DNA of 64,000 nucleotides, from positions 62,001 through 126,000 of the forward strand of contig MCFH01000036.1 of the NCBI GenBank assembly GCA_002104945.1, given 5' to 3'. A program made the translations under genes and the position numbers. Within the stretch, counting starts at the first letter, position 1; every line of letters starts with the position of its first letter. Shown here in pieces: positions 1-64,000 of this stretch. Under the pieces are notes generated by a model, which did not search any database, had not been told where the DNA came from, and was given only the letters and a program-made list of their open reading frames with translations. Origin of the DNA: Piromyces finnis finn (taxonomy: Eukaryota; Fungi; Neocallimastigomycota).

Positions 1-538
1 AAAAAAAAAAAAGTAAAAAATAGAGTTTCTTTATTTTATAAGCATTTCAATTCTTAATAAAAAGAAAAAGAAAAGAAAAATATAACATTAAAAACCAACT
101 TAATAATGTTACCTTTTAGGTAAAAATTAAAATTCAATCTTTAAAAAAAAATTTTTTTTTTTAATTATAATAATTATTATTATTATTAAATGTTTATTAA
201 TGATTTAAAAAAAAATGTTTTTTTTTTTATATATATATATAAAATATACCTTTAAAAACAAAAAAAAAAAAATACGCAAAATTCAAAATTATTTAATTTA
301 TTATTAAAAGCTCTCATCTACTAATCAATTTTATTAAACTTGTATATTTATTGATAATTTGAATATATCTATCTATTTATATATTATAAATAATTAGATA
401 TATAATATACCAATGCTTTTGAAAAAAAGAAAATAATTATACAATTAAAAAATTTATAAATATTTTTGCATTAATTTCCCTATATATAATAAAACAAATA
501 ATCATTTATTTTATAATTATCAACTTAACATATTAAAA

Positions 539-2076
539 ATGAGTACGAGATCATTAAGAAGTAGAAATAAGAGAAAATCTTCAACTAATGTTAGGTATTC
601 TGAAATATAATTTTAAATTATTTATGCATATGTAATCATATAGAAAATATTATAGATGTATAATAAACATTTATAAAATTGAATTCCCCAATACAAATTT
701 CAATTTAAAAAAAAAGAAAAAAAAGAAACCTAAAATCACAGAATATAAAATATAATGATTTTTATAATTACTTTTTAATAATAGTTAAACTCATTTTATA
801 TAACAAATATTTAAAATAATTTTTCTTCTATTATTTTTATAAATATAATTTTTAATAACTTTTTTTTTTCTTTTTTAATTAATATTAATAATAAAATCTA
901 TAAATTATTAAGTTCTTCATTATATCTCGGTTATGTTGAAGATGAAGAAACTATAGAATCTATTATGAAAAAATTTGAAGAAATGGAAAAATTAAAAAAA
1001 GAAATTGCTGAACAAAAAGAAAAAGAAAAAAATAGTGAAAATGATAATGGTAATAATGAAAATAATCAAGATACTAATGGAAACGAAGAGTTAACTTTCA
1101 CAGAAGAGCAGTATGAGGAATTATTCAAAAGAACTGCATCTTTTACACCAGAAACATTAGATGCTGATATTGCACACATGGAAGATTGGGAATTTTATGA
1201 CCCAATTGATGAAGACAATGAAGAAAAGTAAAGTTTATTTATTATATAGTTAAATGAAAAATGACTAGTTAATATTATAAAATAATTTGGAATGATTTTG
1301 ATATTGGATATAATAATAATAATAATAATTATAATACTGGATGTTAAATTATTACATAAAAAAATATGATAACAATTCAACAAAATTCATATTCACAATA
1401 CACAATAGTATCATTTATTAATTAATATAATAATGTCGTTCATTGATAATTATCATTAATGAAAATATTTAAACAAAAAATTAATTTATAATTATATTTA
1501 TATTCATTTCTATTTTATTAAATTTCACATACATATTAAAAATTTTATTTCCTTTTTATCTTATAAGTGATTATTGGTTCGTTGATGATGACTTTGCCTG
1601 GGAAGATGATGAACCAGAAATTAAAAGACACAAGAGAGGACCTGGCTCTTACAATTCTTCAAGAGAAAGTATATTAAACAAATATAAAATTATGCAAATT
1701 CAAATGCAAGATAGAAATGGTAATTATGTTACTGTAAAAAGAAGAATAGCGTAAGTATAATTTTTTTTTTAAATTTTAATTAAAATGAAGTAGAAAATAA
1801 TATGTTTTATAAATTTTATAGTTATATATATTGAATTGTGATATTAATATATTCAAAAAATTAAATATTTTATAGGTCTACCGATCCAAGTTTACCAACA
1901 TATATTCGTATTTTACCACTTCCAATTTCTAGATCATGGTCAAAATGTATAAAGCCATTATCCGAAACAAAATATGTCCCAACAGAAGGTTTTAGGTAAC
2001 AATCATAATATATATATTTCAATATGTAAAGTTTTTGTTTTTGTAAAAAGGTTTAATAATAGTGTATATTTATTTC

Positions 2077-2110
<34 letters not shown>

Positions 2111-3020
2111 AAAGATATTTTGAAGATGATATATTTAATTTTGATTTCAGTAAAATTGGTAATGATTTCCAAGCTATATATATGGATCCTCCACTTTTAC
2201 TTCCAGGAGAAGAAAAAACACCAGGAAAAATCACTATTGAGCAATTTGTAAGTACCTTTACATTTAATAAAAATAAAAAAAAAAAAGCGCAATCTATATA
2301 TATATATATATTTAAATTATCAATAATCAATATTTATTAAACGTTATAACTATGTATGAAAAATTATAAAATAATTTATTTAAGGGTTCATTAAAAATTT
2401 CACGTTTAGTAAAGAAAGGTTTCTTATTTATATGGTGTGAAAAGGAATATATACCAAATCTTATACAAATATGCGATAAATGGGGCTTTAAATATGTTGA
2501 AAACTTTGCTTGGATTAAAAAATACATTAATAATCGTATTGTTAAACAACCATATACTTATTTCAATAAATCAAAGATTACATGTTTCATATTTAGAAAG
2601 GTAAATAATCACTATATTGTGATTGAATAAAAATAATCAACATACTAAAAATAAAAATATTAACTGATAAATAGGAAGGTGATGTTGAATTACGTCATCA
2701 ACGTAATCCAGATTGTGAATTCGATTATATAAAACCAAAAATACCAGGTGAATTAACTGAACAAAAACCAGAATTTATATATAAAGTAATCGAAACATTA
2801 TTACCTCAAGCAAGATATAGTCCAACTAATAATAAGGGTACAAAACTTTTAGAATTGTAGGTTTTATTATTATTATTATTTTAATTATATGATAATTGAT
2901 GATTTTTTTATATGAATGTTTAAATAACAAATATTTATGTTTAATAATTTTTAAAATAGATTTGGTCGTAAAGATCATAAAAGAAAAGGGTGGACTTCAA
3001 TTGTTCAAAAATCCGAGTAA
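539..3020 (+). CDS. MT-A70 family adenine methyltransferase-like protein, 8 exons, probably the MTA9/AMT6-7-type partner subunit
   Basis: GT-AG exons joined by eye keep one frame: 539-594, 913-1227, 1568-1750, 1876-1995, 2115-2247, 2385-2600, 2675-2856, 2960-3020. The product contains AIYMDPPL (motif IV, DPPW-like), GFLFIW, WGFKYVENFAWIK, ELRHQRNPDC, EQKPEFIYKVIETL and LLELFGR, which match MT-A70 fold motifs. Confidence 0.88.
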
Positions 3021-3859
3021 TTTTTTCCTTTATTATTTTTTTTTTATATTTACTTTTATTTTTAATATATAATAAATAAAAATATTTTTTATACAAGAAA
3101 AACATATATATAATTTGTTTAGTTTAAATAAAAAAAACTTAATATTTTTTTAATTATTTTTTTTTTTTTTTTTTTTTTGCTTTTATTTATGACAAAGTGT
3201 GAAGACTATAATTTAAATTCAAATTAAATAGTATAATATATCTTGACATATTAAAGTTATTTACTTCTTTTATTATATTTATAAATATTTTTTTTCAAAT
3301 ATAATCGTTTGATATATATAAATAGTATTAAAATATAAAATCAAAAAAAATCTTTCAATTTTGAAGTTTTATAATTTCAGTTATTTAACTTTTTTTTTTT
3401 TTTTTTTTTTTTTGTTGTTGTTGTTGTTGTTGACATTTATAATTAGTTGGTATATCAAACCTTTGATATTAATAATAATAAAATATATAATAAAGTTTTA
3501 AGTTTGGGTATTATTAATAATTATTCATATATAAAATAAAGTTAATTTAAAATATAACTAATACTTTTATATTACATTTCATTAACAATATAAATACTAA
3601 TGTATTCTATTAAAAAATACATAATATTTAATTATTATTGATAATTTAAATAGTAATAATCATTAATGATTTATTATTTATAAAAGATGCAAAATAATAA
3701 ATGATATTAAAATATTTTTTATAGAAAGTTTTATAATTTTTATATTAATTTTATAAAAATAAAAAATTGGAAATGTGTCTATGATATTATTTTTTTAAAA
3801 AAAGTTTTGTGATGATAAATAATTATTGATATTATGATATTATGATAGAAATTATTTCT

Positions 3860-4044
3860 TCAACGACATAATAAATCATAATTATTGTTTCGACTTTCTT
3901 CTAATTCCCTATCTATGCCAGGTAAACGTGCCCATAATAAGAAATTCTTACCTTCGGGTGAATATAATTTTTCATTAGAACAATAAATTTTTTTATAATA
4001 GTTTTAAAAATTAATATTTTTTTTTAAAAAAAAAAAAAAGTTTA

Positions 4045-4108
<64 letters not shown>

Positions 4109-4830
4109 TTGAAAAAATACCAGAAGAATCTAATCTTTCTCTTGGTATTACACTATCAGATAAAAACATCCAGAAATGTCCATTATTACATGATTCTAAA
4201 CATGTTTCACATGGATGAGTAACATGATACCCTATTACGTTTCCACTGTTAATTTTTAATATTTAAAAGCTTTAATAAAAATAGCTATTATAGATATATT
4301 GTAATATATAGTGTTAAAAAAATCTTTTATATATACCATACTAAACATGCTAAATCTCTAATTTTACAATGACAATTACAGGTCATATAATCTTTGTCAA
4401 CTAATTGTATTCTTTTACATATATAAATTATAAAATTTTTATTTTATAAAAAAAAAATATTTAATACTAAGAGTTAAAAAACATTATTGATTTTTATATT
4501 AATTATATATTCTAAATTAATAAATACCTCCCTGATGGTGGTGAATCTGTAGAATATAATTCCACTCTAAATTTATTTTATATATTTAAAAATTATTTAT
4601 TAAAAATAAGCACTTTTTATTTTATCATATGAAAGATAGTATTATATAAAGATATTTAAAATAAACTTTTTTTTTATTTGATAATATCTATACCTGGTAT
4701 CTCCAAGAAGAATAGCTTTCATACCTCTATTACAAACAACTGTATAACAATGTTTACATGATAATTCATAAACAGTTTTTGAGTGAAAATATGAATTTAT
4801 TGATGATGATCCATTAATTGAATTGGACAT
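3860..4830 (-). CDS. FAM72: FAM72-family Cys-rich protein, 5 exons
   Basis: Spliced product reads VYELSCKHCYTVVCNRGMKAILLGDTRVELYSTDSPP...[40 protein letters not shown]...RLDSSGKNFLLWARLP. This closely follows the FAM72 signature (RGMKAxLL, CxCKxxDxACLxCGNxxGYHV, [9 protein letters not shown]). Stop TGA at 3860-3862. Confidence 0.88.
4045..4108. repeat. (TAT)n microsatellite in FAM72 intron
   Basis: About 20 consecutive TAT units. Confidence 0.95.
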
Positions 4831-6715
4831 TGGTTATAAATGAATAAAATATTCTTTTTTTTTTTTATATTTTTAAGTGATGTAAATATAAAATTATTAT
4901 AAAATTTTACTATTTTTATTTATTTATCTTGCTTATGAATATTTTTATTATTGTGATTTTTTTACTTTTTGTTCGATAAAAATCTAAGATTTTGAGAAGC
5001 TCTAATTATATAATTTTTAACTAAAAAATATTTATAAAAATAAAATATATACAATAAATAATATTAATATTTTATCAGTTAAATATAATTCTTATAATTT
5101 ATAATAATATTATAAATATTATATCCATCAGTATTATCAGTATTATTAATGAAATTTCATAAAGAATTAATAAAGCAGTCGATAAGGTTAATTAATAATT
5201 TTTTTATATCATACAATTTGTCAATATCAAGTTTTATTGTTTATATTCATTTATAATATATTAAAAATAATACAAGTATTACAAGTAATACTATTAAATA
5301 TAACTTATATTTTTGTTATTATTATTTTACACTTCTATATGAATAGTAATAATAATAATAATAGCTTGACATCGATAATTATTAGTAATAAATAATGAAA
5401 ATTATATTTAACTTGCTAAATTAAACATTATATATTGTTTCTCTATTTTAGTTAAGAGTTTTAACTCGAAAAAAAAAAAAAGCGTTTTTATTAATTTTTA
5501 ATAATTACCATTAATAATTATTTAAAAACTTTTTATTAATACTGTTTTGTTTTTATCAAAACCTTGGCTTTATTATTTTTAAATATGTATTTATATTAAT
5601 TGTTATTTTATTTCTTTTTTTTTAATTTTTTTTTGCCTTGTTCTATATGAATAAAGTCAAGGCATACAAAAAAAATATTTTGAAATGTAATCATATTTAC
5701 TTTTATAAAAGCAATAATAATAGTAATAAGCTTTAAAATTATAACATCAACATCAACAACACAAAATGATATAAAATAAAGTTAATAAACTTTCATTATA
5801 TATATTAATGTGATTTTGATTTATGTTTTTTTTTTTTTTTTTTTTTATTCAAGTTTAATTTAATCTTTTTTTTTTATTTTTCTTTCTTTTCTTTATTCTC
5901 TTTAGATTTCATTAAAACCAATTTTAAATTTAATATAACAATAATTAAACAAATTTTAAAACATAAGAAAATAAAAGGTTTAAAATTTAACAACAAATTT
6001 TAATCATTCACTTTTTTTTTTAACTTTTTTATCATAAATAGTAATTACTATCTAACAATCTTCTTTATTATTATTACAGCTTTTTTTTTTTAACATATTT
6101 CTTTTAAAATTTCAAAATTAAACTTCATATTTTTTAATATGAAGTTTTAAATTATTTTATTTTGTTAAACATTTAAATTTTATTATAGTAAACTGATTTA
6201 TTAATGATGTAAAAATATAAAGATTACTGTTTTAATGTTTATTCATTTATTAATATATACTAAATTTATATGATATAATTATATTTGTTGCATTTATTTA
6301 TCATAATTTTCTTTTAAATATATATAATATTTAAAAAAAAAAATAATAATAAAATAAATAAATAATATTGATAATAATGTCATTGTAGTATTATTTAATT
6401 TTTATAAGAATATATAATAATTTAATATTCAATGTTAAAAATTATATGATTCCGTAATTAATATAGAACAAAAGTTAACTTTATATAACAGCAAATGATT
6501 AAGAAAGACTTCTATGTTCATTTCTATAATTATAAAAATAAAAGATTAAATATACTGACTATCTAGATTACATATTAAAGATTCTTTATAAATATTATTC
6601 AACTGACATATATGAAATTTTCATAAAAAAAAAAGTATATATATAGTAAATTAGAAAGAAAAATAATAATTTTTATCATAATATTTATATTTTCTTATTG
6701 TATTAGTTAATATAT

Positions 6716-9657
6716 TTATTCATTATTTTCATCAAAAATATCTTCGATATTTAATCCTCCAATTTCGTCAATTCTATCTAATGCTTTCTCATCTATTGTT
6801 AATATTTCAAATAAATCATTGATAAATAGTCTGGCTGTTAAACGGAAATTATATATACTTTGCATTTTTAAGGATTCTATATAAAGATCTATACTTTGGA
6901 ATTCATATGGTGTCTCATGACATATCCTAGATTATAATTTTTTTTATTTAAAAATATGGAAATAAATAGTTAAAATCATTTTTTTTGGATAAGTTATACT
7001 TATTTACTATTATCTTAGAATTGTATATATACCTAATCAAAGTTTTAGATGCTGAATTTGATAAAATATGATTACATAAATTACCAATATTTTCTAATAT
7101 TTCATATTGGGTATCTGTAAGATTAGCTTTTGGTTTATAAAATGATGGGTATTTCATTTCACACTCTTCCTTGGTATTTTCTTCATCATCTCCACTAATT
7201 TCTTTATCTAATTTCTCTTCTTTTTCATTTGTATTAATTTCACTCTCTTGTTTTTCTTCTTTTTCTTCTTTTATATTAGTTTCACTCTCTTGTTTTTCTT
7301 CTTTTTCTTCTTTTATATTAGTTTCACTCTCTTGTTTCTCTTCTTTTTCATTTGTATTAATTTCACTCTCTTGTTTATCTTCTTTTTCTTGTCCTTGTCC
7401 TTCTTCTTCTTTATCTGTATTGGTTTTGTTGATTTGTTTCTCTTCTTCCTCACTGTTATTCATTAAAATTTCTACTTTTTCGTTGAAAATATTTTCAGAA
7501 TTATTTTCATCGAATTCTTCTTCATTACTTGATTCATCAATTTGTTCTTTTGATAAAATATTAATTCCTTGATCATTTTCATCTTCCATTGAGGTTTCAC
7601 AACTATCATTGCTTTCATTACATTCCTCTGATATTTTACCCAATTTGTTTTCACCTTTTTCTTTTTCATCATAAATACTAATAGATTTACAACTGAGTTC
7701 ATCATCATTTCTAAAGGTATATCTATTTTCAATTTTTAAAGTATTAAACATTCCTTTGTATTTCCACCGTGGAATCTATAAAAAGAAAAGGAGAAAAGTA
7801 TCATAAAAATAATTAAATTTTTAAATATTAATTAATCATTCGAACAACATATTAAAATTATAATATTTTTTATAAAAAAAATTGTTTATTTTTTAAACAT
7901 TTACATTCAAAAATTGACTAGAATGATTTGGAACACAAAAACCATTTAATTTACCAAATGGTAAATATGGTGAATTCCATCCATATTCTTCTAATTTTTC
8001 TATACCTGTGCTTGTTTTTGATATCATGCCAATAATATAATAAGAGGTTCTATTTTGTTTTATATAAAAAATATACATTAATATATATTTATTAAAGAAA
8101 AAAAAATAATTCACTCTATTTTATTGAAACATTAAATATATATTTAATTTTTAATACAATTTACCCTTTTAATGTTAAAACTTTGGATTTTTCCGCAATT
8201 TCAATAATATTCTTTATAATATCTTCTTCAAGTAAAAATGTAATACCAGATATTGAGGAACCAATATTACCAACTGCCCATAGAATACTTTTCAATTTTA
8301 ACAATTTCTTTCTATTTAAATTTTTCATTCCATATTTTCTTATATAGTTTGCAAATTCTTTGAAATGTCCCTTTTCCCTTAAAAATTCACTTCCTTCTTT
8401 ACTTTTAATTAATTCACCATAAAAATGTGGAGGTATCTCACTATTATTTTAAAAATAAAATTATATTAATATAAAAAATCTATATATAAAATTCTCATCT
8501 TCAAAAGTATATGATATTTACAGTTTTTCAATTGGTAAAGTACTTCTATTTTTTGGATCATTACAATAACCATTTATATTTAAATGTGATATTTGTGAAT
8601 TTCCATTATATGAAAATGCCTTTTCAATAGCCAATTCTAATTGAATGGTATATAAAACATTTATTTTCTATATAATTATATATTTAGAATTTCGATTTTA
8701 AAAATAAATCAATATTAAATATTCTATTGTTTGTTCTTATTTAATTCAATTCATTTTTTTTTACATACCTCATACCACTGAGTCATACATTTTTCAATAT
8801 AACCTAATTCATATAAATAATTATAACCAACACTAGTCGTCAAAAACCTATTTAAAAATATTATATATATTTAGTTTTTTTTATTAATAATTATTATTAC
8901 TTTTATTATTATTAATATATATTTTACTTTAATAATAAAGAATTTCCAATATTTCCTAAGTGTTGTAGACTTGGTCGTAAAGCTACTACAGATTCCAAAT
9001 TTTCACTATAATTACAAGCTTCTTCTAAAGTTCTCACTGCTGTTTTACAGACTTCTAAGTCAATATCATATAGCTAAAAAAATTAAATTAATAAATTATG
9101 CAATTATAATCCATATATCTTAGAAATCATATAAATACTCTAGATAGTTTAGTTACCTGCATTACTAAATATTTCATTCCCCATTTACTAATATCTTTTA
9201 CTCTTTCTTGAAGCAATTGTCTCATATATTTTGTAGCAAATAATCTTATATTCTATGCCATTCATAATTATTAATTAATTAAAAATATTATCATTATAAA
9301 ATAAATTTAAATTAAAATATTTTAATATATTATTAGCCATCTATATATTTATTTATAATAATTATTGTATTATTACTCTTGATCCGGAAGTCATTATTGT
9401 TATTAATATTACTCTTGGATGGTAATCCCTTTATATTAATTTTAAAATTAATATTTATTAATATTTATTTTTTAATAATACTATAAAGTATTTTATTTCA
9501 TATTCATATCAACACTACTTACAAATTATAGTCAAGGCTTTGTATAATAATCTTTAATAAATCATCTCTATTCTTTAAGTTTATTACTTTGTATAATTCT
9601 GTCCATATTTGATTTTTTTCCAGTATTCTTTTATTTTGATATGTTATAAAAATCATA

Positions 9658-9745
<88 letters not shown>

Positions 9746-12700
9746 ACATACTTATTTCCTTCCATAGTTTTTGTCATTACACCAATGAAATTGAAATATT
9801 CTGAAGTTAGTGTTGATTTTAATTTTCTTTCGTCAAATAAATTAATATTAGAGTCACCATTTGAAAGTGATGTTGTAGTCTATAATTAAAAAGAAATTTA
9901 ATGTCAATTATACAATATCAATTATATAAAGAGAAACATTTAAAAATATATATATACTTTTGTTAATTCTTCTAATGATTCCGATATTTGTTTAAATGGA
10001 CCACATTCTATTAATAATTTTACACCTTCAGGATTTGTTATTAATAATGAAATTATATTACATCCAATTTCTGTATATAATGTTGAATTCTTTAAAAATA
10101 ATTTACACACATATATATTAAATAACATAATATTATTAATTAATATTAATATTTTTTCAGTAAATTTAAAAAATAAAAAATATTACCATAGCTTTTAATG
10201 GTATATCTGAAAATTGATGGTTTGACGGTTTATAAAAAAGCAATAATTTTTTCATTAATCCACTTCCTAAAGTTTCTTCTAATCGTTTTGGATTTAAGAG
10301 AGGTCCTTTTACTAATTCTTTAATTGCACTCCAATTCCATTTTGAAAAATCTTTTGTATACTATAAAGGAATACAAATAGTTATAAAATTAATTGATTAT
10401 GTTTTATTTCCTATGTATTTAGTGTTATTACTTATTGTTTTTTATTCAAATATTTGAATATAAATAGATATAAACAAATATTATTCATATTAATATTTTT
10501 TAAAAAAAAAAAATAAAATTTATACCTGTGTTTCATTGACTAAATTTCTGAAATGTGTATCATCCATAACTAATCCCATCTGTAATTTAACTTGTTCAAT
10601 TTGTCTTTGAGTTCTTCCAATTTTCTTATTATCCATAGATTTTTTAAGCCCATCCTTCCATATAGTACTATTTGAAAAAAATAGTATTTATGAAAATAAA
10701 ATCTATTAATATTAAAAATTGTATAAATAACATATATATAGAAATTGATATAAATACCAATTATTAACTTCATCACTCGTAACAACAGCTACTTTCTCTT
10801 TCTTTTTTCTGAGACTATCAATATGGAAAATAGCTTCAATTGCTTTATGTCTTTGTACATCATCAAAATCTACAGCTATTTCAAATAAATTTGGAAGAGC
10901 CTATTACATTTAATTTTAATAAAATATACAATTAACATTATAGTTTGATTTTATTAGATGAATTAATATTAAAATTATTTTTACATGTAAATTTATAATA
11001 TAATCCACTGGTAATAAACGATTTGATAAATCTAAAAATTCACCAACTAACACTTTTGCTTTAGTAGAAATAACTTTATGATCCTGTTGAATTAAATGAA
11101 TCAAAACCTTTATAAAAAAAATTAATATTTAATTAAATATTAATTTAAAAAGTTATATTTAATATTATAAATTTTTATTTAATAATAATACTTCAAAAAT
11201 ATTAGATTCAATAAAAGCCATAAGCAAAATAGATAAGTAGTAATTAAATATGTTTGTTTTTGTTGACGTTTGAATAGTTGACTTGGTATCATTTCCACCA
11301 TTTTTATATGAATATGCTTTTTATTTAAAAAAATAATTAAAAGTTAATATTTTTTTATATTTTAAAAATTCTTTATATATATTTTTTTATTTACTTTTTA
11401 AATTTTTTCCTGGCATGAATTGTTTAGGTAGTTTTATTTTGAATAAATTAAAAAGCAAAGTAATAAGTACCTCCTATAATCATCAATTTTTATAAATTGA
11501 TTTAATATTTTTGTTTTTTTTTTCTTTATTTATTTAATAGTAATGTTTATATGATATGTACTTGTAATTCTTCATTTGGATATGTCATAGAATGTACTAT
11601 TGAACGAATAGATTCTTTATTATCAATACATAAATATATTAAGCCTAAAAAAAAAATAATAATATATTAATAAAAAAAAATTTTTATACTATTTTTTAAA
11701 TAATATATATGTATTTACCAGCCCAAGACTGAAATAATGTTAATATAATTTTTGAACTTGATTCTAGTTTTTTGATATATGATTGTTTGTCTGTTGTTAC
11801 TTGAGAAGAATCAGTTAATGTTGATACTATCATCTATTAATCATTAAATTAAATAAATTATATAATAAATAAATTAATAATATTTATTTATTTATTTATT
11901 ATATATATTTTTATAATTTATACTTCAACATCCACAGATGGTTTAATATAACAGCGTGTATCTTCTGAATCCAGTAAATGAACAATTGTCATTGTTAAAG
12001 TAGAAGCCATTTCACTTGGTCCATCTACTAATAAATGAAATAATGTTTTCATACCATTACATTTTGCTACTAATGCTGTATTTTTAATTGCTATTCATTA
12101 TTATAATCATTTTTTTTATTTAATATAGAATAAAAAAAAAATTTAATTTTTATTCTTCATAAATAATAAATAAAAAATTACATAATTTATATAAGGTTTA
12201 CCAAGTTCACATAATGTTAATATAAAAATATTTCTCAATTTTTCATCTATATATTCTGCAAATGCAATAATTAAACGAACAATACTTTCAGGTAATAAAT
12301 CTACTGAGTTATTCTTATCAATAATGGATCGAATAAACATTAAGGATTGTTGAAATTCTAAATTTTCCTCAAATCGAAAATTTTTATGATCTTTAATTAA
12401 TGACCTTTTTTAATTTTGAACATAGTTGTAAATATTTATTATAATAAAATTAAGAAATAAAAAATTCGTTATAATTTCAATGATAATTATGATATTTATT
12501 TTAATTAATTGTAAATATTTGTACAATTCATAAAAAGTGTTTCGATAACATAATAATTTTATACCTTATTATAAATATTTCAAAATTCATAGAAAATATC
12601 TTTTTAATATATTCTCTATTAATAGCACAATATCTTAAAATCCTTATTGAATTAGCTTTTACTTCTTTTACTTTACTTAAAATTGTTTTCCTTGCACTAA

Positions 12701-13766
12701 TTTTAAAGATATATTGTTTTAATATTTACATTTTTTGTATTATTAAAAATGTTAAATTAATTTTAAATATACAATTACAATGAATGTATATATTAAATTA
12801 ATGACAAATAGAACTTTTTTTTTTTGGTTTTATTATATTACCATAATAAAATATTGGTTACAAATGGTATATTATCGTCATTTTGAATCATTTTTATAAG
12901 TCGACATAAATTATTTTGAATTTCTAATATTTGAACACAGTCATCTATATCAATTTCTTCCAATTTTTTTACTGACTCTATTAATAATATTTTCATATTA
13001 ATAAAAGATGTTATATATGAATTCATAATTGCATATTAAAAAAATTTTTACAATAAAAAAAAATATAATTATAATAATAATTGATAATAAATTTTAGATT
13101 ATTTCTATACCTTCAATTTTTAATGTAATAATATCTATATGTTCACTCTTCACTTCATTATCTTGTGTTTTCGAAGGTTTTCTAGTTTGTACTTCATATA
13201 TTGGAAAGAAATCATCATATTGAAATGATTGTCTTCTTATTTGTTTTTCCTCTATTGAAGTATAGAAGTATAGTAATAAAATTTAAGTAAATATATATAT
13301 GTATATATATATTATTTTATATTTATATTCTATGGAGTATTTTTATCATGATTCTACAATAAATTAATAAATAAAATAATTATTTTTTTTAAAAAATAAA
13401 AAAAAAAAAACCTTTATTGAAATCAAGTATTTTTTTATTAATATTTATTTCTTTTTTAAGTTCATTAATTTTATTATCGAGTTCTCTTAATTCAGTAGTA
13501 ACTTCATTTATAGGTATAGCTGTTCCTTTCAAAGATATTTTATTAGTAATTAAAAAACCTTCTAATTCTTTTTTCTTCCTCTCTTGTAACACTAATTGTT
13601 CATTCAATTGTTTTATATTTGTCTCTGCCATTCGACAATTAATAGACGGGGTATGATCCTCAGTTATTGCATAATTAGAAAATGAACTTTTAATACATTC
13701 TGATCCTGATCTCTGCTTCTGAAATGAATAAATAAATGAACTTTGATTTGATCTAGATAAACTCAT
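6716..13766 (-). CDS. RICTOR: TORC2 subunit Rictor/Avo3 (many exons), N-terminal HR1-like coiled coil
   Basis: Exon translations include QQSLMFIRSIID...ESIVRLIIAFAEYIDEKLRNIFILTLCEL, GMKTLFHLLVDGP...HLLDSEDTRCYIKP, KAKVLVGEFLDLSNRLLP, KWNWSAIKELVKGPLLNPKRLEE...KKLLLFYKP and ALWAVGNIGSS, all typical of Rictor_N/M/V regions. Stop TAA at 6716-6718. Confidence 0.9.
9659..9742. repeat. (TAT)n microsatellite in Rictor intron
   Basis: About 28 TAT units. Confidence 0.95.
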
Positions 13767-13878
13767 TATTCTGTTTCTTAATAAATCAAATTTTATTTCT
13801 TAACTTTAATAATAAATATAATAATATTATTTCCTTTTGAAATGCTTTTCTATTGAATATTATTAATTTTTAAATATT

Positions 13879-13916
<38 letters not shown>

Positions 13917-15504
13917 TATAAAAATTATTTTCTAATATAAATGTTATATACAATATATATATTTTTTTTATCCAGGAAAAACAATATATTTAATAATATG
14001 TTATAATTTTGCCATTTATATAAATTTATTATTTACTGGGATATGTGTTTATAATAACAAAATATGTTATTATAACTAATATTTATTTAAAAAATAATTT
14101 TATTGATTTAATTAGTTTTAAAAATTTTTAATAAAAATAAGATAGGAAAATTTTATAAAGGTGAATAAAAAAATCAATGAGTTTTTTTTTTTTTTTTTTT
14201 TTTGCAGTTTTCCACTATACTTTGGGAATAGTAAATCTATGAATAAATATGAATAACTATTAGATCATTTTCAATATCGATTTTTTATTATCATCGAGGA
14301 ATGTACAATTTCTTATACTCTCTCAATATATATGAAAATTTATTTTTCTAAAACCATAGAAAAATCAAAATATATATATATATTTATATATATAAAATAG
14401 AATAATATATACAAAAGAAATATAAAAAAAAAAAGTTTAATCATATTTTCTCTTTCTTTTTATTAATATTCTTTGTGAACTCTGATTTATAATAATCATA
14501 ATTATTATAATATAAAGTAAAAAATATATATATATATAAAGTATTTATTCGAAATTTAATTATTGAAATGAATTATTCAAAAACTTTACTTTTTATATAT
14601 TCTTTTTAGCAATTAAAATTAATATTAATTTACTTTATATATTATTTTAATTATATAAGAATTATTTATAAAATTATGATTAGTGATTATTTATTATTAA
14701 TTTTGGTTTTCTTCTCGGTTATTATTCTTCCTATTCTTTTTAGGTAAAAAAAAAAATATATATATATATAAAATAAAATTTAAGTCAAACTTTAAAAGTT
14801 TAAATTCAATAATAAAATAATATATGAAAATATTAAAAAGATGGAATGTTAATAATATTAATTATAATTTTAGTAATATAAAATATATTAAAATTAAAAG
14901 TTTTATGGGAAAAGGGAAATATAATTATTTTGATATTATGATAATATACATAAATCCCCTATTTCTTGATATATTATAGGATGGATGTTCAACATCCATT
15001 TCTACATCTTCTTCAATAAATAAAATTACTATGCTTATTTTAATAATATGAACATTTCAAGCTTCAACAATATGAAATAACTAATTATTGAAATAGTATA
15101 ATAATTAAATATGAAAATTATTATTTTAATTGTCTGTGATTCAAAACAATTTTTTTATATTTGAAAATTATACGTTTATTTAAATAATTAAAAGCTTTAA
15201 TTAAAATAAATATTAATAAAAAAAATATTTTAAATTAATCTATAAGGAAAAATTATTGTAGAGTTGTTTCTTTTTTTTTTTTTTTTAAACTTTTTATGAA
15301 ATTTGTTTTTAATATAAAAATTAAGTTATAATAATTGTAAATATTATGTATATATATATATAACGATGTAATGAAAAATAGAGTTAAAGAATAATAAAAA
15401 AGTATTTAATTAAATAAATTAAAATTATAAATTATATATAAAATTAAAATTAACTGAAATATAATATTTATTGTATTAGATATTGGATTTTGGTGCATCA
15501 ATCA

Positions 15505-18500
15505 TTAATTTCTATTTACTGTGGTTATGAAAGGTATTAAAAAAAAAAAAAAAATATAGATATATATATTAATGATTAAATATTTTTATACATTATAAAC
15601 AAAATATTATTTATATATTTATTTTATACTTACAACGACGCTTTGGTTGTGCAATTTTTCTTCCAGTTGGCATGGCACCTATGTTAAATAATGGAGTATT
15701 ATATACGCCACTATTATTATTATTATTGGTATTGGTATTTGCACTAAATTGGAATGTTGGTGTAGATGTAGCTGTAGTTGAATTATTATTACTACCAAAA
15801 GTAAATGATGAAGATCCACCATTACTACCAAAACTATTACTAGTATTACCAAAATTGAATGATCCACCAGTAGTATTAGTTGATGAATTATTTATGCCAA
15901 ATCCACTGTTATTGTTATTAGAACCAAATGAAGGAGTACTACTATTCATAGCATTATTTCCAAATCCAGAATTATTATTGTTATTATTACCAAAGGTGAA
16001 ACCAGAATTAGTACTGCCATTATTATTATTATTGCTACCAAAAGTGAAACTGGTATTAGTATTGTTATTATTGTTGTTACTGCTACCAAATGTAAAACCT
16101 GTACTAGTATTGGTATTATTATTGTTATTCATATTACCAAAACCTCCGGTATTGTTATTACTACCAAATGATGGTGTAGAGTTATTTCCAAAACCGGTAT
16201 TGTTGTTGTTACCAAAGGATGGTGTAGAATTATTTCCAAAACCAGTATTACCATTGTTATTACCAAAAGATGGTGTTGAATTATTTCCAGTATTACCAAA
16301 GGATGAAGAACCAAATCCATTATTAGAGGTATTATTTCCGAAAGAAGTATTATTACTACTAAATGCTGGAGTCGAAGAAGCATTCATATTATTGCTACCA
16401 AAAGCATTATTATTGGAATTACCAAAGGATGGAGTTGATGCCATTCCAAAGCCTGTGTTTGAGGTGGTAGTAGTTGGTGTTTTATTAAAACCTCCAAAAG
16501 ATGGTGTATTAGAAGTATTCATAGAGTTGTTATTAGAGAAAGAAAATCCGTTATTTTGATTGTTTGAAGTTCCAAAAGAAACAGGTTTAGATGAACCAAT
16601 ATCAGACATAGAATTATTATTATTAGAAGATATACCAAATGAATTATTATTTGTACTATTATTTGTAGTACCAAATCCTGTATTTGTATTTTGATTAGTA
16701 TCCATATTTGAAATACCACCAAATCCAATAGATGGTGGATTAGAAGTAGTTGTTGTACTTGCTTTAAAGCTACCGAAAGTAAATTTTGGTGCTGTTGTAG
16801 TTTCATTAGCAGTAGTTGAAGCAGTATTAACAGCAGTTGATGAAATATTGTTGATAGCTGATGAAGTTGTAACAGGTTTAGAAATACCAAATGATACAGT
16901 AGTATTTGAGGAGACACTTGATACAGTTGTTTTAGATAAACTGCTAAATGTTGTGGTTGAAACACTGGTCAATGGATTTGTTTCATTTTTATTTCCAAAG
17001 GAAAAACTACTTGTAGTTGTTGTAGGGGTTGTAGTAGTAGCAACACTTCCAAAAGTGAATTTTGGAGCTTCAGCTTTAGTAGTAGTAGTTAATTCAGATA
17101 CACTTTGGCCAAAACTAAATGATGGCTTAGTTGTAGTAGATGGAGCAGCAGTAGAATTAGACTTTGCTAAATTAAGAAGATTACTAGTAGTATCTGTTGT
17201 TGATGGGGTTATTGTTGAAGTAGTAGTAGCAGCTGTTGAAGAACCAAAACTAAAGGATGGAGCTGTAGTTGTAGTTGTAGATGTTGTTGAAGAATCAAAG
17301 TTGAAAGTTGTAGTTGTAGTTGTTGATGTAGTTGCAGCTGTAGTTGTAGCTGTTGTAGCTGCAGTTGAAGTTGTAGTTGAAGCTGTAGTAGTTACATTTG
17401 AAGAACCAAAGTTGAAAGATGGAGTAAATGAACTCATTGGAGTAGTAGTAGAAGAAGGTTGGGCTGATAAATTCTTTCCAAAAGAGAACCCTGAAAATCC
17501 AGTAGTACCTGCAGTTGTTGTAGTTGATACAACTGGTTTTTCGGTTTTTGAAGAATCACCAAATTTAATAGATTCTGAAGTAGTATTTGCTTTAGTTGTT
17601 CCAAAAGAAAATGATGGAGCTTTTGAATCAGTTAATGTTTTGTCGTTATCAGAAGAAATTGACGAATTAGTTGGCTTAATGCCAAATGAAAATGTTGGAG
17701 CATCTGTAGTCTTTTCTTTATCAAGAGTTTTATTATTGTCATTAGTTTTATTAACATTAACAAATGAAAATCCAACAGTTGTAGTATCCTTTCTATCTTT
17801 CTTTTCATTTACATTATTACCGAATGTAAATGCTGGCTTACCAGTTGATAAAGATGAATCTTTATTAGAAGTTGGAAGATTAAATTGGAATCCAGTGGAT
17901 GATTTCTCTGATATTGTAGTAGAAAATAAACCCTTCTTTGAAGGAGGTTCATCTGATTTCTCATCATCTTTAGTTTGAGTAAAACCTGATAATGTTTTAT
18001 TTTTTTCTGGTTCTTTATTGTTTTCTGATGATGCCTTTTCTGTTGTTGAAAATAAACCTTTCTTTGAGGAATCCGATTTATTTTCATCCTTTGGTTGTTC
18101 AATAGTTTCTGTTTTTGCAGTTGTTGTAAAGACTGAAGCTGTATTTGTAGAATTATTACCAAAATTGCATGTAAATCCTGTAGAGTTTTCTTTTTTATTA
18201 TCAGTCTTGCCTTCTGATGTATCCTTTTTATTTGAGAATGAAAATGTTGGAGTAGAAGATTTTTTTTCTCCATTTGGTTTATTTTCTTTATCTTTTTCAG
18301 AATTTAATTTCTTTGTTTCCTCTTCAAATGTTGTTATTAAATTAATTGAATCATTAATATTATTACTTTTATTTAAGGAATCTAAGAATGGATTTTCTGG
18401 TAAGTCATTAACTTTTTCAATAATATTAACTTTCTTTTCTTTTTGCATTTGAAGCATTTGAATAACTTTTCTGTCATTTGCTTTATCTCTTTGAGACGAT

Positions 18501-20168
18501 CTTGGAGTTGATAATGGTATACGTCTTGCTGATAATGATGATAATGGTGTTGTAAAAATTTTATCTTCACTAATCTTTTTAGAAGTTGGAGTTGTAGTAA
18601 TGAATAATTTTTGGGGGTCAAACTTTTAATATGTTTGGTAAATAAAAAAATAATACCATTTTAAAAATTATATTTTAATATTATTTAATATACAAATATA
18701 AATATCATTGATTATTATTAATATTAATAAGTTTTTCGATTTTTATAGTGCCCACCCACAAATGAACATTTTGAGTTTTCATTAATTGTTATAAATTTTT
18801 AGATATTTGAAAAAAATAATATATAAATTAAAATTAATAAAATAACTATTTTTAATAAAATATAAAATATTATTATTTTTAAATTCAATCTTACATCATT
18901 GTTAATTTTATTCTCTGCTTTTCTAATTATTAATTTGATTATTCTGCGATGTTTCTTTCCTCTCTTCTTTCTTAAAGGTATAATTTCTGGTTCCGAATCT
19001 GAACTATCAATTAATCCATATTTTCCTTTGTTGGTTTTTCTCTTTTTAGCACTACTTGGCGATTCTAATTTTGATTTTTTTTCATTTAAAGAACTTGCTG
19101 AACTGTTTTCATTATTCATTGATGAAATGTTATCACTCTAAATTATTTCATCAATAATTGTATATTAAATTATTGCGATATTATATTTAATATTATATAA
19201 AAAGCTGTTAATAATGGACTATTTATAAAAACAATTTTTTAGTAAATGAGATTTCTATCCAATATAAAATATACCATTTCAACTTCAGTTTCTTCTAAAG
19301 CATGTTTTGATGAACTGTTAGGAATAGTAACTTGATTTTCAGTATTACACTCGTTGATTAAGTTGAGACTTTGTGAAGTTTCAATTGCTTCATCAACTTT
19401 ACTTATTTCATTTTTATTTATTGCAAATTCTGGAACTAATGGAACAAGAGGTTGATTGGTTGAATTTACAAATTCATTATCTTCTTCATCAGAATTTATT
19501 GCTATATATATTTTAATTAAATAAATTAATTATGACTTTAATAAATTAAAAATTACTAATTAAAACCTACATTTATAAAATGGTGAAAATTGAGAATAAT
19601 GTGTTTGAATTGTATTTGATAATACATAATGTTTTGGGGTTGAAACATCAGGTAAATTTAAATTATTGCTTGATATTTCTTTAACTGAAGGATCTTTAAT
19701 TATATATATAAGTCTTTTATTAATAATAATAAAAAATTAATGAAAATATACATAAAATTAATATTACCTGTAATTTTTTTATAAATATATGGAGATTGAA
19801 AATGAGATGTGAATTGTTGATTTTTAAATGACAATTGACGTTGAATTGCTGAAGAACAGTATGGAATGGCTTTCTTTGGAGGTCCTGTTGTACGTCTTGC
19901 TGGACTATTTTTTTTATTTATTTATTTTATTTTTGTTAAAAAAATATATAAATAATAAATAAAAATTTTTAAATCAATTTTTTAAATAGAAAAAAAATAA
20001 TATTTGAGTAATTAAATTTTTACCCTCGACTATCTTGATTTTGCCTTCTTGATTAATAAAATGAATATTAAATTATATATTAATAACATTATAAATATGT
20101 GTATTTATAGTTATATCTTTATTAGCTTACCTCCATATACCATTAATCTTATCGAAAATGTTGATCAT
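15505..20168 (-). CDS. FG-repeat nuclear basket nucleoporin (Nup1/Nup153-like)
   Basis: The large exon 15635-18600 is rich in FxFG (FSFG, FTFG) and TPSFG repeats in T/S/N spacers. After a GTAAGT donor and a CAG acceptor near 15520 the C-terminus reads GRKIAQPKRRLNRN*, like the basic importin-binding tail of Nup1/Nup153. Several short 5' exons; putative ATG at 20166-20168. Confidence 0.8.
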
Positions 20169-20807
20169 TACTATATATAATTTTCTTTTTTATACTTTCA
20201 AATGAATAATCTTAAATAAATGTTTGAGTTATTATAAGTAATGAAATTATATTATTGTTTGTATTTTATGTGAATAAATTATAAGAATTCTGATTGAAAT
20301 ATAAATTTGATTATTTTAATGATAATTTAAAGTTTAAAAAAATAGTTTTATAACTTATTTAATATTCATTTCAATTGAAACGTAAAATAAAAAAAAAACT
20401 TCAACTTTCTTTCTGAATATTTTTTATTACTATTATTCTTTATTATACAATTTATTTATAAAACTTCACACTAACTTATCGATGAAATGAATATATTATA
20501 AATATAAAAAAAAAAACTCTACTGCAAATTTATTGTTTTTTTTTTTTTTTTTTTATTTATTTATTAAATAATATATTAATAATTTATTAATATTAAATAT
20601 TAATATAAATAAATATAAAATAAATTTAAGATCATTGATTTAATTGTATGAAATGTTTTGAATGTAACAAAATGTATACATTATCAAGTTTCTATATATT
20701 AAGGATTATCATCCACTTGAATCAAAGTTTCATGTATATATAATATATTTATTAATGAAACTAAAATTTTTACTCTTCCATTTTTTAAAATATTAAAATA
20801 TAGAAAT

Positions 20808-20844
<37 letters not shown>

Positions 20845-21037
20845 GAAGAAGAAAAATAAAACAATGTTTATATTATATTAAAAATGTTGTTTATATATAA
20901 TGATTTTTAAATTTTTTTTTTGAATGGATCATCCAATTTCAATAAGAGAAATAATTAAAAATTGATTTTAACATTGGCATTACAACTCTGATAAATTTTA
21001 AATTATATTTTAATAATATCGGATATATTAAAAACAT

Positions 21038-21074
<37 letters not shown>

Positions 21075-22718
21075 TGATATAATAAAAAGTCATTTAAAAA
21101 TATTTTTTTTATCTTGTATTAATATTTTATTATTATTATATTCTAATGTTAAAAAGTTATTTTTAAAATTTGTAAAACAAATTTAATAGTAATAACATCT
21201 GTATTAATAAATATTCTAAATTATACATTTTTTTGTCTTTATTTCAAAAACTTAAAAATAAAGAAGATATTGAAAACTTATGAATATATAAAATACCTTT
21301 TTATAAACATTTTTTTTTTTTTTTGTTAATTGGTTTACTAATAAAATATTTTAAATAATACATGATTCATACCTTAAATTTTCATAAATGTTTTTTTATC
21401 TACATCTATATAAGAGAAATATGTTATATATTTATATTATTTTGGTCTGATTTAATAATACATATTTTATTACTTTTTTTTATTATTTAATAAATTATTT
21501 TCCTTTTAAAATAAAACAAAAATGAATTATTATAATTAGAATTAATTAACAATGGTGTAAATGGAAATAAAACAAAGACTCTTAAACTACTTTTACAAAT
21601 AAAAGGATATATAATATATATAATAGTTTAATATTTTTTATCATTATATTTTAATAGATGATAAAATTTAAAAAAAAATATTTCTATATAAATTTTAATT
21701 ATAATAAATTAATTTGAGATATTTATTTTTAATAATTAAAATTGTCATAAAATTTTAGTCTTAACAAATTTTTTATAAAAATTCATATTATAATGTTGAT
21801 GTAAAATAAAAATCTTTTAAAGTTCGTAACAAATTATATCTATATTACTATATTATATTTTTTTAAAAAAAAAAGAAGAAGAAGAAATGAAGAATGCAAT
21901 TTAATACTTATTTATAAAATATCAAATATTTTTATTATAATAGATTGGAAAACATAGAATAACATTTTTACATATTTTATATAATCAAGTAATAATTATA
22001 ATTCATCATATATAATAATGAAATAATGTTATTATTAATGAGACAGCAAGATAATGGTATATTTGTTAAAATAATAAGGGGAAAAAAAGACATTTTTTTT
22101 GTACACTATATAACATTAATTTGAAATTCAATATTTTTTAAATAAATTAATCTTTTAATCAAAAAACTTCTTAACGGGTAAATTAATAATAATAAAAAAC
22201 AATAATAAACTACCTAAATCCTAGAAAATAAAAATAAATTTTTATTTTTATTCAAAAAAAAAAAAAGAAAGAAATATAATCAATTTTCTTTTCTAATAAA
22301 ATATAATGTACATCATATAACATTTAATGAATTAATAACTTAAGAAAGAATAAATGAATTATTTTATTTATTAACAATATTATTAATAATATTAATAAAA
22401 TAATTATTTAGAATATAAAATAAAATAAATATTATTTCAAATGATATATTCTTTATTAATAAACATCTAATTTATTTAACTATATATATATATTACTGAT
22501 TAAATTACATAATATTATATCAACAACTAATATTTTATTAACTAATATTTTATTGTTACTATTGTTATTATTGTTGTTTATACATTTATATAAAAAAAGA
22601 TATAAAAGAAATATAGTTATATTATTGAATTTATATACTTGTCAATTATTTATTTAGAAATATTAAAAACAATAATATTAATACAAATAATAAAATAGAT
22701 GTTTTTAATAAATTCAAT

Positions 22719-25700
22719 ATGGATGTAATACAGTCTTCAAGAGGTCAGCAATCATTAGATGAAGGACTCGATAGGACTATCGAAATAATAAGCCAACATT
22801 TAAGACCAAAAACTTCCCCCAACATTGAATATGGTTCATTAATCAATAATACAAATTATATAAATAGAATTAACCAAGATAACAATCATAATATTGCAAA
22901 TTCTCCATTACCAAATAATTTATTAATAAATAATACTGATAACATTATTAATACTATTCAAGAGAGGTATAAAAATATTTGGAATCTATAAATATACTTT
23001 TGTGAAATAATATATTACATTATTATAAGATATTTCAATTCATATTTTCAAAATAATACAATAGTTTTTTGTTTCCTTTTTTATATTTTCTCTAAGTTTT
23101 ACTATATATCAATTTTAATAATATATTAATATATTTTAATTTAATAATTAAAAAACTATAAATATTATATATATATTTAAATAAATGAATAGTGCAAATA
23201 TTAATAATATAGTAAATGTAAGAATGTAATATAAATTTTTAAAAACATTTTTATTAAATTACCTAACAATTTCATGTTTTAATAATTCATAATTTTATTA
23301 TAAATATTTATTAATGATATATTGATAAAATACAAAAAAATTAAAAAAAAAAAAAAAAAAGAAAAAAGAAGAAGAGGAAATGAAAAGTATAATTGATACA
23401 TTAGATGTAAGTCCTAGGAAAATATTAATATAAATAATAATAATAAAAAACTTTTTTACTTTATAATTTTAATCATTTACTTTATTTTTATAAAGATTTT
23501 TAAGCAATCTTGGCCAAAACCATTAAGTCCTCTAAAACCAATAAACCCAAATGATAAGAATTCCTTAATAAAAAATGAGTCACAACCTGATAAAACCAAA
23601 GATAAAATAGAAAAGAATACAGAAAGTAAAACAATTAAAATTGAAAGTCCAGTAAACAAAATAGAAAGTACTAAAAAAGAAAGTCAAAATATAACAAATA
23701 AGGAAGTTAAACCTGAAAATGGTAATACAATTATTTTAAAAAAAATTTTTATATTTTTCATTTAAATTATTCATAATTCTAAATATTATTTCAAAAATAA
23801 TATTTTTAATATTTAATTAAATAATATTAATGATAGATTTATTTGAAGACGCCTCATCAAGGTATATTAGAATTAATATTATATATATTGAAAATTTTAT
23901 AATCAAATATATAAATTGAAATTGTTATTATAATAAATTAATATTAAATAATTTATAAATATTTATTTTAAGTAGCTTATCATCTGTACCGTCATATTCA
24001 TTAACATCTAATAGTGATAGTATAAGTTCAAAGGATTCCAGTAATAAAAATAATAACGATCCTGAGAAAGATTCAAAGTCAAGGTATGCAAAAACAGAAT
24101 TAGAGAGCACTAATAAAAAGAAAAGTTTAACAACATTACTTTCAAAAGAAACGAGAATTAAAAAACGAACAAAATCCATTTCTGACGAAGAAATGTATTC
24201 GGATGAGGATGATGTTAAAAACAATGAATTTAAAAAGAAATTAAAAGAAAAGTCATTAAGAAAAGCAAAAGTCAAAGAGACAACTAAGCAGGAATCATCA
24301 GCTGTTAATGATATTGAAGAAAACGAAATACAAAATTCACAAGAAACAAAAACAATTTCAATGGCATCATACCGTAAAAGATATTCACATGAAAATAATG
24401 ATACAGAAAAAGATACAACAGATTATATTGATTCATCTAAATTCAAACGTAGGAAAAAATTAAATAAAGCAACAGAAGAATCAACAAATAATATATCCAG
24501 TATTTCCAAAGAAAAGAAAATTAAATCTGAAAAAATAATTCATAGTGATAATGAAAACTTATCTAATATTAAAAATATAGATAAATCTAAAGATAAAGAA
24601 AGTATTATGAGTCGTAATAATAGTAACAGTAGTTTAAAGAAAATGAAATCACAAAAAATTGAAAGTAGTTCTAGTTCTAGTTTAATTAAAAAGAAAGTAC
24701 AAAGTATTAAGAAAGCAGATTCTATTAGTGATACGGATGAAGAACCAAAAAGCATAAAAAAGAAAACAAGTATTAGCGCTTACCTTAAACAACAAAATAT
24801 GAAAAAAGAAAATCTAATTAATAATTCTGAAAGTGATAAAGAAGAATTGCAAGAATCAAAGAAACAAAAGCCAATCATTAAAAAGAAGAAAGTTTCAAGT
24901 GATAGTGAAGAGGAAGAGGGATCAATACCATCTAGTAAAATCACTCTTAAACTTGCCAATAAAAAAATTAATGAAGATGAAGACATTTCAGAATCAAAAA
25001 AGAAATCTGGTACATTATTAAATAAAAAAAGTAATTTATTAAATGATGATGAAGAAGACAGCTTAGCATTATCTAAGAAAATTTCAAAAAACAATAAAAG
25101 ATCTAATATATATAGTGATGAAGAAGATAATCTAACACCATCTAAGAAAGTTTCAAAAGGTAGTAAAAGATCTAATGTATATAGTGATGAAGAAGATGAT
25201 TCCTTGCTAAAAAAAAATAATAATAAAAATAGAAGTCGAAAATCAAGTAATTATAGTGATGATGAGTATGATGAATCTGAAGTAAGAACTAAAAAAAAGA
25301 GCAAGCGTATTGGTAAAAAGAGTTATACAAATAGTGATGATGATGAAGATGAAGGTTCTAAATCTATTTCAAAAGAATATAAAAAGAAAATTAAAAATAG
25401 AAAAGAAAAAAATAGTAACGATGAAGGTGAAGAAGAAGTTAAAACAATTTCAAAAGAATACAAAAAGAAAATTCGAGCTAGAAAAGAACAAAATAGTTAT
25501 GAAGAAGATGATGAAGATTCTAAATCTCTTTCAAAGGAATATAATAAGAAAATTAAAAATAGAAAAGAACAAAATAGTGATGATGAAAGTGAACCAGGTG
25601 AATTAGTAGAAAAATTAACTAAGCATAAAAATTCTACTAATAAAACAAGTGCTTCAGTAACTCCTGACGTTGATGGTAACAGTACAAGTTCAAGACTATC

Positions 25701-28266
25701 TACTCTTCGAAAAACTAGGAAAAAGCCAAGCATTAATTATAATTATAGTTCTGATTCAAGTAGTTTAACTGATTCTGATGAACCACTACATGAAAAAAGA
25801 GAAAAAGAAAAGAAAAAGGTTGAGAAACCAAAAGATAGAAGTAAAACAAATTCTGAAAATCATACACCCGAAAAGAAACTTTCAAAACCTTCAGAAAAAG
25901 AAAAAACAAAAATTAGACTTTCCTCTAAATCAAGTGAAGTTGCAACTGTTGACACACCGACACCATCAATTGAAAGCAAATCTAAAAAATTGGATAAATA
26001 CGAAACAAGTTCCGTTGGTAGAAGAAAACGTGCATCTTCCAAAATATCCAATTCATCAGATAGTGAAGAAGGTGAATATGAAATTAGTAAACGTTCAAAG
26101 CTTTCAACTGAAAATGCAACTGAAGAACAGCTTAAACATCGTAGCTCTATTTCACAATCAAAATCAAAAACTGATAAAAAAGATGGTACTAATGATAAAA
26201 AATCATCGATTGCTACTGATTCCAATCGTAATATCCATAGAAAAAGTTCTAGTGGCTATAATAAGACACCTGAAAGCAATACACCTGTAGTTGCTTTAGA
26301 TAAAACTGTAACTGCTAAGTTAATTGTTGAAACTCAACAATCAAACATCACATCATCTCCTCATAGTAGAAGTATGTCTGTAGATCGTAATGATTCATCA
26401 AGTGAACGTATACATGATAAGGATAGAGAAAGAGATAGAGATAGAGACAGAGATAGAGATAGAGATAGAGACAGAGATAGAGATAGAGATAGAGACAGAG
26501 ACAGAGATAGAGACAGAGATAGAGATAGAGATAGAGATAGAGACAGAGAAAGAGACAGGGATAGAGAAAGAGAAAGAGACAGAGAAAGAGACAGGGATAG
26601 AGACAGAGACAGAGATAGAGATAGAGACAGAGATCGTGATAGAGAGAGAGAGAGAGACAGAGAGAGAGAGAGAGATAATAGTAGAAGTCGTAATCGTTAT
26701 TCACGTGAAGACAAAGAAAAGGCTTCAACAAATAGCACTATCAAGAGAACATCATCAGCTGAACGTTTACCAGCAAAAGAAAAGACTCAAAACACTGCTA
26801 TCAACAATTTAACCAATAATACTAGCATCAATACCAATTCAAATACCAATACTAGTAATATAAAAAGTTCTGGTAAAAATGGAGATAGCAAAATTGAAAA
26901 AGCAAATGAATCTCTACCTCTTAATAACAAATCTAATAAGAACAATAATGATTCCGGTATTCCATCTACAACGGATAGTATAAATGCAACTAATATTGAA
27001 CGTACTAAAGAAAAAGATAAAGAACGTGATCGTGATCGTGATAAGGAAAGAGAAAGAGAAAGAGATCGTGATAGAGACCGTGATAGAGATCGTGATAGAG
27101 ATCGCGAAAGAGATAGAGATCGTGAAAGGGATCGTGATAGAGATCGTGACAGAGATAGAGATCGTGATCGTGAAAGAGATAGAGACAGAGATAGATACCG
27201 TGATAGAGATAGAGATCGTGATAGAGAAAGAGACCGTGATCGTGAAAGAGATCGTGATAGAGAAAGAGACCGTGATCGTGAAAGAGATCGTGATAGAGAT
27301 CGTGACAGAGAAAGAGATCGTGACAGGGAAAGAGATAGAGACAGAGATAAGGCTAAAGAGAAAGAAAAGGAAAAAGAAAAAGAAAAGGAGAAAGGAGAAA
27401 CTAGTAACTTTTTATTTATTAATTATTAATATGAGCTTATTAAAAATAATTTTTAAATTTTGTTTCCTAAATTTTAATTTATAAATTAAAATTCTTATAA
27501 TTATTAATATTTATTTTAGGTGAAGATAAAACTAGGAATGATAAAGAGGATACTGAAAAAAATACTAAGAGAAGTAGAAGAAATTCACAGATGACTACAG
27601 ACAACTCATTAAAGAAAGAAAAGATTAGTCTTTCACAATATATGATGAATAGATCATCTCTCCGTTCAGATAGTAATGATAATCTTTCAACTAATGAAAA
27701 TCATGATGATGCTAATCAAGAAAAAAGTAATCAAAATGCACATTCCAAAACATCATCAAAAGATTTATAGTAAGTATAAAATAGAACTTTTAATATTACT
27801 ATTTAAATTATTTTTTAGTATTTAATATTAACTTTTTTTTTTTTAAATTTTCTAGTCGTGCTAGAGGTCAAGATCATAAACATCGTGGAGAACAATTCCA
27901 AAAGAATAAAAATATGAAATTATTTGTTTTGGATTATATTTTAGCATCACTTCTCTTTACAGAAACATATATAGATGTAAAGAAAACTTTATTAATATAT
28001 CATCATTATTTTATTATTTTAATCATAATTAAAATTAATTTTATCTTAATAAATAATATTTATTTTAATTATTTATTCAAATATATATTTTTTAGGGTTT
28101 TTATTATACCGAATTTGAATCAACAAGAAAATTTATTTTCCATTGTGTTGTAATTTCCACAAAAAATGATATGAAATGTTTATCAGCATTATGGTAATTA
28201 TAATAATAGTAAACTATATATACATATTCTAAAAAAAAAAAAATTATGAATTAACCTTTTTATTTT

Positions 28267-28299
<33 letters not shown>

Positions 28300-28895
28300 A
28301 ATCTTATTTATAAAGTGTTGCATTAGAAGCTAATATCATTAATCAATGTGTTATATCATATTTAAAATCATCAATTAAGAAAGATGTTGAAAGTTATCAA
28401 GCACTTTACAAAAGTGGCAAAGCAACAGAAGTAATTTAAATATTCATACAAAAATATTATTATTATTTTGACTATATCACTAATAATTATTATTATTTAT
28501 AGGAGGATTATAAAACATATTTCAATTCAAAGATAAAAAAGTCATTAAAATTAATAGAAGAATTGGATCGTTCGAATCAGCTGTGGTTAGAATTTGAAAA
28601 TCACAGATCTCTTATACTTTGTAAGTATATTTTAATAATTAAATAGTTTATATTAATAATAAAAGCTATTGAAGTAGGTTAAGAACATGTATATATATTA
28701 ATAATTTATATATTAAATAATTTCAAAATAGCTGAATTCCCAAAAACTTTCAAAAATTCGAATATATCACTGGTAACACCTGTTGTTAAAACAATAGAAA
28801 TTATAAGGCGTTGTATTAAAGAATATATTGAAAATAAGGGATTAATGGATAAATTCACAGATTGTGATAAATGTACTTGTATGAAAAACATTTGA
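22719..28895 (+). CDS. Probable AF4/FMR2 (AFF)/Ebp1-like super-elongation-complex scaffold; long K/S/D/E-rich disordered middle with RD repeats
   Basis: Spliced N-terminal part gives EMKSIIDTLD|QSWPKPLSPL, resembling the AFF motif EILKEMTHSWPPPLTAI. C-terminal exons give DLYRARGQDHKHRGE...LDYILASLLFTE...LSALC, resembling the AFF C-terminal homology domain (AKKLKHxAD...YLDAVxSFIE...LxxLC). The first-exon connection is inferred. Confidence 0.65.
26416..26673 (+). repeat. Coding GAYAGA hexamer array encoding an RD/RE dipeptide block (block 1)
   Basis: About 40 Arg-Asp/Arg-Glu dipeptides in ORF 24193-27429. Confidence 0.95.
27019..27348 (+). repeat. Coding GATCGT/GATAGA array encoding an RD/RE dipeptide block (block 2)
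   Basis: About 55 RD/RE dipeptides. Mixed CGT/AGA Arg codons differ from block 1, which is almost all AGA. Confidence 0.95.
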
Positions 28896-29199
28896 AAATG
28901 ATTTCAAGTATATCAAAAAAAACCAAAACAGCAAAAAAAGTTATATATATACATAAATTTATATATTATCACATAATTATTTATTTCAAATTATAAACTA
29001 TTGATAATATCTTTAAAAATAAATACCTTTTAAAATAAGTCTATGTTTTTTATATCATTATTATTATTATTACTATTATTACTTAACAGTATTATCCGTT
29101 TATTTATATAAAATGAAATTAATATACTCTATATATATATATTAAACAATTTTTTTTTTTTTAGTAGATAATTTAAATATAATAATATAATATTATTGT

Positions 29200-29233
<34 letters not shown>

Positions 29234-30975
29234 GTCAAAGTATTTTTCATAAATATTTTTTTAAAACAAACAAAAAAAAAATCTTAATAGAAATAGTAAT
29301 TTATTTTGATTTTTGTAATATCTTTAATAAATAAAAAAAATTCCTTTTTTTTAACTATTATTATAATTAAAATTTTAAATACCCAAATACTGAATAAATT
29401 AATGTATTGATTTAAATATATAAATATATTTATTATTATGAAATACTTGAACACATAAAATAAAATATTTGATTATAAATATTGTATAATGAAAAATCCT
29501 AATGTTACAAAAACCAGGGAATATCAAAGTGGTTTTAGAAAATTAATCAACATTCATTAATAATATAAAAATGAAAAATAAATATAAAAATTTATAATAT
29601 ATATAATATATATATAATATGCAAAAAATATTGAACTTTTATAATCTTAAATAAAAGTATATAATTCGATAATGCATTAGATTATATTTTTTATGAAAAT
29701 ATAAGAATATATAGATTGTATTTAAGCATTTATCATTTTTTATTTTATTCTTTTTTTTTTAAATCAAAATATATTAATGTTAATCTAACCATTAGAAAAA
29801 AATTTTTTTTTATATAATAGATTAAATAAAAGTTAAGAAAAAGAAATTAAATAAAGAATAATCTTAGCATAATTTAAAATAAATATATATATATATTCAA
29901 GTTGAATTGCATTTTTTACAAAATTTAAAATATATATATATATATTCTAGTTGAATTGCATTTTTTTATATATAATTTAAATACTTTCTTATACATACAT
30001 TCTTTGGTTTATTAACAAAGTATATATTTTTATAATTTTTTATTTTATTAAAAAATAATTAAATTTTATTGTTTTTTTTTTTTTTTTTATTTTCTATTTA
30101 AATAATATTACTTTTTAAATAAAAATTGGGATGCTACTTATTTTAATATTTTTTTATCATTCATAGGTGAATTTTTTTTTTTTTAGACTAGGAAGAGAAT
30201 ACAATTTATTTATTTAATTTGTGATATTACATAATATTAGGTGATAATACATATTGATATAGTAAATAATAAATAAAAGTAATGAAATATAAATAAAATA
30301 AAATAAAATAATTATTTAAGTTGCATAAAAGTTCAATGAACTCTGCAATTTGTACTGTGTGGGATTTGTCCCTACCTAATAAATTAAATGAAATAAAAAA
30401 AATAAGTAACATCAGGTATGATAATGTGATGTCCACTAAACTCTCCCATGAGTTCATAATGTTTTCATTCAATGTTAGTATTTCATAGGTGAAAATAGAG
30501 AGAAAAAAAAAGGGGGGTTATTAACTTTAAAAAAGTATTTAAAATTACAAAATTAATATATGAAAATATTTTTTTTATGAAAAATTACAAAACATCATGT
30601 TTTTTGTTCCATACATAATGATAATAATAAATAATGTAATTAAAATATTATATATTTATGTGTTATCGATAACAATATGAAAAATAAATAAGCAAAATAA
30701 ACCATTTCAGTAAGCAATACATAAAGAACAAATATTAATTATTAAATAGATTTATTTTTAAATAAGTTTTAAATTATATATACATTTAACTACTTTTTTT
30801 TTTTTTTTTCTTAATTTAATGTAAAGATATCATTTATATAGTTATTATATAAATTATATTAAATAGCTTTATTGTTCTTATTTTTTTTTACTAATAATCA
30901 TCGATATATAGAATAATAAAATATTATAATTCTATGTAATAATATATATTTTTTCTATTAATTTGATTAAATTGA

Positions 30976-32880
30976 TTATAACACCATAGATGGATAAGTT
31001 TCTTTGACCTTTTCCCAAAATTCTGGTTTAGTATAGCGTAAAGCATCTGGATCTTCACAAAGACAAACAAAGGTAGTAGCTACACCAGAATTTATAACTT
31101 GTGCTACTACTGAGAAAATCATCAAACCAATTAAGAAGGCAATAATTCCAAATATAATATAAGCAGCAAGTTCTTCAATATCCAAAATAATAAAACCAAT
31201 AGCACAAGTAACAACAGCTGATAAGCAACCTACAGTAATTCCACCAATGGATAATACATTTCCAATGAGATTATCATTAATTATAGCTTCAATACCACGA
31301 GATTTACAAATTTCCCATGTATCCTTAGCAGCTTCACAATAAGATTTTCCATAGATAGCAACTTCAGTAAAAGCATAAACATTAAAGTATTCAATCATGT
31401 CACCAATACAGGAAAGAATACATTCAATACAACAAGCAAGAAGAGCAAGAATACTATTACCTTCATCTGATGCTTGTTCCTTTGTTTGACGTGCTATTGC
31501 TTCTAATGTTTGAATAATAGCAATAATTAAGCTACCATAGCAAATAGGTCCAAAACTTGTTGTAACAGCACGCTTAAATGATTTCATTGTTGGATTCTTA
31601 ACACTAATCTCAATCTTATTGGTACCTGGTTCAACAACACCACAGAAATAATATGTTGCAAAAACACCAGCAATAGTAACATGAACCGTGTTATTAATAA
31701 CTTGAGAACTGAAATAGAATGAGAATAAAAGGAATACATAAACGACATAGGCAACACCATCACCTTTATTTTGGAAATAAGAAATAGCTGCAACTAATGT
31801 CACAGTAATAAAAGAGTACCATATGGCTGCTACAATACATCCAAGGAAACCAACAAAAATGGTTGCTGGGTATTTTTTGGTAACAGTAGTTACAGTCTTC
31901 AACATAATTTTTGCAAATGGGATTCTTGATCTCCAGAGGAAGAAGCATAAAGCATAAAGTATTGCACAAACAAGCATAAGACCTCCCATAATTGGACTAA
32001 CTATAAAAGCAATGACGGCATAAATAAGATTAAGAATAATAGAAATAATAAAAGTACCCTTGATCATTTTTCCTGGATATTTTTGCATTAAAGTCATGTA
32101 TAATAATGTTAAAAGAGCAGAGCCAACTATACCAGAACCAACCATAGTAAATATATCTACGGCTGATGTACCAGATTTACTTCTTTTATAATATTTACTT
32201 GAACTATTTCCACCATAATTATTACCACTATAATTATTTCCACTATAATTACTATCATTGTTGTTATATCCAGAACTGTCACCATCCAAAACATTATCTG
32301 TATCCATATTAATTATTGAAACACCAGCAATTACAATTGTAATAACCACAGTTAAAATATAAAGAATAGTAGCCCAAACATCTTTATATTGTGGTTTTTC
32401 ATTGAATTCAATTTTGGATTTTTTATAGTCATTGCTTTCTTCATTAATTAAGACAGAACTACTATTATTATTGTTATTATTATTTGTTTTACCAGTATTT
32501 GTTAATTCAATTGCTGAAATATCACCATTAAATGGTGGAGGAGGTTGAGATTGATTATTAGGAGGATAGCTTGGTCCTGGTCCACCCATTTGAGGTGGTT
32601 GTTCATAAGGTGGTTGACTATATTGAGGTTGTGGTTGTCCATAAGGTGGTTGACCGTATTGAGGTTGTGGTTGTCCATAAGGTGGTTGACCATATGGAGG
32701 TTGACCGTATTGAGGTTGTGATTGTCCATAAGGTGGTTGACCATATGGAGGTTGACCGTATTGAGGTTGTGGTTGTCCATATGGAGGTTGTGGTTGTCCA
32801 TAAGGAGGTTGACCATATGGAGGTTGTTCATATCCATATGGTGGTTGTTGACCATATGGAGGTTGCTGTCCATCACTCAT
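30976..32880 (-). CDS. PNS1: Choline transporter-like (CTL/SLC44, Pns1) membrane protein, copy 1, with N-terminal QPPYG repeats
   Basis: Intronless 634-aa ORF with [13 protein letters not shown], about 10 hydrophobic segments, [21 protein letters not shown] and [25 protein letters not shown], which are hallmark CTL/Pns1 motifs. Confidence 0.9.
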
Positions 32881-33340
32881 TTTTTTATTAAATATATATA
32901 TATATAATTGTAATTAATTTTAAAAACTTCTATAGTATATAATATTTTATATTTTCAAAATTTTGATTAATTCTTCAAATATATATTATTAAGGGTTTAA
33001 TGTTTTATTTAAAAATATATTCAAATATATTTATTAAAAACTAATATTAAGAAAAATATAATACACTTTGAATTTAGATTTTTTAATATTAAAATCTCCC
33101 TTTTTGTTTTTATTTTATATTTATATATATTATTTTAATATTAAAGTTTAAATTAACTAAATAAATCTTAATTTTATTATTTACTTACTTAATTATAAAT
33201 ATTTTAATTGAATTATGACTTTTAGAAATATATAAAGGTTTTAATTTGTATTACAATAGTCGTTATTTATGCACTAAAATAGGTTGAAAATATTTAACAT
33301 AATAACCTGTCAAAAAATAATATATATATAAATTTTATTT

Positions 33341-33341
<1 letters not shown>

Positions 33342-33411
<70 letters not shown>

Positions 33412-33490
33412 TAATAATAATAATAATTAGAGTAATAATAATAATTAGAGTAATAATAATAATAATAATAATAAATAATAATAATAATAA
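33342..33490. repeat. (AAT)n microsatellite with TTAGAG interruptions
   Basis: AAT array containing two TTAGAG variants spaced 18 nt apart. Confidence 0.95.
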
Positions 33491-34159
33491 AATCTATTTA
33501 TAATTAAATTAGTCAATATATAATAAAGGAGAAAATTGTTCAAATAAAAAGAAATAATTTAAGAATATAGTTAAAAGTCTAAATTAAAAATATTTAGATA
33601 CTTTTTTTAATCATATTTTTCATATTTTTATTCTTTACATTTTATATCTATTTCCTTCAACTCATAATTTTCGAAATTTTTTTAAAGGAAGAATATATAT
33701 AACTAGACATAATATTATGTCTAGTAATATAATCATTTCTATATATATGTAAAAATTTAATATAGTATAAATGAATGATCCATAAAATTCTGATATATTA
33801 ATTATTGAAATTATTTCTTTAATTAAAAAAACTTCTTATATCAGTAAAGTTCAATTTACTAAAGCTAGAAGAGACATTTAGATATTTAGAAAATAGAGAA
33901 ATATTGAAGCATAATAAAATTTTTAATAAAAATATTTATTTTTTGTATATAATACTAATATAAAAAATCAAAGAAAAATATATAAAAGCTCAATAATAAT
34001 GTATTTTAATATTATATTTTATTATATATTATTATTATTATTGTCTTTAAATTTATTTAATAAAATTTAATAGAAAAAAAAAAGTATAAATTGTTATATA
34101 TTATATATTAAAATTTTCTTTTCAATGTAACCTTTTTTTTATTTATTTTATTTAGCTAG

Positions 34160-34256
34160 TTATTTGAGTAATAAAAGAAATTTTAATGTTTATAATAGAT
34201 AAAGAAATCTTCAACAATTTAAACAAAACATTGAATAAAGTTTTATAGCAGAGTTT

Positions 34257-34291
<35 letters not shown>

Positions 34292-34700
34292 AAGAAAAAG
34301 AAATTTAACTAAATTAATAAATAAAAAGTAAATATAACATATGTAAAAAACTAAATTCATAATAAAATAAGTAAATTGCAAATGAAAAAAAGAAATTTAT
34401 CTAAATTACAATCATTATTAGTATATAATAAAATACAAATAATATTAATTAGTATTTTGAAAATGGCTAAATTAGAAGAAATTATTATAGATTGTAATGT
34501 TTTATCTACATTATTAAAAGATGATAGATCATATTTAAAATCAAGAAGAAAAAAAATAGTTTTTATTTCAAAACTAAAATTACTTTAAATATTATAATAT
34601 TCTTTATTACATTAGGTAAAGATAATTATTCACTTCCAGAGTATGAATTTATGAATTATTTTGATTATAGTTTTTCTATATCAAAATAATATTGTTTTGT
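34160..34700 (+). pseudogene. Remnant of the C-terminal cap of the local LRR gene family
   Basis: IIIDCNVLSTLLKDDRSYLKSRRKKIVFISKLK, then LITLGKDNYSLPEYEFMNYFDYS after a stop, aligns with the C-terminus of the intact LRR at 53703 ([14 protein letters not shown]...KIILFLKSK...[22 protein letters not shown]). Confidence 0.75.
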
Positions 34701-36280
34701 TATTAAAATGTAATATATATATAAATAAGCGAAAATTTATATTTAATTAAACTATGTTATGGAATGTTATTAATATTCATGGTTTTTCAAAAAGTTTCTA
34801 CTGACTGATAATTGAAAGATATAGGCGTGATACAAGTTTAATGCTAAACCTTTTATGTTGCAGAAAAGGGTAATTAAAGTATTATCATTAATAAACCAAG
34901 TATCTAATATTTACATACTCTTTTAATATTCAAAATAATAATAAATAAATAAATAAATAAATAATAAATATTGAAATTTTTAATCCAGATCATTAATTAT
35001 AATAATAAAAAATAATTAAATAGAATCAACAACAATAATTTTTATTTTTTCCTTTTTCTTTCCTTTTTTAATATTATATGATTTTTATTAAAAGTCATTA
35101 ATTTTAGCTTTTATAAGTATGTTAATTTTGTAATTGATAATTAAGAATAAACAACTATAAGCACTTACTCTTATTTTTATTTTCATAGTAATATTATTAA
35201 CCCTCACAATATATTTATTATAACTCAATACTTTTTAAGGATGTATATTCCATATTTTTAACAGTTTTTAATGTATTACAATTGTCATCATGATATATAA
35301 AGAGTAAAAAGAATTATAATTATTCATTCAAAAAGCAAAATAATATATTGTTATTTCAAAATTTTTTATTTTTATAGTAATATTTTATTAGAATAATAGT
35401 AGGATATGAAAATGGATAACTTTTAAATATATTTTTTATTTTTTGTGATAGTTACTAACAACTAACCAGAATAATAAATACAAAGCAAATAAACCTATTT
35501 ATATATTTTTAATCATTTTTCTTATAATCCAACCATAATATTTCATATTATATAATATGTACATAAATGTAATTAATTATGTGTTATAATTTATTAATGT
35601 AATTAATATAAATTAAAAAAATTTCATAAATATATTTACTATTTTATTGGATTATTACATGAAATCATTTTTTAACCAATAATGTCTATTGAAATTTAAT
35701 ATATATTATTTAATAAATATTTGGAAACATTTTATTTATTATTGCTATTGGTAGATTAATTTCATTATTAAAGTTTATTTATAATAATATGAAAATAATT
35801 AATGAAAAGAAATTAATTATTGAAAATTTATAAATGCTTTTTCTATAAAATGTGGCTGATAATCTAATTAAAACTATTATAGAAGAATATTCTTAGAATT
35901 GTAAATTAATTATATATTATTAAATATTAATAATCAAAGTTTATAATGTTGGAAAGGATATAAAAAACAAAATAATAATAAAAAGTTATATAAAAAGATG
36001 TCACGAGCTCTAAAGAATTAAAGTGGCTTTATTAAAAATTATATGAAATCCTTTTCATCTAATAATATTTAGTAAAAGATAAAATAAAAAAATAAATAAA
36101 ATATAAATAAAGAATCATTTATTTTTTATTTTTTAAAAAAAAAGAAAAGTAAAATCAAAAGAAATAGTAATAATCATAATAAAATTAGAAAAAAAAAGTA
36201 ATACGGAAAAATAACAGTACCAAAAAATATTAGAAATAAATATAAAGAAGAAGAATATTGGATTATTAATTTTAGATAAA

Positions 36281-38113
36281 ATGGAAAAAGAAAATGTAAT
36301 TGGTAATAATTATTTATGTTAGTGAATACAATTTTATGTTAGAGTTGCCAAAAGAAGAAGGAAATTTTACAAATGGATTTAAATCTTAAATGTAATTTCA
36401 TACCAAAAATACCAATAGAAATAAAAAAACTTAAAACAAATTAACAGATTTAAATCTTGGAAATAATTTAATATCAGAGTTACCAAAAGAAATAGGAGAA
36501 TTGAATAGTCTAATAAACTTAAACATTAGAAACAATGAATTAAGCACTATTCCAAAAGAAATAGGAAATTTGAATAATTTAAAAAATTTAAATTTATCAA
36601 ATAATCGAATATCAAAAATACCAAAAGAAATAGAACAACTGAATAAATTAACAAAATTTAACCTTGGAAATAATGAATTAACAAACATTCCAAAAGAAAT
36701 AGTAAATTTAACCAATTTAAAAGATTTAAATCTTGAATTCAATTTTTTAGAAAAAATACCAAAGGAAATAGGAAAGTTAAAAACTTTAATGGTATTAGAT
36801 CTTATAGATAATAGGTTTTCAGAGATTCCAAAAGAAATACTAAGTTTTAATGAATTAAAAAACTTAAATATTTCGGGAAATCATATATCAGAAATACCGA
36901 AAGAAATAGGGAATTTGAATAAATTAACTGTTTTAGATCTTAGTAATAATTATAAAATAACCGAATTACCAAAAGAAATGGGAAATTTAACCAATTTAAG
37001 TAGTTTAAATCTAAGTTTTAATAAACTAGTTAAATTACCAAAAGAAATAATAAGAAATTTAATGAATTAAAAAACTTTAAATATTTCGGGAAATCATATA
37101 TCAGAAATACCGAAAGAAATAGGAATTTTGAATAAATTAATTGTTTTAGATCTTAGAAATAATTAAAAAAAATAACCAAATTACCAAAAGGAATAGGAAA
37201 TCTAACAAACTTAACCGATTTAAATCATGAATTCAATTATTTAAAAAAAAAATACCGAAGGAAATAGAGAATTTAATCAATTTAACTGTTTTAAATCTTG
37301 AATATAATTATATAGAAAAAATACCAAAGGAAATAGAAAACTTAAGCAATTTAAAATGTTTATATTTTTATTCCAATAAAATAAATGAATTACCAAAGGA
37401 TATAAAAAACTTACCTAAATCAACCGATTATTTTTAAAACATAGCGTTAGAATTTGTTACTAATTGAAATAAGAAATTTAAATATAATAATAATAATAAT
37501 TTATTTTCTTTTTAAATATTATATTTAAGTATTCATTATAATAAATATATTAATTAATTATTTTTATTAATATTATCTTTAATAAAAAGAATTAGTATAA
37601 ATCACTATATATTAAAATCTTATTATTGATGTATTTTCCTTTTCATTATTTATTTTAAATATATATATGCATTATATATATATCTTTTTCATATATATAT
37701 TGATTTTATTATTTAAAAAATTAAAATAAAAATTTGAATGATTTCTTTAAGGGAAAAAAATAATAATAATAAATTAAGACATTTTCATTATAAAAAACAT
37801 TACATCTTTTTAATAAAAGTACCAAAAGAATTAACTAATATAAATCTTAAACATAATTATATGGAGGAGGTACCAAAAGAAATAGAATAAGGAATTTAAC
37901 CATTTTAAAAACTTTAATAACTTTGTATTTAAATAATAATGAAATAAATGAATTACTAGGTAATAAATCAAAATTAATTAAATTAGATATTGATTATTAT
38001 TCATTAGGAAATATAAAACTTTATAGTAAAAAAAAAAAAAAAAAAAAAAAAAGAAATTGTGTAGAAAAGAGTTAATAAAATTTTCCTACCATATAATAAA
38101 AATGCACTCGGAA

Positions 38114-38147
<34 letters not shown>

Positions 38148-38490
38148 ATATAATAAATATAAATGATATAGAAGTAATGAAAATAAATAAAAGTGATAAT
38201 TATTATTTAATAGAATTACAATTGCTTATGTCTAATTTCTCGAAATTACAAAAAATAAATATAATCAATAATAGGATTAAAACTATGCCAAAAGATATTT
38301 TATAAATAGAAAAATTTAAAAAAAAGTTACATAATATTTTATTCTCATTTTTTTTAAAAAAAAAAAAAAAAAAGATAGGTTATATTTTAAATCCAGATAT
38401 TATTGTAAATACTATTATATACCTACTATAATAAGTAAAAAAACATTCACTTTCAAATTATGAGTTATGCATTTTGATTATTCTTCTTTT
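36281..38490 (+). pseudogene. Degraded 23-aa LRR gene (family of 53703/57364)
   Basis: Starts MEKENVIG (cf. MKEENVID), then [10 protein letters not shown]; one 189-aa intact LRR stretch (36501-37070); multiple frameshifts and stops; cap-like remnants to ~38490. Confidence 0.85.
38101..38145 (+). mobile_element. Tiny poly(A)-tailed retroposed insertion with target-site duplication
   Basis: 16-nt body plus A29, flanked by CCATATAATAAA at 38089-38100 and 38146-38157. Removing it restores the LRR cap frame (YHIININDIEVM). Confidence 0.75.
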
Positions 38491-39092
38491 TATACATTAT
38501 AAAAATTTTAAAACTCATTATTATAATAATGTTTTTTTTTCTTTCATATTATTATCTTTTTAAAAAATAATTGTAATCAACATTTTTTTTTCTTTTTCTT
38601 ACTAAATTAAATTTGCATTTCTTCTTCTTCAGTATAAATATATATATGAAAGAAAAAGAAAAATAATATAAACACTTTAAATTAAATATTGATTTTGACA
38701 CACGCCACTATCTTATCTATATATTCATTAATTATTATAGAATAAAAATAAAAAAAAAAATCTTTAAATTTTTTAAATTTTTTGTGTAACTATCATGTAA
38801 CTTTATAATATTTTTCTTTTTTCTTTAATCCTATTTTAAAATTATAAAAAGTGCCTAATAAAATAGTTATGCAACAAATATATTGATGTTTATATTATTT
38901 TAGTATCTAATATTCTCACATCTCACCTAATATTAACATTTTTTACATATTTATAATATTATAATTATTACTGAAATTCAAACATTAGATTTCACAATAA
39001 TAAAGGGAGAGATACTAATTCTATATTGTAGAAATAGTAGAAAATAATTCATGCTATAGAGTTTATTATACGATATATATAGTGAGAGTTAA

Positions 39093-39222
39093 TAAACCAG
39101 CAATATTTCTATATAAGAGTAATCTTATTTAAAAAGGTTAAGAAAAAAATTAAGATATAAACCAGCAATAATTCTATATAAGAGTAATCTTATTTAAAAA
39201 GGTAAAGAAAAAAATTAAGATA
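39093..39222. repeat. Tandem duplication of a ~65-bp unit
   Basis: TAAACCAGCAATA...TAAGATA starts at 39093 and again at 39158, with about 3 differences. Confidence 0.85.
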
Positions 39223-41948
39223 TATATTAAATAAGCAATTACAATTATTATAAAAAAATAAATATACTAATAATGAAGTACCTTTTTTTGTTCAACTATA
39301 TTTTATAATTTAAATTTATTTATTATAAGATTATTTTTTTAATTTTTATTTAAATTTAAATTGATTGATTTATTCTAATCCTTTATTCTCATTCTAAGTT
39401 TAATCATTTTACTTTTTTTAACTTTATTGTATAAATTATTCTCCCATTGTTAAAAAAAAAAAAAAACTAACTTTAGAAATAAAATAATGATAATTAATAT
39501 AAAAATTTTTTTATTACTAATTAAATATTTTTTGAAAAAGGAATTTTTTTTTAAGACTAAAGGTGTTATTATCAAGTTTAGATTCACAAGTGGATTGATA
39601 AGAAGGAAAGAAAAAATAAGTTATCTGTAAAAATAAAATACATTCCAAAATGTTTTATGTATTTTCTTATGCAATTGTATTTTATAAAATTATAGATTAA
39701 TATTGTGCCAATATATATTTAAAAATAAATATAAATAAATAAAAGAATATTAAACCCCAAATAATTATATAAATAAATTTTAAGTGTAGATTTATTTTTG
39801 ACAGTGTTATCTATATAACAAAACTTTAATATTTATAAGCAATTATATAATAGAATAAATAGGTTAGAATATAAAAATTTAATCTATTGTTTTTGTTTAG
39901 TTTATATATTGATTACTTTTACGAAAAAAAAATCACATAATGAAATAGTGATGATTAATAGTAAATAAATAAATGTTTATATTTTAAGCTTGTAAAGAAA
40001 GAATTTTATAATTTTATTATAAAATTCTTTCTTTATAATTAATTTCCTTTTTTTATATAGGTCTTACTAAAACACAACAATATTATTTGTTTTTTTTTTT
40101 CGTTCACTATGTTAATAAGACAGTTAGATATAACAGATTTTATTTATGTATTCCATTTAATAAAACATATTTAAATTTATTACTTTTTTTTTTTTTTTTA
40201 TTATTTTATGTTTATCTTAAATAATATTGGTTTATTCTATGTATTTTATAATAAAATACCTCTTTTTTTTTGCTTATTAAATTTTATAGTTTATTTAAAC
40301 ATAACCTAATTATTTGAAAGTAATATATATGAATGATATTATCTAATTTGTTGTAATACCTATTTTATTATTTATAATGTAGATTTATATTATGCACTTT
40401 ATTTTTTTTAATCCTTTCTAAAAAAGATCTAAAATTTTTATTTTTTTTTTATATTTTATTTTAATAGCAAATATTCCACTTATTGATATAAATAAATAAA
40501 AACTTTAATAATCAATGTTCAGCCAAGATATTCATTATTAAAATTTTGTTTTATTTTCCGCTATATAAAAATTAATTATTCCTATAGATTATAAACTCAA
40601 AAAATTAGATGATGATAAAAATAATATTTAAAACTATAAATAGAAATGCTATTCTTTATTTTTGAATAATATCTTTTAATTAATTAGTCAATTAAAAACT
40701 TTTAATATTAAATTAAGTAGAAACAATACTATTCAGCAGCTAATGATTTTTTAAGGTTATTATTTATAAACAGACGATTATATTAACATAATTAATGTAA
40801 TCTGTAATTTTTTAATCATTGAAAAAAGTAAACACTAAATGGATAACTTTATATAAATAAATAAAACTCACAACACTATATATATAATAAATTAAATTTA
40901 CATTTTTTTTTTCAATAATATAAAGTGTAAACAATAAATGAATTTATTTAGTTGACCTGGATTTTATATCTTTTTTTTTATTATTATTCTAATTTTACAA
41001 ATAACTATCAAGGATTTAAATCTTTTTTTTTTTTTTTTATTATTATTCTAATTTTACATAGTATGTACTGTACTATTAGTATTATTTGTAAATACATTTT
41101 CAAGACTGTTACATTGTTTATTAATAAACCAATTAGACTAATATTTCTTTCTTTTACATTCATTCTATCTTACTTATTTTGTATACATTTTTTCGTAATG
41201 GAATAGACTTTTAATGGTGGGTTACATTACTAATGAAAAGTGCTATTTTATTTTCCTTTTTATTTTTATATATCCCTATCCTAATGGTATATGTATATAT
41301 TTCTATTATTTTAAAGTTAGTATTATTGATAAAAGTTAATATAATATACATTAAATAGAATAATGAGTACTTTATATATTATATAATAGTAATATTTTCT
41401 TTGTATATTTTGTTAAAAACTTTAAATAATAATTGGGGAATTTATTTGGTAATTTAATAAATTTCTTATTATTTAAAGTTAATTAAAAAGATAGTAAAAT
41501 TTAATATATCAATGAAATTATATATTAAATTATGGAAAAAAATAAATTTAATAAAAAAATTAATATTTTATTTTATATATAAAATAAATTAAATATTTAT
41601 TATATTATATTCCTACTATATGCTCCAATATTTTTATTAATTTAAGTAAATGGAAAAATGAATAGTAATTTGGAAAGATGAATAGTTTAATTTATTATGC
41701 AATATATTACCATTAAATTATTAATATATATTAAATGGAAAATTAAATATAAAACATTTCTACAATTTTTGAGGAAATAAAAAAATATTGTTTAGACTTT
41801 AATTAAAAAGTAATGAATCATTTTTTAATGATTAATTATAGATGACATAAGGGTAAATAAAACGATGATAATAGTAAATGAGAATAAAACAATTAAAACG
41901 ATGATAATAGAAAAGGAGAATAAAACAATATATTTATGAAATATACCA

Positions 41949-42498
41949 GTCGTTCCAGTTTCTATCCTGGTTGTTAAGACCCCCGCTTAGCATTCATAAG
42001 GCTTCTGGTTCGACCCCCGCCATTGACAGTTCTTTAGCGATTTTCCTGTTTCAGGTTTGCGCTTAAAGTATAGGGGTTAAAGGTCAATTCAGGTAAGTAT
42101 AACTATACCACCGGACTCTACCCTAAGCAGTTAATTCAGATTGGTAGTTTTCTCCGTATCAAGCGGTTTTCCCACTGAAGTTTAGAGTATATGTAGGAAG
42201 GGGTATCAATTAATTCACAGATTACTAACTATGGTCTTTGAGGGTTGTTCTCATCGTTAATCATCCTTCGCCAATAAAGGTTCAGGAGATCACTGGTGTT
42301 GGTAGCTCGGTCTTTGTGTGATAGGATCGTTAAGAGCAATAAGCCATTCCATATTAGCCCTGCCCAGAGGGATGATTGTGCCGACGTCGTTCTGATATGG
42401 CAATGTACAATAATGTACAATCACATACCATATATAACTCAGGGGGGGTTAGATGAGGATATATGGAAGTCTAAAAAAAAAAAAAAAAAAAAAAAAAA
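41949..42498 (+). mobile_element. Probable tRNA-derived SINE (tRNA-like head, GC-richer body, poly(A) tail, 13-bp TSD)
   Basis: TSD ATGAAATATACCA at 41936-41948 and 42498-42510; A26 tail at 42473-42498; B-box GGTTCGACCCC at 42007-42017 about 60 nt from the 5' end; no run of 5 or more T in the body; GC content far above the flanks. Confidence 0.8.
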
Positions 42499-43975
42499 TG
42501 AAATATACCATCACGATATGATGTTAAATCATTTGTTCAATGAGAATATGCATCTATTTTTATTATTATTCATTTTAAAAAAGAAATAGTACAAATTAAA
42601 ACCTTTTATTTTTATTTATATAATTCATATCTAACACATTAATGATTCTTCTTATATATATATATTTTTTATTATTAGTAAATTTAAAATTTATGGCTAT
42701 TATCCATTCATTAGATGAAAGAAAAACTTTTATCCATTCATTCTGTTTTTATTTTTAAAAAATACTTTTATATATTGTTTATGATACTATGTAAAAACAG
42801 AAAATATTAATAATAATGTAATTCTTTTACCTTTTATTTTAATATATCATTCCATTCATACCACACAAATTAGTTATTATTTTTAACTATTTTTATATAA
42901 TTTACCATTTATTTTATATATAATAAAAATTAATTTGTACAATTTTGTATATAAGGTGATATGAAGCATTAAAATAAATTAAAAAAAAAAAGATAAAACT
43001 TTTTTTTATAATATTGACAATATATTGTTAAAGTGATACTCTTTTTTTTAATTCAATCAAATTCCTTCTTCTATTTTCTTATGACTATTTTTTTACTTTA
43101 TTATTTTTTTTTAATTCCACTCAATTTTTTATAGCTTATATTTTAAAAGTATAATACTTGTAAATGGGATACATTATTATTATTTTTTTTGTTTATTTTT
43201 TTCTCTCATAAAATAAATTAATTTTCCTGTTATTGTCATATTTTATTAATTTAATTATTAAAAATTAATTATTCTAATCAGATTATTATCATTATTTTTA
43301 CCATTTATTTTTATTCTATTGATCATTTTAATCGATAATACCCCTATTTTTTAAAGTTTAATTGTAATGAAGACTTTTATTAAATGAAAGTAATATATAG
43401 AATATATTAAAAATAATGAGAGTAATTTAATTTATATTTTTCTCTTTTTAATTAAAAAAAGACAACTATTATATTACAATAGGAAAATTATATTATTAGT
43501 TATGACAATTTTAAATTAAAAATCTTTTTGTCAATTCTTTATTAATAAACTTTAATTAATATAAAATATATATAATATTATTCATTAGTAATGGTGTTTT
43601 TTTTATTATCGGAATTAAGGATTATTAATCCATTTTTTAGTGTAAGATCATATAATGCTAATTATTAATAAATTTTAAATAATAATAATAATAATAGTAT
43701 TAATAATAATAATTTTTTTTATAGAAAATATTGTAAATTTCTATAAAATATATTATATATTATATATATTAAATATATTAAAACATAAAAAAAAAAAAAG
43801 TATAAATAGGTTTTTAATTTCTTTTTTTTTTTTTTTTCATTAATTAAAACAATAATTTGTTTTATAATTAAAAAAAAAGAATTTTTGTTCGCCGGAACGA
43901 ACTAAAAAAAAATTTTTTATTATAGTATTTTATTATTATTGAATAATAATATTTTATTTACATTTTTATTTAAAA

Positions 43976-46261
43976 ATGCCATCTATTAGATCTGCTCTTG
44001 CTCTTCTCGGTGCTACTGCTGCTATTGCTGCTCCAATGCAAAAGCGTGCTAGCGATGAATACGGTAGACGTGTTACTGATCTTTACGATGTTATGACTGG
44101 TAATGGTTCTTACAGTTCTGAATACTTCTCTGCTGAAAAGGTTCCATACCACTCTGTTGAAACTCTTATGGTTGAAGCTCCAGATCATGGTCACGAATCT
44201 GTCTCTGAAACCTTCTCTTTCTGGATTTGGTTAGAAGCTGTTAACGGTAAGATCACTGGTAACTACGATGGTGTCGAAGAAGCCTGGAACTACTTAGAAA
44301 AGCACATTATTCCAGACAGCAAGAACCAACCAGGTAACAGTAAGTACAACCCATCTTCCCCAGCTACTTACGCTGCTGAACACGATGATATTGATGGTTA
44401 CCCATCTAAACTTATCTTCCAAGATGGTATTGTTGGTGAAGATCCAATTGCTAAGGAACTTTCTCAAGCCTACGGTAACTGGGATATCTACATCATGCAC
44501 TGGATTATTGATGGTGATAACTGGTACGGTTATGGTCAACAAGGTGATGGTACTTCTAAGCCATCTTTCATTAACACCTTCCAACGTGGTGCTTCCGAAT
44601 CTACTTGGAAGACTGTTCCACACCCATGTTGGGAAGCCATGAAGTGGGGTGGTCGTAACGGTTTCTTAGATCTTTTCACTGTTGATAACTCCTACGCTAA
44701 GCAATGGAGATACACTGCTGCTCCAGATGCTGATGCTCGTGCTGTTCAAGCTGCTTACTTCGCCTACATCTGGGCTGAAGAAGATGGTGTTAACCTTTCT
44801 TCTGTTGCTGCTAAGGCTGCCAAGCTTGGTGATTACTTACGTTACGCTCAATACGATAAATACTTCAAGAAGATTGGTAACTGTGTTGGTTCTGACAAAT
44901 GCTCTGCTGGTCGTGGTAAGAACTCTGCTCACTACCTTATCTCCTGGTACTTCGCCTGGGGTGGAGGTTTACAAGGTGACTGGGCCTGGAGAATTGGTTC
45001 TTCTCACACTCACAGTGGTTACCAAAACCCATTAGCTGCCTGGATTCTTTCTACTCAAGCTGCCTTTAAGCCAAAGTCTTCCACTGGTGCTAAGGATTGG
45101 GCTACTTCTCTTGACCGTCAATTAGAATTATTCAGATGGTTACAAACCCCAGAAGGTTGTATTGCTGGTGGTGCCACTAACTCATGGCAAGGTTCTTACG
45201 CTCAACCATCCAGTGATATCACTACCTTCTACGGTATGTGGTACGACTGGCAACCAGTTTACCACGACCCACCATCCAACAACTGGACTGGTATGCAAGG
45301 TTGGGGTATGGAACGTGTCTGTTCCTTATACTACGTTTCCGGTGATGAAAGAGCTGGAAAGGTTTGCCAAGAATGGGCCAAGTGGGTTAAGGACACTACT
45401 CGTGTCAGTGGTGGTGAAATTGTTCACGCTACTAACCTTGACTGGTCTGGTAACCCAGATGAATGGAATTCTTCCAACTTCAACAAGTCTAACCTTAACC
45501 GTTCCCTTCACGGAACTGTTTCTTCCGAAGGTGTTGATCTTGGTTCCATCGCTTCTATCATTAAGGGTTTAATGTGGGTTTCTATGAGAGATGGTGACCA
45601 AGAAGGTATTAACCTTTCTATTGAAGTTATGGATGCCATTGAAAACTACAAGGATGATCTTGGTTACTCTTCCCACGAAGCTCGTGGTGATTACGACAAG
45701 TTCGGTGGTGAAGTTTACATTCCATCTGGTTGGACTGGTAAGAATGCTCAAGGTGCCAACATTAAGAGTGGTGTTACTTTCATTGATATCCGTCCAAAGT
45801 ACAAGCAAGATCCAGATTGGGCTCAAGTTGAAGAATACCTTAACGGTGGTAACCCACCAGAATTCAACTACCACAGATTCTGGGCTCAAACTGAAATTGC
45901 TGTTGCTAACGGTCTTATTTCCATTTATGGTTTACAAAAGGATGGTTCCTCCAACAACGACAACAACAATTCTAGCAATGAAACTACTGTTTGCTCTGCT
46001 TCTATTACTAACCAAGGTTACAAGTGTTGTAAGGTTGGATGTCAAACCATTTACACCGATGCTGACGGTAACTGGGGTGTTGAAAACAACCAATGGTGTG
46101 GATGTGGTACTGCTCCAGCTCCAAAGCCAAAGTGTCCAGTTGCTATTACTAACCAAGGATATCCATGCTGTAAGTCCTGCGGTACCGTCTATTACACCGA
46201 TGCTGATGGTGAATGGGGTGTCGAAAACGGTGACTGGTGTGGTATGCCAACCAAATGTTAA
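43976..46261 (+). CDS. cel48A: Cellulosomal glycoside hydrolase family 48 cellobiohydrolase with two CBM10/non-catalytic dockerin domains
   Basis: Signal peptide MPSIRSALALLGATAAIAAP followed by MQKR. GH48 motifs: VPYHSVETLMVEAPDHGHESVSE, FINTFQRGASESTW, QWRYTAAPDADARA, HYLISWYFAWGG, YHRFWAQTEIA. Two C-terminal Cys-rich repeats (GYxCC...YTDADGxWGVENxxWCG). Intronless, strongly biased codons. Confidence 0.97.
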   Translation: MPSIRSALALLGATAAIAAPMQKRASDEYGRRVTDLYDVMTGNGSYSSEYFSAEKVPYHSVETLMVEAPDHGHESVSETFSFWIWLEAVNGKITGNYDGVEEAWNYLEKHIIPDSKNQPGNSKYNPSSPATYAAEHDDIDGYPSKLIFQDGIVGEDPIAKELSQAYGNWDIYIMHWIIDGDNWYGYGQQGDGTSKPSFINTFQRGASESTWKTVPHPCWEAMKWGGRNGFLDLFTVDNSYAKQWRYTAAPDADARAVQAAYFAYIWAEEDGVNLSSVAAKAAKLGDYLRYAQYDKYFKKIGNCVGSDKCSAGRGKNSAHYLISWYFAWGGGLQGDWAWRIGSSHTHSGYQNPLAAWILSTQAAFKPKSSTGAKDWATSLDRQLELFRWLQTPEGCIAGGATNSWQGSYAQPSSDITTFYGMWYDWQPVYHDPPSNNWTGMQGWGMERVCSLYYVSGDERAGKVCQEWAKWVKDTTRVSGGEIVHATNLDWSGNPDEWNSSNFNKSNLNRSLHGTVSSEGVDLGSIASIIKGLMWVSMRDGDQEGINLSIEVMDAIENYKDDLGYSSHEARGDYDKFGGEVYIPSGWTGKNAQGANIKSGVTFIDIRPKYKQDPDWAQVEEYLNGGNPPEFNYHRFWAQTEIAVANGLISIYGLQKDGSSNNDNNNSSNETTVCSASITNQGYKCCKVGCQTIYTDADGNWGVENNQWCGCGTAPAPKPKCPVAITNQGYPCCKSCGTVYYTDADGEWGVENGDWCGMPTKC

Positions 46262-47711
46262 ATAAAAATTACTAAAAAATTTTAATAAAATTTGAAAGTC
46301 AAAAGTTGAATATATTTAAATAAATAAATAAATAAATAAAAATGTTTTATTGTTCAAAAAATTTATTATAAATAAATAAACATTAAAATATTTTAATATA
46401 TATTTAAAAAAAAATTAAATATAATTTTTATTTATATATATATAGCAATTAGAATTAAACACAAAGAGTTTTATAAAAAAGAAAAAAGGAAAAATTTTAC
46501 AATTCAATAATAATAAAATTTATATTGATTATATAATTTTGTAAAATAAACAAAAAGAAGGAAATAAATAAACAAATAAATAAACAAAAATAAACCAAAA
46601 TTAAAATATTTTTTTTATAAAGTGTTTATAATGCCTAATTTTTATATAAGAAAAATTATTATATTTTCACAATTGAATAATTTAAAGAAGGTTAGTTTTA
46701 CAAGAACTAATAAAGTAATTATATCGGTTTAGAGGGCAAGATCTCGACCCTTAAAAAAAAACCGTTGCACTTTTACTAAATCATTATCGTAAGATTAATC
46801 TTAAATTATAGGTACAAAAATCATAGTGATATATAAAATTTCCTTTAAAAATATTTGCTATCATTAAAAAAAGAATTATTTTTTATAAGATTTGAATTTT
46901 TCTTAAATATGAACAAGTGATTCAAGGAATATTAATATGTATAATAATTATTATAGTAGGTTCAAAAAAAAAAGTATTTAAATTCCTTCATGGAGGAAGA
47001 AATTTAAACCATTATAATTTAAAGGAAATCAAATAGAAAGAATTTGGCAAGTGTCCAATTAAGCAAGATATTATATAAAATTAATATTTTTGATAGTCTC
47101 ATTTGGATATCTAACTAAAATTATGTTTTTTTTTTTTTTTTTTTTTTTTTTTACCAAAAACGGTCAATATTTAAAATGTTTATACAATAGTAAGGCAAGT
47201 AAAAGACCAGTACCATCCATAGAGGTTCATAATTTTATTTTCTGATTAAATTTGATTTTTACAATATGAGATTCAACATCAAATTAAAGTAACTTGAATA
47301 TAGTATGCTTAATTTTTTATTTATTCATTAAATTTACTTTTCTTTTTATGAATTTTTTAAAAATTGTTATTTATAGTATTTCCTATATTTAGAATTCTAG
47401 GCATAAGATTTTTAAATTACTTATTATTAAAAGTTCTAATTAAAATGGAAATTGATTTTTTTAATTTTGAATGGAAAATTTTTCCATTTTCATTTTATAA
47501 TTATTCCTGACTTTATTATTAATTTAAGGAGTAGGCATGATTCTTTTGTGTAACAATAACAAAACAACAAAAATGTCACCAATAACTGTATTTTATATAA
47601 AAATCTTATACTATACAAGGGGATAAGACATTCATCATAATATATGATCATAATAATAAATATTTATTACTACTAATAGATAATGATAATGAATAATAAA
47701 ATGTGGTACAT

Positions 47712-48016
<305 letters not shown>

Positions 48017-48333
48017 TTTTTTTTATTATTTTGTTTTCAGTATATTTTAAAATATTTAAAAAATATTACATCAAAATAAATATATTTAATAAACAAGCAA
48101 GTATTTAAATGTAAATAAAAAAAAAGATGTTTGAATAAAATTGATAATAATAGGTATCTATGCTTAAAAGTTATATTTTAATTATTGAATAATAAGAATT
48201 TAGTATCTTTAAAAGATACTAAGTTTATTTAAAGATGGTGTTTTCTATTTTTATTTTGATATATTTAATATTTAATGTTAAAAAAATTTTTTTTAGCAAA
48301 TATATTTAAGAATATCAATACTAATAATTAAAT

Positions 48334-49776
48334 TTAAATTAGAACAGAAGGATATGTATCTTTTATTTTTTCCCAAAGTTCTGGTTTTGTATAACGTAGA
48401 GTTTCAGGATCTTCACATAAACATACAAAGGTAGTAGCTACGCCCGAATTAATGACTTGAGCAACTACAGAGAAAATCATACAACCCATAAGAAAAGCTA
48501 TTATACCATAAATAATAAAAGAAATAGCATTACTAATTCCTAATATAAAACCGATCACTATTACTATTACAGCTGATAAACATCCAATGGTTAAAGATCC
48601 AATACTTAATACATTACTAATAAGACTATCATTAATAACCGCGTCAATACCATAAGACTTGCATAATTCCCAAGTATCCTTAGCTGCTTGACAATACGAT
48701 TTACCATAAATAGCAACTTCAGTAAATGCATAAACATTAAAATATTCAATCATATCACTAATACAGGAGAGAATACATTCAATGCAACACATCAAGATTA
48801 CTAAAAGACAATTACCATCTTCTTGAGCATCATTCTTAGCGGACTGAGCTAAAGCTCTTAAGGTTTGAAAAACAGCTATGACTATACTACCAAAACAGAT
48901 AGAACCAAAACTTGTAGTAATGGCACGTTTAAATGATTTCAATGTTGGATTTTTAACATTTACTTGAATTTTATTTGATCCTGATTGTGTTATTCCACAA
49001 AAGTAATATGTAGCAAAAAGACCTGAAATGGTTACATGAACTGTATTATTAATGACTTGGGCACTTAAATAAAATGAGAAAAGTAAGAAAACATAAATAA
49101 CATAACTAGTACCTCCAATAAGTTCATTAAAATAGGTAATGGAAGCAATTAATGTAATTCCAATAATACCATACCAAATAGCACCAATTAAACAACCCAT
49201 AAATCCAAAGAAAATTGTTGCTGGATATTTTTTAGTAACCGTTGTTACCGTGGTTAACATTACTTTAGCAAAAGGAATTCTAGAACGCCATAAAAAGAAG
49301 CAGAGAATATAGAGAAAAGCAAAAAAGATCATAACAAAACCCATTATAAAATTAATGAAGAAGGTTATAATGGCATAGATAAGATTTAAAATAATAGAGA
49401 TAATAAAGGTACCAATAATCATCTTTCCAGCAAATCGTTGCATTAATACCATATAAATCATAGTGAAAAGAATACTACTAATTAAACAAGCACTCAACAT
49501 AATAATCATATCTGATGTGGAATTACCACTTGAATTTCTTTTTCTTTTACAACCATCACATAATTTATCTGTATCCATATGAGGAATAGAAATACCGGCA
49601 ATAACTAAAGTAATCAATACTACTAAAACATAGATTACAGTTGCCCAAACATCTTGATATTTTGGCGAATTATTTATTTCTACTTTTGAGGATCGAACTT
49701 TTACATTTTTACTATTTACAGTAATAAGGTGTTCACTTAATGAATCCTGTTGAGATGAATAATATGGATCTATCAT
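48334..49776 (-). CDS. PNS1: Choline transporter-like (CTL/Pns1) protein, copy 2, short N-terminus
   Basis: Intronless 480-aa ORF, clearly paralogous to 30976-32880 ([51 protein letters not shown]). Confidence 0.9.
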   Translation of the reverse strand: MIDPYYSSQQDSLSEHLITVNSKNVKVRSSKVEINNSPKYQDVWATVIYVLVVLITLVIAGISIPHMDTDKLCDGCKRKRNSSGNSTSDMIIMLSACLISSILFTMIYMVLMQRFAGKMIIGTFIISIILNLIYAIITFFINFIMGFVMIFFAFLYILCFFLWRSRIPFAKVMLTTVTTVTKKYPATIFFGFMGCLIGAIWYGIIGITLIASITYFNELIGGTSYVIYVFLLFSFYLSAQVINNTVHVTISGLFATYYFCGITQSGSNKIQVNVKNPTLKSFKRAITTSFGSICFGSIVIAVFQTLRALAQSAKNDAQEDGNCLLVILMCCIECILSCISDMIEYFNVYAFTEVAIYGKSYCQAAKDTWELCKSYGIDAVINDSLISNVLSIGSLTIGCLSAVIVIVIGFILGISNAISFIIYGIIAFLMGCMIFSVVAQVINSGVATTFVCLCEDPETLRYTKPELWEKIKDTYPSVLI

Positions 49777-49888
49777 GATTACGATATTTTGTGATTAAGT
49801 AGAATATTAATTCATTAAAAAGAAAAATAAAAGAATAAAAAAAATTTTTTTTTTGCTTTGATTTTGGTATAAAAATAAAATATTGTAT

Positions 49889-49928
<40 letters not shown>

Positions 49929-50370
49929 AAGAAAATCAATATTATTAGATTATTTTGTTTAAATTTATTAATTATTTGAAAAAAGTTGAGTTTTTTTTTT
50001 TTTGTTAAAATATTGACTATTTAAATGATTTAATAATAATTATTAGGTATAAATATAATATTTTTTTATTTTATTTTAAATCCAGTAAAAAAATATCAAC
50101 ATTTATTTATGTATAATTTAATAATATATAACTTTTATTTCTTGGTTTATTACATCCATATAAAATTGATTATTATATTATAATAATAAAAATAATGATA
50201 TATTATTATTATATTAAAAGTACGTTTTTTTATAATTATAAAAGAAGTTAATAGTTACTATTTTTTTTTTTTAAATAAATGTGAAAATAAATAAAAAATA
50301 TATGTATTGAAATTAAAAGAAAAAATAATATTTTAATTATAATATCATATTATATATAAAAATTTATATC

Positions 50371-50408
<38 letters not shown>

Positions 50409-51132
50409 TCTCCTTTTTAATTATAATTGTTCATTTCTACTTTTTGATATTATATTTTTATTATAATATATATATATATATTTTGAAAAAATATCATCGA
50501 AAGTATTAATAAACGTCAATTTATTTTTCTTTAAGCTTTTTATACTTTTTAGAGAATTTTTTTTATGTACTTTAATCATTATACTTTTATTATATAAGAA
50601 TTATTATTATTTTTGGATAGTAATAATTGATATTTACTTTGATTAATTATAACAATTGTTTATTCTAAAATATCATTTGAATATTGATATATTTCTTTTT
50701 TCCTCAATTAATATAATTTAAAAGATCGCAATTATAAGAAATTAATATATTAATATATATTTAAATAACAAACTATCTGGTTATTATTATTATTTTTTAA
50801 AGGTATAGCTTCAGATTTAATAAATTTAAGTTGACATCTTTAAATATAATATATAACATTTTTTTGTTATATTTTTAAATAATATAACTATTCTTCACTA
50901 AGCATTTTTCATCAAAAGTACATTAAAAAGGCTTGATTATAATACATCAATATTATTAATATTAGCTTCATATTCAATCAAATATTTTATTAAATATTTT
51001 AATATTATTATATTTCTGATTTCTGTCATATTGAAAGTATATTGTTTTTAATTATTTTATAATATTATTTCACTCTTTTTTTTATTTTAATAGTATATTA
51101 AAAGTGACTCGCGATGCACACTAGCTAGTTAC

Positions 51133-51173
<41 letters not shown>

Positions 51174-51489
51174 AAATTTTTAAGTTCTTGTTATATAATG
51201 CCTATTATATATTACTATAATGTTTATAATATACTTTAGATTTCTTTGAAATAGTATAGTTGTATATGTTAAATAAAATAAAATAAAATAAAATAAAATG
51301 AAACAATATTATTAAATATATAAAGAATTAACCAATTTTCACATTTATATATATAAAGCTTATTAAGTTTATTATTTAAATTATTTCATTTTCAATGAAT
51401 ATTTAAAAAAAAATATTTAAATTAAAATATTAATAGTTAAAATAAAATATACTATTTTAAATTATACTATTTAATTTTGAATTAACATA

Positions 51490-51888
51490 TGATACGGGTT
51501 AATTTTATGTAGAAAGAATTAAACTTTAATTAATATATATTTTATTAATAATTTTATCTATAACGTTCCAATATTTCTATTCTGTCTAAATACTAAAACG
51601 TTCTGTCGTTGTCAAATATTAAAATTCTAACTAAAACAAGAAGCCCAGTCTATTTATACTAATGAGGCTTACTTAGTAATTAATTGTCCAATTATAAGGC
51701 TGGAACTATATGGATCATTCATTTACAATACTCTTTTACATTACATGATATTACATTTGTCGTACATTTACATTATATTCTTATACATTGTAGAAATAAT
51801 TAATATTATAATAAATCTATATAAATTTAATATTAGGAAAAATTACTAATATAATAATATGTTCAAGTCACATATTATTTTTATATCA
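51490..51888 (-). mobile_element. Probable solo LTR
   Basis: A 399-bp segment bounded by TGATA...TATCA inverted ends and flanked by a CATA 4-bp direct repeat on both sides. It contains a TATAAATAG TATA-like box on the minus strand (~51650) and is compositionally less monotonous than its flanks. Confidence 0.5.
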
Positions 51889-52042
51889 CATATTTTAATA
51901 TTAAACATTAATAGGACGTTAGATAAAATGGATTTGAATTTTATATCTTTTTTTATTAACGAACAATATTAATTTTACTATAAATATTTTAAAGCAAGGT
52001 AGTTCAAAAAAAAAAAAAAATAAAACTAATTTTATTTAATTA

Positions 52043-52459
52043 TTAGGTATGTTTATTAACATCAGCACCATGTTCAAGTAAATAATTTAAAATATTCATA
52101 TTTCCGTTCCCAGCAGCAATTAATAACGGAAAAGTGCCATTATTATTTGCTTGATTTACATCAGCTCCATGATCAATTAAGAATTTTACAGTCTTTTCAT
52201 TATTTAACATGCAGGCTTTTATTAATGGAGTATTACCATATATATCTGCCGTATTAATATCTGCACCATATTTAAGCAAGGTTTCCATAATTTTTATATA
52301 ATTTTCTTCTTTGGCTGTTTCTTCTTCTTCTTCTTCTTCTTCTACAGTTATTTCTTTTTCTTCTTCAGTTATTTCTTTTTCTTCTTCAATATTGTTTTTT
52401 AAAAGCAAATAAGATAAAAAATTCTTAGTTTCATATTTTTTCTGAGTAATTTTCCATTC
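52043..52459 (-). pseudogene. Isolated ankyrin-repeat exon or fragment with a short Glu-rich stretch
   Basis: LLKYGADINTADIYGNTPLIKAC...FLIDHGADVNQANNNGTFPLLIAAGNGNMNILNYLLEHGADVN encodes about 3 ANK repeats. There is no ATG start; an in-frame stop and an AG acceptor lie just upstream, and no partner exons were recognised. Confidence 0.6.
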
Positions 52460-53139
52460 TTAATAAATAAATAAATATTCAAATAAATCTTTTTTTTTTT
52501 ATATCTTTTTATTATATATAGTGAAAGTCTTATTTTTTTTAAGTAAGAAATTTTTTTCTTTTTATACTTTTTTTTTATTTAAAAAAATATATATTCATAA
52601 AATATAAAACTATGTCTTTTCATTGTTTTGTCTTTTTTTTAATTTTAAAAAATAAAACTAATATCATAATAATAACATTAGTTTATGGCCATTTTATTAA
52701 GCCTAAAATCATTGAATTTGTCCAATTTTTAGATGCCTTTCTTTTTCTCTTTTTTTTTTTAAAAATAGATAAAAGCACTATCCAATAAAATTTGATTATA
52801 ATAAATTAAAAATAGATAAATTATTATAAATTAAAGTTACATTATATTGATTAAAAAAACTTTTTAATTTATTAATAAAAGCATATTGAAGGAGGACAGC
52901 AGGACTCGAGTATTTTTATAACATGTGTAAGATAAGTTTATTATATATAGTAATTTTATTATTTAGTTTTACTTCAGATGATAATTATTATTAATATTTT
53001 CAGTTTAATTTTTTTCTATTCTATTATTTCTTTATTAATTATTTATATTATTTATTTTTCTTCATTAGAGATTAAAAAAAAAAAGCTAATATATTTTTTA
53101 TAGATATGATGTCTAATAATTTAAAGTTGTTAAGACCTA

Positions 53140-53172
<33 letters not shown>

Positions 53173-53702
53173 AATAAAATATTTGCTTTCCTCATTTTTT
53201 AGTTATAACTTTTTTTCCTATTTGAAAATAATTTAATAAAAGGATAGTTTGAATGGCAAATTTTTATTTAAAAAATAAATATAATAAAAATCTTGAATTA
53301 AAAATGTTTTTAAATCTTTTGATTCTATGAACATTGTTTTAGGCAATAACATAAAATATAATTTTAGTAAAAAAAAGGTTTCTTATTTTCAAATCATAAT
53401 ATTCTATTTTTGAAATTTAATTATTTTACTATTTACATATATATTTTAGTAATTGCACAAATCATGAAATAATTAACTCAACTTTTAACTTTTTAAGAAT
53501 GGTAATGGACGATACTGAAAAATGTTATTTTATATAATTTATTTAATTTAAATCTTTCAAAAAATTCTTAATTTTATGACAAGTGTTACTGTATATATTT
53601 ATTTATTTATTTTTTACATATGAATTTTAAGTAAAAAAAAAAAAAAAAAAAAAATACAATTATTTTAACTATATTTAAAAGAAAATAGGCTTTTAATGAA
53701 TT

Positions 53703-56249
53703 TTAAGATAAATATAATAAACAATAATCAAATAGTTTAATTATTTCATTATCTAAAAGTGGGCAATGATTTTTACTTAATGTAATGAGGTGTATAATAT
53801 TTATAATTAAATTTTTTGACTTTAAGAAAAGAATTATTTTTTTTGTTTGTAATTTTATATATAGTTCGTTTTTTTTTAATAATGCGGATAAAACATTACA
53901 ATCCATGGTAACTTCTTTTAACTTTTCTATTTCCAAAATACTATTTGGTATTGTTTTAAATTTATTATTACTTATATTTAATTTTTGTAATCTCGAAAAA
54001 TTAGATATAAATAATGGTAATTCTGTTAATTGATTATCACTTATATCCATTTCTTCTATATTGTCATTATTAATGATATCATAGGATATTTCTGTTAATT
54101 TTTTTTTACTCAAGTTTATTTTTTTAGCATAAAAATCGTAGCCATATTTTCTTATAGATAAATGATCATCAACATTAAAATTTTGTAATTTAGATAAATT
54201 TCCTATTTCCTTTGGTAATTCATTTATTTTATTATTTCTTAGGGATAAATCTTTTAAATTGGTCAAATTTCCTATTTCTTTTGGTAATTTATTTATTTCA
54301 TTTTTACCTAGGCTCAAACATTCCATATTAATTAAATTTCCTATTTCTTTTGGCAGTTTACTTATTTTATTTTCACTTATAATTAATTTTTTTAAACTCG
54401 TTAAATTTCCTATTTCTTTTGGCAATTCATTTATTTCATTATTATAAAGCATTAAATCTTTTAGATCAGCTAAATTCCCTATTTCTTTTGGTAATTCATT
54501 TATTTTATTACATTCTAAATATAAATATGTTAATTTTGTTAAATTTCCTATTTCCTTTGGCAATTCACTTATTTCATTGTTATTCATTTTTAACTCTTTT
54601 AAATTAGTTAAATATCTTATACTTTTTGGAAATTTACTTATTTTAGTACTATTTAAATGTAAAACAGTTAAATTGATTAAATTTCCTATTTCTTTTGGTA
54701 ATTCAATTATTTTACCAATACTGAGATTTAAATACTCTAAATTAATTAAATTTCCTATTTCTTCGGGTAACTTTGATATTAAATTATTCTCAATATTTAA
54801 ATACGTTAATTTATTCAGATTTCCTATTTCTTTTGGTAATTCAAATATAAAATTATATCCAAGATTTATATAGGTTAAATCATTTAAGTTTACTATTGAT
54901 TTCGGAAATATGGATAGTTTATTATTTCGAATATTAAACTTCATTAGACTTTTTAACTCTCCTAGTTCTTCTGGTAACCTTGATAAATAATTACTTCCTA
55001 GATTTAAATCCATTAATTTATTTAAGTTTTTTATTTCTATTGGTATGGCATTTAATCTATTATTTTCAAGATTTAAGTTTATTAAGTTGCTTAATTTTCC
55101 TATTTCTTTTGGAATTTCTGATAATCTATTATTTTTAAGATTTAAATCTATTAGACAACTTAAGTCACCTATTTCTTTTGGTAATTCTGATATATTATTA
55201 TTATTTCCAAGATTTAAAACAATTAATTTGTTCAAATTTGCTATTTTTATATGTATATTCGATATATAGTTGTGCTCAATATTTAAGTTTTTTAATTCAC
55301 TCAAATTTAATATTTCTTTTGGAAAGCTGGTTAATTTATTATTTCCAATATTTAAATCATTTAATTTACATAATTTACTTATATCTTTTGATATTTCACG
55401 TATTTGATTATTTGAAAGATTTAATTTTTTTAATTCCTTTAAATTTCTTATTCCTTTTGGAATGTTAGTTAATTTATTATTTCCAAGATTTAAATCATTT
55501 AATTTATTCAATTTTCTTATTTCTTTTGGTATTTCTAGTATTTGATTATTTGATAAATTTAAATTTTGTAAATTATTTAAATTTCCTATCTCTTTTGGAA
55601 TGGTGCTTAATTCATTGTTGTGAATATTGAAATTTATTAGACTACCCAACTTTCCTATTTCTTTTGGTAACCTTGATATTAAATTATTTCCAAGATTTAA
55701 ATCTGTTAATTTTTTCAAGTTTTTTATTTCTATTGGTATTTCTGATATGAAGTTATATTCAAGATTTAAATCTGTTAAATTTGAAAAATCTCCTATTTCT
55801 TTTGGTAGTTCTAACATAAAATTGTATTTACTAACTAAATGTGTCAAGGTATTTAAACTATCTATTTCTTCCGTTAACTTTGATATTAAGCATTCATTAT
55901 CTAATTTCTTCAAACTGTTTAAAATTTCTAAATTTTTTAAAGATTGCTTTATTTGTGAATGACTGCTTTTAACGAATTCTGAACTTTCATTTTCTTTAAA
56001 TAAATTATTAAGGAAACAAAGATCTTTTCTTAAAATTTTCCTTTTCTTTTTATCCAATAAAAGATAAGAAATTAAAATTCTTACAAGTAATTTATTAAAA
56101 TGATTGAATGTCAGATTTTTAGGAGGAATTTTACTTAGCTCCTTCATAATACTTATCATTTCTAAATCATAATAGTTAATATTACATATTGAATTTATTT
56201 GTTCTAATAAATTATTATCATTAATATCAATTACATTTTCTTCTTTCAT
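53703..56249 (-). CDS. Cytoplasmic LRR protein (LRR-1): ~130-aa helical N-terminal region, roughly 28 23-aa LRRs, island module and C-terminal cap
   Basis: Intronless 848-aa ORF with the [21 protein letters not shown] consensus; no signal peptide or TM segment evident. Confidence 0.92.
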
Positions 56250-56385
56250 TTTATTTAAAATTTATAATCCAAGCCTTCTACTTTATAAACATTTTTAATT
56301 TCTTTCTTTCTTTTTTTTTTTTAATTCATCTTCCTATTCTAATTTTAAACTTTTTTTTTTTTCAATTTTATTATGATTACTATTT
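56250..56385 (-). repeat. Upstream (promoter/5'UTR) segment duplicated in front of LRR-1 and LRR-2
   Basis: Nearly identical to 59965-60100 (TTTTATTTAAAATTTATAATCCAAGCCTTCTAC...ATTACTATTTT). Confidence 0.9.
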
Positions 56386-57363
56386 TTTTTTGCTTTTGCT
56401 TTTACTTTTTTTTATTATTATAAAGAGGATTCTTTATTTTTTTTTTCAACCAATACAATATTGGATGAAAAAAATATATATATTTTTAATTAATTAAAAT
56501 TTAAGTTTAATTAAATAATTAAATATATAATTATTTAATTCTTATTTTTTTTTTTTTTTTAATCATAGATGCCGTTGTTTTAATACATTTAAAACTGTAA
56601 AAGAAGTATGGAATATACATCTTTAAAAAGTATTAAATTATAATGAATATATTGTGAGAGTTAATAATATTACTATGAAAATAAATAAGAATAAGTGCTT
56701 ATAGTTAATTCTAAATTATAATTATAAATTGTCATAATTATAAAACTAAAGTTTATAAACAAAAAACATAAAATATTAAGGAAAAAAAAAAAAAAATAAA
56801 AATTATTATTGTTTTTGATTCTATTTAATTTTTTTTTTATATTAAGATAATTATAAAAATTCAGACTATATAATTACAACATTTGTTATTTATTTTTCTA
56901 TTTTTTATGAATATTAAAAGAATATGTAGATATTGGATATTTAGTTAACGATGATACTTTAATCATTATGATTTTTTTTTTTTTTTGAAACATGGAAGGT
57001 CTATTTAGCATCTAACTTGTATCACACTTTTTATTTTCAATTACTAGTCAGTAGAAATTCTATGAAAGATTTTGAATGCTAATTATATTCCATTACATAA
57101 TTTAATTAAAAATATATTCTTGTATACTTTTTCATTTTTATAAATTGATCTTTTTTATTTATTTAAGATACTAAATAATGAAATAACAATAACAATAATA
57201 ATAAGAAAAATATATATATATATATATAGCATATACTAGCATTATTACAAAAACGGTGATTTTAAATTTTTTTAAATTTTTTGGTAAAAAAATCGACTCT
57301 GGCCAGAGTTTTGGTTAGAATAGAAAATACTCATTATTATTTCAATATTCAGCCCTTATTATC

Positions 57364-59964
57364 TTATTCAATTTGTTTGGGAAAATGATTTTCATCCCTT
57401 AATCTTAATAATTTTAATTTAGTTAACTTTTTTATTTCTTCTGGTAATTCAATTATTTTATTTTCGCTTACATCTAATACTATTAAATTTGTTAGATTTC
57501 CTATTTCTTTTGGTAATTCAATTATTTTATTACTTTTTAAACATAGAGATTTTAAATGGGTTAAACTTCCTATTTCTTTTGGTAATTCACTTATTTCATT
57601 TTTAACTAAATATAAATATTTTAAATTGATTAAATTTCCTATTTCTTTTGGCAATTTTTTTATTTTATTATTTTTCATTCTTAATTCTTTTAAGTTTATT
57701 AAATTTCCTATTTCTTTTGGTAATTCGCTTATTTCATTATCATATAAATATAAATATTCTAAATTAATTAAATACCCTATTTCCTTTGGCAATTCTCTTA
57801 TTTTATTACTTTTCATTCTTAATTTTTTTAAATTTGTTAAATTTCCTATTTCCTTTGGTAATTCAACTATTTCATTTTCATCTAAATATAAATGCTCTAA
57901 ATTTGTTAAATTTCCTATTTCTTTTGGTAATTCACGTATTTTATTACGATTTAAATGTAAATATTTTAAGCTAGTTAAATTTTTTATTTCTTTTGGCAAT
58001 TCACTTACTTTATTACTATTTAAAAATAGATAATCTAAATTAGTTAAACTTCCTATTTCTTTTGGTAATTCAATTATTTTATTTTCACTTATACTTAATT
58101 TTTTTAAATTTGTTAAATTTCCTATTTCTTTTGGTATTTTACTTAGTTTATTATCATATAAATATAAATATTCTAAGTTTTTTAAATTTTCTATTTCTTT
58201 TGGTAATTCAGTTATTTCATTATTACATAAATCCAATTCTTTTAAAATGCTTAAATTTCCTATTTCTTTTGATAATTCACATATTTCATTTTCATCTAAA
58301 TATAGATGTTCTAAATTGATTAAATTTCCTATTTCTTTTGGCAATTTTTTTATTTTAGTATTTTTTATTTTTAGCCTTTTTAAATTTATTAAATTTCCTA
58401 TTTCTTTTGGTAATTCGGTTATTTCATTTTCATCTAAATGTAAATATTCTAAATTGATTAGATTTCCAATTTCTTTTGGTAATTCGGTTATTTTATTAAA
58501 CTCTAAATATAAACGATGTAAATTGGTTAAAATTTCTATTTCTTTTGGTAATTCACCTACTTCATTATGTCTTAGTTCTAATTCTCTTAAATTAATTAAA
58601 ATTCCTATTTCTTTTGGTAATTCTCTTATTTTATTATTACCTAAAAGTAAACATTTTAAATTTGTTAAATTTCCTATTTCCTTTAGTAATTCACTTATTT
58701 CATTATTTTCAAGATTTAAATTAGTTAGATTAGTTAAATTTCCTATTTCTTTTGGTAATTCTTTTACGTCATTGTGTTCAATGTTTAAATATTCTAAATT
58801 ACCTAATTCGCCTATTTCTTTTGGTACTTCTTTTATATAATTATATCCAAGATTTAAATTGGTTAGATTAGTTAAATTTCCTATTCCTTTTGGTAATTCT
58901 TTTACGTCATTGTGCTCAATATTTAAATATTCCAAATCATCCAATTCTCCTATTTCTTTTGGAATCGTAGATAATTTATTATTTCCGAGATCTATTTTTA
59001 TTAGACTGCGTAATTCTTTTATTCCTTCTGGAAATATGAATAATCTATTATTTTTAAGGTTTAAATCAATTAATTTATATAATTTACTTATATCTTTTGA
59101 TATTTCACATATTTGATTATTTGAAAGATTTAATTTTTTTAATTCCTTTAAATTTCTTATTCCTTTTGGAATGTTAGTTAATTTATTATTTCCAAGATTT
59201 AAATCATTTAATTTATTCAATTTTCTTATTTCTTTTGGTATTTCTAGTATTTGATTATTTGATAAATTTAAATTTTGTAAATTATTTAAATTTCTTATCT
59301 CTTTTGGAATGGTGCTTAATTCATTGTTATGAATATTGAAATTTATCAGACTACCTAACTTTCCTATTTCTTTTGGTAACTTTGATATTAAATTATTTCC
59401 AAGATTTAAATCTGTTAGTTTTTTCAAGTTTTTTACTTCTATTGGTATTTCTGATATGAAGTTATATTCAAGATTTAAATCTGTTAAATTTGAAAAATTT
59501 CCTATTTCTTTTGGTAGTTCTAACATAAAATTGTATTTACTAACTAAATGTGTCAAGGTATTTAAACTATCTATTTCTTCCGTTAACTTTGATATTAAGC
59601 ATTCATTATCTAATTTCTTCAAACTGTTTAAAATTTCTAAATTTTTTAAAGATTGTTTTATTTGTGAATGACTGCTTTTAACGAATTCTGAACTTTCATT
59701 TTCTTTAAATAAATTATAAAGGAAACAAAGATCTTTTCTTAAATTTTCTCTTTTATTTTTATCCAAGAAAAGAGTGCATTTTAAAATTCTTACAAGTAAT
59801 TTACTAAGATTTTCGATAGCTAATTTATTTTGAGGAATTTTATTTAGTTCTCCTACAATATTTATTATTTCTTCATTTTCACAGGAAACATTACTTTTCC
59901 ATATTGAATTTATTTGTTCTAATAAATTATTATCATTAATATCAATTACATTTTCTTCTTTCAT
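57364..59964 (-). CDS. Cytoplasmic LRR protein (LRR-2), roughly 31 LRRs, lacking the island and C-terminal cap of LRR-1
   Basis: Intronless 866-aa ORF with the same start and early LRRs as LRR-1; it ends abruptly at [14 protein letters not shown]. Confidence 0.9.
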
Positions 59965-60739
59965 TTTATTTAAAATTTATAATCCAAGCCTTCTACTTTA
60001 TAAACATTTTTAATTTCTTTCTTTCTTTTTTTTTTTTTAATTCATCTTCCTATTCTAATTTTAAACTTTTTTTTTTTCAATTTTATTATGATTACTATTT
60101 CTTTTGTTTATTTTTTTATTTTTAAATATTTATTTTTTTTTATTATAACAAAAAATTCAATAAATATTATTGGTTGAAAGAATTTTACTAAATGATTAAA
60201 TAACTTTTTAATATGGTTTAAAATTATTTTTATCGCTTAGAAGCTGTTTCATTTTGGGATAAGATTTTTTTTCCCGAAATACATATATTTTCATTTGTTA
60301 TATATATATAATAACACATTTTAATGAATAGCATAGAGATCATAAAGACATCTTTTAATGACATCCCTTTTTATTTCATCCAAGAAAAAGTAAACTATTA
60401 GAAGTTTATGTACTAGAGTTTAACATAGAATCATATAAATTTTTTTAATTATAACATATAGAATAACAACATAATTTTTATTTTTTTTTAAAATATTTTA
60501 TTTGAAGAAAAAAAATTAAACTAGTTTTTTTTTTTTTTTTTATAAACAATTATTAAAAGAAAAAAAGAAAAAGAAAAAATTAAAAAATCTTAACATTATA
60601 AAGTATATTAAGTATATTTATAAATGAAAAATACATAATATAAAAACTTTATTACAATCTTATAATAAATAACGAGAATAATAATTATACTTTTTAATAA
60701 ATTCGTAATATGAAAGTACATATTTTTTTTTTTTTTTTT

Positions 60740-61767
60740 TTTTTACTTTGTTAAATAAAAATAACAGAATTTATAAAAAATTTTGATTTTGAAATAAAAA
60801 CTATTTTTATTACACTATTGATTTCAAAAATACTCTATCTTCTTTTAATAATATAGATGAAACACATTACAATCTAGAGTAACTTTTTTTTAATTTTTCT
60901 ATTTTCAAAATATCTTTTGGCATTGTTTGTTTGTGATTTATTGCCATGCAAATTTAATTTTTGCAATTCAAAAAAATTGAATGTATACATTGGTAGTTCT
61001 TTTAATCGATTATTATTTATGTCTATTTCTTTTATATTTTTAATATTTAATATGTCATAGGGTAATTCTGTTAATTCCTTTCCAAATAAATTTAGTTATC
61101 TTGGTTTATAAAGAATGAATGATGGTTTTAATTTGGTTAAATTTTCTATTTCCTTTGGTATTTTTGATAACTTATTAAATCTAATATTTAAATTTCTTAA
61201 ATTAATTAAATTGCCTATTTCTTTTGGTAATTCACTTATTTCATTATTATTTATATTTAAAGTTGTTAACTTGATTAAATTTCCTATTTTATTTGGTAAA
61301 TTGGTTATTTTATTATGATTTAAATATAAAACGTTTAAGCTTGTTAAATTTTCTATTACTTTTGGTAATTTTCTTATTTTATTATAACTTAGATTCAATT
61401 CTTTTAAATTGGTTAATTTTCCTATTTCTTTTGGTAATATGATTATTTTATTATTATTTAGATTCAAGCTTTTTAAATTAACTAAATTTCCTATTTCTTT
61501 TGGTAATATGAATATTATATTATTGATTAGATTTAATTCTTCTAAATTAATTAAATTTCCTATTTCTTTTGGTAATTCACTTATTTCATTTTGACTGAGA
61601 TTTAATTTTTTTAAATTGGTTAAATTTCCTATTTCTTTCGGTAATATTGATATCTTATTATCACTCAAATATAAATACTCTAAATTTTTTAAATCTCCTA
61701 TTTCTTTTGGAATTCATGTATTATAATTTTAATTAAATTAATAATAAAGTTTAAAATATTTGATGCC

Positions 61768-61820
<53 letters not shown>

Positions 61821-64000
61821 CTTTTGGAATTATTGATATCTTGTTATTTGTAATATTTAAATTGGTTAAATTAGTTAAATTTCCTATTTCTTTCGGTAAT
61901 TCATTTATTTTATTATTATTAAAATTTAATTTTTGCAATTTCGAAAAATTATATACACACAAAGGTAATTCTGTTAATTTATTATTACTTATATCTATTT
62001 CTTTTACATTCCTAGCATTTACTATGTCAAAAGGTAATTCTGTTAATCTCCTTTCAGATAAATTTATTCTTTCACTATCATTATTATATACATATTTTCT
62101 ATTGAGTAAATGATCATTAACACTTAATAATCCTAATTTAAGCAAATTTTCTATTTCTTTTGGTAATTTGGTTATTTTATTATTGCATAGATTCAATTTT
62201 TTTAATCGGGTTAACCTTCCTATTTCTTTTGGTACTTCTGTTAAAAAATTATATTCAATATTTAATTCAGTTAAACTAATTAAATATTCAATCTCTTTTG
62301 GTACTTCTTTTATTAAATTATGTTTAAAATTTATATTGGTTAGTTTACTTAAATATTTTATTTCTTTTGGTACTTCTTTTATTGAATTATTCTCAAAATT
62401 TAAATTGGTTAGTTCACGTAAATATTTTATTTCTTTTGGTACTTCTTTTATTAAATTATGCGCAAAATTTAAATTGGTTAGTTCACGTAAATATTTTATT
62501 TCTTTTGGTACTTCTTTTATTAAATTATTCTCAAAATTTAAATCGGTTAGTTCACGTAAATATTTTATTTCTTTTGGTATTTCCATTATTTTATTAAAAC
62601 TTGAATTTAAACTATTTAAATTGACTAAATATCTTATTTCTTTAGGTAATTCACTTATTTTATTATTACTAATATCTAACCTACTCAAATACAAAAAACT
62701 ACGTATAAATAATGGTAACTCTGTTAATTGATTACTACTTATATCCATTTCATTTACATTGCTAGCATTTATCAAGTCAATAGGTAATTTTGTTAATCTT
62801 TTACCACGCAGATTTATTTTTTTATCATTAGAATTATAAGTACTTAAACGCGAATCAATAATTAATGATTGCAATTTAGTTAAATTTCCTATTTCTTTTG
62901 GTAATATGAATATTATATTATTGATTAGATTTAATTCTTCTAAATTAATTAAATTTCCTATTTCTTTTGGTAATTCACTTATTTTATTTTGACTGAGATT
63001 TAATTTTTTTAAATTGGTTAATTTTCCTATTTCTTTTGGTAATATTGATATATTATTAACACTCAAATATAAATACTCTAAATTTTTTAAATCTCCTATT
63101 TCTTTTGGAATTATTGATATCTTGTTATTTTTAATATTTAAATAGGTTAAATTAATGATATTTCCTATTTCTTTTGGTAATATTGATATATTATTATCAC
63201 TCAAATATAAATACTCTAAATTTTTTAAATCTCCTATTTCTTTTGGTATTTCACTTATATTATTATTATTTAAATTCAATTCTTTTAAAGTGGTTAAATT
63301 TTCTATTTCTTTTAGTATCTCTTTTATCATATTCTTACTTACATTTAATTTTTGCAATTTCGAAAAATTATATATAAATAATGGTAACTCTGTTAATTGA
63401 TTACTACTTATATCTATTTCTTTTACATTTCTAATATTTACTAAGTCCAAAGGTAATTCTGTTAATTCTTTTCTACATAAATTTATTTTTTCACTAGTAA
63501 TGAGATATCCATATTTTCTAATGGATAAATGATCATCAACACTTAATAATTGTAATTTAGATAAATTTCTTACTTCTTTTGGTAATAACTTTATTTTATT
63601 GTTATATAAATCTAATTTTTTTAATTCGGTTAAACTTCCTATTTCTTTCGGAATCATTGATAATCTATTATTTTCGAGATTTAAGTTTTCTAGGCTTTTT
63701 AATTTCCCTATTTCTTTTGGTAATTTTGATATTTTATCATTACTTCCAAGATTTAAAACAGTTAATCTATTCAAATTTGCTATTCTTTTCGGTATTTTTG
63801 ATATACAATTGTGTTTAATATTTAAGTTTGTCAATTTATTTAAATTTTCTATTCCTTTTGGAATGTTAGTTAATTTATTATTTCCAAGATTTAAATCATT
63901 TAATTTATTCAATTTTCTTATTTCTTCTGGTATTTCTAGTATTTGATTATTTGATAAATTTAAATTTTGTAAATTATTTAAATTTCCTATCTCTTTTGGA
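60740..64000 (-). pseudogene. LRR-3: long LRR gene (5' end beyond the window) disrupted by a poly(A) insertion, a nonsense codon and a frameshift
   Basis: The frame is open from the window edge to the insertion at 61715-61818 and resumes in ORF 61096-61668. TAA at 61096-61098 is followed in frame by LNLFGKELTELPYDILNIKNIKEID, then a frameshift before TMPKDILKIEKLKKVTLDCNV (cap). Confidence 0.85.
61715..61818 (+). mobile_element. Short poly(A)-tailed retroposed insertion with 13-bp TSD, antisense to LRR-3
   Basis: 56-nt body plus A48, flanked by TTCTTTTGGAATT at 61702-61714 and 61819-61831. The empty-site sequence survives in the duplicated LRR block near 63090-63125. Confidence 0.88.

Follow-up and report, generated by a model that had tools for sequence, protein, structure and literature searches.

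Trans-mobilisation of the Alu/L1 type is well established. In fungi, SINEs have rarely been described and the published cases come from ascomycetes (PMC5063351). These include MgSINE of Magnaporthe, Foxy of Fusarium and AfuSINE2 of Aspergillus, which are non-coding, LINE-dependent elements of 140-900 bp with target duplications (TSDs) and tens to hundreds of copies (PMC5063351). The AfuSINE2 heads have degenerate boxes and no cloverleaf fold, and the heads of all three elements align to specific tRNAs or 5S rRNA (PMC5063351). In a literature search, we found no paper describing a SINE in Neocallimastigomycota.

Here, we present the analysis of an insert in a stretch of 64,000 nucleotides from the anaerobic gut fungus Piromyces finnis, referred to as the window. 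The original prediction had proposed a tRNA-derived, non-autonomous retroposon at this place. The family to which the insert belongs (family 1) resembles MgSINE, Foxy and AfuSINE2 in its size class, copy number, TSDs, lack of coding sequence and probable dependence on a LINE. Unlike these, it has a head that matches no tRNA model, and its host is an early-diverging anaerobic fungus. As in the Alu/L1 system, there is a poly(A) tail only, with no LINE-derived 3′ sequence found, together with TSDs of about 13-17 bp at a nick between T and A, 5′ truncations, extra 5′ bases and a partner LINE which is itself poly(A)-tailed. In contrast to Alu, the head is not derived from 7SL and the unit is a 524-nt monomer with a long unique body; compared with Alu/L1, we infer the use of the poly(A) tail by a LINE.

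Structure and copies of the insert

The features of the insert are collected in Table 1. The GC-richer insert, the perfect 13-bp TSD and the A26 tail are all present where they had been predicted, as are GTCGTT at the element start (41949) and ATTGAC at 42022-42027. The left TSD is abutted by ATATATTT, and TCACG lies at the other side of the insertion site. The final A of the tail doubles as the first base of the right TSD, and the base before the left TSD is T, in agreement with the nick site of the whole family. GC content is 0.38-0.44 inside the element versus about 0.15 in the flanks. Tail aside, the 524-nt unit contains no A-run of four or more, and its longest open reading frame (73 aa) extends into the tail. 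The original prediction also pointed to the absence of T-runs longer than four from the body. This is true, with no T-run of at least five in the body against a window mean of 8.4 per kb, but it carries no statistical weight, since 31% of composition-matched shuffles (40% GC) also have none. T5 runs occur in sibling families, one of them within the head (family 2, positions 11-15). The fold of the whole element is not unusually structured (z = +0.40), and the body was rejected as a structured RNA on this value.

Table 1. Features of the insert and its immediate surroundings (positions in the window).
Feature	Position	Strand	Basis or remark
Left TSD ATGAAATATACCA	41936-41948	+	Identical over 13 bp to 42498-42510
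Full-length family-1 retroposon (524-nt unit and A-tail)	41949-42498	+	Family comparison
Head block 1 (element 1-26), fixed 5′ terminus GTCGTTCCAG...	41949-41974	+	0-1 difference across three families
Central hairpin of the head (element 24-30 with 38-44)	41972-41992	+	96% of cells paired
Head block 2 (element 42-66) GCATTCATAAGGCTTCTGGTTCGAC	41990-42014	+	One difference between families
B-box-like motif GGTTCGACCCC	42007-42017	+	Fits 9/9 positions specified in the consensus of Pol III B-boxes (GGTTCGANNCC)
Family-specific body	42029-42472	+	Unalignable with family-2 and family-3 bodies save one short block
Conserved block ATTCAGGTAAGTATAA, resembling a 5′ splice site	42087-42102	+	Common to families 1 and 2
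Poly(A) tail (A26)	42473-42498	+	Read from sequence
Right TSD ATGAAATATACCA	42498-42510	+	Exact copy of 41936-41948

In the genome, 44 family-1 matches were scored, 17 of them full-length at 98-100% identity; the family also includes 5′-truncated copies and an older subfamily at 84-88%. Exact patterns detected 31 loci by the 3′ end and 28 by the segment following the head, with none in the controls, and the size of the family is about 30 loci. The mean pairwise difference among 23 sampled young copies is 0.56%, and the window copy shows no substitution against their majority over 523 aligned positions. Family 1 is a small and very young family, and the window copy is very recent.

The TSDs of family 1 are specific to each copy and measure 12-17 bp with a mode of 13-14. 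At the insertion sites, T occupies position -1 in 21 of 25 cases and A position 0 in 20 of 25, and one to three extra bases are found at the 5′ junction of 6/25 copies. All full-length copies begin at one 5′ terminus, and five truncated young copies, with breakpoints at element positions 41-62, have kept their TSDs. A fixed 3′ end precedes the A-tail in every copy; the tails of the other copies comprise 8-53 A, some with (TAAA)n. Because the same unit occurs at about 30 loci with a different TSD at each, the insert with its TSD is far beyond chance. The T/A nick, the TSDs, the variable A-tails, the fixed or truncated 5′ end and the lack of an open reading frame constitute a LINE-type insertion.

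An operational definition describes a SINE as short (below about 700 bp) and non-coding, dispersed in many copies that start alike but differ in their TSDs, A-rich or LINE-like at its 3′ tail in a genome with an autonomous LINE, and transcribed by Pol III. The element measures 524 nt without its tail, its copies occupy about 30 loci with one 5′ end and different TSDs, and tails of A8-A53 are found beside at least 150 reverse transcriptase (RT) matches; Pol III transcription is putative. By its structure and mode of insertion the insert is a SINE-like retroposon of a new family, and we consider it very probable that it is a recent copy of a small SINE-type family of short, non-coding, poly(A)-tailed and non-autonomous elements. 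This part of the original prediction is supported, dispersed copies with one 5′ end and different TSDs being the evidence that it had named in favour of a SINE.

A conserved head on unrelated bodies

Both head blocks are 96-100% identical in three families, and since they are conserved while the bodies are unrelated, we regard the head as modular. The proposed architecture consists of a conserved head of 66-80 nt, a family-specific body and an A-tail. Family 2 matches family 1 over positions 1-72 without similarity in the body. The two families agree in their 5′ terminus and head blocks (88% for positions 1-69), and beyond the head they have a single block in common, ATTCAGGTAAGTATAA. In both, a GGAAGT-type 3′ end precedes the A-tail, and both show the TSD and poly(A) signature. 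Family 2 differs in its unrelated body and in a LINE-derived two-hairpin module which family 1 does not contain. It is also more numerous: a 19-mer of head block 2 was counted 203 times in the genome and not once in the reversed control, and family 2 makes up most of these at least 203 heads, versus about 30 copies in family 1. Family 3 was found on metagenome contigs with both head blocks present; this genome does not contain its body. A single match of the 19-mer in a prokaryotic genome (a Schlesneria MAG, n = 1) has no head context and 51% GC and was dismissed as chance.

Between the old and the young subfamily of family 1, no diagnostic change falls in the two blocks (57 nt) and 25 fall in the 444-nt body; for the whole head against the body, the difference is not significant (Fisher p = 0.79). 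Because the head recurs in two or more other families, of which one apparently belongs to another organism, it is taken to be the selected functional part. It most likely represents an internal promoter and/or an RNA feature which makes a source copy transcribable. The genome holds several very young SINE families on one conserved head, apparently still active.

Concerning the promoter, the B-box of the original prediction is present as a perfect match. The first eight bases of the motif (GGTTCGAC) are identical in all three families; family 3 then has ACC instead of CCC, and the last C of the consensus no longer fits. The weak A-box-like stretch that had also been predicted exists as the match TATCCTGGTTG (element 15-25), but with 6/9 specified consensus positions it is not significant by our estimate. 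The B-box-like motif is a putative promoter as judged from its sequence, and given the perfect match we lean modestly towards Pol III as the polymerase. Alternatively, conservation of the motif may reflect its pairing with the 5′ end and not a promoter role. In the RNAalifold consensus, the head is folded into a 66-nt hairpin, with the B-box-like motif paired to the 5′ end and head block 2 to the 5′ terminus; the central hairpin was also predicted independently by RNAalifold.

Origin of the head and source of its transcripts

The original prediction derived the head from a tRNA. In its most plausible form, this explanation makes the head a degenerate tRNA-Ala and the insert a classical SINE2-type element with tRNA-type A and B boxes. 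The perfect B-box or T-loop motif agrees with it. Manual partitioning of the head yields modules of tRNA length, in which a loop TTAGCAT lies 13 nt upstream of the GG in the T-arm. In each of the three families, the sequence that follows the T-like arm shows partial complementarity to the 5′ end (9/10 positions in family 3). A cloverleaf-like fold with four helices is 88% paired, compared to 24-46% in slid controls; the long-hairpin alternative, however, reaches 97%, and the RNAalifold consensus is the long hairpin and not a cloverleaf. The fit to a tRNA moreover requires a D-loop of 15 nt. The TTAGCA stretch in the central hairpin can be read as an alanine anticodon loop, but family 3 reads ATGGCAT instead of TTAGCAT, in both cases with a compensating change on the opposite strand (n = 2; U-A to C-G and A-U to U-A), which places TTAGCA in a stem. 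The head of a SINE2 element would be recognisable to tRNA finders and covariance models. Here, ARAGORN gave no match with default settings, and under relaxed settings only matches where 5-11% of shuffles score as well; Rfam showed no tRNA at E ≤ 10 on head segments of 106 and 104 nt; and a covariance model built from the genome's own tRNAs, applied to 54 kb, recovered no head at E ≤ 10 while real tRNAs scored 67-85 bits. Pattern searches for the genome's tRNA-Ala(AGC) returned SINE variants or nothing, and hence no genuine tRNA-Ala(AGC) for comparison. We therefore consider a tRNA origin doubtful, though of appreciable weight. The head has tRNA-like touches, is not recognisably a tRNA and is predicted to fold as a long hairpin. 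A match to a known structural RNA, which the original prediction had named as evidence against a SINE, was not obtained either: Rfam at E ≤ 10 reported no tRNA, 5S, 7SL, snRNA or rRNA for either the whole element or isolated heads, and no match for the family-specific body, so that the parent RNA expected of a 5S-, 7SL-, snRNA- or rRNA-derived SINE was not found. Tentatively, and with less than an even chance of being right, the head may instead be the non-tRNA founder of a new SINE superfamily of anaerobic gut fungi. Such a head would be defined by a 66-nt terminal hairpin between the B-box-like motif and the 5′ terminus, with a conserved U1-complementary block resembling a 5′ splice site after it; it would have been joined recurrently to distinct bodies in different species, perhaps with unconventional transcription or RNA stabilisation.

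Two further explanations concern the source of the transcripts. The families could be retrocopies of polyadenylated non-coding Pol II RNAs transcribed from one master gene or a few, with the promoter lying upstream and the head being a 5′ RNA element. The A-tail after a fixed 3′ end in every copy, the lack of homology to any Pol III RNA, the perfect resemblance of the ATTCAGGTAAGTATAA block to a 5′ splice site, the T5 run in the family-2 head and the two discrete subfamilies, which suit a master-gene history, are in line with this. However, the head alone is shared by three or more families whose bodies are unrelated, from two or more organisms, for which a portable internal promoter fits better than a set of independent Pol II genes; the heads number more than 200, the B-box is matched perfectly, and the intron-like segment is missing from no copy, with no sign of splicing. 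Pol II master genes are accordingly an improbable source. Origin of the element by deletion from a LINE, with the LINE 5′ UTR as head fused to 3′ sequence, appears highly improbable. A 50-nt module in families 2 and 3 was copied from the final codons of LINE ORF2, so the superfamily has captured LINE sequence. With the module model R2, scores of 65-77 bits were obtained for families 2 and 3 and for the LINE, but there was no match to family 1. Nor did blastn detect similarity between family 1 and 820 nt of 3′ sequence from one LINE family, the comparison which the original prediction had suggested; with one LINE family compared, family 1 contains no module shared with a partner LINE, though its tail may be common to it and other LINE families. 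In addition, all 30 distinct head occurrences in the examined loci are followed by family-1 or family-2 sequence and never by LINE ORFs.

Mobilisation and implications

The LINEs of this genome comprise at least 150 scored RT matches, many of them in open frames of 1341-1571 aa, and end in an AT-rich UTR and a poly(A) tail. Their endonuclease was detected only below the Pfam cut-off, and no solved structure in the PDB matched the LINE pieces. Within the window, a LINE 3′ fragment with a 13-bp TSD and a long A-tail carries the same signature as the element. Returning to the SINE-type reading, the reverse transcriptase and nickase of these abundant resident poly(A)-tailed LINEs would copy the element to new sites. 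The LINE machinery would nick AT-rich DNA between T and A and then prime on the A-tail, reverse transcription would sometimes stop inside the structured head, and the insertion would leave a target duplication of 12-17 bp. Because family 1, unlike its siblings, is devoid of the LINE two-hairpin module, it probably depends on the poly(A) tail alone, by analogy to Alu with L1.

With young SINEs next to abundant LINEs with long open reading frames, this genome offers a system for studying the recruitment and exchange of SINE heads, and it permits the comparison of SINEs having a LINE-derived RNA handle with poly(A)-only SINEs. The copies are also potential insertion-polymorphism markers for anaerobic fungi, and insertions such as the present one might also alter the expression of lignocellulose-degrading genes. 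An exact-protein look-up with the GH48 ORF, aimed at an empty or orthologous site, matched no record. The window copy lies 1.5 kb upstream of a GH48/dockerin cellulosome gene, at the distance given in the original prediction.

Copies and insertion signature of family 1

The original prediction had described a candidate tRNA-derived SINE, and its coordinates proved exact on re-checking. Between the two copies of the target-site duplication (TSD) lies a 524-nt unit which starts with GTCGTTCCAG and ends with GGAAGTCT, followed by a tail of 26 A residues, the last of which is common to the right TSD. The GC content is 0.38-0.44 within the element and about 0.15 in its flanks.

Features of the window (window coordinates; element position 1 is window 41949)
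Feature	Position	Remark
TSD ATGAAATATACCA	41936-41948 and 42498-42510	13-bp direct repeat, exact
B-box-like motif GGTTCGACCCC	42007-42017	
Conserved block ATTCAGGTAAGTATAA	42087-42102	sole post-head block kept between families 1 and 2
ORF downstream of the element	43976-46258	GH48 with two CBM10 dockerin modules
LINE copy, strongly 5'-truncated	61702-61831	long A-tail, 13-bp TSD TTCTTTTGGAATT
3'-UTR fragment of this LINE	61715-61791	78 nt

Dispersed copies with TSDs of their own, named in the original prediction as evidence that would support it, do exist: 44 matches to the 524-nt unit were scored in the genome assembly, and nearly every copy in the 30 fetched loci is flanked in this way. Of the matches, 17 cover the full unit at 98-100% identity, several are truncated at the 5' end, and an older set shows 84-88% identity. 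Patterns specific for this retroposon family (family 1), searched with at most two mismatches, located 31 loci with its 3'-end and 28 loci with the segment just behind the conserved 5' module (the head), and none in the controls. Among 25 scorable copies of family 1 and a second family of the same genome (family 2), TSD length is 12-17 bp with a mode of 13-14; a T precedes the TSD in 21 and A is its first base in 20, while 1-3 additional bases occur at the 5' junction in six. The A-tails range from A8 to A53, with (TAAA)n expansion in some copies. Five young copies begin at element positions 41-62, yet keep TSDs and tails, and no ORF of more than 73 aa was found in family 1. The TSDs, tails and truncations together with this lack of coding capacity point to LINE-type target-primed reverse transcription of a non-coding RNA.

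Family 1 is mobile and very young. The mean pairwise difference among 23 young copies is 0.56%, and the window copy equals their majority at 523 of 523 compared positions; five older copies deviate from this majority by 9-12%, chiefly through G>A and C>T changes. One otherwise full-length copy (L023:1470-1990, G000:C2:1151875-1152362) has an internal deletion of element positions ~39-63, within the head, which falls exactly between two GACCCCCGC direct repeats. At two further loci (G000:C227:32532-32686 and G000:C152:600784-600938) only positions 363-518 are matched, at 99% identity and with the same boundaries in both; these could belong to a different composite element or stem from duplication of a fragment.

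A head shared by three families

Family 2 was found in two fetched loci and has a tail and TSDs of its own. Its first 69 nt are 88% identical to family 1, followed by a different body of ~535 nt. In the alignment of both families, positions 1-72 are near-identical and a weak spacer follows; the bodies are unrelated, and the final bases before the tail (GGAAGT) are alike. The genome contains 203 occurrences of a 19-mer taken from the head, against none in the reversed control, so that family 1 is a minor family among its carriers. In a metagenome scan, two JGI contigs (L092 and L093) contained the 19-mer; they carry a third family, represented on L092 by a 414-nt element with poly(A). Family 3 agrees with the other heads, to within one base, over positions 1-26 and 42-66, and differs in the interval 27-41 and throughout the body. 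Since nothing in this genome matches its body, family 3 presumably stems from another organism, and the family-1 head apparently occurs there as well.

Between old and young family-1 copies, no diagnostic change falls into the 57 nt of two conserved head blocks, compared with three in the central-hairpin loop and 25 in 444 nt of body. Taken together, these comparisons mark the head as the conserved, portable and presumably functional module, an architecture classic for SINEs. Fungal SINEs in the literature (MgSINE, Foxy, Egr1, EGH24, AfuSINE) are from ascomycetes and have heads related to tRNA or 5S (PMC5063351). A full-text literature search returned no SINEs from Neocallimastigomycota.

The conserved block behind the head includes CAGGTAAGTAT, a perfect 5' splice-site consensus which we take to be complementary to the 5' end of U1 snRNA. 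Family 3 reads TTCAGGTTAT at a similar place, and in family 2 the block starts a 52-nt AT-rich intron-like stretch ending in TAG; no family-2 copy lacking this stretch was found.

Three exact head 19-mers lie on the same strand exactly 110 bp apart at G000:C150:542376-542614 and may represent a tandem array of heads. A further 19-mer in a Schlesneria MAG of 51% GC (L094:6113-6131) was dismissed as a chance match, as neither head similarity nor a tRNA surrounds it.

Origin, fold and transcription of the head

Descent from a tRNA, as originally proposed, found no backing in three types of search. ARAGORN called no tRNA in the window, and under relaxed settings called a head only where 5-11% of shuffled heads were called too. 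Rfam (4227 families, E<=10) gave no match to tRNA, 5S, 7SL, snRNA or rRNA, whether the query was the whole element or the excised heads (104-106 nt) of families 1 and 2. A covariance model trained on six of the genome's own tRNA genes (four isotypes; A3, R1) scored real tRNAs at 67-85 bits and, with filters off and E<=10, reported none of the heads across 54 kb. The head can be divided by hand into modules of tRNA length, in which the loop TTAGCAT would be Ala-AGC. Family 3, however, reads ATGGCAT here, and both differences are compensated on the opposite strand (27-41, U-A to C-G; 29-39, A-U to U-A), which places the stretch on the 3' side of a 7-bp stem (24-30 with 38-44; 96% paired across the alignment) and argues against an anticodon loop. 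RNAfold for each family and RNAalifold for the alignment concur in a single long irregular hairpin, whose 5'-terminal GUCG..CCAG is predicted to pair with CUGG..CGAC, the B-box-like motif; this is the modelled consensus fold. The data are likewise compatible with a cloverleaf-like fold, at 88% pairing, and the outer helices of the two are indistinguishable because both lie in invariant sequence. Four patterns combining the canonical loop TTAGCAT with a T-arm retrieved no genuine tRNA-Ala(AGC) gene from the genome. Overall, a tRNA ancestor seems rather unlikely, and 5S, 7SL or snRNA ancestry is effectively excluded. The stability of the family-1 RNA is unremarkable (z = +0.40).

Concerning transcription, the B-box match to the consensus GGTTCGANNCC, with its first eight bases kept in all three families, is the sole positive Pol III indicator. 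The A box is weak; the best site (element 15-25) agrees at 6 of 9 specified positions and precedes the B box by 44 nt, the start-to-start spacing of the two boxes in tRNA genes, which by our own estimate is not significant. The absence of long T-runs had been read as a sign of Pol III, an argument which loses its force as 31% of shuffles of the same composition also lack T5+ runs; the element is devoid of A4+ runs as well, and T5 is present in family 2 (inside the head) and in family 3. Judged from the B-box-like motif, Pol III would be the likeliest polymerase, at slightly better than even chances.

Among the tRNA genes of the genome, tRNA-Arg(TCT) is present in 34 or more almost identical copies, of which one scores 70.1 bits and 33 score 69.9 bits; at several of these loci, tRNA-Glu(TTC) lies inside the same ~3 kb.

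Candidate partner LINEs

At least 150 reverse transcriptase (RT) matches were scored out of 1499 candidates, many in open frames of 1341-1571 aa. RVT_1 is recognised in LINE pieces of the fetched loci, together with Exo_endo_phos below threshold; in locus L018, the LINE ORF2 is followed by an AT-rich 3' UTR with an A21 tail, and L027 holds a second copy, 88% identical. The 3'-UTR fragment of the truncated LINE in the window is 97% identical to the L018 LINE, and its A-tail and TSD form the same signature as in the SINEs.

A two-hairpin module of ~50 nt is common to families 2 and 3 and the last codons of LINE ORF2, with covariation at one pair position (G-C, A-U, U-A, G-U). Its covariance model gives 65-77 bits for the LINE and for families 2 and 3, with no hit in family-1 copies, whether young or old. 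Family 1 therefore lacks this LINE-derived handle; it is a distinct, small family. It would most likely be mobilised via its poly(A) tail in an Alu-like manner, or via a LINE family other than those sampled.

In locus L058:1-3069, a family-2 copy on the minus strand (~980-1569) has an RT piece on one side and a sub-threshold endonuclease-like piece with a GDFN motif on the other; no TSD spans the junction. Judged by the overlap with L018, the endonuclease-like piece is located ~450-530 aa before the ORF2 stop and downstream of the RT, which is an unusual arrangement in an APE-type LINE. In locus L005 (483-533, minus strand), an older family-2-like copy with a truncated 5' end has a drifted first module hairpin (ACAG...CAGT), and its second hairpin still pairs through G-U.
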